NCBI GenBank assembly: GCA_963797785.1
Contig: CAWCQT010000001.1
Coordinates: forward strand, 2,494 to 66,493
Reading direction: 5' to 3'
From: an uncultured Actinomycetota bacterium
Lineage (GTDB): Bacteria; Actinomycetota; Actinomycetes; Mycobacteriales; Jatrophihabitantaceae
Length of the DNA stretch: 64,000 bases
This document shows, piece by piece, positions 1-64,000 of the stretch. Made by a program: the position numbers and the translations under genes. Position 1 is the stretch's first letter. Every line of letters starts with the position of its first letter. Under the pieces are notes generated by a model, which saw nothing but the letters and a program-made list of their open reading frames with translations, had not been told where the DNA came from and did no database searches.

Positions 1-99
1 GCCTGGTCGCGGCTCGTGCGGCGCGAGGCATGCGGCGATGCGCCGTGGCGCGGCGTGACCAGCTCGACACCGCAGCGCGCGCGGCAAGCTGCGCGCCGG

Positions 100-516
100 T
101 CAACTGGCGCTCGGCGGCGGCAGCGCCTCGATGATCACGAAGGCCTGGGCGTAGGGGTGGTCGTCGGTGAGGCTGAGGTGGATGACGCGCGCTCATGCCC
201 GCCGGCGGCATGAGCCGCGCAAGCCGCTCCGCCGCGCCGCCGGTCAGCGCCATGGTCGGCTGGCCGGAGCGCAGGTTGACCACGCCCATGTCGCGCCAGA
301 AGACGCCGCGCGCGCAGGCCGGTGCCGAGCGCCTTGGCGCAGGCCTCCTTGGCGGCGAAGCGCTTGGCGTAGCTGGCGGCGCGGTCGGCCTTGCGCTCCG
401 AGCGGGCGCGCTCGACCTCGGTGAAGATGCGGTGGGTGAAGCGCTCGCCGAACCGCTCGAGGGTCGCGCTCGATGCGGCGGATGTCGGAGAGGTCGGAGC
501 CGATGCCGATGATCAA
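100..516 (-). CDS. acpS: holo-[acyl-carrier-protein] synthase (frameshifted in this sequence)
   Basis: Pieces join to [15 protein letters not shown]...[15 protein letters not shown]...[11 protein letters not shown]...[17 protein letters not shown] start overlaps the pdxJ stop. Indels are probably sequencing errors. Confidence 0.9.
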
Positions 517-1286
517 GCCGCCGCCTCGGTCGCGCGCGCCGCGTCCATCAGCGCGCGCATGCGCCGGATGGCCGGCGTCGAGGCCGATGAAGATCGCCTC
601 GCCGATCAGGAAGTGGCCGATGTTGAGCTCGACGAGCTCCGGGATGGCGGCGACGGCGCCGACGCGTCTCGTAGTCGATGCCGTGGCCGGCGTGGACCTC
701 CAGGCCGAGCGCGGCGGCCGTGCCGCGCGCCGCCTGCCGGAGCCGGTCCAGCAGCGTCGCGCGCGTCGGCGCTCGCCGCTCGCGCACCGCCTGGCAGTAG
801 GCGCCGGTGTGCAGCTCGACCACCTGGGCGCCGACCGCCGCGGCCGCGGCGATCTGCGCCGGGTCGGCCTCGATGAACAGCGAGACGCGGATGCCGGCGG
901 CCTCCAGGCCGCGCGACGCACGGGCGCGATGCGGTTGTGGCCGCCGACGACGTCGAGCCCGCCCTCGGTGGTCACCTCCTCGCGCCGCTCGGGCACCAGG
1001 CAGGCGGCGTGCGGGCGGTGGCGCAGCGCGATGGCCACCATCTCGTCGGTCACCGCCATCTCGAAGTTGAGCGGCCGGCCGCGTCGGCGCAGCGCGCCAG
1101 CGCGTCGATGTCGGCGTCGGAGATGTGGCGGCGGTCCTCGCGCAGGTGGGCGGTGATGCCGTCGGCGCCGGCCGCCAGGGCCAGCTCGGCGGCGCGCACC
1201 GGATCGGGATAGCCCTCGCCGCGCGCGTTCCGGATGGTGGCCACGTGGTCGATGTTGACGCCCAGGCGCAGCTTTTCGGAAGTCAT
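513..1286 (-). CDS. pdxJ: pyridoxine 5'-phosphate synthase (frameshifted in this sequence)
   Basis: [87 protein letters not shown], spread over several frames. Confidence 0.93.
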
Positions 1287-1632
1287 CCGCTCGTTCGTCC
1301 CCGTATTGGTGCGGTCCGACAGGAATGCGGGAAAGATCCGGCGCGCGGCACGCCGACCTCCGTCACCGCGATATGCTGGCGTTTGGCCGCTTCGACAAGA
1401 GCGGATCGCGCGTCCGCCCGCGGACGGCCCGCCTGCGGACTTGCCAGCGCCCGGAAAACCGACTATCCGCCGCCCCTCGCGTTCGCTCCGGCCGGGGGCT
1501 GAACGGACGGTGCCGCTTGCGGCATAGGGATCGTCAAGAACCCGTCGTCCGGTGTCTCCGCCTTCGATCAACCGCTCGGGCCTGAAAATGGGCTCGAAGG
1601 GCTTGGCGCCGAGCGTTCCGCGAGATGAACCG

Positions 1633-1668
1633 GCCCGAACCCCCGCCTCCGGCGGACGGGCTTCTTTT
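1633..1668 (+). promoter_or_regulatory. candidate rpsF leader hairpin (S6:S18 autoregulatory-type element or attenuator)
   Basis: GCCCG-AACCC-CCGCC-TCC-GGCGG-A-CGGGC hairpin with a C-rich internal loop, then TTCTTTT, about 20 nt before the rpsF ATG. Confidence 0.4.
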
Positions 1669-1687
1669 GACGACGAAAGGCCCAACA

Positions 1688-2133
1688 ATGGCTCTCTACG
1701 AGCATGTGCTCTTGGCCCGCCAGGACGTGACGTCCCAGCAGGTCGAAGCGCTGATCGACAGCTCAAGGGCGTGATCGAGCAGAACGGCGGCCGATCGCCG
1801 AAGATCGAGATTGGGGCCTGAAGTCCCTCGCCTACCGCATCAAGAAGAACCGCAAGGCTCATTTCACGCTGCTCAACATCGACGCCCCGCCGGCCGCGGT
1901 CACCGAGATGGAGCGCCAGATGAGCATCAACGAGGACGTCCTGCGCTTCTGACCGTCCGGGTCGAGGAGCATGAGGAGGGGCCGTCCGCGATGATGCAGA
2001 AGCGCGAGACGACCGCGACGACCGCGAGCGCGGCCGCGTCGTGACGACGCGGCGGCGATCGGCGGCGATCGGCGGCGACCGCGGCGATCGGGGTGATCGG
2101 CCCGCGCCGCCGCGCGTCGGCGAAGAGGGCTAA
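1688..2133 (+). CDS. rpsF: 30S ribosomal protein S6 (frameshifted in this sequence)
   Basis: [23 protein letters not shown]...[46 protein letters not shown], with an Arg/Asp-rich tail; alphaproteobacterial type. Confidence 0.93.
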
Positions 2134-2136
2134 ACC

Positions 2137-2392
2137 ATGGCATTCGGAGCTCTGGTGCGGGCGGCGGCCCGCCGCCCCTTCTTCCGTCGTCGCAAGATCT
2201 GCCCGTTCTCCGGCGCCAACGCGCCGAAGATCGACTACAAGGACGTGAAGCTGCTGTCAGCGCTACGTCTCCGAGCGCGGCAAGATCGTGCCGTCGCGGA
2301 TCACCGCGGTCTCCGCCAAGAAGCAGCGCGAACTCGCCAAGGCGATCAAGCGCGCCCGCTTCCTCGGCCTCCTGCCCTACGTGATCAAGTAG
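2137..2392 (+). CDS. rpsR: 30S ribosomal protein S18 (one frameshift)
   Basis: [29 protein letters not shown], then [40 protein letters not shown]. Confidence 0.95.
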
Positions 2393-2406
2393 GTCATCGA
2401 CACCCG

Positions 2407-2435
2407 CCGGCCCGGATCAGCCCGGGCCGGTTTCT
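2407..2435 (+). terminator. probable intrinsic terminator after rpsR
   Basis: CCGGCCCGG-atcagc-CCGGGCCGG perfect 9-bp stem followed by TTTCT. Confidence 0.55.
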
Positions 2436-2519
2436 CGCAGAGGGCGGCTCGCGCCGCCCGATGGTTGGGGCGCATCGCCGCCTCTAACCCTGCCGCAGCG
2501 GCGCGGGACAGCGGATTTC

Positions 2520-2835
2520 ATGGCACAGCATATCGGCATCGGTATCGGCGCGGGCCTCGTCTCGGCACTCCTGTTCGGGGTGCTGTTAAGGCGACGCCGC
2601 TGGCGATCCTGCTCTACCTCGTAGCGCCGTTGCCGATCCTGATCGTCGGACTGGGCTGGAGCCACAAGGCCGCCCTCGCGGCGGTCGCGACCGGAAGCCT
2701 CGCGCTCGTCCTGGTGATCGCGCCCTTCATGGGGCTGGCCTTCGGCGCCTATATCGCTTTGCCCGCGTGGTGGCTCGCCTACCTGAGCCTGCTGGGGCGC
2801 GAGACGCCGAACGGCCTCGAATGGTACCCGACCGC
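2520..2835 (+). CDS. DUF2232-like membrane protein, 5' part only (cut at junction)
   Basis: MAQHIGIGIGAGLVSALLFG...LLYLVAPLPILIVGLGWSH...PAWWLAYLSLLGR...LEWYPT. This is the membrane gene usually found between rpsR and rplI in Rhizobiales. Homology ends abruptly after WYPT. Confidence 0.7.
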
Positions 2836-3071
2836 CCGACCACCAACCCGGCAACCCATCCGCCATGGCCACCGAACTCGGGCTCCGAAACGTCGCCTTC
2901 GAAGTCGATGATCTGCACGCAGCCGTCGACCAGGTCGCCGCCGACGGCTACGGACTCGTGGGCGGCATCGGACAATGGGAAAACAGCTGGCTGATGGCTT
3001 ACGTCCGCGGCCCCGAGGGCATCATCGTCTCTCTCGCCCAGCAAGTCCGAGACCAATCCGCCGGAGCCTGA
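2835..3071 (+). pseudogene. VOC/glyoxalase family protein, 3' half only
   Basis: PDHQPGNPSAMATELGLRNVAFEVDDLHAAVDQVAADGYGLVGGIGQWENSWLMAYVRGPEGIIVSLAQ; N-terminal half absent. Confidence 0.75.
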
Positions 3072-3343
3072 CGATGCAGGCCGCTCGACAAATTGTCCAG
3101 CTCCTGGCCAGCGTCTCTGCGGCCGGGTTCGCCCACGGCTGAGGACGCTGGCCTGTGCCGTGCCGGGAATTCGATGTCTTGCAGCCGGTCGCCAAGTCGC
3201 GCGGTTGACGATCCAAGACTCACCGGTCCATCTTGGTCGCCCGTTGCACGATCGTCCTACGGCGCACGATGACCACCGCTGGCCGGAGCGCCAGACTGGC
3301 TGCGCGCTCGGCTCAGCCGCGCTCGGCGATGGCAAATGAGCCG

Positions 3344-3505
3344 ATGAGTGATCAAGTCCGGGCTCGTCCGCGGCCCGAACGACGCGTTGCTGCGGTCGAT
3401 CGCCTGCGTCTGAGCGGCAGTCTGTGGTTGGCAACATCGAGCGATCGCGGCCCACATCTGATTCCCGTGTCGTTCGGTGGGATGGCTCCTGTCTGACGAC
3501 GAGTA
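3344..3505 (+). pseudogene. pyridoxamine 5'-phosphate oxidase-like fragment
   Basis: SLWLATSSDRGPHLIPVSF, then after a frameshift WDGSCL; truncated. Confidence 0.45.
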
Positions 3506-3524
3506 GGTTCGAGAACAGGGCGGG

Positions 3525-3690
3525 GTCCGTCGTCTACACCGTCGGGCAGCGCGATCCACAAGGCCTGGCCTGGGCTCCGGACGGCTCGCGGTACGAGGCC
3601 GAGTTCGGCCAGGACACCCAGGACACCCAGGACGAGATCAATCTGTTGCGTCTGGGCAACGACTATCGCTGGCCTACCGACGTCGGTCAG
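3525..3690 (+). pseudogene. PQQ-dependent glucose/sorbosone dehydrogenase family fragment
   Basis: YTVGQRDPQGLAWAPDGSRYEAEFGQDT(QDT)QDEINLLRLGNDYRWP resembles the GHRNPQGLAW...EFG...DE.N.I..G.NYGWP motif. Internal fragment only. Confidence 0.55.
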
Positions 3691-4577
3691 GGCGTGGGCA
3701 GTCGGAGCCAGCCCGTCCGGTAGTGCCAATGCCCGCCCGCTTCGAGGTGATCGGCCAGGGCGCGCTCCAACGATGTCCTTCGGGGCAGCTCGGCGGCCGT
3801 GCGCCAGCGCCGGGCGAAGACGGCCTCGACCGTCGCCCGATCGGCTACCGGCACATCGGCCTCCGATACCAATGCGAAGCGACGTTGGAACCGGACGATG
3901 TTCGAGTCGGCGGCAAGGTAGTCGGCCAGCTGCGGGTCGAGCACCCAGGACACGCAGGTGGCGTACCGGCACGGTTGCTCCTCCGGGAAATGCCGGGCGA
4001 AGAACGTGGCAGCGGCGGTGAGCGACTCGTCACAGGACGCGGGCGTGAGCCGACCGCGCGGGATGTGAATGCCCACCGCGGGTTCACCGACGAGCGGGCC
4101 GCCTTCGGCGTCGAACCAGCTGCGTTGCCGTTCGTAGAGCAGCCGGCCGACGCGGTACAGAACGCCGCGGAAGTGTGCGGTCAACCACCGCTGGGCGTCC
4201 AAGCCGCCCGTGCCGTGGATCGAGCGGTGGTAGAACAACTGCGTCCCGAGTTCGGCCATGGTGGCCCAACCGATCTCCGGCGGGATGCCGCGCGCGGCGT
4301 GAAACTCTTGCAGCGCCGGCACGCTGCTCAGGAAGACCCACACGTAGAAGTAGCGCCCGTCAGGTCCCGGGATGTCGGGCCAGCCGTCGAGGGTGCCGAA
4401 GCCACCCAGGTCCGAGCGCAACTCCTGGCAACGGCGTTGAAACAACGACCAGTGCCGTGGGCTCCGGTACGGGTCCGGCCGCACGGCCAGGATCTCCTCG
4501 GCATCGGCCTGGCTGACGCCCAATAGCTCGAGCAGGGCACTGGCCCGCGACCGGTCGGGGACCTCGACGGTGTCCAT
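3687..4577 (-). CDS. acyltransferase domain-containing protein (NAT_N plus GNAT-like C-terminal domain)
   Basis: Intact 296-aa ORF with HAARGIPPEIGWATM, WLTAHFRGVLYRVGRLLYE, VGIHIPRG.LTP..CDESL, CVSWVLDPQL, SNIVRFQRRF. Confidence 0.75.
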   Translation of the reverse strand: MDTVEVPDRSRASALLELLGVSQADAEEILAVRPDPYRSPRHWSLFQRRCQELRSDLGGFGTLDGWPDIPGPDGRYFYVWVFLSSVPALQEFHAARGIPPEIGWATMAELGTQLFYHRSIHGTGGLDAQRWLTAHFRGVLYRVGRLLYERQRSWFDAEGGPLVGEPAVGIHIPRGRLTPASCDESLTAAATFFARHFPEEQPCRYATCVSWVLDPQLADYLAADSNIVRFQRRFALVSEADVPVADRATVEAVFARRWRTAAELPRRTSLERALADHLEAGGHWHYRTGWLRLPTP

Positions 4578-4585
4578 CGCCGTGA

Positions 4586-4915
4586 TCAGCCCTGGGCCCG
4601 GACGGGAACGACATCGATCTCGACCAGGATGTCGCCCAGGTGCGATCCGGCCGTAGTGCGTACCGGATACGGCGGGGCGAACAACTCCGCGTAGGCGGCG
4701 TCGAAGGCGGCCCAGTCGCGGTCGGAGTCCTGCAGGTGAGCGGTCACCTTGACCACGTCAGCCAGGGTCAGGCCGGCCTCGCTCAGGACAGCGTGGACGT
4801 TGCGCAGCACCTGCCGGGTCTGCTCGCCGGCCTCGGTGCCGCCGATCTCGATGCCCTGCGAGTAGTGCCCGCGGGGTGCGGGCGCGTGCTCGGTCGTCAG
4901 CGCGTGGACGGTCAT
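4586..4915 (-). CDS. RidA/Rid family protein with a short internal deletion
   Basis: APAPRGHYSQG, EQTRQVLRNVHAVLSEAG, DVVKVT, YPVRTT, LVEID; GAAAGG RBS. The usual ..SGQ.P.. segment after YSQG is missing. Confidence 0.8.
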   Translation of the reverse strand: MTVHALTTEHAPAPRGHYSQGIEIGGTEAGEQTRQVLRNVHAVLSEAGLTLADVVKVTAHLQDSDRDWAAFDAAYAELFAPPYPVRTTAGSHLGDILVEIDVVPVRAQG

Positions 4916-4943
4916 AGTTACCTTTCGGGTGGATGCGACAGCG

Positions 4944-5240
4944 TCAGCGGGCGATGATGCCGGCTGACAGGTCGACATCGGCGTCCAGGGCGAAGTTGCG
5001 GTCCATCCGCGGACCGCGGACCGGGCCGGGCGAGGCGGCGTTGACGGCGATGTCGTACTCGTCCACCTCGTGAGCCAGCGTCGTCGTCAAACCGATGACG
5101 GCCATCTTGGCCGCGGTGTCCGGCGTGCGTCCGGCCAGGACCACGTCCGCGCCGCCTGGTCGAGGGGCCAGGGCGATCGCGCGGCCGAGACCGCGACCGG
5201 CGCCGGTGACGAGCGCGGTGCGACCGATGAGGGTGCTCAC
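4944..5240 (-). pseudogene. short-chain dehydrogenase/reductase with large internal deletion
   Basis: TALVTGAGRGLGRAIA...DVVLAGRT is joined directly to AAKMAVIGLTTTLAHEV...VNAASPGPV. The central region and catalytic Tyr are lost. Confidence 0.8.
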
Positions 5241-6553
5241 GCCCCGGACGCCGCCACTGCGTCGGCCCATGGCAGCTCGGCGCCGCCGTACTTCGCCGCG
5301 CGGACGTCGCCAGATCGGGCGTGGCCCTCGAACTGCTCGACCCGGCTGGCCCGCCCGCACAGCACGCCGAGCTCGGCGCTGGAGTCGCGGTTGGTGACCT
5401 CCTGGTAGGTGACGGTCTTCAGGTACTTGCCGACCCAGAGTCCTCCGGTGTAGCGAGCCGCGCCCCGGGTTGGCAGTGTGTGGTTAGTGCCGATGACCTT
5501 GTCGCCGTAGCTGACGCACGTGCCTTCGCCGAGGAAGAGCGCGCCGTAGTGGCGCATGGCGTCCAGCGCGTCCCGCGGGTGCTCGGTCAGGATCTCGACG
5601 TGTTCGCTGGCGAAGGTGTCGGCCACCCGGTAGGCCTCGGCCACGTCGTCGACCAGGACGACCTGCCCGTGATCGCGCCAGGCGGGTTCGGCGAAGTCGC
5701 GAGTCGGCATGCCCGGCAGCAGCCGCTCGACGTGGTCCATTGCCAGCTCGGCCACTGTCCGGGAGCTGGTCACCAGCACCGCGGGTGAGTCCGGGCCGTG
5801 TTCGGCCTGGCTGAGCAGATCGACGGCAACGAGGAACGGGTCGGCGTGCTCGTCGGCAACCACGAGGATCTCCGTCGGGCCGGCGAACAGGTCGATGCCC
5901 ACCTCGCCGAACAGCTGCCGCTTGGCCTCGGCGACATAAGCGTTGCCAGGGCCGGCCAACAAATCGACCGCGCCGATCGTGTCGGTGCCCAGGGCCATCG
6001 CGGCGACCGCCTGGACGCCGCCAAGCAGGTAGATCTCATCGGCGCCGGCAAGGTGCATGGCCGCGATCGTCGCCGCCGGGATCTCGCCCCGGATCGGCGG
6101 TGTGCAGGTGACCACGCGGGGAACCCCGGCAACCTTGGCCGTCACTACCGTCATGTGGGCCGACGCGACCAGGGGGTAGCGCCCGCCCGGAACGTAGGCA
6201 CCCGCAGCATCGACCGGGATCGAGCGCTGGCCAAGGAACACCCCGGGCATAGTCTCGACCTCGAAATCGCAGAGCGAGCGGCGCTGGTGCTCGGCGAACG
6301 CCCGGACGTTGCCCTGCACGGTCCGGATGTCGTCGAGGACCTGGGCCGGCACCGCGGCCACGATCCGCTCGACGTCCTCGGCAGTGAGCCGGAACGACGG
6401 CGGCGACCAGGAGTCGAACTTTTCGGAGTAGTGCCGGACGGCGACGTCGCCCCGCTCGCGGATATCGGCGATGACGGCGGTGACGGTGTCCCGCACGTTG
6501 GGCGGCGTAATGCGGGCAGGGGTCTTGGCGGGTCGCTTCAGCGCGGTGGGCAC
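5237..6553 (-). CDS. histidinol dehydrogenase-like protein (HisD paralogue, HpsN-like subgroup)
   Basis: GTG start 6553 with GAGGAG RBS; YVPGGRYPL, GPGNAYVAEAKRQLFGEVGID, AGPTE, DLLSQAEHG, ASEH, SYGDKVIGTNHTLPT. Confidence 0.85.
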   Translation of the reverse strand: MPTALKRPAKTPARITPPNVRDTVTAVIADIRERGDVAVRHYSEKFDSWSPPSFRLTAEDVERIVAAVPAQVLDDIRTVQGNVRAFAEHQRRSLCDFEVETMPGVFLGQRSIPVDAAGAYVPGGRYPLVASAHMTVVTAKVAGVPRVVTCTPPIRGEIPAATIAAMHLAGADEIYLLGGVQAVAAMALGTDTIGAVDLLAGPGNAYVAEAKRQLFGEVGIDLFAGPTEILVVADEHADPFLVAVDLLSQAEHGPDSPAVLVTSSRTVAELAMDHVERLLPGMPTRDFAEPAWRDHGQVVLVDDVAEAYRVADTFASEHVEILTEHPRDALDAMRHYGALFLGEGTCVSYGDKVIGTNHTLPTRGAARYTGGLWVGKYLKTVTYQEVTNRDSSAELGVLCGRASRVEQFEGHARSGDVRAAKYGGAELPWADAVAASGA

Positions 6554-6599
6554 GGTCGATCTCCTCGTCGTCGGGCCGGTCTCTCGGCGATGCTGCACT

Positions 6600-6611
6600 G
6601 CATACGTATGC
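6600..6611. promoter_or_regulatory. LacI-type operator palindrome GCATACGTATGC
   Basis: Perfect 12-bp palindrome with central CG between the divergent HisD-like gene and the LacI regulator. Confidence 0.65.
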
Positions 6612-6634
6612 TGGTCAACGGCGAAGGGAGCCCG

Positions 6635-7627
6635 ATGGCGATCACCAGCCACGATGTTGCGCGCCGGGCCGGGGTCAGCCAGCCGACGGTGTCGCGGGCA
6701 ATGCGCGATCAGCTCGGGGTGTCGGCGGCCACCCGCCAGCGCGTCCGCGACGCGGCCCGCGCGCTCGGCTACGTGCCGCACAGCGCCGGACGTGCGTTGT
6801 CGACCCGCTCCAGTGGCCGGGTCGCGATCGTCAGTGCTGAGCTGGCCAACCCGTTCTACCCGGCGCTGGTCGGGCCGCTGCACAGCGCACTGGCCGGCCA
6901 CGGTTACCGCACCATCCTGGTTACCGACCGTGGCGACGAGCCGGTCGAACTCGAGCCGCTGATCGACGGCTCGCTCGACGGTGTCGTGCTGACCACGTGC
7001 GAGCGGCGCAGCACGTTGCCCGATCAACTGGCACGGCGCGGCCTGCCCTTCGTCCTTGTCAACCGCACGGTGGACGCAGTGCCGGCCGACGCTTGCGTGG
7101 CCGGCAACGGCGCCGGAGCGCGGTTGGTCGCCGACCTCCTGCTGGAGCTGGGCCACCGCCGGATCGCAGTGGTGGCCGGGCCGGCGGCGACGAGCACCGG
7201 CGCGCAGCGGTTGCGGTCCTTCCGCGACCGCCTCGGTGACGCCGGGGCCGGACTCAAGCCGCAGTTGGTCCGGCGCAGCGACTTCTCCGTGTCGGCCGGC
7301 GCGGCTGCCATGCGTGAGCTGCTGGCGATGCGCCGACGGCCGACAGCGGTCTTCTGCGGCAACGACGTGATCGCCCTGGGCGTCTGCAACGCGGCCCGCG
7401 CGGCCGGCGTCGACGTTCCGGGCGAGCTCACCGTCATCGGCTTCGACGACATCGCGGCGGCGGCCTGGCCCCTGGTCGGGCTGACGACGGTGCGCGTCGA
7501 CCTGGCGGTCATGGCCCGTCGAGCCGCCGATCTGTTGGTCGCGCGGATGGCCGACCCCACACGTGCGACCGAGCGCGTTGTGCTCGCCCCGGAACTCGTC
7601 CTCCGCGCGACACATGCGCATCGCTAA
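6635..7627 (+). CDS. LacI family transcriptional regulator
   Basis: ITSHDVARRAGVSQPTVSRAM HTH, YVPHSAGRALS hinge, NPFY, PTAVFCGNDVIA, VIGFDD, LTTV. Confidence 0.95.
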   Translation: MAITSHDVARRAGVSQPTVSRAMRDQLGVSAATRQRVRDAARALGYVPHSAGRALSTRSSGRVAIVSAELANPFYPALVGPLHSALAGHGYRTILVTDRGDEPVELEPLIDGSLDGVVLTTCERRSTLPDQLARRGLPFVLVNRTVDAVPADACVAGNGAGARLVADLLLELGHRRIAVVAGPAATSTGAQRLRSFRDRLGDAGAGLKPQLVRRSDFSVSAGAAAMRELLAMRRRPTAVFCGNDVIALGVCNAARAAGVDVPGELTVIGFDDIAAAAWPLVGLTTVRVDLAVMARRAADLLVARMADPTRATERVVLAPELVLRATHAHR

Positions 7628-7670
7628 CCTGCGCCGTTGCGGTGGACGGCCCGGACGACAGAGGGAAGAC

Positions 7671-8086
7671 ATGCCACGAGAATCGAAGGAGTTCACCGGC
7701 GCAGCGGTGATCGGCGCCGGCACGACGGGCAGCGGCATCGCCCAGGTCTTGGCGCGAGCCGGATTGCCGACAACTCTCTACGACGTGGACGATGCAGCGG
7801 GCCGCGGGTCCGTCCGATCGTCGACCTCGACGTGTATGCCGGGATCCTCGACGAGCTGGCCGATCGGCTCGGTGAGCGGTTCCGCCCGCCTGCTCTGGTG
7901 AGCCGGCTGACCACCGAGGGACGGCTGGGAGTGAAGGCCGGGGCCGGCTTCACCGAGTGGCCACCGGCGGCGGCGGAACGCGCTCGGCAGGAAGGGGATG
8001 TGCGCTTGTACAGCGCTATTGGCCGCCGCGCCGGGTCTGTGACTTCGTCTTGTCAGGTCGGCCAAGCGGCTCTACTATCTCCGTAA
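7671..8086 (+). pseudogene. 3-hydroxyacyl-CoA dehydrogenase family with large internal deletion
   Basis: AAVIGAGTTGSGIAQVLARAG..TTLYDVD (NAD-binding start) is joined out of frame to DLDVYAGIL...GRLGVKAGAGF (C-terminal end). Confidence 0.75.
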
Positions 8087-8095
8087 AGTGAAATG

Positions 8096-8117
8096 AATCT
8101 TCGATATATCGAAGATT
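8096..8117. promoter_or_regulatory. 22-bp perfect palindrome AATCTTCGATATATCGAAGATT, probable IclR operator
   Basis: Perfect AT-rich inverted repeat 23 nt before the ABC operon start; 16/20 match to 20913-20932. Confidence 0.7.
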
Positions 8118-8140
8118 ACTGAGGGAGCGGAGAGCGATCC

Positions 8141-9496
8141 ATGGACAGTCGCATCGACCACCCGGCGGGTATGGGCCGCCGAACCTTCCTGCAGGCCGTG
8201 GGCGCGGCCGGCATCGGTGTCGCCCTCGCCGGATGCGGCAGCAGCGGTGGCTCGTCGTCGAAGAAGGTCACGCTCTGGCTGACGCCCAATGCCTCCGATG
8301 CGGACATGGCGGCGTTCACCAAGCGCATGGCCACCGGGTTCGAGAAGTCCGACTCGGGGGCGAAGGTGTCCAGCCTGGTCATCCCGTGGGAGAACGCGCT
8401 GACCAAGTACACGGCGGCGTACTCCGGTGGAACGCCGCCGGACGTGACGTACCAGATCATCCCGTGGATGAACAAATGGCGGACGACCGGCGTGCTGGCC
8501 GACTTCAAGAAGCACGTGTCCGACTCGGACCTGGCCCCGATCCTCGACGGTGTGCCGAAGGGCTACCTGGACGCGGCGCGCGGGACTAAAGGCGAACTGC
8601 TGGCGGTGCCCTTCACGCAGAGCTATTTCTCATTGGTATTGAACGAGGACCTCTGGGAGCAAGCTGGCAAGCCTGAGCTGCCTACCACGTATGAGAACCT
8701 GATCGACTTCGCCAAGAAGTTGACCATCGACAAGAAGGGCCGCAAGCTCGGCGAGCCCGGCTTCGATGGCAAGAAGGTCGCGCACTACGGCATGTCTTGG
8801 CCGCTGGTGCCGACGATCCAGGACAACTACGTCTGGCAGTACTTCTGGTCCTACGGCAGCGACTACGTCTCGGCCGACCACAAGGACGTCGGCTTCAACA
8901 ACGACGAGGGCCGAGCTGCGCTGAAGGCGATGAAGGCGATGAGCGACTCCGGTGCGGCCACTCCGCCCGGGCTCTACACGGACACCAACAAGTGGGCCGA
9001 CGCGGCCTGTTCCGGTGCTGCCGCGATGCAGTGGACCGACCAGTTGACGCCGGCCCAGGCCAAGCAGTATCCGAAGGTGAGACTCAAGGTCATACCGCTG
9101 CCCGGCGGCCCGGCGGGTAAGGCAGTCGTGGCCGGTTGCGGCTATTGGGCGGTCTCGGCCAAGAGCAAGAACATCGACAAGGCATTCGAGTTCGCCAAGT
9201 TCCTGCTTAGCCCGACGCAGGCCGACGACTACATCCGGATGATTCTGGGGCGGCCGACTCGCAAGGTATCCGGCGACTTCTACTCCAAGCCGCTGGCCGA
9301 CCCGCGGATGAACCAACTCCTCAACGACTCGAACTCCTATAGCCAGTACGCCCGGCCGACGCTGGTCTTGCCGTTCCAGCCGCAGGAGTACCTGCTGGGC
9401 AAGATCAACGATTACCTCTCGGGTCGGCAGGGCCTGGACGCGATGATCAAGGACGCGTCCAACCAGATCAAGCAGATGGCCAGGACGGCCAAGTGA
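8141..9496 (+). CDS. carbohydrate ABC transporter substrate-binding lipoprotein (Tat signal)
   Basis: GRRTFLQ twin-arginine motif, LAGC lipobox, family-1 SBP features (GTPPDV, LLAVPF, PLPGGPAG, GYWAVS). Confidence 0.92.
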   Translation: MDSRIDHPAGMGRRTFLQAVGAAGIGVALAGCGSSGGSSSKKVTLWLTPNASDADMAAFTKRMATGFEKSDSGAKVSSLVIPWENALTKYTAAYSGGTPPDVTYQIIPWMNKWRTTGVLADFKKHVSDSDLAPILDGVPKGYLDAARGTKGELLAVPFTQSYFSLVLNEDLWEQAGKPELPTTYENLIDFAKKLTIDKKGRKLGEPGFDGKKVAHYGMSWPLVPTIQDNYVWQYFWSYGSDYVSADHKDVGFNNDEGRAALKAMKAMSDSGAATPPGLYTDTNKWADAACSGAAAMQWTDQLTPAQAKQYPKVRLKVIPLPGGPAGKAVVAGCGYWAVSAKSKNIDKAFEFAKFLLSPTQADDYIRMILGRPTRKVSGDFYSKPLADPRMNQLLNDSNSYSQYARPTLVLPFQPQEYLLGKINDYLSGRQGLDAMIKDASNQIKQMARTAK

Positions 9497-10527
9497 CGGC
9501 CGCGCGCCGGGGTTCTGGTCCGCCGCTGACGGCTTCGGCAGCAGAGCAGACTCCGGCGCGGGCACCGATGCACCCGGCTCCGACGCCCCCCGCCCGGAAT
9601 GCGTCTCCGCGGTCGCATCCGGTGCGCCGATCGGCGCGTCGGGGCCGGGCGGCCGGCGGCCTGGTGGCCACGCGCGACGCGCTGCCCTTCCTCGCCCTCA
9701 AGACCGTCGTGTTCGGCCTGTTCGTCCTGGTGCCGTTCGGCTACACGTTCTACCTGACGTTCCAGAGCGGCTCGCTGCTCAGCGGGCTGTCCTTCGCTGG
9801 GCTGGACAACTACCGGCAGATCTTCCACGACACCCTGTTCTGGACGACGCTGCGCAACACCGGTTTCTTCATGGTCGTGCTCATCCCGTCGACCATCGTG
9901 GTCACGCTGTTGCTCGGCCTGCTGCTGTCCTCGCACGCCCGGGGCATGGGCATCTACCGCACGTTGATCTACTTGCCATCGCTGCTGTCTGTTGTCGCGA
10001 CCGGCGTCATCTGGAAGACGATGATCGACCCGGAGACAGGCCCGCTGGACCGGTTGATGACGGGGCTGTTCGGGATCCGGGTGCCGTGGCTGACCAGCGG
10101 CACATTCACCATCTTCTTCCTGTCCCTGGTCACCCTGTGGGCCAGCGCCGGGTTCTACTCACTGATCTTCATGTCCGGTTTCAACGATATCCCGGGCGAG
10201 CTGCTGGAGGCAGCGCGCATCGACGGTGCCAATGCCTGGCAGGTGTTTCACCTCATCAAGCTGCCGATGATCCGCCCGGTCATGCAGGTCGTACTCGTAC
10301 TGGTCACGGTCAACGCGGTACAGGTGTTCGACTTGGTCTACGTGCTGACGCAGGGGGGTCCGGGCACGTCCACCTACACAGCGATGTGGTACGTCTACCA
10401 GAACGCCTTCAACGGTGGCAGCGTCGCCTATGCGGCCACGATGAGCGTGGTGCTACTGGTCATCACGGCGGTGATCGCGGTGGCCTTCGTCGCCCGCCGC
10501 GACAGGGGGGCGACCGACCGTGGCTGA
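9493..10527 (+). CDS. carbohydrate ABC transporter permease
   Basis: FAGLDNY...FWTTLRNT, YRTLIYLPS, ELLEAARIDGA EAA loop, GGPGTST. Confidence 0.92.
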   Translation: MTAARRGSGPPLTASAAEQTPARAPMHPAPTPPARNASPRSHPVRRSARRGRAAGGLVATRDALPFLALKTVVFGLFVLVPFGYTFYLTFQSGSLLSGLSFAGLDNYRQIFHDTLFWTTLRNTGFFMVVLIPSTIVVTLLLGLLLSSHARGMGIYRTLIYLPSLLSVVATGVIWKTMIDPETGPLDRLMTGLFGIRVPWLTSGTFTIFFLSLVTLWASAGFYSLIFMSGFNDIPGELLEAARIDGANAWQVFHLIKLPMIRPVMQVVLVLVTVNAVQVFDLVYVLTQGGPGTSTYTAMWYVYQNAFNGGSVAYAATMSVVLLVITAVIAVAFVARRDRGATDRG

Positions 10528-11407
10528 GTCAACCGTGCTGAGCAGCGAGGCACTCACCCCCGAGCCGAGGCAGATCCGCCGGCCGCCGCGCAACCCGCGT
10601 CGAGTGCTCGGGCTGATCGGCCTGCACGTCGCCGCCATCCTGGCCAGCATCATCTGCGCCGGGCCGGTGGTGCTGATCGTGCTCGCGTCCTTCCGCAACT
10701 CGACGTTCGCCCGGGTGTCGCTGAGCGTGAAGACGTGGACGCTGGCGAATTACTCGGCGCTGATCCACAACGACGCGTTCCTGCGTTGGATCGGCAACAG
10801 CCTGCTGGTCGCCGCCATGGTCACCGCGCTCACTGTCGTGGTCGACGTGCTGGCCGCGTTCGCGTTCGCCAAGATCCGTTTCCCGGGCCGGAAGTTCGCG
10901 TTCGGGCTGATGCTGGCCACACTGATGGTGCCGTTCTCGGTCACCCTCGTGCCGGTGTATCTGATCGCCTCGCACCTCGGGATGGTCAACCACTACAGCG
11001 GCCTGGTCATCCCGACGATTGCCGGGCCGTTCGGGGTATACCTGCTGCGCCAGTTCATCCGCGGCATCCCCGATTCGCTGATCGAGGCGGCCCGCATCGA
11101 CGGCGCCTCGTACCTGCGGGTGTTCGCCCAGATCGTTCTGCCGCTGTGTCGTCAGCCTATGGCCGTGCTGGCCATCTTCACCTTCGTGGCCAACTGGAAC
11201 AGCTTCCTGTGGCCGCTACTGATGGCTCAGAGCGAGGAGATGATGACGCTGCCTGTCGGTATCGCCACCACGAACACGCAATTCTCCCAGAACGTTAACG
11301 GGATCAATGCGGCCGCCGTGCTGAGCTTGCTTCCGATGGCCATCCTTTTCACCGTCTTCCAGCGCTACTTCGTCCGAGGCGTGCTCGCCGGCGCCGTCAA
11401 GGCCTGA
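10520..11407 (+). CDS. carbohydrate ABC transporter permease
   Basis: TLANY, NSLLVA, AFAKIRFPG, YLLRQFIRGIPDSLIEAARIDGA, NWNSFLWPL, QRYFVRG. No ATPase gene in the operon. Confidence 0.92.
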   Translation: MAESTVLSSEALTPEPRQIRRPPRNPRRVLGLIGLHVAAILASIICAGPVVLIVLASFRNSTFARVSLSVKTWTLANYSALIHNDAFLRWIGNSLLVAAMVTALTVVVDVLAAFAFAKIRFPGRKFAFGLMLATLMVPFSVTLVPVYLIASHLGMVNHYSGLVIPTIAGPFGVYLLRQFIRGIPDSLIEAARIDGASYLRVFAQIVLPLCRQPMAVLAIFTFVANWNSFLWPLLMAQSEEMMTLPVGIATTNTQFSQNVNGINAAAVLSLLPMAILFTVFQRYFVRGVLAGAVKA

Positions 11408-11450
11408 CCCCGAACCGACCAGCACCGCAGAACGAAAGGCACCCTCGACG

Positions 11451-12446
11451 ATGACGTTGACGACCGACGACACCGGGCAGCGCCCCGCCGCCGACTATCG
11501 CGGCGACCGCTCCGGTCCCGCGGACCTGCCGATCCGCGGCGTTTCGCCTGTGCTCGAGGTGCCGTTCGATGACGACGGCGCGCTGGACGTCGACGGCTTC
11601 GACCGCGTGGTGCGCTACGTCTTGGGGTGCGGGGTCAGCAGCGTGATGTTCCCCGGCTACGCCTCGGAGTTCCTCAAGCTGTCCGAGGCCGAGCGCTGGA
11701 CGCTGGACCAGGTGCTGCTGAGCCACACCCGGCAGCGGGCCGACGTGAACGCGGTGTGCGCGGTGCAGGACCACTCCACGTTGCTCGCCGCCCGGCACGG
11801 GTCAGCCCTAGTCGAAGCCGGTGCCGACGCGATCAACCTGCTCGCGCCGTATCAGCTGGAGCCCTCGGCGGCCGACATCCGTGAGCATGTCCAGGTGGTG
11901 GCCGCGGCCGTCGCCCCGGTACCGATCGTGCTGCAGTACGCGCCGGAGCAGACCGGAACGACGCTCACCGCGGCGGCCATAGCCGCGATCAGCCGGGAAC
12001 AGCCGAACGTGCGGATGGTCAAGGTGGAGAGCGCGCCGCCCGGGCCGTTCATCCACGACCTGGGCCGCCAGGAGCCGGCGCTCCCCGCGGCGGTGGGCTA
12101 CGCCGGTGTGCAGCTGCCCGACGCCTGGCGGCGCGGCGCCGTCGGGGTGCAGCCGGGCTGCTCGTTCACCGAGCTCTACGTCGAGATCTGGCGTCGATAC
12201 AGCGACGGGGACACCGCCGGTGCAGAGGATCTGCACCGGCGACTGCTGCCCTACATCTCCTACTGGATGCTCGGTAGCGAGCTCATCGTGGCGGCCGAGA
12301 AGCTCATCTCGCAGCGGCGTGGCCTGTTTGCCAGCGCCTACTGCCGTCGCCCGGCTCATGCGCTGGATGTGGAGGAGGTACGCACCGTCGAGCGGTTCCT
12401 GGCCGAGTTCGCAGATCTCCTGCCGGACCTGCACCGTGCGCTCTGA
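11451..12446 (+). CDS. dihydrodipicolinate synthase/N-acetylneuraminate lyase family protein
   Basis: GVSPVLEVPFDDDG.LD, FPGYASEF, LQYAP, Schiff-base Lys in MVKVE. Confidence 0.85.
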   Translation: MTLTTDDTGQRPAADYRGDRSGPADLPIRGVSPVLEVPFDDDGALDVDGFDRVVRYVLGCGVSSVMFPGYASEFLKLSEAERWTLDQVLLSHTRQRADVNAVCAVQDHSTLLAARHGSALVEAGADAINLLAPYQLEPSAADIREHVQVVAAAVAPVPIVLQYAPEQTGTTLTAAAIAAISREQPNVRMVKVESAPPGPFIHDLGRQEPALPAAVGYAGVQLPDAWRRGAVGVQPGCSFTELYVEIWRRYSDGDTAGAEDLHRRLLPYISYWMLGSELIVAAEKLISQRRGLFASAYCRRPAHALDVEEVRTVERFLAEFADLLPDLHRAL

Positions 12447-12573
12447 TCCGGCGCTGTCCAACCGGGTTTACCTGCGAACAGCACGACGAGCGCCGCGCCT
12501 GGACGTCCCCACTTCGTCCACTGACTACCCTGATGCCCGCGGGACCCGATCAGAGGGTCGAACGGAGGTCGCG

Positions 12574-13380
12574 ATGGCGCGCTCGGTGGTGTCCCTCGGG
12601 GACGCCGACTCGCGCGCAGCCTCCCCTGCGGTCGATCGGGCGCTGACCATCCTCGAGACGCTCGTCGCCGCCGACGCCCCGATGACGCTAACCGCGCTGG
12701 CCAGGGTTGCCGGCGTCCCGCTGGCCACCTGCGCGTCGATCATGCACACGCTGGAGGCACGCGGGTACGCCGCGCGGCGCGTGGTCGGCCGCAGCCACTT
12801 CTGGCGGCCGACGCTTCGGCTCAGCGGCCTGGCCGCGCAGTTGGGTCGCAAGGCCGACGCCGCCGACCTGGCCCAGCCCCACCTGGCCCGGCTGGTGCAG
12901 ACGACCAACCTGCCGGCCCACATCGGCACACTGGAGGGCAACCTCGTCCTTTACGTGGCCAAGATCGCCGCGCCCGGCATGGTGCAGTTCAACACTTACC
13001 CGGGCAAGACCGCGCCGTTCAACCTGACCGCCTTGGGGCGGGCCATCGCGGCCTACCTGCCCGAGGCCGAGCTGCGCCCGAAGCTGAAAAATCTGCCGTC
13101 GGGCACCGGGCCGAACGCCGCGAGGCCGAACGTCGCACAACTGCGCCGGTTGCTGGCCGAGGTACGCGAACGGGGCTACGCCGTCGAGGACCAGGAGGAA
13201 GACCCGGACATCAGCTGCGTCGCCGCGCCGTATTTCGACGCACAGGGCGACGTGATTGGCTCGATCGGCGTCACCGGCTTCGTCGACCAGGTGCTCGGCG
13301 CCAATCGCAAGCACGTCGTCACCGAAGTGCTGGACGCGGCGGCGGCCCTCACCCGGGAATGGTCCGGCACCGTCGGCTGA
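12574..13380 (+). CDS. IclR family transcriptional regulator
   Basis: SPAVDRALTILE wHTH; TALGRAIAA, VRERGYAVEDQE, CVAAP; GGAGG RBS before ATG 12574. Confidence 0.93.
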   Translation: MARSVVSLGDADSRAASPAVDRALTILETLVAADAPMTLTALARVAGVPLATCASIMHTLEARGYAARRVVGRSHFWRPTLRLSGLAAQLGRKADAADLAQPHLARLVQTTNLPAHIGTLEGNLVLYVAKIAAPGMVQFNTYPGKTAPFNLTALGRAIAAYLPEAELRPKLKNLPSGTGPNAARPNVAQLRRLLAEVRERGYAVEDQEEDPDISCVAAPYFDAQGDVIGSIGVTGFVDQVLGANRKHVVTEVLDAAAALTREWSGTVG

Positions 13381-13389
13381 GTTCCCGCC

Positions 13390-14151
13390 CTAGCCGCGGG
13401 GCTCAGCCAGGAACAACTCGCGGGCGGTCCCGCCGAACACCCGGGCGCGCTGTGCGGCCTCGATGGGCCAGTCGACGATCCGGGCCACCTCGGCGTCGGG
13501 CACCGTGTAGGGGGTGTCGGTGGTGAACAGGATGCGGTCGTAGCCGACGGCGGCTTCGCGGGCGAATGAGGTCAACACGGTGTCCCACGGCGCGTACGCG
13601 GTGTCGGCCACCAGGTTGGGGGCGTGCACCAGCGCCGGCACCGCGTCGATCCAGAAGTCGGTGGCCCCACTGCGGCCCATCACGAACCGGGTCTGCGGGT
13701 AGCGGCGGGCCAGCAGGGCGACCGGCATGGGCACCGCCGTCGGTGGGGTGCCGGTTCGGATGTAGACCGGCCAGCCCCAGTCCGTCGCCCGCTCGATGAG
13801 CGGCTCGACCAGCCCGTCGTGCACGTCGAAGCCCTGCAGGACGGGGTCGACGGCCAGGGCGACCGCGCCGGCGTCCCGGGCCCGGTCGAGCTCGGCCACC
13901 GCGGCGGCGCCGAACCACGGGTTGGCCACGGCGTAGGCCAGCAGCCGACCCTCGGAGCGCGCTGCCGCGGCGGCGGTGGCCTCGTTGCCCGCACGGTTGG
14001 CCACCGCGATCTCGCGCTCGGACGGCGCGACGACCGCCTTGTCGATGCCGAGCCGGTCCATCGTGGCCAGCAGCCTGTCCACCGGCAGATCGACCTCCCG
14101 CGAGGGGCCGATCCGGACGTGGGCGTCGATGACCTCGGCGCCGCCGATCAC
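13390..14151 (-). CDS. amidohydrolase_2 family protein, subtype C (degenerate metal site)
   Basis: GTG start overlaps the upstream stop. IDAHVRIG, VYIRTG, VMGRSG, FTTDTP: TIM-barrel amidohydrolase pattern with His ligands replaced. Confidence 0.8.
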   Translation of the reverse strand: MIGGAEVIDAHVRIGPSREVDLPVDRLLATMDRLGIDKAVVAPSEREIAVANRAGNEATAAAAARSEGRLLAYAVANPWFGAAAVAELDRARDAGAVALAVDPVLQGFDVHDGLVEPLIERATDWGWPVYIRTGTPPTAVPMPVALLARRYPQTRFVMGRSGATDFWIDAVPALVHAPNLVADTAYAPWDTVLTSFAREAAVGYDRILFTTDTPYTVPDAEVARIVDWPIEAAQRARVFGGTARELFLAEPRG

Positions 14152-15077
14152 GACGCGCTCCCGGCCGACGATGGCCGGCTCAGCCCGAGCGCGTCGAGCG
14201 CGTCGGCGTGCACGATGCCCTCGATCAGCTCCTCCGGCACCCGGGGCAGTGCGGTGCCGGCGGTGATCGCGTTGACCCGACGGATGCCGTCGATCGCCTC
14301 TTGCGTATTGGCGATCGGGAAGTCCGAGCCGAGCAGCAGCTTGTTCATCACACCCCATTCGGTCGCGTACAGCAGGCTCTCGTAGCAGACCCACGGCCGC
14401 AGGTAGATGGACGAGACGTCGGCGTAGACGTGCGGATGCTTGCGGACCGTGACGACGGTCTCGCGGGCCCACGGGTGGCCCATGTGGGCCATGACGATGC
14501 GCAGCTCGGGGAAGTCGAGCGCGATTTCGTCCACCACCAGTGGGTAGGTGTAGCGCAGCGGAGCCGCGCGGATCGGTGACGCGCCTTGGTGCATCAGGAT
14601 CGGCAGCCCGCGGGCTTCGGCCTCGCGGTACAGCGCGCGGGCCGGCTCGCCCAGGGGATCGAACCGTTGATAGTTGGCCCCGAGCTTGATGCCCACCAGC
14701 CCCTGCTCGTGCCAGTGCCGCAGCTGCTCGATCGCGTCGGGCCAGGTCGGGTTGACCGACATGAAACCGATCCGCTTGTGCGGCGCATCCTGGGCGAAGG
14801 CCAGCGTGGCCGAGTTGGTGTCCTCGACCCGGTAGTCCAGACCGGTCGAGCCCAGCGGGTCGTCGACGGCGATGTTGAACACGATGGTGACGTCCGCCGC
14901 GGCCATCGCCTCGTCGTAGTCGGCCCAGGAGTTGGACGTGAGCACCGGCCGGTCGGTGCGCCAGTTCGGGTAGGAGCGCAGCTCGTCGTCGGGGACGGCG
15001 TGGGTGTGTGTCGGCGTGTGGGCGTGGACGTCCACGATCATCGTTTGCGGATCTCCGTTCGGGATGGGCATGGTCAA
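14148..15077 (-). CDS. amidohydrolase_2 family protein, subtype A
   Basis: VDVHAH, GIKLGANYQ, ILMHQG, MAHMGHPW, KLLLGSDFP. Confidence 0.88.
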   Translation of the reverse strand: MTMPIPNGDPQTMIVDVHAHTPTHTHAVPDDELRSYPNWRTDRPVLTSNSWADYDEAMAAADVTIVFNIAVDDPLGSTGLDYRVEDTNSATLAFAQDAPHKRIGFMSVNPTWPDAIEQLRHWHEQGLVGIKLGANYQRFDPLGEPARALYREAEARGLPILMHQGASPIRAAPLRYTYPLVVDEIALDFPELRIVMAHMGHPWARETVVTVRKHPHVYADVSSIYLRPWVCYESLLYATEWGVMNKLLLGSDFPIANTQEAIDGIRRVNAITAGTALPRVPEELIEGIVHADALDALGLSRPSSAGSAS

Positions 15078-16195
15078 CGCAGGGTGGCCGCGATGTCGGA
15101 CCGCAGTTCGACGCCAAGACCCGGGCCGTCGGTCAATCGGACGTGCCGGCCATCCCCGGGCAGAGGGGCGGCCAGGATGTCCTCGTCGTAGTAGTGGGCG
15201 CCGATGATGTCCGACGGGAACGCTTCGTACAGGTCGGGCAGGGCGCAGGCCACGTGCAGCTGAGCCGCCGCGCCGATACCGAGTTCCCCGTTCGAGCCGA
15301 CGATCGAGCGCAGGCCAAGCGTGCCGGCCGTCCGGGCCAGCTCGACCGCTCGGCCCGGCCCGCCGGCCTTGCCGACGTAGACGCTGACCACGTCGGCCGC
15401 TTCGGCGCGGGCCACCCGCAGCAGGTCGGCCTGGCCGAACACGGCCTCGTCGGCGATGACGACCGCGCCGCGCTCGCGGACCGCCCGCATCCCGTCGAGG
15501 TCGTCCGGGGCACAGGGCTGCTCGACGAAGGCCACGTCGAGGCCGGCCAGCGGTGTGACCGCGCGCAGCGCGTCGGCCCGGGTCCAGCCTCCGTTGGCGT
15601 CGACGCCGAGGAACACTTCCGGGCCGGCCAGCTTCCGGGCGTCGGCCACCCGGCGCAGGTCGGCGTCGAGACCGAGGCCGACCTTGACCTTGAACGCACC
15701 GAAGCCGAGGGCGGTCGCGGCCCGGTAGGCCTGCGCGAGCCGATCACCGTCGCCGGACAGCGACAGCTTGATAGGCACTTCGGTGCGGCGCGGCCCGCCC
15801 AGGGCGTGGCACAGCGGGAGGTCCAGCCATCGCGCCCACGCGTCCCAGAGCGCGATCGACACGCCGGCCTTGGTGAACGGGTTGGCCGCGACCAGCCGGT
15901 CCATCGTGTCGTCCCAGCCCGGTACCGGCGCCAGCCGTCGCCCGAACAGCGCCGGCGCGATGACGCTGCGGATCACGTGCTCGGCGGTCGTGGCGTCTTC
16001 CCCGCTCCAGAGCAGGGTGGCACTGACCTCGCCCACGCCGTACACCACACGACCGTCTTCCCCGCGCACCACCACACGCACGAGGAGGAAGTCCGACCGG
16101 TCGTGGGCGCCCTTGGCGCCAAGCACGGTCAGATCGGCCCGCGCGGCCAGGCTGACCCGGGCCGTCTGCACGGTCTCGACCGTCGGGCCGGTCAC
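15074..16195 (-). CDS. mandelate racemase/muconate lactonizing enzyme (enolase superfamily)
   Basis: FKVKVG, GVDANGG, FVEQP, IADEAV metal ligands; SVYVGKAGG at strand 6; GTG start overlaps the upstream stop. Confidence 0.9.
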   Translation of the reverse strand: MTGPTVETVQTARVSLAARADLTVLGAKGAHDRSDFLLVRVVVRGEDGRVVYGVGEVSATLLWSGEDATTAEHVIRSVIAPALFGRRLAPVPGWDDTMDRLVAANPFTKAGVSIALWDAWARWLDLPLCHALGGPRRTEVPIKLSLSGDGDRLAQAYRAATALGFGAFKVKVGLGLDADLRRVADARKLAGPEVFLGVDANGGWTRADALRAVTPLAGLDVAFVEQPCAPDDLDGMRAVRERGAVVIADEAVFGQADLLRVARAEAADVVSVYVGKAGGPGRAVELARTAGTLGLRSIVGSNGELGIGAAAQLHVACALPDLYEAFPSDIIGAHYYDEDILAAPLPGDGRHVRLTDGPGLGVELRSDIAATLR

Positions 16196-16986
16196 GAGGT
16201 CCGGCCCAGCAGATCGGCCGGGTTGCGGCAGAGCACCCGCTCCAGCTGGGCCGGCGACAGACCCCACTGGTGCAGCTCGCGGACCCGGGCCACGGCGTAG
16301 GCCTGGCCGACCTTGTCGCTGAGGCCGGCGTCGGAGCCGAAGACGACGCGGTCGGCCGGACACTCCTCGACGATCCGGCGGCCGGCGTAGGGCGGCACCC
16401 CGCACAGGCAGATGTAGAGGTTGTCCGTGTCCTGCACCGCGGCGATCGCCTCGCGCCAAGTGTCGTGCAGGCCGGCGTGACCGAGTACTACCGGGATGCG
16501 GGGATGGCGTCGCGCGAACGCGGCGATCTGACCGGCCGTGGCGTAGGGCGGTGTGCCGTCGTGGCAGAGCACGATCCCGCCGTGTGCGGCGACGACGTCG
16601 GCGATCGGATCGAGGCTGGGCTCGTGCATGCTGAAGCCCTGCAACCATGGGTGCATCTTGAGCCCGCGCATCCCGAGCTGGGCGAAGCAGCGTTCCATCT
16701 CGTCGGCCGCACCCGGGTAACGCGGGTTGACCGTGCCGAACGCGCGCAACCGGTTCGGTGCGGTCGACACGAACGCGGCCAGGTCGTCGTTGGCCTCGGA
16801 CGTGGCGTGGAATAGGCCGTCGTGGCTGAGCACCACGGCCTGGGCGATGCCGGCGGTGTCCATGAATGCCAGGAACTGCTCCGGGGTGAACGGCGTCCCG
16901 GCCAGCCAACTGGCGTGCCGCCAGGCCGGGGTATGGGTGTGGAAGTCGAACGTCGGTCCGAGCGCGAGCTCGGGCGAGGCGGTCAT
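16192..16986 (-). CDS. amidohydrolase_2 family protein, subtype B
   Basis: FDFHTH, GLKMHPWLQGF, CHDGTPPY, LGHAGL, FGSDAG. Confidence 0.88.
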   Translation of the reverse strand: MTASPELALGPTFDFHTHTPAWRHASWLAGTPFTPEQFLAFMDTAGIAQAVVLSHDGLFHATSEANDDLAAFVSTAPNRLRAFGTVNPRYPGAADEMERCFAQLGMRGLKMHPWLQGFSMHEPSLDPIADVVAAHGGIVLCHDGTPPYATAGQIAAFARRHPRIPVVLGHAGLHDTWREAIAAVQDTDNLYICLCGVPPYAGRRIVEECPADRVVFGSDAGLSDKVGQAYAVARVRELHQWGLSPAQLERVLCRNPADLLGRTS

Positions 16987-17738
16987 CGGGCGTCGTCCTC
17001 CGTCGGGGCCAGGGCGGTGATGTGATCGGCCAGCCGTCGGGCGCAGCGGTCGAACCAGACCGCACCGCGATGGGCATCGCCCCGGGCCGGGTTGTCGGTG
17101 TAGCCGTCGATGCTCTGCCAGTCAGCCGCGTCGTGGACCACGAGCGCCGGTCGGGCCGGCGCCACGGCTGGGGGATCGCGCGGTGAGACGGCCACGATCA
17201 GGTGTGGAGCGAGGTGGGCCATGAGGGAGGCCTCGAATGCACCGGCGTGGCCCGGGATCGGCGGGGCGTCGGAGTTGGCGCGGTCGCCCGGGTCGGCGAG
17301 CAGCAGCTCCCAGTAGTCGACGTAGCCGACCCGCAGCCCGGTGCGCGTCGCGGCGGCCTGTGCGGCGGCGTGGCAGGGCCCGCGGTTGCCGCCGTGTCCG
17401 TTCACGATCAGCAGCCGTCGGCCACCGGCCGCAGCGACCGACCGGGCCAGATCGAGGACGACCTGGGTCATCGTCTCGACGGTGAGCGACAGGGTGGCGC
17501 CGAAGGGGACGTGATGGTCCGATGCGCCGACCGGCACGACGGGGGCAAGGACCACCGGGCGCCCCGACTCCGCCTCGGCCAGCTCGACGGCTCGGGCCGC
17601 GACCGCGCCGACGATCAGCGTGTCCGTCCCCGTCGGTAACGCCGGGCCGTGCTGCTCGGTCGCGGCCACCGGCAGGACGACGACGGCGTCGGGCAGCACG
17701 TGGGCCAGCGTTGTCCGGTCGACCTCGGACCACCTCAT
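16983..17738 (-). CDS. creatininase family amidohydrolase
   Basis: LPVAATEQHGPALPTGTD, GASDHH, VNGHGGN, GHAGAFEAS. Confidence 0.9.
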   Translation of the reverse strand: MRWSEVDRTTLAHVLPDAVVVLPVAATEQHGPALPTGTDTLIVGAVAARAVELAEAESGRPVVLAPVVPVGASDHHVPFGATLSLTVETMTQVVLDLARSVAAAGGRRLLIVNGHGGNRGPCHAAAQAAATRTGLRVGYVDYWELLLADPGDRANSDAPPIPGHAGAFEASLMAHLAPHLIVAVSPRDPPAVAPARPALVVHDAADWQSIDGYTDNPARGDAHRGAVWFDRCARRLADHITALAPTEDDAR

Positions 17739-18741
17739 GCCGGCACCGGACCGGTACGCAGCGCGGCCACCCGCTCGCTCAGCTCGAGCGCACGGAGCCC
17801 GTCGGCCAGAGCCGGGGAGGGGCGGTCGGTGTCCCCGCGGATGAGCTCGACGAAGCGGGCCAGCTGGCGGTCGAAGCACCGCTCGCTGCGCGGACCGGGG
17901 AAGCAGACCTCCTCGGTGCCGCTCGCCGTGGTGAGGGTGAGGTCGAAGCCTTCCCGTCCAGCACGGCCATTCCGCGGCGGCCGAGGAACCGCAGTTCGCA
18001 GCGGGGCAGCGCGTCGGTCCACCAGCCGAACTCGACCAGCACCTGCGCGTTCTCGCCCCATTCCAGGCGGGCGCCGCCGAGGTTGGCCGCGCCCAGGCCG
18101 GGCTCGGTGGCCGTGGCCCACGCGTCGGCGATGGCTGACGGCGGCCCATCAAGCAGGAAGGCGAGCCAGTCGAAGACGTGCGCGCCTTCGTGCACCGCGG
18201 GGGCGCCATGGGTCAGCGTCTTCAGGATGCGGTCGGCGTGCTCGCTGCCGGGTGCGCTGCGCGCCTCGTCGTAGATGTCGGCGTGCACGAGCAGCGGAGC
18301 GCCCAGCACGTCCCCGACGATCCACTCCCGCAACCGGCCAAGGGCCGGGTCGTGGCGGTAGGTGAGGCCGACTTGCAGCTGGGCCTCCTGATCGGCCGGC
18401 AGTGCCCGCAATGGGGCGGCCGCGGCGGACGAGACCGCAAGCGGCTTCTCCGACAGGCAGAACCGCCCAGCGGCCAGCACCTCCGAGATGAGGTCGGTGG
18501 TTACCCACGGCGGGGTGGCCAGCACCACCGCGGCCACCGCCGGGTCGGCCAGGACCTCGGTCAGCCCGTCGGCCAGGGCGGCGTCCGGAACCAGTCGGTG
18601 TGTCGCCGCGCGCCGGTCCGGGTCCGGGTCGGCCACCGCGGCGACGCGGACGTCGGCCGACCGCAGCAGTGCGGGCAGGTGTTGGCTCATCGCGATGTCG
18701 CCGAGGCCCACGAGGGCGATGGAAACGGGTTGTCGGCTCAT
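17735..18741 (-). CDS. Gfo/Idh/MocA family oxidoreductase (single frameshift near 17955)
   Basis: IALVGLGDIA, VVLATPP, CLSEKPL, HEGAHVFD. The C-terminus GFDLT...CFDRQL continues in another frame after a G run. Confidence 0.88.
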
Positions 18742-19508
18742 GCCGGGGTCCATTCCAGCCCGATGTCGAGGATGAGGGCGTCGCCCGGATCCAGCCGTCG
18801 TGTCATCAGCTCCGCGGGCGAGGTCACCGGCTCCACGCACACCCCCTGCTCGGCCTGGTCGAACACCGTCACGAAGTCGCCCGACGTCCGCACCGTCAAC
18901 GTGCCCACATCCTCCCAGTGCACCCCGACCGGGTCACATGTGCGGAAGCAGTCGTCCCACGGCCCGGGGTCCGGACGGCGCCAGAGGCCGTTCGGCCGCC
19001 CGCCCGGACCGCGGTCCTGCACGAGCGCGGCCGGCGGCAGGGCGACCACCGCGCGCGGCGATCCGCTGATCGAGGCACGGAACCAGGGATGCCAGCCGAG
19101 CGCAGCCGGTAGTGCGTGCATGGTGGCCGTCAGCCGGAAGGACAGCGCCAGCGTCGACTCGCTCGCCTGCGCCTGCAGCTCCAGCCGACCGCCCAGCTTC
19201 CACCCGTCGAGGTCGACGGCAATCCCATCGGCGGTACGGTGCCAGCGTTGCGTCCGGACGAAGCCGTGCACCGCGTCGGCACCGACGTGCGGGGCCCCCT
19301 CGTGTGTGTTGCCGTCGAAGTCGAACCGAGCGCCGGGCAGCCAACTCGTCCAGGGGGCCATCGTCAGCGCACCCCACCACAGCTCGTCCGGGTGGACCTC
19401 GGTGACGAGCAGTTGGTGGCCGCCCAGCACGAGCTCGGTCATCCGCGCACCGTCCAGGTCGAAGGTCGCCGTCGACGTCCCCGAGCGGACGGTCCAGGCG
19501 TCGCTCAC
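18738..19508 (-). CDS. aldose 1-epimerase/galactose mutarotase-like protein
   Basis: MAPWTSWL, AVHGFVR, PAALGWHPWF, WDDCF, GVCVEPVT. Confidence 0.8.
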   Translation of the reverse strand: MSDAWTVRSGTSTATFDLDGARMTELVLGGHQLLVTEVHPDELWWGALTMAPWTSWLPGARFDFDGNTHEGAPHVGADAVHGFVRTQRWHRTADGIAVDLDGWKLGGRLELQAQASESTLALSFRLTATMHALPAALGWHPWFRASISGSPRAVVALPPAALVQDRGPGGRPNGLWRRPDPGPWDDCFRTCDPVGVHWEDVGTLTVRTSGDFVTVFDQAEQGVCVEPVTSPAELMTRRLDPGDALILDIGLEWTPA

Positions 19509-20902
19509 GCCGGGGCGAACCCGGTGCTGACGGCGCGGAAGATCCGCTCGGGCCGGTCGGGCACCCACAGGTCGAAGGTGGCCAGCAGCGGCCCACTGCT
19601 GTCGAGTTCCCATGCCGAGGTGTCGGCGAAGTCGCCGTTGGCCAGGCCGAGTCCGATGGTGGTGACGTTATCGATGCCAAGGTCGACGAAGGCGCCACGC
19701 GCGTCGGTCAGGGCGACAAGTTCGAACCGCACGATGACGTCGGACTTGCCCCGCACCTGCTCGGTGACGTCGACCGGCCCCTGTCGCGAGTCGCCGTGCA
19801 TCCACAGGTTCCAGGCCTGGTCGGCGACGTCGATGCGCCAGACGATCTCGTCGTCGATCAACGCGCGCAGCTCGTACGTGCCGGCAGGAACGCCGCTGGG
19901 CAGGAATGCGCGGTGGTACCAGAACGAGAGCTCGTAACGCATGCTCTCGGCTACCGTCACGTGCTGCTCGGCCGACGCGGTGGCTCCGGCCGGGACGGTC
20001 ACTCTAGGGGCCAGCAGCCCGAGCCGGCCGTCGCCGTACATCGCGCGCCGGTCGATCGACGGTGTGGCGGCACCGTCGACCTGGCAGCCGTAGGCGATGA
20101 CGCCGGCGATGCGCCCGCTCTCGGCATACTCCCGCCCGGCCTGCAGGGTCTCGGCCACGTACTGCTCGGTGGGGGCGAGCGGAGCGTTGAGGAAGCGGCC
20201 GGTGTAGACGAGCAGCAGAAGGTCGAGACCGCGTGGTTGGGTGAGCTCGAGGATGGCGTCGAGGCACGGCCCGGTCGAGGTCGCGACGGTGGTGTTCTCG
20301 TGCGCGCCGTCCAGGAACGGATAGACGATTCCGTCGATGAACGGGCCGTACTTGTCGAGGAACTCCTCGCTGCGCGCAGATTCCCAGTAGGCGCAGGTGT
20401 AGAAGAGCAGATCGGGGTTGATCTCGTCCTGGGCCTGCTTGAACGACGCCATGTACTCGGCCGTGAATAGTTCCGCATTCTCGGCGAACTCGAAGTCGTC
20501 GATGGCCCACCCGACCAGCACCGGGTACTCGACTGACAGGGTCGCGATCTCGCGGGCCCAGGCGGCGAAATCGAGCAGGTAGGGCCGGGACGCCCGGCCG
20601 GCCAGGTACGTCTCGGTCGGCGGGACGAGGTAGGGGATGACCGTGATCCCGGCGCGCTGCGCGGCAGGCAGGAACTCCTCGCGTAAGTCGTCCCAGTCGG
20701 TGGCCGACTCCCACACACCGTAGAAGTAGGTGTTGGCATTCAGCTCGGTCAGCCGCCGGATCATGGCGGGGGTGTCGATGTGGCGGTAGCCGTCCGGCCG
20801 TGCCTCACGCTCGCGGATCATCCCGCCGACAGTGTTGCCGCCGCAGAGCGCGGCCCGCATTCCGTCGGGGCCGTAGTGAGCCGTCGTCCTGCCTGCTGGC
20901 AC
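19505..20902 (-). CDS. hypothetical protein, putative glycoside-hydrolase-like TIM barrel plus jelly-roll domain
   Basis: Intact 465-aa ORF at the head of the operon; LNANTYFY, VGWAIDDF, IDGIVYP, GVIAY, then a beta-rich C-terminal domain. Family not recognised with certainty. Confidence 0.55.
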   Translation of the reverse strand: MPAGRTTAHYGPDGMRAALCGGNTVGGMIREREARPDGYRHIDTPAMIRRLTELNANTYFYGVWESATDWDDLREEFLPAAQRAGITVIPYLVPPTETYLAGRASRPYLLDFAAWAREIATLSVEYPVLVGWAIDDFEFAENAELFTAEYMASFKQAQDEINPDLLFYTCAYWESARSEEFLDKYGPFIDGIVYPFLDGAHENTTVATSTGPCLDAILELTQPRGLDLLLLVYTGRFLNAPLAPTEQYVAETLQAGREYAESGRIAGVIAYGCQVDGAATPSIDRRAMYGDGRLGLLAPRVTVPAGATASAEQHVTVAESMRYELSFWYHRAFLPSGVPAGTYELRALIDDEIVWRIDVADQAWNLWMHGDSRQGPVDVTEQVRGKSDVIVRFELVALTDARGAFVDLGIDNVTTIGLGLANGDFADTSAWELDSSGPLLATFDLWVPDRPERIFRAVSTGFAPA

Positions 20903-20912
20903 GTGTCATCCT

Positions 20913-20932
20913 ATCTACGAAATGTCGAATAT
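20913..20932. promoter_or_regulatory. second IclR-type operator ATCTACGAAATGTCGAATAT
   Basis: 16/20 identical to 8097-8116. Overlaps a TAGGAT -10-like hexamer (minus strand) just upstream of the 20902 GTG. Confidence 0.65.
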
Positions 20933-20979
20933 ATTTTGCCTATACGAGAGAGTTTAGAGACACTGCGGCGGACGGTTCA

Positions 20980-21110
20980 AGACCCTGGACCGGATCAAGT
21001 GTCGTCGGAATCCTTGTGCGGCGACATCATCGCTACAAACACGAGAGCCACTGGTCTGTGCAGCGGCAGTCCGACGGATCGACGGTGTGGACCAGTCCAC
21101 CGGCCACCTA
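20980..21110 (+). pseudogene. HNH endonuclease C-terminal remnant of a DUF222-type protein
   Basis: LC(fs)RRHHRYKHESHWSVQRQSDGSTVWTSP resembles LCRxHHRxKH...W...DG...WTSP. Confidence 0.55.
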
Positions 21111-21199
21111 CGCCATTCTCTGTCTCGAGACCAGGATGGTCTTGCGCACGCACCGATCGTTGCCGACCGTTCAACCACCGGCGACGGACTGGATAACCT

Positions 21200-21350
21200 G
21201 CACCGTCGCCCGTTCGGATCAGGGTGTGCCGACACCTGGAACCTACGTATGTCGCTGCCGTTCGAGGTAGATGTTGACGTACCGGCGCACCGCTCCGGTC
21301 TCGTCGCGCAGCAACTGAACGTCCCACCGCCGTCAATGCTCAGATACGCG
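21200..21350 (-). pseudogene. MoaD/ThiS family remnant
   Basis: YLSIDGGGT ... LRDETGAVRRYVNIYL..DIRR, with deletion and frameshift. Confidence 0.5.
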
Positions 21351-21359
21351 TCGCCGTCG

Positions 21360-21712
21360 CGCGAGCCGAGACGATGCCGGCCGGGTGAACGCTTCGATCC
21401 ATTCGAAGATCGCGTTCGCCAGCTCGGCTCGGGTCGACCAGGTGGCGGTCGAGCAGCTCGATCTGCAGGGAGGCGAAGAACGACTCCGTCAGCGCGTTGT
21501 CGTCGGCGGATGCGACTTTGCCTATCGAGCCGTACAGGACGGCCTCGCGCAGCCAGTTTGGCGAACACCCCGACGTGTACTGGGTACCGCGGTCGGAGTG
21601 GACGACGTGCCGACCGGTTTGCGTTGCCAGCGGGCCATGTCCAGGGCGTCGACGACGAGCTCGGTGCGCAGGTGATCGGCGATCGGCGATGGGCGATCGA
21701 CCAGCCACCGTC
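21360..21712 (-). mobile_element. IS3-family transposase remnant (OrfB integrase core, 3' part)
   Basis: GWSIADHLRTELVVDALDMARWQRKP..VHSDRGTQYT...DNALTESFFASLQIELLDR, with frameshifts; no right end seen. Confidence 0.85.
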
Positions 21713-21767
21713 CTGATCGTCATGGTTACGGCCTCTGGCGCCTCCGACGGTCAATCGTTCGCGGCCC

Positions 21768-24035
21768 TTACCCCAGGTTCCGCGTGGTTTCGGAGTCTTT
21801 GATCGGGGCCAGCAGTTCAACCTGAGTAAGCCACATCCGGTCGGGATGCAGCCGGAATCCGCCGCCGGCGGGTTGTCGAACTCGCACATGCGCCGTTGTC
21901 GTACGAGGCAGCTCGTGCAATGTGAACAGCCCTTCGACGTCATTCGCAATCTCGATGAGCGTGACCCAGTCCCCGTCAACCTGGGCGTCGATGCGCAGCC
22001 GGCGTGAGGTGCGGTAGTACGACGCGTACTCGGGCCAGACCAGTCCGATCCGGCCGATCTCCGTTGGCGTGGCCAGCGCGATATCCACCCAGTGCTCGCT
22101 CGGTGTATCCGCCGATGCCCATCCGGTGCAGTCATTGCCGTCAGTGAGAAGGGTGATGCGGTCGGTGTACGGAGTCGCGACGACGACCGGGCCCATCAAG
22201 TGCGGCTGCAAGCGCATATCCGAGCCGTTGTGCCAGAGGATCGGCTCGGTCTCGGCATCTGTCAAATGCACGGCCGGCACCGGTCCGTCCGCGTCGCTCA
22301 GGAAGTCGTTGCGCATCATGACCGTGATGTGCGCGTAGTACGAGGGCAGGATTTCGGCGAAGAACTTCTCATCGTTCTCGATCTGGCCTGACGGGCCAGC
22401 AAGGCTGTGTGGCCCCCGCCGACACGTGAGCTGGTCGAGCTCTTCCTCGATGAACGCAAGATGGATCTCATACGCAGACACTGCGACACCACCGCGTTCG
22501 TAGTGGCAGTCGTAGTCGGTATCGAGCATGACCCAGCCTTGCTGTTCGCGGGACCACACCTCGCAGACGACGTGTTCGTCGACCGGTGGATCCGTCACTG
22601 CCTCGTCACCAATGACGTAGCCGGCGGCGATACCGCGATGCAAGTTGATCATCCGCGCCTGCATGCCGAGAGCGAGGCAACACTGCACCAGCGACACTGA
22701 GTAATGGATGCAGATGAAGTTCTCGACCCCGCGGCTAGCACGATCGAGGATCGTCAACGCGTCCCAGCGCGGCATTCGGTAGGGAGTGCAGTGCGCAGAC
22801 AGCGACTTGATCCAGTCCCGCAGTCGGACAGCGCGCTCGACATCAGTTCCGGTGCCGGCGACTGTGGCCAGTCCGAACCGCTCACGCAGCTCCTGTAGCA
22901 CGGGGTGGTCCGGGTCCTCCACCGGAAACGGGAGCCCACTTGGTGTCGGGGCGCCGCTGTCGTCAACGGGGAAGTAGACGTCCCCGACCCGATCCGTGTT
23001 GACGGTGCCGAGGAAGCTGTCGACTGTGACGACCGTGGTGGGTCCCGCGGCGAGGTTTACCCGATCATGGCTGCGCACATGGACCAACTCGTCGTCGCGA
23101 CGCATTCTGCCCAGGACCTCGGTACGGAACTCGGCCAGCCGCTCGTCCGGACCGCGATACCCAGAAAATTCTCGCTGCACGTGCTGTCCGTTGCGGGCAG
23201 GCGGGAGCGACGGTAATGCGGCCAGACGGGTCGGAGCCGGTGGTTCCTTAGCCTGTTCCAAACCAGACCTGCGCAGCCCGGCGAACGATCGTATCGCCCC
23301 CGCGACTGCCGTCACGGTCTCCGCGACTGCGCGAACACCCGTCTGTACGTTGGCCGAGGCGGGATTATCGGAATAGCCGTCGGATCCCGTCCAGACCTCC
23401 TCATCCTCGATGTGCACGTCCGTGTAGTACCGGTCCCGAACCTGGTGACGGCCGGGGCGCTCTGGAAGGGAATCGAGGGCCTGGTCTGGGAAGAGTGCGC
23501 TGAATATAGATGTCTCGAACGCACCTGCATGTCCGGGGAGTCGGCCGACCTCTTGGACGCCGGCCGCGACTAGCCGGTCCCAGGCGATCACCCAATACGA
23601 GCTTGCCGCGATCAGCGCTCCCGTCTCTGTGCCCACTTGGCGCGCTACTACCCGGACGATCTCGTCATTGCCGCCATGGCCGTTGAGGATGAAAACACGC
23701 CTGAATCCGCTCGCCAGCAATGACCGACATGCCTCGGCCAGAAACGCGATGAGAGTCGAGGGTGCGATGGTGACGGTGGCCCCGAACTGAAGGTGGTGCG
23801 CTGAGAATCCGTACGGAATGGTGGGGGCAACGATGACATCCACATCTCTGTTCAGCGACTCAGCAGCGAGTTGCGCGATGCGCTCCACAATGAGGTGATC
23901 AGTTCCGCTGGCCAGGTGAGGGCCGTGCTGTTCAGTAGCCCCCAGCGGCAGAATGGCCACTGCCTCAGCAGCGCGCTCGTTGAGCTCCGTCCGGGTGAGC
24001 AGCGCCATCCGGTTTTCGGTGCGCTGTGCCCTCAC
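21768..24035 (-). CDS. creatininase-family amidase fused to a transglutaminase-like domain and a discoidin/F5-8C-like domain
   Basis: N-terminus LPLGATEQHGPHL, NGHGGN, GHAGAFETS. Then NFICIHYS / DEHVVCEVW / WVMLDTDYD (Cys-His-Asp) and LTDGNDCTGWAS...WVDIAL. One uninterrupted 755-aa frame. Confidence 0.8.
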   Translation of the reverse strand: MRAQRTENRMALLTRTELNERAAEAVAILPLGATEQHGPHLASGTDHLIVERIAQLAAESLNRDVDVIVAPTIPYGFSAHHLQFGATVTIAPSTLIAFLAEACRSLLASGFRRVFILNGHGGNDEIVRVVARQVGTETGALIAASSYWVIAWDRLVAAGVQEVGRLPGHAGAFETSIFSALFPDQALDSLPERPGRHQVRDRYYTDVHIEDEEVWTGSDGYSDNPASANVQTGVRAVAETVTAVAGAIRSFAGLRRSGLEQAKEPPAPTRLAALPSLPPARNGQHVQREFSGYRGPDERLAEFRTEVLGRMRRDDELVHVRSHDRVNLAAGPTTVVTVDSFLGTVNTDRVGDVYFPVDDSGAPTPSGLPFPVEDPDHPVLQELRERFGLATVAGTGTDVERAVRLRDWIKSLSAHCTPYRMPRWDALTILDRASRGVENFICIHYSVSLVQCCLALGMQARMINLHRGIAAGYVIGDEAVTDPPVDEHVVCEVWSREQQGWVMLDTDYDCHYERGGVAVSAYEIHLAFIEEELDQLTCRRGPHSLAGPSGQIENDEKFFAEILPSYYAHITVMMRNDFLSDADGPVPAVHLTDAETEPILWHNGSDMRLQPHLMGPVVVATPYTDRITLLTDGNDCTGWASADTPSEHWVDIALATPTEIGRIGLVWPEYASYYRTSRRLRIDAQVDGDWVTLIEIANDVEGLFTLHELPRTTTAHVRVRQPAGGGFRLHPDRMWLTQVELLAPIKDSETTRNLG

Positions 24036-25075
24036 GACGACTGGCCAACGTCAGGGGCCGCCCAACGCGATGCAGTACCGATCATTGCCTCTGCCGCCGG
24101 GCGCCGGATGGCCGCTACAACCTGTTCTCCCAAGCGCAGTGACTGAACGCCCACGGCAACCGAAGTCTCCGGAGTAGTGCGCTGCCGCAAGCAAGTCACG
24201 AAGTGCTCGAGCTGTAGGTCGAAGCACAGGTCGTTCCACGGGCGACTCAGTCGGACGCGTTCGGTCCGGTCGCGCCGGGTCATGGTGACGACACCACCTG
24301 GGCGATCGAGGATGGCGACGCCGTCCGGTCCGAGTGCGCGGAATTCGCCGGCCGGGCTGCTTGGGAACAGCCAGCCGATCTCCAGCCGGGCAACATCGCC
24401 GTTGCCGTATCGCACCAGTGCGGACACGAAGTTCTCGCTCCCAAGATCTGGAATCGAGCTAAGGCCGATGGCCTGCACATCGACCGGGTGCGAGCCGGTC
24501 AGGTACGCGAGGTGATCGGCAAAATGCGCGCCCTCGTGAACGAAGCTGGGCGCCACGTCGAGAAAGGCACGGATCCGCCGCTCGTGCATCGGGTCAGTCG
24601 GGTCTCGTGCCTCATCGAAGCCGCCGAGGGTGAAGGCAATGGGACCACCAAGGTCGCCGCCCTCGATCCAACCGCGTACCGCACGAACCAACGGTGAGAA
24701 CCGATTCTTGAACCCGACCTGAACCACCCGGTCACAGTTTTCGACCGCCTGTTGCACACTGAGCGCGGTCTGCAGGTCGAGGGCCATCGGCTTCTCACAG
24801 AGCACGTCCAGCCCGACGCCGATCGCCGCAAGAGTCAGCAGCGGTGTCACCTGCGGCGGAGTCGCGATGACGACCGCCTGCACCCGTTGGTTGGCCAGCT
24901 GCGTGACGGAGCCGGCGGTGGCACACCCGTATTGTGCCGCCACGTTCTGGGCGCGCGCCGGATCGGAGTCCATTACCGCGACCAGCTGCACCTCCGAGCT
25001 TCGCGACAGCGCGGGTAGATGTCCGGTCATTGCGATGTCTCCGCAGCCGATGAGGGCGACGCTGATCCGACTCAT
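24032..25075 (-). CDS. Gfo/Idh/MocA family oxidoreductase
   Basis: VALIGCGDIA, VIATPP, LCEKPM, HEGAHFAD; paralogue of 17735-18741. Confidence 0.9.
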   Translation of the reverse strand: MSRISVALIGCGDIAMTGHLPALSRSSEVQLVAVMDSDPARAQNVAAQYGCATAGSVTQLANQRVQAVVIATPPQVTPLLTLAAIGVGLDVLCEKPMALDLQTALSVQQAVENCDRVVQVGFKNRFSPLVRAVRGWIEGGDLGGPIAFTLGGFDEARDPTDPMHERRIRAFLDVAPSFVHEGAHFADHLAYLTGSHPVDVQAIGLSSIPDLGSENFVSALVRYGNGDVARLEIGWLFPSSPAGEFRALGPDGVAILDRPGGVVTMTRRDRTERVRLSRPWNDLCFDLQLEHFVTCLRQRTTPETSVAVGVQSLRLGEQVVAAIRRPAAEAMIGTASRWAAPDVGQSS

Positions 25076-25115
25076 TAGCCCACCGCCCTTGACCGGAGTC
25101 GACACGATCCGGGGG

Positions 25116-25871
25116 TCATGGCAGTCCCAACCAGTGCGCAGCGTTTGCGTACCGCACTGCCGCCGACTCGGCGTCAGACAGGCCTACCAGGATCCGGCGT
25201 AACACGGCAAGCCGGTGCCGAGGCAGGTCCGTGGAACCGAACCCGGAGTCGGTACCCATGGCTACCCGTTCGATGGGCACGCCGTGCAGCACGCTGCGCA
25301 GCACGGCGCCCGACGCCGATCCGCACAGTGTGACCATCACGTTGGGCCATCGGTTGACTGCGGCGACAGCGTCTTGCCACAGGTCGATAAGCCCGCCGTG
25401 TGCCAGTACGACCAAGCATGCCGGCACCGCTGCGGCGAGCTGGCCGATTTGCAATGGAGACGAATATGGCGGAGTGCCGTCGTGTACGAGCAGGGGCATA
25501 CCGTGCTCGGCTGCCCGTTTCGCCACCGCGATGGACTCTGCCTCGATTGGGGAGAATCCCTGCAACCACGGATGCAATTTCACCGCTCGGAACCCGATGG
25601 CCGCGCAGCGGTCTAATTCCTCGAGTGCACCAGGGTCGTGGGGGTCGACTGTGCACGCTGCCACCAGCCGATCGATGGTGTCCGCGCAGACCTCGGCGAC
25701 CTCATCGTTGCTGCGGCGCGGATCGAAGTACAGCCCGTCCAGCGGCATGACCACGGCGCGGGAGATGTCGTGGCGGTCCATCATGTCGAGCGCGGCCGCT
25801 CGCATGTCATCAGGTGACCGGCCGGCGGCGCGCGGCGGAAGGTGCGTGTGCATGTCGAAGATGCTGGTCAC
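25116..25871 (-). CDS. amidohydrolase_2 family protein, subtype B
   Basis: FDMHTH, VKLHPWLQGF, VHDGTPPY, LAHGGL, MGTDSG; paralogue of 16192-16986. Confidence 0.88.
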   Translation of the reverse strand: MTSIFDMHTHLPPRAAGRSPDDMRAAALDMMDRHDISRAVVMPLDGLYFDPRRSNDEVAEVCADTIDRLVAACTVDPHDPGALEELDRCAAIGFRAVKLHPWLQGFSPIEAESIAVAKRAAEHGMPLLVHDGTPPYSSPLQIGQLAAAVPACLVVLAHGGLIDLWQDAVAAVNRWPNVMVTLCGSASGAVLRSVLHGVPIERVAMGTDSGFGSTDLPRHRLAVLRRILVGLSDAESAAVRYANAAHWLGLP

Positions 25872-26626
25872 ACCGCTCGCCCCAACAGTCGCCGTGCAGT
25901 TGCGGTGAAGATCGCGTGACGTGCGTTTGCTGAGAGGTCGGCTCGTCGGAGCCGGGCGACTTCGAGGTCCAGGTCGTTGAAGGGCGCGTCGCTGGCGAAC
26001 GCTATCCGGTTCGGGCCTATGAGTGCCGCGAGTTCCGCGATCAGCTCCGGTCCGTTGTATGCGGTCTCGGCGACGATGTTGTCCACCGCACGCAGGGTAG
26101 GAGTCAGGTCGAGGGAGTAGTCCGTTCTACCGGAGCGGCCGAGCACGAAGGTCACCGTGGGGAATCGTCGGGCGAGTTCGGCGAGCTGGAACGGCTCGCT
26201 GGCAATGGGCACTCCGGTCACCACGTACACGGGTTTGCCATGTTCGGCAGCCACCTCCAGCAGCGGGCGCACCAACGCTTGCTGCAGCAAACTGAACCCC
26301 TGCACGGCCGGGATCAATTTGAGGCCGGCAACATCCGCGCTGAGCGAGGCAGCCAGCCGGGCTGCGGCGTCCGGGTACCACGGGTTCACCGTCACCCATC
26401 TGGAAAACCTGCCTGGCCAGCGCTCGCACCACTTCTGCAGCTCACGATTACCGGCTTCGTTGTCGACAGCTGCCCAGCGCCCGATCGGGCCGAGCGCCGC
26501 GTGGCCCACCCCGGATGCGTCCATCGCTGCCAGCAATGGTTCCGGTGAGGTGAAGTCGAAGCCTGGCGCGGATCCGGCCGCGCAGTGCAGGTCCACTCCG
26601 CCACGAGAGAAGTCGGTGGGAGTCAT
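25868..26626 (-). CDS. amidohydrolase_2 family protein, subtype C (degenerate metal site)
   Basis: VDLHCAAG, VYVVTG, VLGRSG, FASDAP; paralogue of 13390-14151. Confidence 0.8.
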   Translation of the reverse strand: MTPTDFSRGGVDLHCAAGSAPGFDFTSPEPLLAAMDASGVGHAALGPIGRWAAVDNEAGNRELQKWCERWPGRFSRWVTVNPWYPDAAARLAASLSADVAGLKLIPAVQGFSLLQQALVRPLLEVAAEHGKPVYVVTGVPIASEPFQLAELARRFPTVTFVLGRSGRTDYSLDLTPTLRAVDNIVAETAYNGPELIAELAALIGPNRIAFASDAPFNDLDLEVARLRRADLSANARHAIFTATARRLLGRAV

Positions 26627-26637
26627 CTGGGGCCGCG

Positions 26638-27525
26638 TCAGCCTGCGACAGGGGTCGGAAAGTCGGAGAGCATCGCAGCCAATTCCGCGCGTTCGTCGGA
26701 CAGTAGCGGCAGGAGCGGCAGGCGGACTAGCGGTGCGGATCTACCGAGCAGTGCCATTCCTTCTTTGAGGACGGTGATGTGGTAGCCGGGCCGTCGGCGA
26801 CGCAGCGCAAGGAGGGGCTCAGCGCGGATCATGAGTTCGTCGAAGCGCGCTCGATCGCCAGCCACCGCCGCGTCCCAGACGCCCAGCGAGAGCCCGGGGT
26901 CCAGATTCGCCAACCCAGAGGTCATCGCCTGTGCCCCGGCGGCGGCATACTGCATCGCTAGCGGCTCGGCCATTCCGTTGATCCAGGTATAACGCTCGCC
27001 CAGTCGCGCCTTACTGGCCGCAAACAGCTCGACGTCCCCGTGCTCGTCTTTGACGGCGGCCACTTGCGGCACCGTGGCCAATGCCTCCAGCTCGTCCGGG
27101 CCGTACACGGCGCCTTCGGTGCTGAAGACAATCAGCGGCAGATCGGATGCCGCCCCGATCGCGCGGTAATGCTCGACGAGTCCGCGCAGTTCCGGTCGGA
27201 TGAAGTAGAGCGGATTGACCATCAACGCATCCGCCCCGTGCCGGGACGACTGTGCGGCGAGGTCGGCGGCGATCGCGGTGCTGTGCCCTATGCCGGCAAT
27301 GACCGGCACCCGGTCGGCAGCGGCGGAGTGGGCGGCTGCTAGCAGTGTCCGATGCTCGATACTGCTCAGCGAGTAGAACTCCCCCACGCCGCCGGCGACC
27401 ACGACCGAGGACGCGCCGCCGTCGATCAAGAACTCGACCTGACGCTCGATCGCAGCCGAATCGATAGTGCCGTCTTCGGTGAATGCCGTTGGCAGAAAGG
27501 CCATCAGTCCGGTCAGGTTGATCAT
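26638..27525 (-). CDS. DapA family protein, 5-dehydro-4-deoxyglucarate dehydratase-like
   Basis: LMAFLPTAFTEDG, GGVGEFYSL, AVKDEHGD, WINGMAE, MTSGLAN; ATG overlaps the upstream stop. Confidence 0.8.
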   Translation of the reverse strand: MINLTGLMAFLPTAFTEDGTIDSAAIERQVEFLIDGGASSVVVAGGVGEFYSLSSIEHRTLLAAAHSAAADRVPVIAGIGHSTAIAADLAAQSSRHGADALMVNPLYFIRPELRGLVEHYRAIGAASDLPLIVFSTEGAVYGPDELEALATVPQVAAVKDEHGDVELFAASKARLGERYTWINGMAEPLAMQYAAAGAQAMTSGLANLDPGLSLGVWDAAVAGDRARFDELMIRAEPLLALRRRRPGYHITVLKEGMALLGRSAPLVRLPLLPLLSDERAELAAMLSDFPTPVAG

Positions 27526-28424
27526 CACAATCCATTCTGTGCGCCGGACAGGAACTGCTCGGCGTTGTGCTCGATGATCGCTTCGATGTCGGCCTCGGGC
27601 AGCTGGGGCAGCCTCGTACCGGCGACGATGTCGTTTACGCCACGTAGCCCGGCGATGGTGTCCTCCAGCGTCGCGCTGGGGAAGTCCGAGCCGAGCAGCA
27701 GCTTGTGAGTGACGCCGTATTCGTAGGCAGTGATCATCGCCTGCCAGTACCGGTACGGCCGGTAGTGGCAAGCCGAGATGTCGGAGTACACGTTCGGTGC
27801 CTTGCGGATCAGCGCCGCGACGTCCTGCTCCCACGGATGGCCGAGGTGTGCGATCACAATTCGCAGCCTCGGAAACGCCATGGCAAGCGGTTCCAGCTGC
27901 AGCGGGCCGGCCAGATCGATGCGTGCCCTCGACGGGAACGTGGTGCCTTGATGCACCATCACCGGCAGGTCCCATCGTTCGCAGTGGGAAAAGACCTCCC
28001 AGGTGGTGCGATCCTGCGGATTCCAATGCTGGTAGGCCGGGCCGACCTTCAAGCCGCGCAGACCGAGCTCGTGCACAGACCGATCAAACTCGGCGACCGC
28101 ATCCGGCTCCGCGGGATTCACCGACGCCCACCCCTCGATGTTCCCGGGATGCGCGCTGGCGTACTCGGCGATCACGTCGTTGGGCACCCAGAAGCCGGTG
28201 GGTCGCGCCTGCAGCCCGAACACCACGACGCGATCAGCCTGCGCTGCCGCAGCGAGATGCTCATCTGGTGTGGCGTCCTGAACGTGCAGGTCGAGGTGTG
28301 CGGCGTAGGCCTTGCCACCACTGCGCGCCAGCTTGACCTGCTTTGCGGCAAGGGCCTCCTGGGCCGTCTGCTCGCTGATGTGCTCGGGGTACCACATCAG
28401 ATGTGTGTGGATGTCTATGCGCAT
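27525..28424 (-). CDS. amidohydrolase_2 family protein, subtype A
   Basis: IDIHTH, GLKVGPAYQ, VMVHQG, IAHLGHPW, KLLLGSDFP; paralogue of 14148-15077. Confidence 0.88.
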   Translation of the reverse strand: MRIDIHTHLMWYPEHISEQTAQEALAAKQVKLARSGGKAYAAHLDLHVQDATPDEHLAAAAQADRVVVFGLQARPTGFWVPNDVIAEYASAHPGNIEGWASVNPAEPDAVAEFDRSVHELGLRGLKVGPAYQHWNPQDRTTWEVFSHCERWDLPVMVHQGTTFPSRARIDLAGPLQLEPLAMAFPRLRIVIAHLGHPWEQDVAALIRKAPNVYSDISACHYRPYRYWQAMITAYEYGVTHKLLLGSDFPSATLEDTIAGLRGVNDIVAGTRLPQLPEADIEAIIEHNAEQFLSGAQNGL

Positions 28425-29521
28425 CGCAACGCCTCGATCCGCTCAACATCCACCTCGACGCCCAACCCTGGACCGTCCGGAACGCGCAGCTGACCGTCTT
28501 TGATCACCGGTGCCGTTACCACGATGTCCGTCGGGTACCGCAACGGACCGACGACATCGGACTCGTAGCCAAGGTTCGGTACCGCAACACCTACATGCGC
28601 GCATGCGGCAGTGGCCAGGCCGAGCTCGCACTGACTGCCGAGCAGCCCTACCAGACCGGCAGCCTCGGCCGCGGCGAAGGCCTTCCATGCTTGCAGTGGG
28701 CCCCCTACCTCAGTGACGTAGATGTTCAGGACGTCAGCGGCACCGCGACGAACGATCTCCCCTATGTCGCGCAGGGTCCAGCACGACTCGTCGAGCATGA
28801 GCGGAGTCCGCAACTTGTCGCGCAGCCGGGCCAGCTCGTCAAGGTCCCGCGGTGGCAGCGGCTGTTCGATGAGTTGTAGCTGCAGCTCCTCCAACGGCGC
28901 GAGAGCTGCGTATGCCTCACCCGCGCTGCGATAGGCCATGTTCGCATCGACCTTGATGGCTACTTCTGCGCCGACCGCATCGCGCACGGCGGCAACCACA
29001 TCATGGTCGATCCGGCCTGGTCGGCCAACCTTCAACTTGACTACTGCGAAGCCGTTCTCAACTGCGCGCACCGCCGTTTCGGTGGTCTGCTCGACAGACC
29101 CCCATGGCAGCGGCCAGGCGACCGGCACCGATTCCCGGACTCGGCCGCCGAGCAACCGATACGCCGGCACGCCAAGGGCCTTTCCGGCGATATCGAGCAG
29201 GGCCATCTGAACGGCCGCCTTCGCGGCGTGGGCGCCATCGGTCGGCAGATCCAGACGCCGGTCGACGGCTAGCCCGCAGGCAGCCAGGTCACGCGGATCC
29301 ATTCCGTGAACGGCCGGCGCGATGCTGAGCTCAACGTCGCGGCACAACGCCCGGCCCACGCGGCCCCACGACATCGCGATCTCACCCCAGCCAGTGATGT
29401 CTGCGTCTGTGTCTACGCGAACGACACCGAATTCCGATACATCGATGGAGCCCTGTGTGGCGACCATCGGGGTGATCCGCGGTACCGAGATCGGCGTCGC
29501 TGTGATGCGGGTGATGCGCAT
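28415..29521 (-). CDS. mandelate racemase/muconate lactonizing enzyme (enolase superfamily)
   Basis: VKLKVG, KVDAN, LIEQP, MLDES; NIYVTEVGG at strand 6. Confidence 0.9.
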   Translation of the reverse strand: MRITRITATPISVPRITPMVATQGSIDVSEFGVVRVDTDADITGWGEIAMSWGRVGRALCRDVELSIAPAVHGMDPRDLAACGLAVDRRLDLPTDGAHAAKAAVQMALLDIAGKALGVPAYRLLGGRVRESVPVAWPLPWGSVEQTTETAVRAVENGFAVVKLKVGRPGRIDHDVVAAVRDAVGAEVAIKVDANMAYRSAGEAYAALAPLEELQLQLIEQPLPPRDLDELARLRDKLRTPLMLDESCWTLRDIGEIVRRGAADVLNIYVTEVGGPLQAWKAFAAAEAAGLVGLLGSQCELGLATAACAHVGVAVPNLGYESDVVGPLRYPTDIVVTAPVIKDGQLRVPDGPGLGVEVDVERIEALRCA

Positions 29522-29590
29522 GCCTTCAGCCCACCGCTACCGGACAGTCATACGTACGCACGGACGGCACAGGACTGTCCGTGCGGACCG

Positions 29591-30643
29591 TCAACGGTCC
29601 TCGGAAACATCAGCGACCACCTCACGAAGCGGGTATTCCTCTGCTGGCACCGGTGGCTGTTCGCCGGCGAAATGGCAGGCCGCTGACGAGTCATGGCCGC
29701 CGGCGCGCAGCACCGGCCGCTCGGTCAGGCAAACCTCCGGGCGGCCAAGTGTCTTCCACAATGGACAGCGCGAGACGAACGGGCAGCCGGTCTGCTCGCC
29801 TGACGCATGGCTGAGTTCTCCCTGCATGACTTCGCGATGAAACCCGCCCCCGGGCCGGAACGTCGGGATCGATGAGACCAACGCTCGCGTGTACGGATGC
29901 GCCGGGCGCTCCAGGATCGAGGCCCGAGAACCTATCTCGACAAGCTGACCGAGATAGAGGACCGCGATGCGGTCGCATAGGAACGAGACCGCGCGCAGAT
30001 CGTGACTTATGAAGAGCATCGTCAGGTCGAACTCACGCTTCAACCTTGAGAACAGGTTGAGCACCTGCGCCTGTACTGACACGTCGAGCGCTGACACCGG
30101 CTCGTCCGCGACGACGAGCCGAGGACCGACGAGCAAGGCGCGGGCAATGCCCAGGCGTTGCCGTTGCCCGCTACTGAGCTGTTGCGGGTACCGGTCGAGC
30201 AGTTCAGGCGAGAGTCCGACGTGCTCCAACATGTCAGTGACAGCAGACGCCCGTTCCGAACCGGATGCCAGACCGTGGATTCGGAACGGATCGTTGAGCA
30301 CCGAGCCGACTGTGCGTCGCGAATTGAAGGCGCTTTGAGTGTTCTGGAAGATCATCTGAACATCGCGGCAGAACGCGAGCGACTCGCGACGACGCAGCGA
30401 AGCGATGTCGACGCCGTCGAGTTCTATCCTTCCCGCCGTGGGCTTCTCGAGCCGGACGATCATCCGCCCCACTGTGGTTTTTCCGGAACCGCTCTCACCG
30501 ACCAGCCCTAAGGTCTCGCCTCGGTGCACTTCGAGGGACACCGTGTCCACCGCGCGCAGCAGTGGACGGGTGAGCCCCGGTCCTCGAGAACGGAACGTCT
30601 TGGCCAGATCCCGCAGCGCGATCAGCGGCGCAGTCGCGGTCAT
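29591..30643 (-). CDS. dipeptide/oligopeptide-type ABC transporter ATP-binding protein
   Basis: GESGSGKTT, LSSGQRQR, VVADEP, HPYT, GCPFVSRC. Confidence 0.95.
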   Translation of the reverse strand: MTATAPLIALRDLAKTFRSRGPGLTRPLLRAVDTVSLEVHRGETLGLVGESGSGKTTVGRMIVRLEKPTAGRIELDGVDIASLRRRESLAFCRDVQMIFQNTQSAFNSRRTVGSVLNDPFRIHGLASGSERASAVTDMLEHVGLSPELLDRYPQQLSSGQRQRLGIARALLVGPRLVVADEPVSALDVSVQAQVLNLFSRLKREFDLTMLFISHDLRAVSFLCDRIAVLYLGQLVEIGSRASILERPAHPYTRALVSSIPTFRPGGGFHREVMQGELSHASGEQTGCPFVSRCPLWKTLGRPEVCLTERPVLRAGGHDSSAACHFAGEQPPVPAEEYPLREVVADVSEDR

Positions 30644-31698
30644 GAGATCTCCGCCTCCCAGAGCGCAGAGGCCTCAGCCACGAAGTGGCAGCGACTTTCC
30701 CGACCGTTGTCGAGGATATGCAGTCGCGGAGCTTCGGCGGTGCACTGTTCGGGCTCGTCCAGCCGCCGCCGCAGCTGGCACCGCGCGGCGAAACGGCAAC
30801 CTGAGGGCCAGTTCTGCGCGCTGGGCGGTGCGCCTGGAATGGTGGCCAACTGTTCGGGTCGTTCGCCGCCAAGGGGTGGAACGGCCTCGAGCAATGCCTG
30901 CGTATAGGGGTGTGCTGGTTTGCTGCACACGTCCACGACTCGGCCCGACTCGACGATCTGGCCCGCATACATCACCAGAACCCGATCGCAGATCTCGGTC
31001 ACCGTCGTCACGTCGTGCGTGACGTACAGAATGCTGGTCTGTGACTGCTCACGAATGTCGATGAGAAGCTTGAGGATCTGGGCCTGGATGGTGACATCGA
31101 GCGCGGTCGTGGGCTCGTCTGCGATGAGCAAAGACGGCCCCAGCTGCACACCCATCGCGATCGCGACGCGCTGCTGCATACCGCCGGAGAGCTCGTGCGG
31201 GTATTGCCTGCTCTGAGTCTGCGGGTTGGGCAAGCCGACCTTTCCGAGGATGTCGAGCACCCGTGACCGACGCTCCGATTTGGTGATGTTGGGGATGTGA
31301 GCGGTCAGCCCCTCGCCGACCTGCGTCTCGATCCGGGTCACGGGATTGAGCGCGGCGCCGGCGTCCGGTGGGATATAGGCCAGCTGCCTACCCCGAATCT
31401 GAGACAGCTCGCGCCGACTGATCGAGGCGAGGTCCCGGCCGTCGAGGCGCACCGATCCGGCGACGATTCGTCCTGGCCTGGGCACGAGGCCGAAGACAGC
31501 CAGCATCGTGACGCTCTTTCCGCTTCCCGACTCCCCCAACACACCGACGATCTCGCCGGCACCGACCGAGAAGCTCACGCCGTCGACCGCATGCACCGTC
31601 CCGTGCCGCATCTCGAAGTTCACCGACAGATCCGTTACCTCCAGCACGACCTCCTTGACCGGCTGTGGTGCGGACGGGGCGACCGCGGCGTCGGTCAT
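30640..31698 (-). CDS. dipeptide/oligopeptide-type ABC transporter ATP-binding protein
   Basis: GESGSGKS, LSGGMQQR, LIADEPTTALD, HPYT, GCRFAARC. Confidence 0.95.
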   Translation of the reverse strand: MTDAAVAPSAPQPVKEVVLEVTDLSVNFEMRHGTVHAVDGVSFSVGAGEIVGVLGESGSGKSVTMLAVFGLVPRPGRIVAGSVRLDGRDLASISRRELSQIRGRQLAYIPPDAGAALNPVTRIETQVGEGLTAHIPNITKSERRSRVLDILGKVGLPNPQTQSRQYPHELSGGMQQRVAIAMGVQLGPSLLIADEPTTALDVTIQAQILKLLIDIREQSQTSILYVTHDVTTVTEICDRVLVMYAGQIVESGRVVDVCSKPAHPYTQALLEAVPPLGGERPEQLATIPGAPPSAQNWPSGCRFAARCQLRRRLDEPEQCTAEAPRLHILDNGRESRCHFVAEASALWEAEIS

Positions 31699-32555
31699 GC
31701 GCCGGTCCGCCGGGTGTCGAGCCAGTCGCGAACCGAGTCCCCCAGCAGGTTGACCGCAAGGACGGTCAGGAGGATCGGCACGCCGACGACCACTCCGAGC
31801 TCGGGTCGGGTCAGAATGAATTGTCTGCTCTCGACGAGCAACGAGCCCCACGACGGCTGCGGCGGCTGCACGCCGAGGCCCAGGAAGCCCAGAGCGGCCT
31901 CATCCAGAATCATGAATCCCAGTAAAACCGTGGTCTGCACCAACACCAGCGGAATCAGACCGCTCAGCACCTCCACGCACACGATGCGAAGATGCGACGC
32001 ACCTAGCACGCGACATGCATCGACATAACCGCGACTGCGCAGATCCACGACTGCCGCGCGGATCAGCCGCGTGTAGGCCGGCCACGACGACAGGCCGAGG
32101 GCGAGCAACGTAGTGGTCAGCGATGGTCCCAACAAACCAACGATACCGATCGCGATCAACAGAGATGGGACCGCGAAGAACACATCGGTGATCCGAGTGA
32201 GGATGAGGTCGACCGCGCCGCCGACGTACCCGGTCAGCACCCCGATGGGCAACGCGATCGCGGTGGTCAGGAGCACGGCGCTGGCCGCAATGAACATCGT
32301 CGCGCGGCCACCGTAGACGATCCGGCTCGCGATGTCCCGGCCCAGCGAGTCGGTGCCCAACCAGTGCGCCGAGCTCCAGTGGGCGAGCGGTATGTCGGTG
32401 TGCAGCTTATAAGGGTCCTGGCCCACAATCATCGGTCCGATTGCAATGATTCCGATGACGAGGACCCCGAGGATCGCGCCGACCGTGGTTCGCGCAGTGA
32501 GCCGGCGTGACCGAGTTGTCGACTCGACCACGAGGACGGTCGATATGGCGCTCAT
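31695..32555 (-). CDS. dipeptide/oligopeptide-type ABC transporter permease (DppC-like)
   Basis: HWLGTDSLGRDIASRIVYGGR, EAALGFLGLGVQPPQPSWG, NLLGDSVRD. Confidence 0.95.
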   Translation of the reverse strand: MSAISTVLVVESTTRSRRLTARTTVGAILGVLVIGIIAIGPMIVGQDPYKLHTDIPLAHWSSAHWLGTDSLGRDIASRIVYGGRATMFIAASAVLLTTAIALPIGVLTGYVGGAVDLILTRITDVFFAVPSLLIAIGIVGLLGPSLTTTLLALGLSSWPAYTRLIRAAVVDLRSRGYVDACRVLGASHLRIVCVEVLSGLIPLVLVQTTVLLGFMILDEAALGFLGLGVQPPQPSWGSLLVESRQFILTRPELGVVVGVPILLTVLAVNLLGDSVRDWLDTRRTGA

Positions 32556-33496
32556 GTCAACCGCACCCGTGGGTCGAGGATCGCCTGGATGAGTTCCGCG
32601 GCCAGGTTGACGACGAGGAAGATGACGCCGTAGATCAGCACCAACGCCTGCACCATCGAATAGTCACGTTGGTTGACGGAGTTGACGATCAAGGTTCCCA
32701 TCCCCGGCCACCCGAACAGCGCCTCGATGACCACCGATCCGCCGAGCAGACCGCCGACAGTGAGGGCGATCGCGGCCGTCATCGGCGGCCATGTGTTGCG
32801 TAGTACGTAGCGGAACGAGATGCTGCGCTCCGAGAGTCCCTTCGCCCGGGCAAAGTTGACTGACGGCTGTTGCACGATGTCCACGACCGCAGTCCGCGTC
32901 AGTCGGGCTAGGTACGGGCTCAGCGCGAATCCCAACACCAGGCACGGCATGATCGAAAGCTGCAAGCTGCGGGCCGGATCGGAGAAGAACGCGACATACC
33001 CCTGGCTCGGCAACAGCCTCAGCTTCAACCCGACGAATAGAAGCAGCAACGTCCCCACCCAAAAGGACGGCAGCCCGAGTCCGACCAACGTCATCGACGT
33101 GACGATCTGATCGAGTCGCGAACCAGGGCGCTTGCCGGCCGCCAAACCTGCCGGAATCGCCAGCAACATCATGACCAGGCCGCCGCCGATGGCCAGCTGG
33201 ATGGTCTGTGGAAGGTGGGCGGTAACGATGGGCCCGATCGGCTGTTGGGAGCGGAACGACACTCCGAGACTTCCGTGCCCGAGCTGGCTCAGCCACTCCC
33301 AGTACTGCGCCCACACGGGGCGATCCAGGCCGAACCGCTGTCTGAGTTGTGCGACCAGAACAGGGTTGCTGTTGACCCCGAGCATCGCGGTGACCGGGTC
33401 ACCGGGAATCGCGCGAACGTATAAGAATGAGACGATCGACAGACCGAACAACAGCGGAATCATCAGCGCCACTCGACGCAGCGCGTAGCTCAGCAT
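32552..33496 (-). CDS. dipeptide/oligopeptide-type ABC transporter permease (DppB-like)
   Basis: IPGDPV, FGLDRP, SLGVSF, ARAKGLS, VIEALFGWPGMG, ILDPRV. Confidence 0.95.
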   Translation of the reverse strand: MLSYALRRVALMIPLLFGLSIVSFLYVRAIPGDPVTAMLGVNSNPVLVAQLRQRFGLDRPVWAQYWEWLSQLGHGSLGVSFRSQQPIGPIVTAHLPQTIQLAIGGGLVMMLLAIPAGLAAGKRPGSRLDQIVTSMTLVGLGLPSFWVGTLLLLFVGLKLRLLPSQGYVAFFSDPARSLQLSIMPCLVLGFALSPYLARLTRTAVVDIVQQPSVNFARAKGLSERSISFRYVLRNTWPPMTAAIALTVGGLLGGSVVIEALFGWPGMGTLIVNSVNQRDYSMVQALVLIYGVIFLVVNLAAELIQAILDPRVRLT

Positions 33497-33560
33497 AGGC
33501 CGATTGTCGCGCAGCGGTGGCCGCCCGGGTCATCCCGGACGGCCACGAGGGCGGCTGCTT

Positions 33561-35153
33561 TCATGAACCGGTGGCGACCCGTAGGGCATAGGAACCCGTT
33601 GCGGTACCCGGAATGAAGTTCTTGATCTTGTTGCTGACCACCTGCTGCGACCACTGGAAACCATCGACGAGGATCGGCAGGTTGGTCGCCTGCCACTGCT
33701 GAAGCTGACCGAACAGCTGCTTCGACTTCGCGTCGTCAGGCGTCGACACCGCTTCGTCGATCTGAGCATCGATCGCAGGGTCATTCAGATGAGTGGTCAG
33801 GGCGGTGAGCGATCCGCCGGAGTGGAACCAGTTTTCGAAGAGATCGATGGTGCTGGTCGCACCCGCTCCGCCGTGATACATAAGGAACGCGTTCTTGCCA
33901 GCTTCGGTGTAGAACGAAGCCGGATCGTGCGCCTGCGGCGTGATCTTGAACCCGATGTCGGCCATGTTGCTCTGCAGCAGTTGGGTGTGGCAGGCAGCGG
34001 CCGTCCAGTTCGACTCATAAGGAACGGTTACCGCAAGCTGCGTACCGTCCTTGACGCCGCTGACGCCCTCGGCAACCCGGAACTTGCCGCCTTTGTCCTT
34101 CCAACCGGCCTGATCGAGCAGCTGCTTCGCCTTGTCGACCGCTTCGGATCGCGACGACGTCTTGTACGGCTCGACCGTCAGATAGTCGTCGGAGCCCGGG
34201 ATCAGGACGTTGCCGTAAGCAGCGGCGCCGGTGCCGAACCAGCACGTCTTTCGCACCGCATCGCGATCGAGTGCGTACGCGACCGCCTGACGGACGCTGA
34301 GATTGTTGAACGGAGCCTTGCTCGTATCCCAGGCGAAGAAGGTCGGACTGATCGTCTTGCCCTGCACAACCTGCACGGTGTTGTTCTTCTTGACTTCGCT
34401 CACCGCCGAGTAGTCTACCGAGCCGAAGTCGGCACTACCGGACTCCACGGCAGCCACATCCGAGGTCGGATCCGACGAGAACTTATAGTCGATGGACGTG
34501 ATCTTCGGTAGCTGCGGGTAGTTCTTGTTGACCTCGAACTTCATCTCGCTGGCCGGCACGTAGCTGGTGAGCTGCCATGGGCCTGACGTGGCCGTCGGCT
34601 TGGTGAAGTACTTGCTGTTTCCTTCGACGGCTTTGCGCGACAGGATGCCGGAGTTGCCGAAGCGTCCCACGGTGTCCAGGAATCCGCGGTCCGGCTTAGC
34701 CAAAGTGAACTCGGCAGTGTGATCGTCGACCGCGGTCACCTTCGTCATGTTCTTCAGCAGGTTCGTGTACGTCGTGGCGGTCTTGAGCCGCTCAAACGTG
34801 AAGACCACATCGTCAGCCGTCACCTTCGACCCGTCGCTGAAGCCCGCCTTGTCACGCAGGACGAAGGTGTAGGTGAGTCCATCGGCTGATGCCTTCCAGG
34901 ACTTGGCCAATGCGCCGACCCACTCACCGTCGGCATTGCGCTCGATGAGGGTCTCGAACATCATCGCCATCGGTACGCGGGACGCGTCCGCCGCCGCGAC
35001 GTTCGGGTCGAAGCCCTGGCTCGGCTCGACCGAGAGCATCGTGACCGAAAGCGACTTCCCACCCTTGGAGGAGGACGGTGTGGAGCTGCTGCAGGCAACC
35101 AACGTCATCGCAAACGCTACTAAGACACAGGACACTGCTGCGCGAATTCGCAT
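33561..35153 (-). CDS. family 5 ABC transporter substrate-binding lipoprotein
   Basis: LVAC lipobox; FETLI, LAKSW, YTFVLR...FSDGSKVTADDVVFTF, TSGPW, VRQAVAYALDR. Confidence 0.93.
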   Translation of the reverse strand: MRIRAAVSCVLVAFAMTLVACSSSTPSSSKGGKSLSVTMLSVEPSQGFDPNVAAADASRVPMAMMFETLIERNADGEWVGALAKSWKASADGLTYTFVLRDKAGFSDGSKVTADDVVFTFERLKTATTYTNLLKNMTKVTAVDDHTAEFTLAKPDRGFLDTVGRFGNSGILSRKAVEGNSKYFTKPTATSGPWQLTSYVPASEMKFEVNKNYPQLPKITSIDYKFSSDPTSDVAAVESGSADFGSVDYSAVSEVKKNNTVQVVQGKTISPTFFAWDTSKAPFNNLSVRQAVAYALDRDAVRKTCWFGTGAAAYGNVLIPGSDDYLTVEPYKTSSRSEAVDKAKQLLDQAGWKDKGGKFRVAEGVSGVKDGTQLAVTVPYESNWTAAACHTQLLQSNMADIGFKITPQAHDPASFYTEAGKNAFLMYHGGAGATSTIDLFENWFHSGGSLTALTTHLNDPAIDAQIDEAVSTPDDAKSKQLFGQLQQWQATNLPILVDGFQWSQQVVSNKIKNFIPGTATGSYALRVATGS

Positions 35154-35261
35154 GCGAGATCCCCTCATATGCCGCCTACGAATGGGCGCTCGTGACCAGG
35201 CGGTTCGGCTGACTAGGTGGCTACGGTAGGGCGGACGCCTGGTGCGAGTCAAGACCCATGC

Positions 35262-35375
35262 CCTAGGTCATAAGATGGTTACACGCCGGAGATGAGGCCC
35301 TATGTGTCACAACATCGGGACCAGCCGTAGGACCTATGACAGATCTGTTGCCTCCTGAAAGCCGATCCCCTAGGT
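35262..35375. promoter_or_regulatory. divergent promoter region with three CCTAGGT-type operator sites
   Basis: CCTAGGT-CATAAGA (35262-35275), CGTAGGA-CCTATGA (35326-35339), CCTAGGT (35369-35375). The minus strand has TTGACT-N18-TACCGT before the SBP gene. Confidence 0.6.
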
Positions 35376-35403
35376 TCGGTCGCAACGAGAGGACCTGATC
35401 ACC

Positions 35404-36138
35404 GTGCCGACACTCGCACTGCCGGGCCGTTACTACCGCCTGTACCCGACGATCAGCAGCCCGTTGGGCGCCGCGGTCGAGCAACTCACCCTCGGCAAGG
35501 ACGACACCGCCCTGCTGCTCGTCGATGTTTACGGCGCCGGCTTCGACGACGACCAACCCGATGGGTTGACCGGAATCTACGAGCCGGACCCGGTCATCCG
35601 CAGCATTGTGCGAGACAAGATCCGACCGGTGAAGGACGCTGCCCGCGCCGCCGGTCTGCCGACGATCTACCTGACCAACTATCTGTCCTCCGGCCTTGAT
35701 GAGGGCAATGAGTGGCGCACCATGTCTCTGCGCGTGTGCGATGTCGATGTCCTGGATGCCTGGCGACCGCCGAACGCGATCCTGGAGCACTCGAAGATCA
35801 TTGCGCCGGACGAGCAGGACGTCGTGGTGCCGAAGCAGATGTACAGCGGCTTCTTCGAGACCAATCTCGACAGCGTGCTGCGCAACCGTGGCATCCACAA
35901 CCTGGTCGTGGTCGGTTTCGACAGCCGCGTCTGTTTGGGTAGCACGGTCACCGACGCGTTGTTCCGCAACTACCGCGTTGTGGTGTTGCGAGACTGCGTA
36001 CGCACCTTTGAGTTCCCGGAGACGAAGGAGGGCGAGTGGGCCAACTTCGTCGCGATCCGCCACATCGAATGCAACGTGGGTTACACCGCGACCTCAGCCG
36101 ACTTCATCGAGGCCTGCGACGCGGCTACCAGCCAGTGA
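35404..36138 (+). CDS. cysteine hydrolase (isochorismatase family)
   Basis: LLLVDV, VPKQMYSGFFETNLDSVLR, VVGFDSRVCL (Asp-Lys-Cys triad). Confidence 0.88.
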   Translation: MPTLALPGRYYRLYPTISSPLGAAVEQLTLGKDDTALLLVDVYGAGFDDDQPDGLTGIYEPDPVIRSIVRDKIRPVKDAARAAGLPTIYLTNYLSSGLDEGNEWRTMSLRVCDVDVLDAWRPPNAILEHSKIIAPDEQDVVVPKQMYSGFFETNLDSVLRNRGIHNLVVVGFDSRVCLGSTVTDALFRNYRVVVLRDCVRTFEFPETKEGEWANFVAIRHIECNVGYTATSADFIEACDAATSQ

Positions 36139-36146
36139 GCAGACCG

Positions 36147-36917
36147 ATGCAATTGGTCGATGCACACGTTCACCTGGGCCCCCCCGAATACGCAGCGAAA
36201 CCGGCTCTCGACGAGGCGATGCGCTCGGAGCGCATCGATCAAGCGGTCCTGGTTCAGCATTTGGGCAACACCGACAACGACTACTTGGCGGCAGCACGGG
36301 CGTCAGACCCCGATCGCTTTGCGGCCATCGCGATCATCGCCAGCGTGCCCGAGGTCGAGGGTGCCCTCGACGGGGGATTTGCCGGGCTGCGGCTCGCGCC
36401 AGCGGGCCTTGCTGGTCCGGACGGCCGCGACGTGTTTGATGCACTCGCCGACAAGGGTGCTGTCGTCAGCGTCACCGGGCCATTGGCCGACGTGATCTCC
36501 GGGGACTTCCGCGCTACGGTCCGGTCTCATCCGAGCGTGCATTTTCGGATCGAGCACGTCGGCGGGTTCCGCTACGGCGAATCGACGACCGATCTGGAGG
36601 ACTTCGCTCGCCTGCTGAAGCTGGCGGCGGAGCCGAACGTCTCGCTGATGTGGTCAGGGTTCTTCCTCAACGCTGGCAGCGAATACCCCTACTTGAACGC
36701 ACACCCCTACCTCCTCGAGTCCCTTGCTGCGTTCGGCGCCTCTCGGATCATGTGGAGCGGCGACTGGAACCGTGCCGACCGCAGGGCCGATGACTACCGA
36801 CTCGCGGCTGAACTGGTCGGCCGGATGGTCGCCAGTCCCGATGAACAAGCGGCGATCCTCGCCGGCACCGCCCAGCGCGTGTTCGGCTTGCCACGCCATT
36901 GCGCCGAAGGGTTCTGA
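36147..36917 (+). CDS. amidohydrolase, sugar-acid/LigI-type lactonase-like
   Basis: VDAHVH, AVLVQ, DNDYL, GLRL, RIEHVG, RIMWSGDW. Confidence 0.75.
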   Translation: MQLVDAHVHLGPPEYAAKPALDEAMRSERIDQAVLVQHLGNTDNDYLAAARASDPDRFAAIAIIASVPEVEGALDGGFAGLRLAPAGLAGPDGRDVFDALADKGAVVSVTGPLADVISGDFRATVRSHPSVHFRIEHVGGFRYGESTTDLEDFARLLKLAAEPNVSLMWSGFFLNAGSEYPYLNAHPYLLESLAAFGASRIMWSGDWNRADRRADDYRLAAELVGRMVASPDEQAAILAGTAQRVFGLPRHCAEGF

Positions 36918-36918
36918 C

Positions 36919-37887
36919 ATGTCGGAGTTCGCGGATCTCGGGGTAGCCATCGTCGGCCCGGGAGCCATCGGCGACGTGCACGCCAGCGCACTGGTCAGCA
37001 GTGGCATCGCGGTTCGAGCGGTCGTCGGGCCGATCCCTGACGAACTGGACGAGTTCGCCACCAAGCATCGAGTGGCCCGCACTTACCCCAGCCTCGACGA
37101 GCTGCTGAGCCAAGACGACATCCACGGTGTCATCATTGCGACGCCCAGCCATCTTCACGCGCAGCAATCGATCGCAGTGCTGGAGTCAGGCAAGCACGTG
37201 TTGTCCGAGATCCCGCTGAGCCTCAACCTGGCCGACGCGCAGTCCGTCGTCGACTGTGCCGAGCGGTCCTCCAAGATCGCGATGGTGGGGCACACCCTGC
37301 GCTACTGGGAACCGCACCGCAGACTGCAGCAGTCGCTGCAGGATCTGGAGATCGTGCCGTCTCAAGTGGTGGTGCGGTCGGTGATGCTGCGCCACACGAA
37401 TGTCGGTTGGACGGGTCGACTGCGGGACTGGACCGACAGCGTCCTCTGGCATCAGGGCGGCCACGCGATGGACGCGGCGTTGTGGCATCTGCGCGATCCC
37501 GAAGGCGTGACCGTTGCCGGTGGACCGGGTCCAGTCTGGCCACCGACAGACACTCAGATGGACGTTGCCGCTGTGCTGACCACACGCGATCAACGACTGG
37601 CCCTGGTGTCGCTCTCCTTTCACAGCAGGATCGCGTTGAGCGACTTTCTGGTGATCTCCCCCGAGCACTCGCTCCTCGTCGACGAGGGCCGGCTTGTGCT
37701 GGACGGCGACGTCGTATACGACGCCGGCAGCGTCGCCGATGCACAGACGGCGGCTGTCGTCGCGCAGGATCTCGACTTCGCCCGAGCGATCACAACCGGG
37801 AGCGCCCCTGAGGTGACTGCCGCCGATGTATTTCCAGCTATGCGGGCCCTGCAGGCTCTGTCGGCCGGGGCTGTCCACCGCCGCTGA
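36919..37887 (+). CDS. Gfo/Idh/MocA oxidoreductase, LigC-like subgroup
   Basis: IATPSHLHAQQ, HVLSEIPL, RHTN...RDWTDSVLWHQGGHAMD (LigC-type RSWTDHLLWHH pattern). Confidence 0.8.
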   Translation: MSEFADLGVAIVGPGAIGDVHASALVSSGIAVRAVVGPIPDELDEFATKHRVARTYPSLDELLSQDDIHGVIIATPSHLHAQQSIAVLESGKHVLSEIPLSLNLADAQSVVDCAERSSKIAMVGHTLRYWEPHRRLQQSLQDLEIVPSQVVVRSVMLRHTNVGWTGRLRDWTDSVLWHQGGHAMDAALWHLRDPEGVTVAGGPGPVWPPTDTQMDVAAVLTTRDQRLALVSLSFHSRIALSDFLVISPEHSLLVDEGRLVLDGDVVYDAGSVADAQTAAVVAQDLDFARAITTGSAPEVTAADVFPAMRALQALSAGAVHRR

Positions 37888-40399
37888 CCAGGTGGATCAT
37901 TCCGTCGGCAGTGCCGACGATGAGGTCGGTGAAGCCGTCTGCGGTCGTATCGGCGGCAGCAAGGTATTCGATCGCCGTGTCGAACCTCAGTTCCCATTCA
38001 CTGGGCCCTTCGGAATCGGGGTCCACTGTAAGCAACTGTCCGGCCGCCGTTCCCACCACGAATCCCCGCGTACCGGTACCGGTCACGTCGACCGCGACGA
38101 TCGGCGGACGGACTGCCACCGGGCCGACGGGCACGGTGCGGATCAGCTGCCCAGTGCGCACGTCAATCAGGTCAACCACGCCCTCCCGACTCGCGCACGC
38201 CAGAACGTGCCCATCAGGCCGGTCGGCCACTGACGCATCACCGGGGAAGTACCTCCACAGCGTCGCGGTGTGCCGCCAGAGTTGATCGAACTGCAGGGTG
38301 AGGGCCTCTGTCCCGTGCACTCCACCGACGCGCAGCAGGATGTCGTCATCGCTGGCGTGCACCACTATTGGAGTTGTGTAGGCGGCTGTCCAGTCTCGCT
38401 CCGCCAGCAGATTTCCGGAATGCGCGTCACGGAGTACCAGCACACCGTGGTCGTCATACGCGACTCGCCACTTGCCTTCACGGTCGGCGGCAGCCAGAGC
38501 CAGGTTCGGATGGGGGCCACGCGCCGGGTCACGCCAGACCTGACGGCCGTCGAGTTCGTAGCTGCCGATAGCGGCGGTGTGTACGCCAGTCCGTTCGGCA
38601 ATGATGACCCGGTGTGGCTGGTCGATGAAGACCATCTGGATGGCCTGGCCAGGACAGTCGATCACGCCGAGTTCGGCCACGCCGGCGGAGCTGACTTCGA
38701 AGATCCCCACGCGTGATCGATCCACGACGCTGGCTGCGAAAAGCCTTCCCCCATAGTCACTCAGGGCCTTCACCTCACCCGGCACCGTGCAGGACGCCGC
38801 ACCGGCCCGCGCGACGGTTCCCTCGGACCCGGTCGGCGTGAACACCCAGGCAGTACCCTCGGCGATGATCGACAATGCCTCCGGACGGCAGCCCCGTGGC
38901 GACAGGTGCGCGGTCACCGACAGCTCTTCGGTGACGCGATGCAGCCGGCCGTCGCCGCTGATCAGTACGATCGCGCCGTCGATACCGGGGGCGGCACTCA
39001 GTGCGTCGAAGTCCGCGACGAGCCGGGTCTCATCGCTCACCGGGTCCCACCAGCGCGCGTGTACCCCGTCGGAAACGACGATCCCCGCGCGGCCGGTGGC
39101 ACCGTCGATCAAGGACACTAAGCTGCGCCGCGCTGCGTGGAAGGAGATGTCTGCGCGCAGCACGTCGGCGCTGCTGGTGATCGGACGCATGGGCACGCCG
39201 GCGGTGAGCACACCCGGTTCGGCAATGCGCATCGCTTGCACTGCCTCGCCACCGTCGAGCTGACGCTGCGTCGCCGGCGAGACGATGGCCACCTCGCCGA
39301 CCGACGTGCGGAGCGTTCCCCAGAAGTACTGCCCCGGCACCGCCGCGAGCAACTGGCCATCACGCGCCGATCGCAGTCTCGTGGTCCACCCGGAGCCGTC
39401 GAAATGACCGATGATCAGGATTGGGTCGTGCGAGTCTGACGCCGCGATCGACGTTGTCTGGGGCCGTAGTTCCTGGACGTCGATCGGCCAGTCCTTCTCG
39501 ACGAATTCCCCCCACGCTCGGTGCATCTGGCCTGCGGCGATGCCGGTGACCGAGTAGTACTCCTCGACCTGGCAGCTCACCAGCACCGCAAGCAGCGCAT
39601 CACTGGGGCCTACGACCTGCAGCAGGCCGTAGGGACGTGCGCACGGGTAGTCGCCGGGGTCGGGACGATAGGCGACTTCGGACAGGATCCGCCCGTCGGC
39701 GAGATCGAGCACGGCCTGGTAGAGGTGGCCGTCGGCCCGGCCGAGGACGACGCTCTCGGTCGGCACATCCGTGTGATCATCAGTGCCGTACCCCGACCCG
39801 GTTCGACTGGAGATCAGCACCTGTGGCTGGCCGCTGCCAAGTACATCGCTGAGCACCATGACCGGGCCGAAGCCGCGATCGAAGCGCCCGGCGAAGTCGT
39901 GCACCCATCTGGTGCGTACCTCGGCACTCGGACTGATCTCGAAGCAACTGATCGACTCGGAGTAACCAGGAGCGGCCAACCAGCAGAGCCGGTCGCCGTC
40001 GACCGCCACTTTCGACGAGCCAGCACCGTCCAGCGACGTTCCCTCCGGAGCCTGATGCCGCCAGAGCACGGTGCCGTCGACGAGGTCGAGCAACCGGACG
40101 TCGCGATCTCTGCTAAGCACCAGCGCGACCGGCCCACGCGCCAGCTGAGCGACATGCAACACCTTGGTCGTGACGCTGCAGTAGTCGGCGAACAGCAGCT
40201 CGCCATCCCAGCTCAGCGCCTGCAGGGACGACCCGGCAACCACGACAACGGCCGGCGAACCCGACGGCAGCCGAAACTCCAGGACCTGGCCGACAGCCGC
40301 GCCGAGTGGCCAGCTGGCTGTCACTCGGGGCGGCTGCGGCGCCATCGGCAGTTCGGCAGAGCCGCGGTTGCCCGAGCCCCGGCTCGTCGGCCAACTCAT
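37838..40399 (-). CDS. large FG-GAP/beta-propeller-like protein without signal peptide
   Basis: Intact 853-aa ORF, homologous by eye to 44206-47025 (e.g. RPYGLLQVV vs RNYGQIQLV, WGEFVE vs WDKFIE); FG-GAP-like loops partly degenerate. Confidence 0.65.
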   Translation of the reverse strand: MSWPTSRGSGNRGSAELPMAPQPPRVTASWPLGAAVGQVLEFRLPSGSPAVVVVAGSSLQALSWDGELLFADYCSVTTKVLHVAQLARGPVALVLSRDRDVRLLDLVDGTVLWRHQAPEGTSLDGAGSSKVAVDGDRLCWLAAPGYSESISCFEISPSAEVRTRWVHDFAGRFDRGFGPVMVLSDVLGSGQPQVLISSRTGSGYGTDDHTDVPTESVVLGRADGHLYQAVLDLADGRILSEVAYRPDPGDYPCARPYGLLQVVGPSDALLAVLVSCQVEEYYSVTGIAAGQMHRAWGEFVEKDWPIDVQELRPQTTSIAASDSHDPILIIGHFDGSGWTTRLRSARDGQLLAAVPGQYFWGTLRTSVGEVAIVSPATQRQLDGGEAVQAMRIAEPGVLTAGVPMRPITSSADVLRADISFHAARRSLVSLIDGATGRAGIVVSDGVHARWWDPVSDETRLVADFDALSAAPGIDGAIVLISGDGRLHRVTEELSVTAHLSPRGCRPEALSIIAEGTAWVFTPTGSEGTVARAGAASCTVPGEVKALSDYGGRLFAASVVDRSRVGIFEVSSAGVAELGVIDCPGQAIQMVFIDQPHRVIIAERTGVHTAAIGSYELDGRQVWRDPARGPHPNLALAAADREGKWRVAYDDHGVLVLRDAHSGNLLAERDWTAAYTTPIVVHASDDDILLRVGGVHGTEALTLQFDQLWRHTATLWRYFPGDASVADRPDGHVLACASREGVVDLIDVRTGQLIRTVPVGPVAVRPPIVAVDVTGTGTRGFVVGTAAGQLLTVDPDSEGPSEWELRFDTAIEYLAAADTTADGFTDLIVGTADGMIHLVSGGGQPRPTEPAGPA

Positions 40400-40422
40400 G
40401 GTCGGAACGCTACGCTAGAACA

Positions 40423-40432
40423 GACCTAGGTC
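40423..40432. promoter_or_regulatory. operator palindrome GACCTAGGTC
   Basis: Lies in the short gap between the GntR stop and the start of the 853-aa gene. Confidence 0.6.
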
Positions 40433-40445
40433 GGAAGGGCTAGCG

Positions 40446-41225
40446 TCATTCGCCAGCGCTATCGCCGGCGCCCGTCGCCGCCTGCAGCAGGTGCTTCCGG
40501 GCTCGGGCGACGATTTCGGCCGAGTACTGCACGGCCTTCTCTCCCTCACCACTGGCGATCGCCTCCACCAAGGCCGAGTGGGCAGCGTCGTTGTCGGAGT
40601 GACCGACGCCGGCCGATTCGGTGATCTCTGCTCCGCGCCGGCGCTCCTCCGCGAGCGTATCGGCCAGCGCGGAAAGCATGCCATGGATGAATCGGTTGCC
40701 CGATGCGGTGGCGATCAATTCGTGCAACTCGAGGTCGGCCGGCACCCGTTTGCCGACGTCATTGGCGGAGTCGGCGATCGCCTGGACCGCGCGCCGCATC
40801 GCCGCGACTTGGGGAGGTGTTGCGCGCTCTGCGGACAGCCGCGCCGCGTGACTCTCCAATAGAGCGCGGAAGTCCATCAGCTCTTCAATCGCCGATGCAT
40901 CCGCGTCGAGCACGAACCTCATGTAGTTCTCGATGGCAACCGGCTTGAAGTCGCGCACTACCGCGCGCTTTCCCTGCCGGGTGGTGATGATGCCTTCACT
41001 GTTCAATGTGCGAAGTGCATCGCGCACGACGCGCTGACTGACCTTGAACCGGTCGGCCAGCTCCGCCTCGGCAGGAAGTTCATCCCCAGCGTGCAACTCC
41101 CCTGCGGAAATCTGCTCCCGGATGCTGCCGGCGATCTGCACGCCGAACGGAACGCGCTGGCTGGTATCCGACACCTCTGTCACCTCACTGACCGGCGAAT
41201 CGCTCGTATTGCGAATTACGGCCAC
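40446..41225 (-). CDS. GntR/FadR family transcriptional regulator
   Basis: GDELPAEAELADRFKVSQRVVRDALRTL wHTH; FCD domain ELMDFRALLE, DLELHELIATASGN, HSALVEAI. Confidence 0.95.
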   Translation of the reverse strand: MAVIRNTSDSPVSEVTEVSDTSQRVPFGVQIAGSIREQISAGELHAGDELPAEAELADRFKVSQRVVRDALRTLNSEGIITTRQGKRAVVRDFKPVAIENYMRFVLDADASAIEELMDFRALLESHAARLSAERATPPQVAAMRRAVQAIADSANDVGKRVPADLELHELIATASGNRFIHGMLSALADTLAEERRRGAEITESAGVGHSDNDAAHSALVEAIASGEGEKAVQYSAEIVARARKHLLQAATGAGDSAGE

Positions 41226-41321
41226 ATTCTGACCGCTGTCCTGGGCTTGTCGGTCCCACGGACACCCGATCCTCTGCTGATGTGCGAGCTGTGATCATAG
41301 CGAGGCTGGGACCTGTACTCT

Positions 41322-41342
41322 CCTATGTCCTAGGTTCTAGGA
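41322..41342. promoter_or_regulatory. triple 7-bp repeat CCTATGT-CCTAGGT-TCTAGGA (operator)
   Basis: Between the divergent GntR and dehydratase genes. Confidence 0.65.
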
Positions 41343-41360
41343 TGCATGCATGGAGACGCG

Positions 41361-42536
41361 ATGAAGATAGCCCGCATCCGGCGCTGGCCCGTGGACTACG
41401 GCATCTACAACGCTATCTACGTGCAGATCGAGACCGACGACGGCGCCGTGGGCGAGGCCGAGGTCGCGATGCGGCGCCGAACCCGGTCGGTGCTGGCCCT
41501 GGTGGACGAGTTCGCCGACAATCTGGTCGGGATGGACGCCACGCGGATCGAGCAGATCCAGGAGCGGCTTTACCGTGACGCATTCCTCGGCGGCACGCTG
41601 CTCACGATCGCGATCAGCGCGATCGACCAGGCCCTCTGGGACCTCAACGCCCGCGCCCTGGACGTACCGGTGCATCGGCTGTTGGGCGGCGCCTTTCGGG
41701 ACGAGGTGTTGCTCTATACCCACGCCGCGGCCAGCGGCTCGCCGGAGGCGCTGGCCGAGCGCATCCGGGACCGGATTGACCGTGGCTTCCGGGGCATCAA
41801 GACCACTCTGCCGGCCTTCTACGAGAAGGTGACGAGCGTCCGACACCAGGACCCGCCGGTCGTTCCCGTCCACCACACCGAAACCGAGATTCTCCCGCCC
41901 GGCATCTTCTCCTACATCGCTACATTCTTCGAAGCGGCTCGGGAGGCGGCCGGCCCTGACGTGCATTTGATGCTGGACTGTCATGGACGGCTGAACGTTG
42001 CGAACTCGATCAGGCTCTGCGAAGCCCTTGCGCCGTACAACTTGACCTTCATCGAAGAACCCGTCTCCTACGAGCGACCCGACTGGCTCAGTGAGGTATC
42101 GCGTCGGTCGAGCACACCGATCGCCGCCGGCGAACGGTGGGGCAATCACTACGCCAGCGCGCCATACCTAGAGACGCACTCAGTAGCGGTCGCGCAACCG
42201 GACGTCGGGATCTGCGGCGGCATCACCACCGCCCGGCGCATTGCCAACATGGCCGAAGCGCACGCAATTTCCATCGCGTTCCACAACCCGTTCGGCCCGC
42301 TACAGAGCGCAGCAACCTGGCACCTTGCCGCCACGTTGCCGAACTTCATGATCAGCGAATCCATGCTGACGCCCGAGCAGGCGCCCTTCTGGGAACGCTA
42401 TGTCATCGACCCCCCTGTGGTGACCGATGGCGCGTGGCGGCCCACTAACGCGCCGGGCCTCGGCCCGAGACTGAACATCGACGAACTCGAACGATCCGAG
42501 CCACGGTTCGCTCTGGACATGGGGGGAACACGATGA
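41361..42536 (+). CDS. enolase-superfamily acid-sugar dehydratase (galactonate dehydratase-like)
   Basis: AISAIDQALWD, MLDCHGR, FIEEP, AAGERW, QPD, FHNP (MR-subgroup His). Confidence 0.85.
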   Translation: MKIARIRRWPVDYGIYNAIYVQIETDDGAVGEAEVAMRRRTRSVLALVDEFADNLVGMDATRIEQIQERLYRDAFLGGTLLTIAISAIDQALWDLNARALDVPVHRLLGGAFRDEVLLYTHAAASGSPEALAERIRDRIDRGFRGIKTTLPAFYEKVTSVRHQDPPVVPVHHTETEILPPGIFSYIATFFEAAREAAGPDVHLMLDCHGRLNVANSIRLCEALAPYNLTFIEEPVSYERPDWLSEVSRRSSTPIAAGERWGNHYASAPYLETHSVAVAQPDVGICGGITTARRIANMAEAHAISIAFHNPFGPLQSAATWHLAATLPNFMISESMLTPEQAPFWERYVIDPPVVTDGAWRPTNAPGLGPRLNIDELERSEPRFALDMGGTR

Positions 42537-44191
42537 CCTCACCCACGATCGAGGTGTTGATCGAAAACGGCCTGATCGTCGACGGCACCGGCAATCCCGG
42601 CTACCACGCGAACGTCGCGGTCCAGGACGGTTTGATCCGGGTCATCCGCGGAGACGCCACGCACCTGCAGGCCACTGAACGGATCGACGCGACCGGAAAG
42701 GTCGTGGCACCGGGATTCATCGACATCCACAGTCACTCCGACCTCGTTTTGCTGAACGATCCGCTTCTGGAGATGAAAATCCGCCAGGGCGTGACAACCG
42801 AAGTCATCGGTGTCGACGGTCTCTCCTACGCGCCCTTCACTGATGCCTCAGACCTCGCCGGCTTCGCCGAGCAGAACGGCGGGATTGCCGGACTGCCGGC
42901 CACGCCGCTGTCGTGGCGCACGATCGGTGAGCAACTCGAGTCCTACGACGGTCGCACCGCGGTGAACGTGGCGACCTTCGTCGGCAATACGCCACTGCGG
43001 ATCAATGCGTTGGGCTGGAACGACGACCCGGCCGATCAAGGGGCGGTCAATGACATGCGCGCCATGCTTCGCGAAGCGATGTATGACGGAGCGTTCGGGC
43101 TGTCCACGGGACTGGACTATCCACCGGGCAGTCATGCGACGACCGAGGAGTTGACCGCCCTCGCCGCGGAGTCGGCGCAGCACGGCGGCTGCTATCACAC
43201 GCACGTCCGGTACGGCCTCGGCGACACCTACCTCGACCCTTTCGTCGAGTCCATCGAGATCGCCCGTCGGGCCGGTTCGCCTTTGCAGGTAACGCACTTC
43301 TCCCGGTCCTCGCGAGAGTCTCGCCCCGGCGGTGCACACGGCCTGCTCGGGCTGCTCGAGGAGGCTCGCGATACGGGGCTGGATGTCACCTTCGACACCT
43401 ACAGCTATGAGTGGGGCGGCACCCGGCTATCCCGGTTGCTTCCGTCGTGGACCCAACTCGGCGGCCCGGCGGCACTGCGCCTGCGGTTGGCCGACCAAAC
43501 CGTGCAGGCGCAGATCGAGGAGGAGATCACCGCCGGCTCCGCGGCACGTCAGTACGTCGCCAGCCGCCCGTTCGCAGACTTGCGGCTGGGCAATCTCACG
43601 GCCGAGGCACACCGCGAGTACGAAGGACGTTTCCTCAGCGAGGTCGTCGTCTCGATGGACAAGTCGCTGGGACAGGTGGTGTGCGAGTTGGTGATCGCGA
43701 ACCCGGCGGCGACGTTCACCAGGCCGAGCCCGCATGCCATGACGCTTTGGAAGTTCGTCTGCCATCCGCTCGGCATGATCGCCAGCGACTCGGTGTTTCT
43801 GGGCGCTGCGCCGAGTCCGCGTGCCTATGGCTGCTTCAGCCGGGTGCTGGCGGAATTCGTCCGCGAAGAGAAGCTGCTCTCCTTGCCGGAGGCGGTGCGC
43901 AAGATGAGCTCGATGCCCGCGCAGCGACTCGGGCTCACCGATCGCGGGCTGGTCCGTGACGGCCAGGTTGGCGACCTGGTGGTCTTCGACCTGGCCGACA
44001 TCGCTGCGCCGGCCAGCTTCGAGCGGCCCCGGGAAATGGCACGAGGGGTAGAGCACGTGCTGGTGGGCGGGCGGCTGGTGCTCAGCAATGGCGTGATGAC
44101 CGGCGCTACGCCGGGCCGCGCGCTGCGCGGCCCGGCCTTCGGAAGCAACGCCAGTTCGGCCTACCTCACGCCGTTGAGCGCGTCGATCTGA
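42533..44191 (+). CDS. N-acyl-D-amino-acid deacylase family amidohydrolase
   Basis: PGFIDIHSHSD, KIRQGVTTEV, GLSTGLDYPPG, YHTHVR, DTYSY, IASDS, AVRKMSSMPA. Confidence 0.9.
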   Translation: MTSPTIEVLIENGLIVDGTGNPGYHANVAVQDGLIRVIRGDATHLQATERIDATGKVVAPGFIDIHSHSDLVLLNDPLLEMKIRQGVTTEVIGVDGLSYAPFTDASDLAGFAEQNGGIAGLPATPLSWRTIGEQLESYDGRTAVNVATFVGNTPLRINALGWNDDPADQGAVNDMRAMLREAMYDGAFGLSTGLDYPPGSHATTEELTALAAESAQHGGCYHTHVRYGLGDTYLDPFVESIEIARRAGSPLQVTHFSRSSRESRPGGAHGLLGLLEEARDTGLDVTFDTYSYEWGGTRLSRLLPSWTQLGGPAALRLRLADQTVQAQIEEEITAGSAARQYVASRPFADLRLGNLTAEAHREYEGRFLSEVVVSMDKSLGQVVCELVIANPAATFTRPSPHAMTLWKFVCHPLGMIASDSVFLGAAPSPRAYGCFSRVLAEFVREEKLLSLPEAVRKMSSMPAQRLGLTDRGLVRDGQVGDLVVFDLADIAAPASFERPREMARGVEHVLVGGRLVLSNGVMTGATPGRALRGPAFGSNASSAYLTPLSASI

Positions 44192-44205
44192 CGCCGTGAA
44201 CCGGG

Positions 44206-47025
44206 CTACTTGTTGTCGATGAGATACAGGTAGCCGTCCTCCGCAGTCACCAGCAGCTCACTGCGGTTGTCCCCGTCGACGTCGGCGGCAATGATGTCGC
44301 CGAGCCGTCGGCCGATCGACAGGCTCCACTTCACCCGCGTGGTAGCGGCGGTCGCGGTGTCGATGGCGTAGACGGTGCCGTCCACCGTGCCGACGACGTA
44401 CTCGATGTGTCCGTCGCCGTCGATGTCGACGGCGATGACGTTCGGCGCAAGGCCCTGCCCGGGAATCTGGAAGGTCCACTTCACCGCGCCGGTGGCCGCG
44501 TTTCGGCACGTCAGGACGCCGCTGTCGGACAAGGTGGCCAGCTCCATCACCCCGTCGCCGTCGACATCGGCTACCGCGGAACGACGCCCGAACAGCTCGC
44601 CCGGATCGGTCTCGACCTGCCAGAGCGTCGATCCCGAACCCGTGGCATCGAGGTTGATCACATCTAGATAGTTGAACCCGGCGGTCATCAACACCTCGGG
44701 CAGTCCATCGCCGTCGACATCGGCGATGATCGGCGTGTGATACAGCCCCAGATGACCTTCGAGGATCTTCACCCCGGCAGTATTCGTGCCGTTGAGATCG
44801 TAAGTGACGTCGGCGGCGAGGAAGATCGTGTTGTCGACACCGTCACCGTCGATGTCGAAGACCGCCGGCGACCCGGTCCACGGTCCGAACTCCGCTCCCA
44901 CATGCCCCGGCCCGTCATCACGACTGGCCAGCAGTGCACCGGTGCGGCCGTTGAGCACCCTGCTCACCTCGGTGTTGTAGCCGGCACGGTTGGCGCCGAC
45001 GTAAATGTCGAGCGAGTTATGGCCGCTGAAGTCACCGAAGGTCCACAGGTACGCGCCGTTCGGGCCGGACAAGGTCGGCGCGGGCAGGTCCTCGAACACG
45101 TGCGCCCACACCTGGCGGCCGTTGCCCTTCACGACCCGCATCCGGGTGTGCGACTCGACAGCGTCGACGAACACCAGCTCTCGTCGCCCGTCGTTGTTGA
45201 GGTCAGCCGCAGGCACTGACTCGAGCGCTTCCTGATACACATATTCACCCTGACCGGGCTGCTTCCACAGCTCGACCAACTTCTTCCGACCGTTGTATCG
45301 GATGACGCGGACTTCGCCGAAACCCGGCACGATGATGGAGTTGCGGTCCTCGCCGCGCAGGTTGGCTACCGTCGCGATGCCTGCGAGACCGGCCAACGCG
45401 GCCTGCTTGATCAGGGTGCCATCAGATCTCTCCAGCCGAAGGTAGCCATCAGCAGTCTGGTAGACGACCTCCGCAGCACCGTCGCCATCGACGTCCTCAA
45501 CGCGATGAAGGACACCTCCGTCGAAGGGCCGCGACCAGCCGGCTGTGACACTCCCGCCTGCGTAGGTGTAACCCTGGAAGGAAGCCCCCGCGATAACAAC
45601 GAAGGACGCCAACGGGTCCGCACGCAGGATCTCCAACCGCCCGTTCCGAGACCCGGGGCTCAGCGTCGCCGGGTAAGGCGAATGCGGATCCGTGACCAAC
45701 TGCGCCGCATCCAGCGACCAGACCTTTTCGTAAGCGCCACTGGCGCCGACCGCGTACAGCTCGAGGGTGCCCACCGACCCAGCCGTCTGGGTGGTCTCCA
45801 CCGACACGAGGATCTCTGCTTTGCCGTCTCCGTCGAAGTCCTGCACACCACGCAAATAGCGATCGGCAAGGTCCAGCTTAGGAGAATCGAGACCCGTTGC
45901 GGCATCGGCTACCAGCAAGTGCCACCGGTTGTCGCCACTGTCGTTGTAGATGCAACACACGATTTCGACATGGCCGTCGCCGTCGACGTCAGCGACGCTG
46001 TTCAGCGTGGTCCGCAGTGCCTTGTGATTTTCGGTGTACTCGATGAACTTGTCCCAGGCCAGGGTGAACCCAGCGGAGGAGTTCTGCACCAGGGCCGCAT
46101 GCAGCGTGACACTGTCGGAGAGATCGACCACCTCCAGCTGGGCGTCGGAGTCCACGTTGACGAGTTGGATCTGCCCGTAGTTTCGACCGTCGATGTTTGG
46201 TCCGGTCTCCCAAACGACCCGGCCATTCCATCCGCCGCCGCTGCCGTCGCGCAACACGCCGGTGGCACCCGCGAACGCGCTCACCTCGGTGTAGCCGGCG
46301 ATGACGACCTCAGGCTTGCCGTCGTTGTCGACATCGCCAACCAGAATCTCCGGCAGGTACGCAGGGTTAGCGTAGGCCGGACTGGTCTGCCAGATCTGAT
46401 GCCCGGCGCTGACCCCGCCGTCGAAGGCGAAGGCGTATCCGTACTCGCTGTAGTACGGCCAGATGACCATCTGCAGACCGGCCTTGCTGACGTCGATCTT
46501 TGCGATCTGCATGGCCTTGGAATACACGTAGAACGAGGGCCCGAAGTCGAACTGCCAGACGACGCTTCCATCGTCGACCGACAGCACGAAGACGGTGGTC
46601 AGGCCCAGTACAACGACGTGTCGGGATCCGTCTCCGGCGAGGTCGTAGACACCGAGGATGTCGGTCGGGCCCAGCCCGTTCGACGTCCACCGATCGGAGA
46701 GGTCGAAATTCTTGGCAACTACCTGTCCCCCGGTGATGTAGAGCAGGCCCTTCTTGCCCGTACCGTCGAAGTCAGCAGACATCACCCAGCCCGTGGTCCC
46801 GCCGAGGTAGGTCTTAGCGGCGATCACCGGCTTGCGGATCTTGCCCTTCATCGGCTGGTAGCAGGTGTTCTGAGTGTCCATGCCCATCCGCGGCCATTCG
46901 CCGGCCAGCGAGCGGCTCTTGGGCGCCGCTTGGGCCGGTCGCGGATCGATGACGGAGGCGGCAACGGCGGCGAGGGTGGCCCCCGTGGCTCCGGCGAGGA
47001 ACGTACGACGGGAAAATGAACTCAT
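44206..47025 (-). CDS. Tat-exported FG-GAP/VCBS-repeat beta-propeller protein
   Basis: SRRTFLAG twin-arginine signal ending AQA; WPRMGMD; many DxDGDG loops (DVDNDG, DVDGDG, DFDGDG, DLNNDG, DIDGDG). Confidence 0.8.
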   Translation of the reverse strand: MSSFSRRTFLAGATGATLAAVAASVIDPRPAQAAPKSRSLAGEWPRMGMDTQNTCYQPMKGKIRKPVIAAKTYLGGTTGWVMSADFDGTGKKGLLYITGGQVVAKNFDLSDRWTSNGLGPTDILGVYDLAGDGSRHVVVLGLTTVFVLSVDDGSVVWQFDFGPSFYVYSKAMQIAKIDVSKAGLQMVIWPYYSEYGYAFAFDGGVSAGHQIWQTSPAYANPAYLPEILVGDVDNDGKPEVVIAGYTEVSAFAGATGVLRDGSGGGWNGRVVWETGPNIDGRNYGQIQLVNVDSDAQLEVVDLSDSVTLHAALVQNSSAGFTLAWDKFIEYTENHKALRTTLNSVADVDGDGHVEIVCCIYNDSGDNRWHLLVADAATGLDSPKLDLADRYLRGVQDFDGDGKAEILVSVETTQTAGSVGTLELYAVGASGAYEKVWSLDAAQLVTDPHSPYPATLSPGSRNGRLEILRADPLASFVVIAGASFQGYTYAGGSVTAGWSRPFDGGVLHRVEDVDGDGAAEVVYQTADGYLRLERSDGTLIKQAALAGLAGIATVANLRGEDRNSIIVPGFGEVRVIRYNGRKKLVELWKQPGQGEYVYQEALESVPAADLNNDGRRELVFVDAVESHTRMRVVKGNGRQVWAHVFEDLPAPTLSGPNGAYLWTFGDFSGHNSLDIYVGANRAGYNTEVSRVLNGRTGALLASRDDGPGHVGAEFGPWTGSPAVFDIDGDGVDNTIFLAADVTYDLNGTNTAGVKILEGHLGLYHTPIIADVDGDGLPEVLMTAGFNYLDVINLDATGSGSTLWQVETDPGELFGRRSAVADVDGDGVMELATLSDSGVLTCRNAATGAVKWTFQIPGQGLAPNVIAVDIDGDGHIEYVVGTVDGTVYAIDTATAATTRVKWSLSIGRRLGDIIAADVDGDNRSELLVTAEDGYLYLIDNK

Positions 47026-47040
47026 CGGGGGGCTCCTAAA

Positions 47041-47055
47041 GACCTAGGTCATACT
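47041..47055. promoter_or_regulatory. operator GACCTAGGTCATACT
   Basis: Its reverse complement is identical to 54964-54978. Overlaps a TAGTAT -10-like box upstream of the Tat protein gene. Confidence 0.7.
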
Positions 47056-47171
47056 ATCGCTGCCACGGCACCGCACTTCACCGGAGTTGTCAAGATCGCG
47101 AGGGGGGTTGGCTGCTGAGTAGGACAAGAATGCGGTCGCTCGGCGCACTGCGGGATCCCGCACGCGACTTC

Positions 47172-48026
47172 TTATCCCGCTCGCGTTGTGGCGTAGGCAA
47201 CCTGGTCACGGCACCGGCAACAGTCCGTGTTCGAGCAGATGCCTGCGCCCGCGTCCTGGCCGAAAGCCGCCGTGGCCAGACTGAGCATTTCGGCGGCCTT
47301 GAAAACGCGCCAGCGTGACGGGCCGACCAGCGTGTCTCGCTGGATTTCAGCCAGGGCACCCGCCAAACGCACAAAGCCCCTCGAGCAACCCCCGTGGCGC
47401 ACCTCGATTGTGCGCCCGTCCGGGCCGTACGCCCATCGCACCAGCAGTCGCAGACCGGCCCGCTGTTCAGCTAGATGCAGGATCGTGGCCGAGCTGAGGT
47501 CAGTGCCGGCAAGGACCACCCCGCCGCCATAACGTGCCAGTCTCCACAGGGGCGCGAAGACCTCCTCGGGACTTTGCGCGGCAACGAGTTCCGCGGCTTC
47601 CGGCCCGATCGCGGTGAACGACGAAAGCGGATGGTTGCCCCGCCTTGCACCGTCGCGCGCTAAGACGGCCACGGGGATCGCTCCCATTTCCGGATCGATA
47701 TCCGTGCAGGACACCTGGAAGGGAACGCCCGCCGACCGGTCAACCCGAGCCGGGATCGACCCGTCGCCTTCGCAGTTGAACGGCAACGGCCGATGCCCCG
47801 CCGGCGCGGGCGCGGCGAAGACACTGGCGCTGAAGGTGGGCACCAGCAACGTCACGCCGGCTGCCAGGAACCCGTCAACGATGCCGTCGGCGCCCCCCGA
47901 GACCCATCCGAACGACCGCAGGGACGCATGCAGGCAGACAGGCAATCCGCTCAGCCCAAGGGCGTCGACCGCTCTGCGAATCTCCTCTGCCCCGATCACT
48001 GGACTCCTCGGTGCCTGGCCTGACAT
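47172..48026 (-). CDS. AAC(3)/YokD family (aminoglycoside N3-acetyltransferase fold) protein
   Basis: VCLHASLRSFGWVSGG, TLLVPTFS, MGAIP, NHPLSSF, TILHLAE. Confidence 0.82.
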   Translation of the reverse strand: MSGQAPRSPVIGAEEIRRAVDALGLSGLPVCLHASLRSFGWVSGGADGIVDGFLAAGVTLLVPTFSASVFAAPAPAGHRPLPFNCEGDGSIPARVDRSAGVPFQVSCTDIDPEMGAIPVAVLARDGARRGNHPLSSFTAIGPEAAELVAAQSPEEVFAPLWRLARYGGGVVLAGTDLSSATILHLAEQRAGLRLLVRWAYGPDGRTIEVRHGGCSRGFVRLAGALAEIQRDTLVGPSRWRVFKAAEMLSLATAAFGQDAGAGICSNTDCCRCRDQVAYATTRAG

Positions 48027-48045
48027 AGTCTGGAGAAAGATCGTA

Positions 48046-48059
48046 CCTAGGACTTAGGA
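48046..48059. promoter_or_regulatory. tandem 7-bp repeat CCTAGGA-CTTAGGA (operator)
   Basis: In the 37-bp gap between the divergent AAC(3)-like and DMFase-like genes. Confidence 0.65.
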
Positions 48060-48063
48060 CATC

Positions 48064-49653
48064 ATGTTGCTGGGATACGTCAGCGACGAGAACTACGTCG
48101 CTATCGCCGGAGCGCTCATCGAGGCCGCCGATGCGAACGCCGACCGCGCCCCGATAACCGCTGTCTCCAGCGCCAGTGGACGCATCGACTTAGACCTGGC
48201 ACCCGGCGAATACACCGTCTTCCTCGCGGCGGCCGGTTTCGGCGCCAAGCACGTCGAGGTCTCCGTCGGCGCCGGCCCGGTGCAGTTCCGGCTGCTCTCA
48301 GCACGCCCTTACGGATACGTCTGGCCGAAGTACGCGGCCGCGGGCGACGTCGGCGACCTTTGCATCTCAAGCCCCGATCCCTACCGGCTCTCGTTGTGGC
48401 GTTACGGCCGCGATCGGGAGCTGGTGACAGAACTGGGATTCGGCGAACACGAGGTGGGCGCCACTGCCGCATTGCTCCCCGATGGAGATGTGACCCGCAC
48501 CGGTGTGGAGTGGCTGTCCTACGGCTTTCCCGGCCAGCCGATCACCGCGCCCGACCGTAGCGGCCTCTACTACGTTCACCTGAACAGCGTGTCCGGCGCC
48601 ACGACGTGCTTCCCGTGGATCGTGTCCCCAGCTCGACCGACAAGCCGCATCGCCGTTCTTATGTCCGATCTGACCTGGAACTCGTACAACGCCTTCGGTG
48701 GTCGCAGCAATTACCTGTTTCCTGCCGGCCTGCCGCCAACTCCGCCGGTTAATCGTCGACAGGACCTGGCCCGCTATGTGGTGCCGGAGGCAGATGACTG
48801 GGAGGCCGACACGTACCCGCCGGTTTCGTTTCGGCGCCCCGATCCGGACAACGCCATTCCCTTCGACGAGCAGGTGGACGGACCGATCACGACTCGCGCG
48901 GGTGCGCACCTGGCGGCGACGGACTGGCGTCTGCTGAGCTGGTTGGAGCGCAACGGCTGGGAGTACGACGTATACGCCGAAAGCCAGCTGCACCAAGGCC
49001 GCGTCCCGCTGGATGACTATCAGCTCTTAGTACTCGGCGCACACCCCGAGTACTGGACGTGGCCGATGTTCCAGACCGTTCGCGACTGGGTGTTCGACCG
49101 CGCCGGTCACCTGATGTACCTCGGCGGCAACGGCCTCAATTGCGAGGTCGAGTTGCTCGACGACGACGCGCTATTGGTGCACAACGGCGACGTGCGCAAG
49201 CTCGGCCCGCACACCAGTCAGGACTGGTCCCGCTTCGGGGCGCGGCGAGTACCCGAGGCAAGTCTGCTCGGCGTGGGATACGACCCTCGTGGCCTGCTCA
49301 CCGCGGCACCCTACGAAGTGATCGACCCTGACCATTGGGCCTTCGCCGGCACGGCAGTGTCTGCCGGAACGATTTTCGGGGCGAGTTCGCAGAACGCCCG
49401 CATCCGTGGCGGCGCTTCAGGACATGAGACCGACAAGATCACGCCCAATTCCCCACCTGGCACCCACCTGCTTGCTCGAGGGACCAACCCGACTGGCGGG
49501 GGCGCCGAGATCGCATACTTCGCGACTGCGTCGGGCGGGAAAGTGTTCTCCGTCGGCTCGGTGGCCTACATCAGCTCCTTGCTGGTCGACCCAGTCGTCG
49601 ACGGCCTCACCGCGAACGTCGTCCGCCGATTCCTCCGGCCGTCTGTGACATGA
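48064..49653 (+). CDS. N,N-dimethylformamidase beta-subunit family protein
   Basis: LTWNSYNAFGG, VSFRRP, WLERNG, LGAHPEYWT, LMYLGGNG, GHETDK, VFSVGS; small N-terminal beta-sandwich-like domain. Confidence 0.82.
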   Translation: MLLGYVSDENYVAIAGALIEAADANADRAPITAVSSASGRIDLDLAPGEYTVFLAAAGFGAKHVEVSVGAGPVQFRLLSARPYGYVWPKYAAAGDVGDLCISSPDPYRLSLWRYGRDRELVTELGFGEHEVGATAALLPDGDVTRTGVEWLSYGFPGQPITAPDRSGLYYVHLNSVSGATTCFPWIVSPARPTSRIAVLMSDLTWNSYNAFGGRSNYLFPAGLPPTPPVNRRQDLARYVVPEADDWEADTYPPVSFRRPDPDNAIPFDEQVDGPITTRAGAHLAATDWRLLSWLERNGWEYDVYAESQLHQGRVPLDDYQLLVLGAHPEYWTWPMFQTVRDWVFDRAGHLMYLGGNGLNCEVELLDDDALLVHNGDVRKLGPHTSQDWSRFGARRVPEASLLGVGYDPRGLLTAAPYEVIDPDHWAFAGTAVSAGTIFGASSQNARIRGGASGHETDKITPNSPPGTHLLARGTNPTGGGAEIAYFATASGGKVFSVGSVAYISSLLVDPVVDGLTANVVRRFLRPSVT

Positions 49654-51344
49654 CGCGGTCACCAGGCGCGCATCCGCGCCTGTATTTCGACGGTGCCGAA
49701 CTGCAGAGGCTGCGTGCCGGGCACGGCACCGGACACCATTCGCTCATCTGGAAGAACATCGCAATCGACGCCGCACGATATGCGGCCATCGAGCCGGCCA
49801 CCGACTGGATCGCACCGCTGACCGATGACCCGAACTACGAGAATCTCTACGATCGGTTCTGGGCCATGATGTCCGACGCGGCGATCGTCGAGCAGCTCGC
49901 GTTCGCCGCCGCGTACGGCGGCGAGAACTCGATGATCACAGCGGCGACGACTCACCTCCTCGCCGCCTCCCACCGATGGCAGCAGGAGCAGAGCCTGCGA
50001 CCGGACTACGGCACGGCGTACGCCACCACCCGCTTGTTGAAGGCAATCGCGATCGGCTACGACCTGCTGGCCGGTGAGCTCGATGACAACACACGACTGG
50101 TCGTGCGGGAAATGCTGGTCGGATGCACGACCCGATTGGCCGACGAATGGTTCAACCGTCCGGACGTGCGTGGGCCGGTAGGCGTCGAACCGGGCTTGCA
50201 TTCCCCGCACCACTCATCGGTCGAATGGTCCGCCTTCGGGATCGTCGGCCTAAGCCTGTTGGGCGAGGTCGACGCCGCCGCCGATTGGACGGCCGCCACC
50301 ACCCAACATTTCATCGACCACTTGCTGCCTGCTGCCTTGGCGGCCGATGGTTCTCACCCCGAAGGAAACGCATTCTGGGCTTCGACCGTAGTGAGCCAGT
50401 TGCAATATCTCGATCCGCTGCGGCGCTGCACCGGTAAGGACCTCCTTGGGCCTGCGACTCATTCGATGAGCACGGCGATCGCGCAAGCCTCATTCCGTCC
50501 GGATCGAGAAGTGACCGGCGCCGGCGAGCCGATCTACGGCGACAGCACCGCCGTGTCCGCGCTGCTGCTGTGCATGGCGCGAGAGCTGCAGAATGACGCC
50601 TTGCAGAGACTCGCGATGACCGATCCGAGCACTGGCCGGATGGAGACCTGGCCGGCCCGGACACCCCGACGCGGCGAGCAGATGCACATCGCTCCCGGGG
50701 GGTACGCCTATGCCTGGCTGGACGCCGACCTGCCCCCCGGCGACTATCCGTCCGTCAGATCCTGGCATTTTCCAATCGCGAACGAGTCATTCCTTCGCTC
50801 CGGCTGGACATCGGATGACGCGCTGATCGCTGTCCGCGACGGCAAGATCAGCATCTACTTCGGTGCCCGACTAGTGTTCGAGGACCTCACCCCCCGGCGC
50901 GTGGTTGATCTCGAACTATCACGGCACGCGGGTACCGGCATCTACACCCTCGACCCACCGGACCTTCTCGTCCATGTGGACCGCATCGTCGACACCGACT
51001 GTGTCACGTCGCTGAGCTGCTGCGGCCCGTCCGGCGAGACCGTTGCCACCGTCCGCTTCGATCGAGCCGAGCACCGCATCGTCATCGATCGAACTGACGG
51101 CTACTTGCGATCGTGGGTGTTCGACCCGGCAGGAGAGGCCGAACTCACCGTCGTCGCGGGTTCGGTCCAGAGCACCTCACCATCGCATCATGGCATCGAC
51201 TTCAGGGCCGGCTACGGATTGCTGGACGTTGTCGAGACCGATCCTCGGTCGTACCCGACCATGACCGCCCGGCCGACTGCGGGCCACCTCACCATCGCCA
51301 TTTCCCGGCTCAACACCCAGCCCGGCGACCATGAGCCGAGATAG
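49650..51344 (+). CDS. DUF4962/heparinase II-III-like polysaccharide lyase fold protein
   Basis: HPRLYFD...L..LR start, AIAIGYDLL, DGSHPEG..FW, FLRSGW. Confidence 0.6.
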   Translation: MTRSPGAHPRLYFDGAELQRLRAGHGTGHHSLIWKNIAIDAARYAAIEPATDWIAPLTDDPNYENLYDRFWAMMSDAAIVEQLAFAAAYGGENSMITAATTHLLAASHRWQQEQSLRPDYGTAYATTRLLKAIAIGYDLLAGELDDNTRLVVREMLVGCTTRLADEWFNRPDVRGPVGVEPGLHSPHHSSVEWSAFGIVGLSLLGEVDAAADWTAATTQHFIDHLLPAALAADGSHPEGNAFWASTVVSQLQYLDPLRRCTGKDLLGPATHSMSTAIAQASFRPDREVTGAGEPIYGDSTAVSALLLCMARELQNDALQRLAMTDPSTGRMETWPARTPRRGEQMHIAPGGYAYAWLDADLPPGDYPSVRSWHFPIANESFLRSGWTSDDALIAVRDGKISIYFGARLVFEDLTPRRVVDLELSRHAGTGIYTLDPPDLLVHVDRIVDTDCVTSLSCCGPSGETVATVRFDRAEHRIVIDRTDGYLRSWVFDPAGEAELTVVAGSVQSTSPSHHGIDFRAGYGLLDVVETDPRSYPTMTARPTAGHLTIAISRLNTQPGDHEPR

Positions 51345-51690
51345 TTCTGCGGCGGACATCCTCGCGATCGTGCAGGCATACATCGCTTCCCATCACGACC
51401 GCGATCTCACGCTCACTGAAGCAGCCCGAGCGGTCCCGGTGAGCCCCTACTACCTCGCCCATCTCTTCCAACGCGACCTCGGGACGACGTTTCTGAAGCA
51501 CCTGACCCGCGTCCGACTGGAGGCGGCGTGCAGGATGCTTGCCAGCAGCAATTGCCCGGTGTCCGTGGTATCGGCACGCGTGGGCTACCGCTCGCCGAAA
51601 CGGTTCCGGATCCAGTTCAGACGAGCCTTCGACCTCAGTCCGACGCAGTACCGATCTGAAATTGCGCGTCGCCTCTCCAGGGTGCCTTGA
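51331..51690 (+). CDS. stand-alone AraC-type DNA-binding domain protein
   Basis: 119 aa; LTLTEAARAVPVSPYYLAHLF, RVRLEAACRML, VSARVGY, FRIQFRR..DLSPTQYR. Confidence 0.85.
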   Translation: MSRDSSAADILAIVQAYIASHHDRDLTLTEAARAVPVSPYYLAHLFQRDLGTTFLKHLTRVRLEAACRMLASSNCPVSVVSARVGYRSPKRFRIQFRRAFDLSPTQYRSEIARRLSRVP

Positions 51691-51704
51691 CATAGGTCAT
51701 AGGT
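51687..51704 (+). promoter_or_regulatory. TTGACA -35 box overlapped by CATAGGT-CATAGGT operator
   Basis: Perfect tandem 7-mer directly upstream of the DapA-family gene. Confidence 0.65.
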
Positions 51705-51721
51705 TGCGCTGGGATCAGTCC

Positions 51722-52651
51722 ATGACCCAGTTCTCCGAGTGCTCCGGAGTGTTTCCGGCAGCACTGACCATGTTCGACGCTAACGGCGCGCTCGACGAAG
51801 CGGCGACCCGAACTCACCTTGCCTACCTGGCGGATTCCGGCGCGCACGGATTGGTCGTGGCTGGGACAAGCGGCGAGTTCATCACGATGACGCCGACCGA
51901 ACGATCCCGGCTCGTGGATATCGCCCTGGAAACGGTGGGCGATCGGATCCCAGTCATCGCAGCGACCGGTTCAGCATCCACGCGCCAGACGATCGAGCTG
52001 AGTTCGGCCGCGGCGTCCGCTGGAGCGACGGCGGCATTGGTGATCCTGCCCTACTACATGCGGCCGACTCGCGAGGAAGTGCTCGGCCACCTGCGGACAG
52101 TGGCAGCGGCGAGCTCCATTCCAATCATGCTCTACAACAACCCAACCAACAGCGGCACAGACGCCGTCACGGCCCGGGATATCGGCGCGCTTTACGCAGC
52201 GGGTGTGCTGCAGGGAGTGAAGAGCACCTTCCCGACCGTGCACGAGGTCGTCGAGGCGATCGACGAGACCGGCCCGGACTTCCGCGCCTTCTATGGCGGG
52301 TTCACTGCTCCACTGTCCGGACTCGCGGAAGGTGCGCACGGCTGGATCAGCGGCGTTCTCAACGTCGCGCTGGAACCTGCACTTCACCTGTGGGATGCAA
52401 TTTGCAAGAGCGACCTGGACGCGGCCCGCTCGTGGGCGAAGGTGATTCGCGGCTACCGGTACCTCTACTCGCGGCAGCCACTCGGAGCGGTGAACGACAT
52501 GGCGCTCTACCGCCAGATCCTTCGACTGCGCGGCCTGACCGCCGGCTACTGCCGTGCGCCGTTGCGCGAGCTCGATCAGGACCAGGTGCAGCGTCTCGGC
52601 ACGCTGCTCGACTCGTTGCCCACCGGCGCCGCCGAGGCGGCATCGACCTGA
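51722..52651 (+). CDS. dihydrodipicolinate synthase family protein
   Basis: GVFPAALTMFD, AGTSGEF, ILPYY, IMLYNNP, GVKST. Confidence 0.9.
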   Translation: MTQFSECSGVFPAALTMFDANGALDEAATRTHLAYLADSGAHGLVVAGTSGEFITMTPTERSRLVDIALETVGDRIPVIAATGSASTRQTIELSSAAASAGATAALVILPYYMRPTREEVLGHLRTVAAASSIPIMLYNNPTNSGTDAVTARDIGALYAAGVLQGVKSTFPTVHEVVEAIDETGPDFRAFYGGFTAPLSGLAEGAHGWISGVLNVALEPALHLWDAICKSDLDAARSWAKVIRGYRYLYSRQPLGAVNDMALYRQILRLRGLTAGYCRAPLRELDQDQVQRLGTLLDSLPTGAAEAAST

Positions 52652-52682
52652 TGCGACGGATCATCGCCGACTGTCGCGCCGA

Positions 52683-53585
52683 TCAGGGCCAGGTGACGCG
52701 GGACAGGTCGGCCAGGACCGAGATCAACGACTGCGTCCCGGACCGGTCGTGGCCCTGTGCACTCAGCGCCCGGTAGAGCTGATCAGCCAGCGCCAGCCCC
52801 GGTAAGGCCACTTGCATGCGGCGCGCTTCGGCTAAGGCGATGCCGAGATCCTTACAGAAGTGCTCGACGTAGAAGCCTGCGGTGTAGTCGCCGGCGATCA
52901 TCCGTGGCGCAAGGTTGGTCAGTGCGGCGGAGGCGGCCGCTCCTGATCCGACCGAACGCAGCACGACCGTCGGATCCAATCCCGCTCGGTAGGCGTATAG
53001 CAGGCCTTCACACACGCCGACCATCGTGTTCGCGATAAGGATCTGGTTCGCCATCTTGGTGTGCTGACCTGCCCCGGGGCCACCCTGATGCACGACGGTC
53101 GGGCCAAGCACCTCAAGCAGCGGCGTGATCGCCGCAACTACTCCGGTGTCGCCACCCACCATCATCGACAGGTTCGCCGTTCGTGCGCCGACCTCGCCGC
53201 CGGACACAGGAGCATCAACCGATTCCACTCCATGCGGCTTCGCGGTGGCATGAATCTCACGCGCCAAACTTGGCTCACTGGTCGTCATGTCGACCAACAC
53301 CGTGCCCGGCGAAGAACCGGCCAGGGCCCCGTCCGCACCGAGAATCACGGCGCGCACATCCGATGGCATCGACACGATCGTCACCACCACATCGCTGGCC
53401 ATCGCCACCTCGGCAGGCGAGGCGGCCAATGTCGCCCCCGCATCAAGCAGGTTGGCAACCGACGCCGACCGGCGTGCGTACACGGTTACCGGATGGCCGG
53501 CCGCGAGGACGTGCCCGCACATCGGCGCACCCATGACCCCTGTGCCGATCCAGCCGATCCGATGCGGGGGCGGCGATGCGCTCAT
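52683..53585 (-). CDS. NAD(P)-dependent 3-hydroxyisobutyrate/2-hydroxy-3-oxopropionate reductase family protein
   Basis: IGWIGTGVMGAPM, VDMTTS, DAPVSGGEVGA, GAGQHTKMANQI, KDLGIAL. Confidence 0.92.
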   Translation of the reverse strand: MSASPPPHRIGWIGTGVMGAPMCGHVLAAGHPVTVYARRSASVANLLDAGATLAASPAEVAMASDVVVTIVSMPSDVRAVILGADGALAGSSPGTVLVDMTTSEPSLAREIHATAKPHGVESVDAPVSGGEVGARTANLSMMVGGDTGVVAAITPLLEVLGPTVVHQGGPGAGQHTKMANQILIANTMVGVCEGLLYAYRAGLDPTVVLRSVGSGAAASAALTNLAPRMIAGDYTAGFYVEHFCKDLGIALAEARRMQVALPGLALADQLYRALSAQGHDRSGTQSLISVLADLSRVTWP

Positions 53586-53851
53586 CCCTGCACGATCGCG
53601 CGCGTTCGATGCCATTCTTGCGGGGTGGCCGAGTCGTCCACCCGGACGGACACGTTCTCGGCAGCGACAGCGACAACGGTCCCGTAGCGAAGACCGTCAA
53701 GGCTAACTCGATCCCCGACATGGTGGGACGAGACGTGCGCGGCCAAGCGTTTTCCCGACCTGGGCAGCGCAGCCGCAACGAGTGCTGCGCCGGTAATGAC
53801 TCCGGATGCCTGGAGAAAGGCGCGCCGGCTCGGCAACACGTTGGCAGTCAT
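53582..53851 (-). CDS. small protein with Tat-like signal and a short beta-barrel (SH3/KOW-like) domain
   Basis: SRRAFLQ followed by a hydrophobic stretch, then VGDRVSLDGLRYGTVVAV..VSVRVD. Stop overlaps the start of the next gene. Confidence 0.55.
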   Translation of the reverse strand: MTANVLPSRRAFLQASGVITGAALVAAALPRSGKRLAAHVSSHHVGDRVSLDGLRYGTVVAVAAENVSVRVDDSATPQEWHRTRAIVQG

Positions 53852-53886
53852 TGTGTGTGTCTCGTCTCTGGAACGGGTGGCGGCCA

Positions 53887-54846
53887 TCAGGTTGCCGACC
53901 AGCCGGTGGGCCGATACACCCCGGAGGTCACCCAATTGCCGCGTACCGACCCGGTGAAATAGTTCGCATGGACTACGCAGTTGACTGCGCTGCCCGAGTT
54001 GTCCACCGAGTAGCCAGCCACCGGGCTGTTGTAGTTGGCGACGGCGCCGAATCGAAACGACGCCTCGTGGACATCACTCAGATTGAGGTAGCGACAGTTC
54101 TCGATGTCGATCGTGACGTTCGTTGACTGCAGCCCGCCATCGGTGCCCCCCACCTGAATGCCGCCGCTGACCGGACCACTGCCACCGGCCTCGTAACACC
54201 CCCCGCCGTACCAAGAGAAGCCCGAGACGCCGAACAGAACCACGGAGTAGCCCGTCGCGCCGAAGATGTGACAGCCACGCATCTTGTTCGTCCGCGCGCC
54301 GTTGGGGTCGCCGGTCTTTGCCCGTCCGTCGATCCACACCGTTGTCTCGTGTGTCGCAGACCCTCGGGTCGTCACCCACAGGTCCTCGAGCGTGATCGCG
54401 CTGACCGCATAAGTCGACGTGGAGACGATGGAGATCATCGACCCGCCGCTCGTGCCCGCCTCGCTCTCTACAGCGCAACCACGGAGGATCGATCCGTTCG
54501 AGCCCGCCGTGAACGCCATGAACCCAGCAGCCGATCCGCCAGCCTCGTTGTAATTGCGAACCAAAACCGTCTGATTGAGCCCATCACCGTCGATCAACAC
54601 GGCGGTGTTGATCTGATTGGGACGCGTGTTGAACTTGTACACGCCGGTTGGGAAGTAGATCCGCCGGTGACCGCCGGTGCTGGCAGCAGCCAGAGCGGCA
54701 TTGAACGCAGCGGTGCAACTGGTGACTCCGGTGGGATCTCCGCCGTAGTCAATGATCGACGGTATCTCGTTCAGTTTCGCGCCGACGTTGGTCGTCACGG
54801 CTCCGGTGCCGCTGGCGGTGTACGTGATCGTGCTGGCATCCGTCAT
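53887..54846 (-). CDS. right-handed beta-helix protein (pectate_lyase_3/tailspike-like N-terminus)
   Basis: GTGAVTTNVGAKLNEIPSIIDYGGDPTG...AFNAAL...IYFPTGVY...IDGDG, then beta-helix-like repeats. Confidence 0.75.
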   Translation of the reverse strand: MTDASTITYTASGTGAVTTNVGAKLNEIPSIIDYGGDPTGVTSCTAAFNAALAAASTGGHRRIYFPTGVYKFNTRPNQINTAVLIDGDGLNQTVLVRNYNEAGGSAAGFMAFTAGSNGSILRGCAVESEAGTSGGSMISIVSTSTYAVSAITLEDLWVTTRGSATHETTVWIDGRAKTGDPNGARTNKMRGCHIFGATGYSVVLFGVSGFSWYGGGCYEAGGSGPVSGGIQVGGTDGGLQSTNVTIDIENCRYLNLSDVHEASFRFGAVANYNSPVAGYSVDNSGSAVNCVVHANYFTGSVRGNWVTSGVYRPTGWSAT

Positions 54847-54951
54847 GAGTTCTCCAGGGTCGGAATTCACGCGCGGGTAGACGCGTGGCGATGTGCCGCC
54901 CGCAGAACTCCGTCCCCTTCGGTCTGCCCGGCGATGTAACGCGCTGCGCAG

Positions 54952-54980
54952 AGACTACAAATGAGTATGACCTAGGTCAA
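54952..54980 (-). promoter_or_regulatory. housekeeping-sigma promoter TTGACC-N17-TAGTCT overlapped by palindrome TGACCTAGGTCA
   Basis: Minus strand reads TTGACC TAGGTCATACTCATTTG TAGTCT; palindrome at 54968-54979. Confidence 0.7.
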
Positions 54981-55509
54981 GGGTCATTTGAAAGCGAATG
55001 AGCGCGGCTCCGACCGGCGGCCAGCCTTATCAGCGCGTCGCACGGCTGGGCAACGGTCGGGACCCCTAACGGCCCCTTCGGTTAGCGGGACCCTGCAACT
55101 CATCCCTGTAGGCGCGCCTTCGACCGCGAACGGATCAGCGCCGTCGAGCAGAAGCTCTGCGAACCGACGAATCCCGCGCCGCTGCGCCTGCTCGTGGTGG
55201 CGATGATCGTGAACTGAATCCGGGCCGCGGCAGACCGGCTAGCCTCACTGCCTCGCGCAGGGCTGCACCAGCGGCAGCCTCGTCGGGGCAATCCCGCACC
55301 ACGAGCGACACGATCGGCACGAATTGACTATCCCCTCGCCGGTTGCCAGCGATGGCTCCGGTGACGCTCGATGGGCGATGCACCCCAGCACACCAGCACC
55401 CGAGCCCGCGCCGCCCGTTGAACGGATCCTCAAGGGACCGGCGAATTCCTCCTACGACATCAGCGCCACTGCCAGCTACGGCCCAAACCTGCCGACGGCC
55501 AGACCGGCC

Positions 55510-55699
55510 TCCAGCCGTCCGCAGCGGCCGGCTTGTCCCGCCACCGGGCTATATCGACAGCACGCTCTCGGAACTCCGGCGGTTTCGGTCCAGGCATCCA
55601 GCACTCCTTCCGGATTACCAAGCAGCTCCAGTCTGTCAACCGCCGAGTCCGGAGAACCGGGGGGCACATCACGGTGTCCAGGAAAGCGTGGTCAGGTCA
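55510..55699 (-). mobile_element. IS3-family left-end remnant (terminal repeats plus start of orfA)
   Basis: Two TG-starting IR-like ends (TGACCTGACCACGCTTTCCTGGACACC and TGATGTGCCCCCCGGTTCTCCGGACTC), GAAGGAG RBS and MPGPKPPEFRERAVDIAR.RDKP. Confidence 0.7.
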
Positions 55700-55776
55700 C
55701 GCTGGCGCACCTAGACACCCAAGGTGTCCACTATGACGCGAGACATCTGTCCTCGATGTCCCGCGACATCACATGG

Positions 55777-55818
55777 GTGGAGCTGAGGGACTCGAACCCG
55801 TGACCCCCACACTGCCAG
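55777..55818 (-). mobile_element. att site: 3' half of tRNA-Ala(GGC) marking the edge of an integrative element
   Basis: Minus strand CTGGCAGTGTGGGGGTCACGGGTTCGAGTCCCTCAGCTCCAC = anticodon loop, T-arm and acceptor 3' strand; no D-arm or 5' half. Confidence 0.85.
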
Positions 55819-55921
55819 CCGACTGTTCGATTATTCGCTGGCGTCCGCTGACGTCCGAAATGCCTGATTCGTAAGGGATTCCGGACGGATATCGAACAGG
55901 CCGAACAACCCCGAACGAAGC

Positions 55922-55944
55922 AAATGGCTACCGAAATGGCTACC
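55922..55944. repeat. tandem AAATGGCTACC repeats, probable integrase arm-type sites
   Basis: Two perfect 11-mers at 12-bp period, about 100 bp inside the att core. Confidence 0.6.
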
Positions 55945-55976
55945 AGATGATCTTTGCTTTCATCGGACTCAAGGCT

Positions 55977-57950
55977 CTAGCCGCCGATCCAATGCCGAAG
56001 GAAGCCGACTGCCGCGATCACGATTCCGAGGCTGTCGGCGCTAATCCCAACGATCTTGTCTTGGAGTCGTACGTCGCGGTCTCGAGCCCAGTCTCCGGTC
56101 TGCAGCCACCACAGGGCACTGCCACCGATTGCGCCGAGCCCCCAGGGCCAGAACGTGAGAAGCATGGTGCACACACCGATAGCAAGGGTCGCAGCGGCTA
56201 CGCCGGTCCGAATCGAAGCCCGCCGACTCAACGCCTCGACATCGGAGTGGGTCGGGCGTTCGCTCAGTTCAGAGCGAAGTCGCGCCACCTCGCTTTCCGC
56301 GGTGGCCGATCTCGCCTCAACGGCGTCGCGCTCACCCTCGACTCGCGCTGTCGCAAGTGCCGCTGAGGTAACGCGACGGTGCGCGGCCTGCCGCTCAGTC
56401 TCTTGGATCGCGTTCGCGTGCTGCATGGAGAGGTGCGCTCGCCGGGTTCGGTGTTGCTGGACCTCCTGCTCAATCCGCGCAGCCGTGCGCTCTGAAGCGG
56501 CCGCGACCACAGCAGCAACGGTTGGGAACTGCGCAACACGGACGTCGATTTCTCCTCCAACGCCGCCAAGCGTCGTTGCCAACTCGGCAGCCACCTCAGG
56601 TGGGTACCGAATGGCGACGCGATTAGCGACCTCTCGCACCAGTAGCTGGCTCGCAGCCTCGGTGAGTGAAGCAACCTCGGAGGCAGGGCGTGCGCGAGCA
56701 AGCATCGTTCCAAGAGTCGCCGGTTGCAGTACGAGAGGAACGTCCGCGAGCCCTGGGTCGATCCGGCTGAACGCAGGCCCGAGCCGTCGATCATGGGTAA
56801 GGACGAACAATCCCGGCCAAGTCACGGTGGGGTGGGCTGCTTTGAAGCGGCGGCGGTGACGTAAGGCGAGTGAAAGCGTCTCAGCGTCTCGGCTGATCGC
56901 GCTCTGCGTACGGTAAAAATTGTTCGACTCTGCAAGGACTTCCTCAAGTGCCTGGCGGCAGCGTTCAACCTGGGCGCTGTCACGGTTGCCCGCCGGCCGG
57001 ACCTCGACGCCGATCTCCTCAAGCCGGGCGCGGAACCCGCGAACCTTCTGAACAAACTGCTCCCAACTGCGAACCGCGCCCTCATCAAGCGACTGAGCGT
57101 AGGCGGCTTGAACGCTATCCCGCTCGGAGAGAGCGATGAAAGCCGCGCGCTGCCGGGGGTCGTTCACCAGGTCACGAATGAATGCCGGCTCCCCGCCTAA
57201 AACGAGATCCGCAAACTCGTCGAGGCAGCTGCTCCAGCGCCAGCACTGAAACACCCGAGTCCCGCGCCGCAGCGATGATGCGCTCGACGGGGCGTCGGAC
57301 AGCCGCGCCCGATACCAGCGAGATGAGCATCGGGGTGTCGAGAACAACCTCTTGGCCTTGCAAGGGCCCCAGCTGCCGCTGCGCTTCAGCTTGATCGAGC
57401 CGCGCCAGAAATCCATGCAGGATGCAGGATGTCGAAACGACCGTAACCAACTTATTCCCGAAGGGATCGGTCGGATCAAGTGCGGCGATAGCCGCGGCCA
57501 ACAAAAAGTCAGCTACGTCAGCAGAAGCTCCCGAGACGAGTCGCTGCTGGATCAGCCCCTGGTCTGCCGCGACGGGAAGTACGGAACTGCCTCTGTAGAA
57601 GTCGACGGCACCCAGGTACGCCTCGTCGGCGGCGCTGATTCCCGCCGGGTCAGGGTGGCCATCAGCCGGTCAGCCCCACTGCTCCTCGCCTCCCCCGGTT
57701 GCGGTGAGCGGAAGGAATCTGCCGCTCTGTCTCCAATCGAGCCAACCAAGCGACGGCGGCAGCCGGCCACCCCATTTTGCAGCTGATTCGACGTCAGCTC
57801 GACCATGGTCTGTGAGATGCCAGAGCGTTCCGTCAGTCCCTGGGTGCGTCACAAAGTAGTTGGTGGCGATCGCTCGCCCCGCCGGCAGGGCTTCATCGAC
57901 GTCCTGATCGTCGAGACACCCGCACGCAGGCCATTCAGCAGTGACAGATC
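55977..57950 (-). CDS. hypothetical wHTH - PIN-like nuclease - coiled coil - C-terminal TM protein (frameshifted)
   Basis: Frames join WHLTDHGRADV (wHTH-like), VVLDTPMLISL, LDEF, SRDAETL, FVLTHDRRL (PIN-like acidic residues), a charged helical stretch and terminal hydrophobic helices. Start uncertain. Confidence 0.5.
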
Positions 57951-58171
57951 AGCGTAGATCTCGATCGGCACTCAAACTGCTCTGCCGGAAAGCTCCACAC
58001 GGTGGAGATGAGGAGGTCGAGCCTCGTTGCGCGGCGCGCACCGCGAAACACAGCGTGGGCGGCAGCGATCGCAGTGAAGCGTGAGGCGCGCCCTCATCGT
58101 CGGCCGGGGTATGTAACGGTAGCCCTCGGGTTGCGGTCTGCTTCGTTGGTCACTATGAACTGTATACGTAG

Positions 58172-61124
58172 TAGTACTCCCGGACGTAGCCGAGGGCCTT
58201 CTCGAAGACGTCGTTGTCGCGGATCTTGAACTGGACGTAGAGCGTCTTGCGGAGCGCCTGCTGGACCTCCTGGTCGCCGTCGGATGGTCGACTGCCAGCC
58301 CTCGAAGCGGACGCCGCGCACGACCTCGTCGATTCGGTTGACGATGTTCTCGACGATGATCGGGGTCTCGTCCGTCTTGAGCGACTCGAAGAGCTCGGTC
58401 AGCGCGGCCTTGCCCTGCTCCTCGCGGGGCACCTCGTCGATCGGCCTTCTCGGCGGCGACGGTGTCGCGGGCCAGCTCGAGCAGCTCCGCGCAGGAAGTC
58501 GAGGCTGGACTGCTGGATGTCGGCGTACTTCTCCCGCAGCGCGTTGAGCCGCTGGCCGAGCTCGACGAAGACGGGGTTGTTGAGGTGGCGGGCGATCCGG
58601 GCGGTGATCTGCTTCTCGATCTCCTTCGGATCGACGTCCTTGCCGCTTGCCCGGCATCAGGTCCTCGATGGACTGCGGCGTCGAGGACGATCGTCTCCAG
58701 GTCGCTGCGCGGGACCTCGACCTGGACGTGCTCGTTGATCAGGTCGATGGTCTTGGCGCCGAGCGCGTGCCAGACCAGCCGGCCGGTGATGTCGGACGGC
58801 CGGACCGACTCGTAGACGTCGGTCAGCCAGCGGTAGTCGGCGCTGGTACGGCGACAGCATCGGGTCGGGGCTGAGCGCCTCCCAGAGCTGCGAGACGACG
58901 CTGTACGCGAGCCCGAAGGCGTCCTTGGCGGCGTCGTCGGCGATCGCCGCCTGCGCCTGGATCAGGCCCTCGTAGCCGCCGACGGTGCGGTCGACGCCGG
59001 GGAAGAACGCCAGCGCTGCGGCGATCGCCGGCGCGAGCTGCTCCTTGAGCTCGTCGATGTTGGTGATGACCTGCTGGACGCGACTTCTCGTCGAACTCGA
59101 GCGCCTTGGCGACGTCGTCGAAGATGCCGAGGTAGTCGACGATCAGGCCGTGCGTCTTGTTCGGCGGGTAGACGCGGTTGGTGCGGCTGATCGCCTGCAG
59201 CAGCGTGTGCTCCTTCAGCGGCTTGTCGAGGTACTGCGCCTGCAGGATCGGCGCGTCGAAGCCGGTGAGCAGCTTGGCGGTGACGATGATGAACTTCAGC
59301 GGGTCGGCCGGGTCGTTGAAGCGGGCGAGCGATCTGCTCCAGCTCCTCGCGCGTCCGGGCGTCCACTGCGCCCAGTCGGCCGGGTCGCCGCGGCTCTTCG
59401 ACATCACGATCGTCGACGCGTCTCGGCCGGCAGGTGCTTGTCGAGCTCGGCCTTGTAGGCACGCAGGTCGGCTTGTCGAAGACGACGACCTGGGCCTTGA
59501 AGCCCTTCGGCTCGACCTTGGCTGGTGAAGTGCTCGGCGATGTCGGCCGCGATCTGTCGCGATCCGCTCGGGAGCCTTGATCAGCACCTCGATCGAGGCG
59601 GCCTTCTTCGACAGCGTGATCTTCTCGTCCTCGGTCAGCTCGTTGCGCTCGGCCGAGCTCGGCGAAGGCGGCGTCGATGGCCTCCTGGTCGATGTGGATC
59701 TCGGACAGGCGCGGCTCGAAGTGCAGCGGCAGGGTCGCGCCGTCGCGGATCGAGTCCTGGAACGAGTAGCGGCGACAGGTAGCCGCCCTCGTCCTCGTCG
59801 GCGAGCCGAACCACAGAACGTGTTGCGGTCGCGCTTGTTGATCGGCGTGCCGGTCAGGCCGAACAGGAACGCGTTCGGCAGCGCCTCGCGCATCTTGCGG
59901 CCGTAGTCGCCCTCCTGGGTGCGGTGCGCCTCGTCGACCATCACGATGATGTTGTCGCGCGTCGTCGAGCACGCCCGGCGGCCTCGCCGAACTTGTGGAT
60001 CGTCGTGATGATGACCTTCCGCGCGTCCTGGCCAGCAGCGTCTGCAGCTCCTCGCGGCTGTCGGTCGAGACCAGGTTCGGGACGTCGGCGGCGTTGAAGG
60101 TGCCGGTGATCTGCGTGTCGAGGTCGATGCGGTCGACCACGATGAGCACCGTCGGGTTGGTCAGCGCCGGCCATCGCCCGCAGCTTCTGCGCGGCGAAGA
60201 CCATCAGCAGCGACTTGCCCGAGCCCTGGAAGTGCCAGATCAGGCCCTGCTTGATCCGGCCGAGCAGCACCCGCTCGACGATCAGGTTGGTCGCCTGGAA
60301 CTGCTGGTACCGGGCGATGATCTTGATCTTGCGGTGCTTCTTGTCGGTCGCGAACAGCGGTGAAGAACCGCAGGAAGTCCAGCACCGCCGCCGGCGTCAG
60401 CACGCCCTCGACGGCCTCCTTGACCGCCGCCAGGCCGACCTTGGCCGGAGCGTCGTCGTCGGTCGTCGTCCTCGCGCCACGGCCCCCACAGCTCGACCGG
60501 CATGCCGACCGTGCCGTAGCGGAAGTCCTTGCCCTCGGTGGCGAACGAGAACACGTTCGGCACGAAGAACTGCGGCACGTTCTGCTCGTAGTCGTCGTGG
60601 ACCTGGGCGGCGCCGTCGATCCAGGTCTACGCCGGCCGCACCGGCGACTTGGCCTCGCCGACGACCAGCGGGAAGCCGTTGCACCACAGCACCAGGTCGA
60701 ACCGCTGCTCGACGCGGCCCTGCTCTGAAGGTGACCTCGGTCGAGATCGACCACTGGTTCGCGAGTCTCGGGTCGTCGAAGTCGATCAGCCGGACGGTGA
60801 CGTGCTCGCCGTTCGGGCCGAACGGCATCGACTTCTGCCCGGTCAGCCAGGCCATGAACTCCTCGTTCGCCACGACCGGGTTCGGCGTCGTCGCGCGCGG
60901 AGAGGATGATCGCCCGCAGCTGGTAGAGGACCTCGTCGGCCAGTCGCGGGTCGGCCTCGATCTCCGGGTTCAGCCGGATCAGCGCCTCCTTGACCGCGCC
61001 TCCAGCAGCACCTCGTCGCGTCGCGACGCGGCAGCTCATTGCCCGGGACGAACTGCACGTCAACCGACTCCACGAGGTCGCGGACGAAGTCGCGAACCGA
61101 GTTGGCCTCGTTGAACTGGCTCAT
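58172..61124 (-). CDS. hsdR: type I restriction enzyme R subunit (many frameshifts)
   Basis: DLVLWCNGFPLVVGEAKSP, LIWHFQGSGKS, VDEAH, FGLTGTP, KLLTGFDAP, LLQAISRTNR, GLIVDYLG. Confidence 0.92.
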
Positions 61125-62338
61125 CAGCTGCCTCCGAAGACTCGTCGAGCAATGACGGACGCATGAGCGCTCGTCAGCGCTGACGATGCTCAGCTCGCGC
61201 AACGACTGTCGAGCGCCGCGAGCTCGACGCGATCGCGTCGACAGGATGCTCCGTTGCTGCGTCCTCGACGGAAGCGACGGGACAGCTGAGCTTCCGCAAG
61301 GCGACCACGTTGAGTGCTGCTGCGCGTTCCCGACGGACGTCTTCGACATCACTGCTGAGCGCGTCCGACGCTGAGTCAGTACCAGGCTAGGAACTGCGAC
61401 GACAGCTCGGCTGCGTCGGTCGCACGATGATGCAGATCAGTGCGATGTTGAACGCCTCGATACTCCTCCGTGCACGACTCGCGCGCCTCGACCGGTCGAG
61501 CGTGCCGCGCTCTGACGATCAGCGACGTCGCCCTACTCGCGACCGTGACGTCGCCAGTGCTTGCGCGCGATCTGCCTGAAGTCGGACATCGTCTCCGAGA
61601 TCGACTCGCCGGGCATCAGGTCTCGACCCGCGAGCGCCGGGATGCCGTCGGACGTCGTGTAGTACTGCGTCGGCTGACGACCATCCGCAACGGATGACGT
61701 CAGCGATCAGCTTCGTGACGAGACGCCAGTCGGCACTCGAGCTGCTGCGAGCAGACTCGCATGGACGCCACGTCCGAGACGACGTCCGCGACATCCGCTG
61801 CGCAGCGTCCGACGAGCGCTCCGCCGTGCCGCTCGACGGCCCACAGGAGGTCGGCGATGCGCTGCTGCTCGTCGAGCGGCGGCAGGTCGAACTCGACCGC
61901 GCGAGGTCCGACCAGTTCACGTACGGGTTGACCGAGCCCTTCGACTCGGCGATCGCGTAAGTCGTGGAACGGCTCGAGGCTACATGACGAACGGCAGGAA
62001 CTCCGGCAGCAGCTCCGTCTCGTCCTCGGCCTCGACCACGAAGGTGTTGTCGGCGCAGACGCCGTCGAAGTCGGCGACAGCGACCTTGCGCAGGTATGTG
62101 CGGCGCGAGCCGTACAGGACTTGACCCGGCGGAAGCGGCGGTGAAAGCGGGCCGAGGTAACCGTCCCCGACGTCGCCCCAGCGGTGGATCTTCAGGTCGT
62201 CGGTGTCCATGTGCTCGCCTGCGATGTAGCGGTCGACGGACCGCGGCCTCGGATCACCTTCGCCTTGACGCTGACGTTCGCGACCACGTCGCCGAAGGCG
62301 ACGCGCTTCCACGTGGTCTTGTCGAGGTCGAGGCTCAC
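61121..62338 (-). CDS. hsdS: type I restriction-modification specificity subunit (many frameshifts)
   Basis: WKRVAFGDVV, YIAGEHMDTDDL, VLYGSRRTYLRKVAVADFDG, LPPLDEQQRIA; lies between hsdM and hsdR. Confidence 0.85.
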
Positions 62339-63839
62339 TGCGCCGCCTCCTGCCGAAGCAGGGCGAGCACGTCCTCGACTGCGGCGTCCGAGGCGTCGGC
62401 CGCTTCGCGCCAGGCAGTGACAGCGTCCGCGACGTCAGACTCGCTCGTCGGTCGACGCGCTCGGTGGCGCCGGCGACGTACAGCGGGATCGCGAGGGTGT
62501 AGCCCTTTGCAGCGATCTCGTCCAGCGTCGCGACCGCGGCGAACCCGTCGTCGTCGGCGAAGCCGCGGTAGGCGGCGAGGATCTTGTCCTGGTGTCTCGC
62601 GCAGGAACGACTGTGCCTGCTCGCGGGCGACCTCGTTGACGGCGTTGATGAACAGCACCTTGCCCTTGCGGTCGGCGGCTTGCTGGCGCGGCAGGATGAC
62701 GACGAACGCTTCCATCGGCGAGTTGTAGAACAGGTTCGGCGCCGAGGCCGAGGACGCACTCGAGCAGGTCGGACTTCGACCAGCGCTTCGCGCAGCGCGG
62801 CTTCTTCTTGCGGAACAGGACGCCGTGCGGGAAAGGATCGCGCAGCGGCCGGTCTTCGGGTCCAGGCTCTTGGCGATGTGCTGGAAGAAGGCGTAGTCGG
62901 CGCGGCCCTGCGGCGGCGTGCCCCAGATGTTGCGGCCCTAGGGGTCCTTGGCGAAGGCGTCGCGGTTCCACTGCTTGATGGAGTACGGCGGATTGGCGAG
63001 GACCACGTCGAAGTCTGCAGCCGGCCGTCGCCGTCGAGGAAGCGGGCTCGGCGAGCGTGTCGCCGTGGGCGATGTGGAAGTCCTCGATGCCGTGCAGGAA
63101 CAGGTTCATCCGGGCGATGGCGGAGGTCGTAGTTCAGCTCCTGCCCGTAGAGGCGCAGGTTGCGCCACTCCTTGCCCTGTCGGCTTCAGCTCGGCGGCGG
63201 CGGAGATCAGCATGCCGCCGGTGCCGCAGGTCGGGTCGTAGACGCGACTCGCCCGGCTGCGGCTCGAGCATCAGCGTCATCAGGTGGACGACGGTGCGGT
63301 TGGTGTAGAACTCCTGCGCGGTGTGGCCGGAGTCGTCGGCGAACTTCTTGATCAGGTACTCGTAGCCGTTGCCGAGCTCGTCCTCGGGCAGGTTCGCGAT
63401 CGACAGCGTCTTGGTGGAGAAGTGCTCGATGAGGTCGCGCAGCGTCGCGTCGGGCAGCCGGTCCTTGTTGCTCCAGTCGCCGTCGCCGAAGACGCCGAGC
63501 AGCTTGTCGGGGTTGGCCGCCTCGATCGCGCGCATCGCGCTTGAGGATCGCCTGCGCCGACGTTGCTGGTGACCGTCGCGGACGTCGTCCCAGTGCGCGC
63601 CGTCGGGGATCTGGAAGCGGTGGTTCTCCGGCAGGTCGGCGAGCTCCTCGTCGCCGTAGATCGTCCAGCGCGGCGGCGTGCTCCTCGTCGTAGACGTCAG
63701 AGCCGCTTGAAGAAGACCAGCGGGAAGATGAACTGCTTGTAGTCGCCGGCGTCGATGAGGCCGCGCAGCAGCGACGGCCGCGCCCCACAGGTAGGACTCC
63801 AGCTCACGCTGGGTGATGCGCTGCTGCTCAGTCGCTCAT
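62335..63839 (-). CDS. hsdM: type I R-M methyltransferase subunit with NPPY motif IV (many frameshifts, one in-frame TAG)
   Basis: LESYLWGAA..LRG.IDAGDYKQFIFPL, GNGYEYLIKKFADDSG..AQEFYT, YDPTCGTGGML, FDVVLANPPYSIKQW, PHGVLFR. Confidence 0.9.
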
Positions 63840-64000
63840 GCCGACAGCCCCCACTTCGCCAGCTCGGCTTCCAGCGCGGCGCGCGTCTCGGCGGCCGTCG
63901 CCGTGCGCGGCTTCGAGGTCCGCGAGCGCCTGGGCGAGCGTCGAGCCTGCTCGCCGTCGTCGGCGGGAGCGACGTAGAGCGGGATGTTGAGGTTGAAGCC
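63836..64000 (-). CDS. hsdM: 3' end of a second type I methyltransferase subunit (runs off the window)
   Basis: GFNLNIPLYV followed by a short helical tail ending LAKWGLSA*; stop overlaps the ATG of the next hsdM. Confidence 0.7.
   Translation of the reverse strand, partial: GFNLNIPLYVAPADDGEQARRSPRRSRTSKPRTATAAETRAALEAELAKWGLSA

What the first reader, a model, noticed from the sequence alone, without database searches (positions are those of the whole stretch)
55977..57950. wHTH-PIN-coiled-coil-transmembrane protein beside a type I R-M system: candidate anti-phage gene
Seen: after joining two or three frameshifts, a protein of roughly 650 aa with VVLDT, LDEF, RDA and LTHD motifs, a long charged helix and terminal hydrophobic segments. 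It is the last gene inside a tRNA-integrated element, next to hsdR. Established: PIN folds are RNases with these acidic residues, and such islands accumulate defence genes. Inference: a membrane-anchored PIN RNase effector; I do not recognise this architecture as a named system.
Basis: partly seen in the sequence, partly recalled or inferred. Interest (0 to 1): 0.65.

Follow-up and report, generated by a model that had tools for sequence, protein, structure and literature searches.

The report
Membrane-anchored PIN nuclease, candidate defence gene
The flagged stretch encodes, across several reading-frame breaks that are probably sequencing errors, a member of an unnamed, rare family of about 700-residue actinobacterial proteins that join a DNA-binding winged helix and a PIN-type nuclease to a long helical stalk and a membrane anchor, and that travel on mobile elements and defence islands, so it is a credible but untested new anti-phage or anti-plasmid gene.

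Summary
The gene lies on the minus strand from about 58097 to 55977, not from 57950. It needs 5-6 frame corrections, not 2-3, and encodes about 700 aa. Intact homologues of 41-49% identity are 705-719 aa.

A profile search finds 331 clusters. None matches a Pfam, NCBIfam or PADLOC family. A confident AlphaFold2 model (pLDDT 88.5) shows a winged helix, a PIN-like domain with a helical insert, a 75-residue single helix and three hydrophobic C-terminal helices. Foldseek recovers VapC/PIN and PadR-type folds. The four acidic residues are kept in 117-123 of 123 members.

The gene is the last cargo gene of a 29-kb island integrated at tRNA-Ala. It lies 55 nt downstream of hsdR. In 9 of 15 contexts, homologues sit in tRNA-integrated mobilisable elements or beside defence genes (Wadjet, TIR, OLD/AriA-like, SoFic, SIR2/HEPN).

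In 4 of 15 contexts they sit directly downstream of ribonucleotide reductase genes. This is unexplained.

The frame breaks are probably assembly errors. hsdR has 24 of them, mostly +1 nt, while conserved residues are retained. Reads could not be checked. Function is inferred only.

The parts
55774..55818 (-). 45-nt direct repeat of the 3' end of tRNA-Ala(GGC). This is the distal att-type boundary of the island. The intact tRNA lies outside the window, at window-equivalent 85159-85233.
   Evidence: blastn against the whole genome gives a 46-nt match at 95.7% identity to C1:87650-87695, inside the ARAGORN tRNA-Ala at C1:87652-87726. ARAGORN finds no tRNA in the window. Rfam gives only a sub-threshold tmRNA-like hit at 55775-55912.
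55819..55952 (.). Conserved terminal arm of the integrated element. It carries two AAATGGCTACC repeats (55922-55932 and 55934-55944), which are probably integrase arm sites.
   Evidence: The stretch is 86-94% identical in several same-genus genomes. Alignment with G003 and G023 shows conservation from the tRNA fragment up to GATGATC and divergence after it, so the cargo starts here.
55977..58097 (-). Frame-broken gene for a wHTH / PIN-like / coiled-coil / membrane-anchor protein of about 700 aa.
   Evidence: Three-frame translation. Frameshift-aware alignment to P0003 and P0002. Homologues at E values down to 2.7e-153.
57772..58072 (-). N-terminal helices and winged helix-turn-helix. This is the most damaged part, with frame changes near 58000 and 57950 and a stop between them.
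   Evidence: AF2 of homologue P0005 shows H30-49, H55-65, H73-84 and strands 91-104. Foldseek matches PadR/F93 at TM 0.60-0.64 and probability 0.98-1.0. Coordinates.
56784..57348 (-). PIN-like nuclease domain with a helical insert of about 60 aa. It runs from VVLDT (57334-57348) through LDEF (57201-57224) and RDA (56880-56894) to THD (within 56784-56819). The frame change at 57225 falls between the first Asp and the Glu.
   Evidence: Foldseek matches VapC/PIN structures 3zvk_C, 1v8o, 2fe1, 6nkl and 7vwo at TM 0.55-0.64 and probability 0.84-1.0. The top BFVD hit is 'PIN like domain'. Acidic residues are kept in 117-123 of 123 members. Pfam PIN_3 or PIN gives weak hits in 8 of 9 members.
56220..56492 (-). 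Long charged single helix, probably a coiled-coil stalk.
   Evidence: AF2 helix 546-620 in P0005. Coordinates.
55998..56207 (-). Three hydrophobic C-terminal helices, the predicted membrane anchor. An Arg-rich stretch precedes them.
   Evidence: Kyte-Doolittle scan: every full-length member of A3 has at least one C-terminal hydrophobic segment, and most have two or three. AF2 helices 624-653, 657-679 and 685-706. R633 is kept in 116 of 123 members.
58153..61352 (-). Neighbouring hsdR of a type I R-M system, on the same strand. It is riddled with frame breaks.
   Evidence: Frameshift-aware alignment to the intact 1012-aa HsdR of relative G015 gives 24 frame changes (19 of +1 nt) and 1 stop, with helicase motifs preserved.

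Best explanation
Once the frames are corrected, the locus encodes a member of an uncharacterised, rare actinobacterial family of about 700 aa.

Shown:
- From N to C the protein has a winged-helix DNA-binding module, a helical linker and a PIN-like nuclease domain with a helical insert.
- The nuclease domain has a fully conserved Asp-Glu-Asp-Asp site.
- Then come a helical domain, one helix of about 75 residues, and two or three hydrophobic helices.
- It is a stand-alone gene in the cargo slot at the edge of a 29-kb mobilisable element that is integrated at tRNA-Ala and carries a TrwC relaxase.
- Its relatives recur in such elements and next to known defence genes.

Inferred:
- The hydrophobic helices anchor the protein in the cytoplasmic membrane, with the bulk of the protein in the cytoplasm. 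The Arg-rich stretch before the first hydrophobic helix supports this.
- The long helix forms a dimeric stalk.
- The winged helix recognises a nucleic acid, and the PIN site cleaves it.
- The most likely role is a single-protein defence or exclusion nuclease that acts at the membrane on incoming phage or plasmid nucleic acid. The alternative is a membrane-restrained suicide RNase.

The 5-6 frame breaks in this copy are most likely consensus errors of a poorly covered island, not decay.
For: Homology: 41-49% identity to intact 705-719-aa proteins. The profile search finds 331 representative clusters, 200 of them at E<=1e-30 and nearly all about 700 aa.

Fold: AF2 with 123 sequences gives pLDDT 88.5 and pTM 0.76. 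Foldseek matches VapC/PIN, FEN1, HARP and PadR/F93.

Active site, counted in 123 sequences down to about 20% identity:
- D261: 120 Asp and 3 Glu.
- T262: 122 of 123.
- E301: 123 of 123.
- D412: 123 of 123.
- D444: 117 Asp and 5 Glu.

The C-terminal hydrophobic segments are conserved. No partner gene is conserved.

Context:
- Window: island at tRNA-Ala with type I R-M, TrwC, an excisionase-type HTH_17 domain, an integrase and Fic.
- tRNA-Thr element with xis-int-gene-TrwC.
- tRNA-Phe element with int-gene-ThsB_TIR...TrwC.
- tRNA-Arg island with SoFic, PDC-S35 TIR and PDC-M14A.
- Adjacent AriA/OLD-like ATPase and PDC-S02 on a relaxase element.
- PDC-S48 upstream on a conjugative element.
- Wadjet II adjacent.
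- HEC-09 upstream.
- SIR2 nearby and an overlapping HEPN gene.

Prevalence is 2 of 400 genomes of the class, so the gene is accessory.

Artefact reading of the frame breaks:
- The frame-corrected copy keeps 43 of 45 columns that are at least 80% conserved.
- hsdR has 24 frame breaks, 19 of them +1 nt, with its motifs intact.
- Window 57.5-66.5 kb is the least frame-coherent 9 kb of the 4.34-Mb genome.
- Genes at 1-55 kb are intact.
Against: - No experiment bears on this family, and no defence database lists it.
- Foldseek E-values for the whole chain are weak (0.03-1). Support comes from the domain-level probability and TM scores.
- Pfam PIN hits are all below threshold.
- Membrane anchoring rests on hydropathy and an AF2 model only.
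- Four of 15 homologues lie directly downstream of ribonucleotide reductase genes. Two of these have only 10-12 nt between the genes, which suggests co-transcription with a housekeeping operon.
- Three contexts show neither defence nor mobile-element genes.
- No member was found on viral contigs.
Confidence: 0.5

Rival explanations
1. The copy in this genome is a true pseudogene inside a decaying, immobilised island. The R-M genes, relaxase and integrase are all broken, so nothing functional is encoded here.
For: The target has 5-6 frame breaks, hsdR has 24, and TrwC and the integrase are split over frames. Genes outside the island are intact. The G372 homologue is also split in two.
Against: After frame correction, 43 of 45 conserved columns and all four catalytic residues are retained. 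The hsdR motifs are intact, with only 1 stop per about 1000 codons. Single-base insertions dominate (19 of 24 in hsdR), which is opposite to the usual deletion bias of bacterial decay (established knowledge). Both island ends are clean: the last 1250 nt of the target and the 451-aa Fic ORF.
Confidence: 0.25
2. The protein serves the mobile element itself rather than host immunity. It could be an entry-exclusion or transfer-associated membrane nuclease of TrwC-type integrative mobilisable elements, or an addiction-type VapC-like toxin with a fused regulator.
For: Five contexts are relaxase-bearing or conjugative elements, and the gene sits near their att or int ends. The closest solved folds are VapC toxins. 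A winged helix could autoregulate, as VapB antitoxins do (inference).
Against: Related elements in the same genus carry different cargo at this slot. Many homologues lie outside any element. There is no antitoxin-like partner. The size and multi-domain build are unlike type II toxins.
Confidence: 0.15
3. The family has a cellular role tied to nucleotide supply or replication stress, is co-expressed with ribonucleotide reductase, and lands on mobile elements only secondarily.
For: The gene follows nrdJ or nrdEF on the same strand in 4 of 15 contexts. The gaps are 10 nt and 12 nt in two of them. These four members are scattered over the family tree.
Against: The family is present in only 2 of 400 genomes of the class. 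In Modestobacter the same site also holds Wadjet, so it behaves as an insertion hotspot. The closest relatives of an RNR-adjacent member sit on tRNA-integrated elements.
Confidence: 0.1

Closest known systems
VapC-type PIN toxins (PIN domain-like superfamily, Matelska et al. 2017, PMC5499597)
   Same: The nuclease domain has the same fold by Foldseek (3zvk_C, 1v8o, 2fe1, 6nkl). It has the same four-acidic-residue site, including the 'LDT' first-strand motif.
   Different: VapC is about 130 aa, soluble and paired with a VapB antitoxin. Here the PIN domain carries a helical insert of about 60 aa. It sits inside a 700-aa protein with a winged helix, a stalk and a membrane anchor, and it has no partner gene. 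No Pfam PIN model reaches threshold.
SNIPE (membrane-bound GIY-YIG nuclease that cleaves phage DNA during injection; PMC13190303)
   Same: The logic is the same: a single protein in which a nuclease and a nucleic-acid-binding module are tethered to the inner membrane. It is carried as a stand-alone defence gene.
   Different: There is no homology. SNIPE has an N-terminal transmembrane helix, DUF4041 and a GIY-YIG domain. This family has a C-terminal anchor, a winged helix and a PIN-like domain. SNIPE is experimentally proven and this family is not.
PIN.COG4956 / YacL-type PIN-TRAM membrane proteins (PMC5499597)
   Same: It is the only membrane-bound group I found in that classification of the PIN superfamily.
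   Different: That group has four N-terminal transmembrane helices and a C-terminal TRAM domain, and is widespread in bacteria. Here the anchor is C-terminal, there is no TRAM domain, a winged helix and a stalk are added, and the family is rare.
'PIN like domain' proteins of about 350 aa (DUF4935 or PIN_8-type; BFVD hit A0A8S5M7Q9)
   Same: It is the best structural match among viral proteins (probability 1.0 over 235 columns). It is a PIN core extended by extra helices.
   Different: It has no winged helix, stalk or anchor. No Pfam hit links the two at sequence level.

Membership tests
PIN domain-like superfamily | Three-layer alpha/beta/alpha fold with a central parallel sheet. | tested here: met
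   AF2 model with pLDDT 88.5. Foldseek matches VapC/PAE PIN structures at target-normalised TM 0.55-0.64 and probability 0.84-1.0. The first, shallower model gave the same hits.
PIN domain-like superfamily | Three to four conserved acidic residues in the order D...E...D...D. | tested here: met
   In 123 members, D261 is 120 Asp and 3 Glu, E301 is 123 of 123, D412 is 123 of 123, and D444 is 117 Asp and 5 Glu. All four are present in the window copy.
PIN domain-like superfamily | Significant match to a curated PIN sequence model. | tested here: inconclusive
   PIN_3 matches 6 of 9 members and PIN matches 2 of 9, with a best E-value of 0.00077. All are below the gathering score.
VapBC type II toxin-antitoxin | A small stand-alone PIN toxin with an adjacent antitoxin gene. 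| tested here: not met
   The protein is 700 aa and multi-domain. No neighbour is conserved across 15 contexts.
SNIPE | DUF4041 plus a GIY-YIG nuclease behind an N-terminal membrane anchor. | tested here: not met
   There are no Pfam or PADLOC hits to these domains. The fold is PIN, and the anchor is C-terminal.
Known or candidate defence systems in PADLOC-DB v2.0.0 | A match to any of its 5027 models. | tested here: not met
   The window copy has no hit at E<=1. The nine homologues give only two chance-level hits at E>0.01.
Defence gene by guilt by association | Recurrent location next to known defence genes or on mobile elements. | tested here: met
   9 of 15 contexts qualify. The sample is small and no background rate was computed.
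Defence gene | Protection against phage or plasmid when expressed. | not testable with these tools
   This needs an experiment.
Integral or anchored membrane protein | Transmembrane helices. | tested here: inconclusive
   There are two or three C-terminal hydrophobic helices by Kyte-Doolittle scan and AF2, preceded by conserved Arg residues. No dedicated topology predictor was available.

The most novel reading that the evidence does not exclude
This is a new single-protein immune or exclusion system of Actinobacteria. A dimeric, membrane-tethered winged-helix/PIN nuclease cuts invading phage or plasmid nucleic acid at the point of entry. The logic is that of SNIPE but the fold is unrelated. 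Integrative mobilisable elements spread it as cargo. In some lineages it is wired to the ribonucleotide reductase operon, so that its level follows nucleotide stress.
Probability: 0.3. Interest if true: 0.75.

Novelty: new variant of a known kind. Interest (0 to 1): 0.55.

Why it matters
Few defence systems have been shown experimentally in high-GC Actinobacteria, and most catalogued ones come from proteobacterial or Firmicute screens.

This family has no Pfam, NCBIfam or PADLOC model. It has a conserved active site and a confident structure model. It combines sensor, effector and membrane tether in one protein, and it rides in the cargo slot of tRNA-integrating mobilisable elements. It is therefore a clean, single-gene candidate for experiment.

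If the membrane-tethered nuclease idea holds, spatial self/non-self discrimination at the membrane would have arisen at least twice, with unrelated nuclease folds. SNIPE is the recent proven case.

The recurrent placement after ribonucleotide reductase genes is an independent puzzle that can be tested.

Tried and rejected
Neither the frame breaks nor coverage could be checked.
- DNA search of 40 relatives for a near-identical island found none. Only the 51-nt element arm and distant hsdR pieces matched, so indel positions could not be read off a close relative.
- The search for related loci gave only 2 loci in genome contigs, 0 in viral contigs and 4 short ones in metagenome contigs.
- Profile search against PDB sequences found no PIN hit, only a chance importin match.
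- NCBIfam found nothing.
- A conserved downstream small partner was tested and rejected.
- A promoter and terminator scan around the gene found nothing.
- A GC3 frame plot was too noisy in this lower-GC island. A periodicity-coherence scan replaced it.
- Looking up ten distant representatives gave no organism names. They are metagenome singletons.
- Literature searches for a named PIN plus transmembrane defence system found none.

Full report
**1. What is in the sequence**

Three-frame translation of the minus strand shows one gene spread over three frames.
- The last 411 codons, from LDEF to the stop at 55977-55979, are one open frame.
- The public gene call P0001 (479 aa) starts in this frame and therefore lacks the first catalytic Asp.
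- A frameshift-aware alignment against two intact homologues needs frame changes near 58000, 57950, 57771, 57650 and 57225. It also needs one stop in the unresolved stretch 57950-58000.
- The only start codon near the conserved N-terminal helix (57998-58072) is the ATG at 58097. It is in yet another frame, so a sixth change is likely.
- The hsdR stop is at 58153, so the gene follows hsdR on the same strand after 55 nt.

**2. It is a real gene family**
- A search of 5.8 billion proteins found intact relatives of 705-719 aa at 41-49% identity. They come from Modestobacter/Goekera, a Jatrophihabitans MAG and metagenomes. A 30% relative comes from Clavibacter.
- A second search added Cryobacterium, Rathayibacter and Curtobacterium. 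One JGI record calls its member 'predicted nucleic acid-binding protein'.
- A profile search of 1.84 billion representatives gave 331 clusters at E<=1e-3 and 200 at E<=1e-30. Nearly all are about 700 aa and match end to end.
- In a sample of 400 genomes of the same class, only 2 carry it. It was not found on viral contigs.
- Pfam, NCBIfam and PADLOC have no model for it.

**3. Structure**

With nine sequences AlphaFold2 gave pLDDT 69. With 123 sequences it gave pLDDT 88.5 and pTM 0.76.

Domain order, in P0005 numbering:

| Residues | Feature |
|---|---|
| 15-49 | helices |
| about 50-105 | winged helix |
| 106-169 | two long helices |
| 172-182 | small hairpin |
| 187-250 | helices |
| 257-454 | PIN-like domain, with a helical insert at about 310-370 |
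| 467-545 | helical domain |
| 546-620 | one continuous helix |
| 624-706 | three hydrophobic helices |

- Foldseek against the PDB returns VapC/PIN proteins (3zvk_C, 1v8o, 2fe1, 6nkl, 7vwo) at target-normalised TM 0.55-0.64 and probability 0.84-1.0.
- It also returns FEN1 and HARP, and PadR/F93 winged helices at TM 0.60-0.64.
- Whole-chain E-values are weak, as expected for a multi-domain query.
- The best viral match is a 366-aa 'PIN like domain' protein.
- Across 123 members down to about 20% identity, the acidic tetrad is essentially invariant. D261 is 120 Asp and 3 Glu, E301 is 123 of 123, D412 is 123 of 123, and D444 is 117 Asp and 5 Glu.
- The Thr after the first Asp is kept in 122 of 123 members, as in the VapC 'LDT' motif.
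- Every full-length member scanned has at least one hydrophobic segment in its last 100 residues, and most have two or three. A conserved Arg cluster precedes them.

**4. The island**
- The whole genome (4 contigs, 4.34 Mb, 72% GC) shows an intact tRNA-Ala(GGC) 29.3 kb to the right of the 45-nt tRNA 3' repeat at 55774-55818.
- Between them lie the target gene, a type I R-M system, a second N6 methylase, a TrwC relaxase/helicase, an HTH_17 excisionase-type domain, a tyrosine integrase and a Fic protein.
- The 130 nt between the repeat and the gene are conserved in same-genus genomes. They include two AAATGGCTACC repeats, and similarity ends exactly where the gene's 3' end begins.
- The gene therefore occupies the variable cargo slot at the arm of a family of tRNA-Ala elements.

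**5. Are the frame breaks real?**

I could not look at reads. Indirect evidence favours consensus errors.
- hsdR needs 24 frame changes in 3.3 kb, 19 of them single extra bases. Its helicase motifs are nevertheless preserved, and only one stop appears.
- TrwC and the integrase are also split.
- The frame-corrected target keeps 43 of 45 family columns that are at least 80% conserved.
- Window 57.5-66.5 kb is the least frame-coherent 9 kb of the whole genome. Its coherence is 0.42 against a mean of 0.79 and SD of 0.07, with normal local codon periodicity.
- Long genes at 1-55 kb are intact.
- The island's two ends are clean.
- Many insertions without substitutional decay fit a poorly covered long-read region better than natural erosion.
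- I put the artefact reading at about 0.7 and true pseudogenisation at about 0.25.

**6. Neighbourhoods of homologues (15 contexts)**

Mobile-element or defence contexts, 9 of 15:
- This window.
- A tRNA-Thr element with xis-int-gene-TrwC.
- A tRNA-Phe element with int-gene-ThsB_TIR and TrwC.
- A tRNA-Arg island with SoFic, a PDC-S35 TIR protein, PDC-M14A, and a Schlafen-type helicase with MazG.
- A relaxase-bearing element with an adjacent AriA/OLD-like ATPase and PDC-S02.
- A conjugative element with PDC-S48 upstream.
- Wadjet type II adjacent.
- HEC-09 upstream.
- An island with SIR2, an overlapping HEPN gene, a transposase and an RHS toxin.

Other contexts:
- Three contexts show nothing of the kind.
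- No partner gene is conserved.

**7. An unexplained pattern**
- In four contexts the gene directly follows a ribonucleotide reductase gene on the same strand.
- Three are nrdR-nrdJ-gene: Modestobacter (186-nt gap), a JGI contig (10-nt gap) and genome G372 (12-nt gap).
- The fourth is nrdHIEF-gene in Curtobacterium.
- These members are scattered across the family tree, interleaved with members from mobile elements.
- This could be an insertion hotspot (Wadjet sits at the same site in Modestobacter), an ancestral site, or real coupling to nucleotide stress. It tempers the defence reading.

**8. Mechanism**

The domains, the conserved site, the stand-alone status and the cargo position are shown. 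Three steps are inferred:
- Cytoplasmic orientation, with the tail in the membrane.
- Dimerisation through the long helix.
- Nucleic-acid recognition by the winged helix and cleavage by the PIN site.

The nearest functional analogue is SNIPE, a membrane-bound GIY-YIG nuclease that cuts phage DNA during injection (PMC13190303). The nearest structural relatives are VapC RNases. In the 2017 classification of the PIN superfamily, the text passages I searched name only one membrane-bound group, PIN-TRAM with N-terminal helices (PMC5499597). Whether the substrate is RNA or DNA, and whether the outcome is direct clearance or abortive infection, cannot be decided in silico.

**9. Verdict**

It is a new variant of a known kind, a nuclease effector tethered to the membrane. 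It belongs to an unnamed family and is worth a bench test. This particular copy needs sequence verification first.

Noticed in passing
window 58153-61352 and on to 64000: hsdR needs 24 frame changes (19 of +1 nt) and 1 stop to align with an intact relative. hsdS and hsdM also look broken. Window 57.5-66.5 kb is the least frame-coherent 9 kb of the 4.34-Mb genome. Any reading of this R-M system should allow for poor consensus quality.
   Followed up: partly
window 55819-55952: A conserved element arm with two AAATGGCTACC repeats is shared at 86-94% identity with several same-genus genomes. Similarity stops at the cargo boundary. A family of tRNA-Ala integrating elements with exchangeable cargo is likely.
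   Followed up: partly
L001 6942-12133; L027 8787-12103; L024/L022 (G372); JGI contig of P0024: The family gene lies directly downstream of ribonucleotide reductase genes in four distant lineages. Two of them have intergenic gaps of only 10-12 nt.
   Followed up: partly
L032 10001-13670: In a distant member the 3' end of the gene overlaps the start of a 468-aa HEPN_LA2681 gene by 11 nt. This may be a two-gene module in that branch. SIR2_2, a transposase and an RHS toxin are nearby.
   Followed up: no
genome C1:78200-87726 (window-equivalent 75.7-85.2 kb, outside the window): The rest of the island holds a TrwC relaxase/helicase, an HTH_17 domain and a tyrosine integrase, all split over frames. 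A seemingly intact 451-aa Fic ORF lies next to the intact tRNA-Ala. The integrase is 4.7 kb from the tRNA, so the island may be composite.
   Followed up: partly
window 20000-64000: GC is 0.61-0.69 against 0.72 for the genome, so much more than the 29-kb island looks horizontally acquired.
   Followed up: no
window 55775-55912, minus strand: There is a sub-threshold Rfam tmRNA hit (22 bits, E 5e-07). It is explained by the tRNA-like 3' fragment. The real tmRNA is at C1:98007-98382.
   Followed up: yes
genome C2:397200-406200, C2:906300-915300, C2:784800-793800, C4:834000-843000: These are other regions of low codon-frame coherence. The first has only 51% GC. They could be further foreign or poorly assembled segments.
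   Followed up: no
L022/L024 (G372:C55): The homologue in this draft genome is also split into two frames near residue 207.
   Followed up: no
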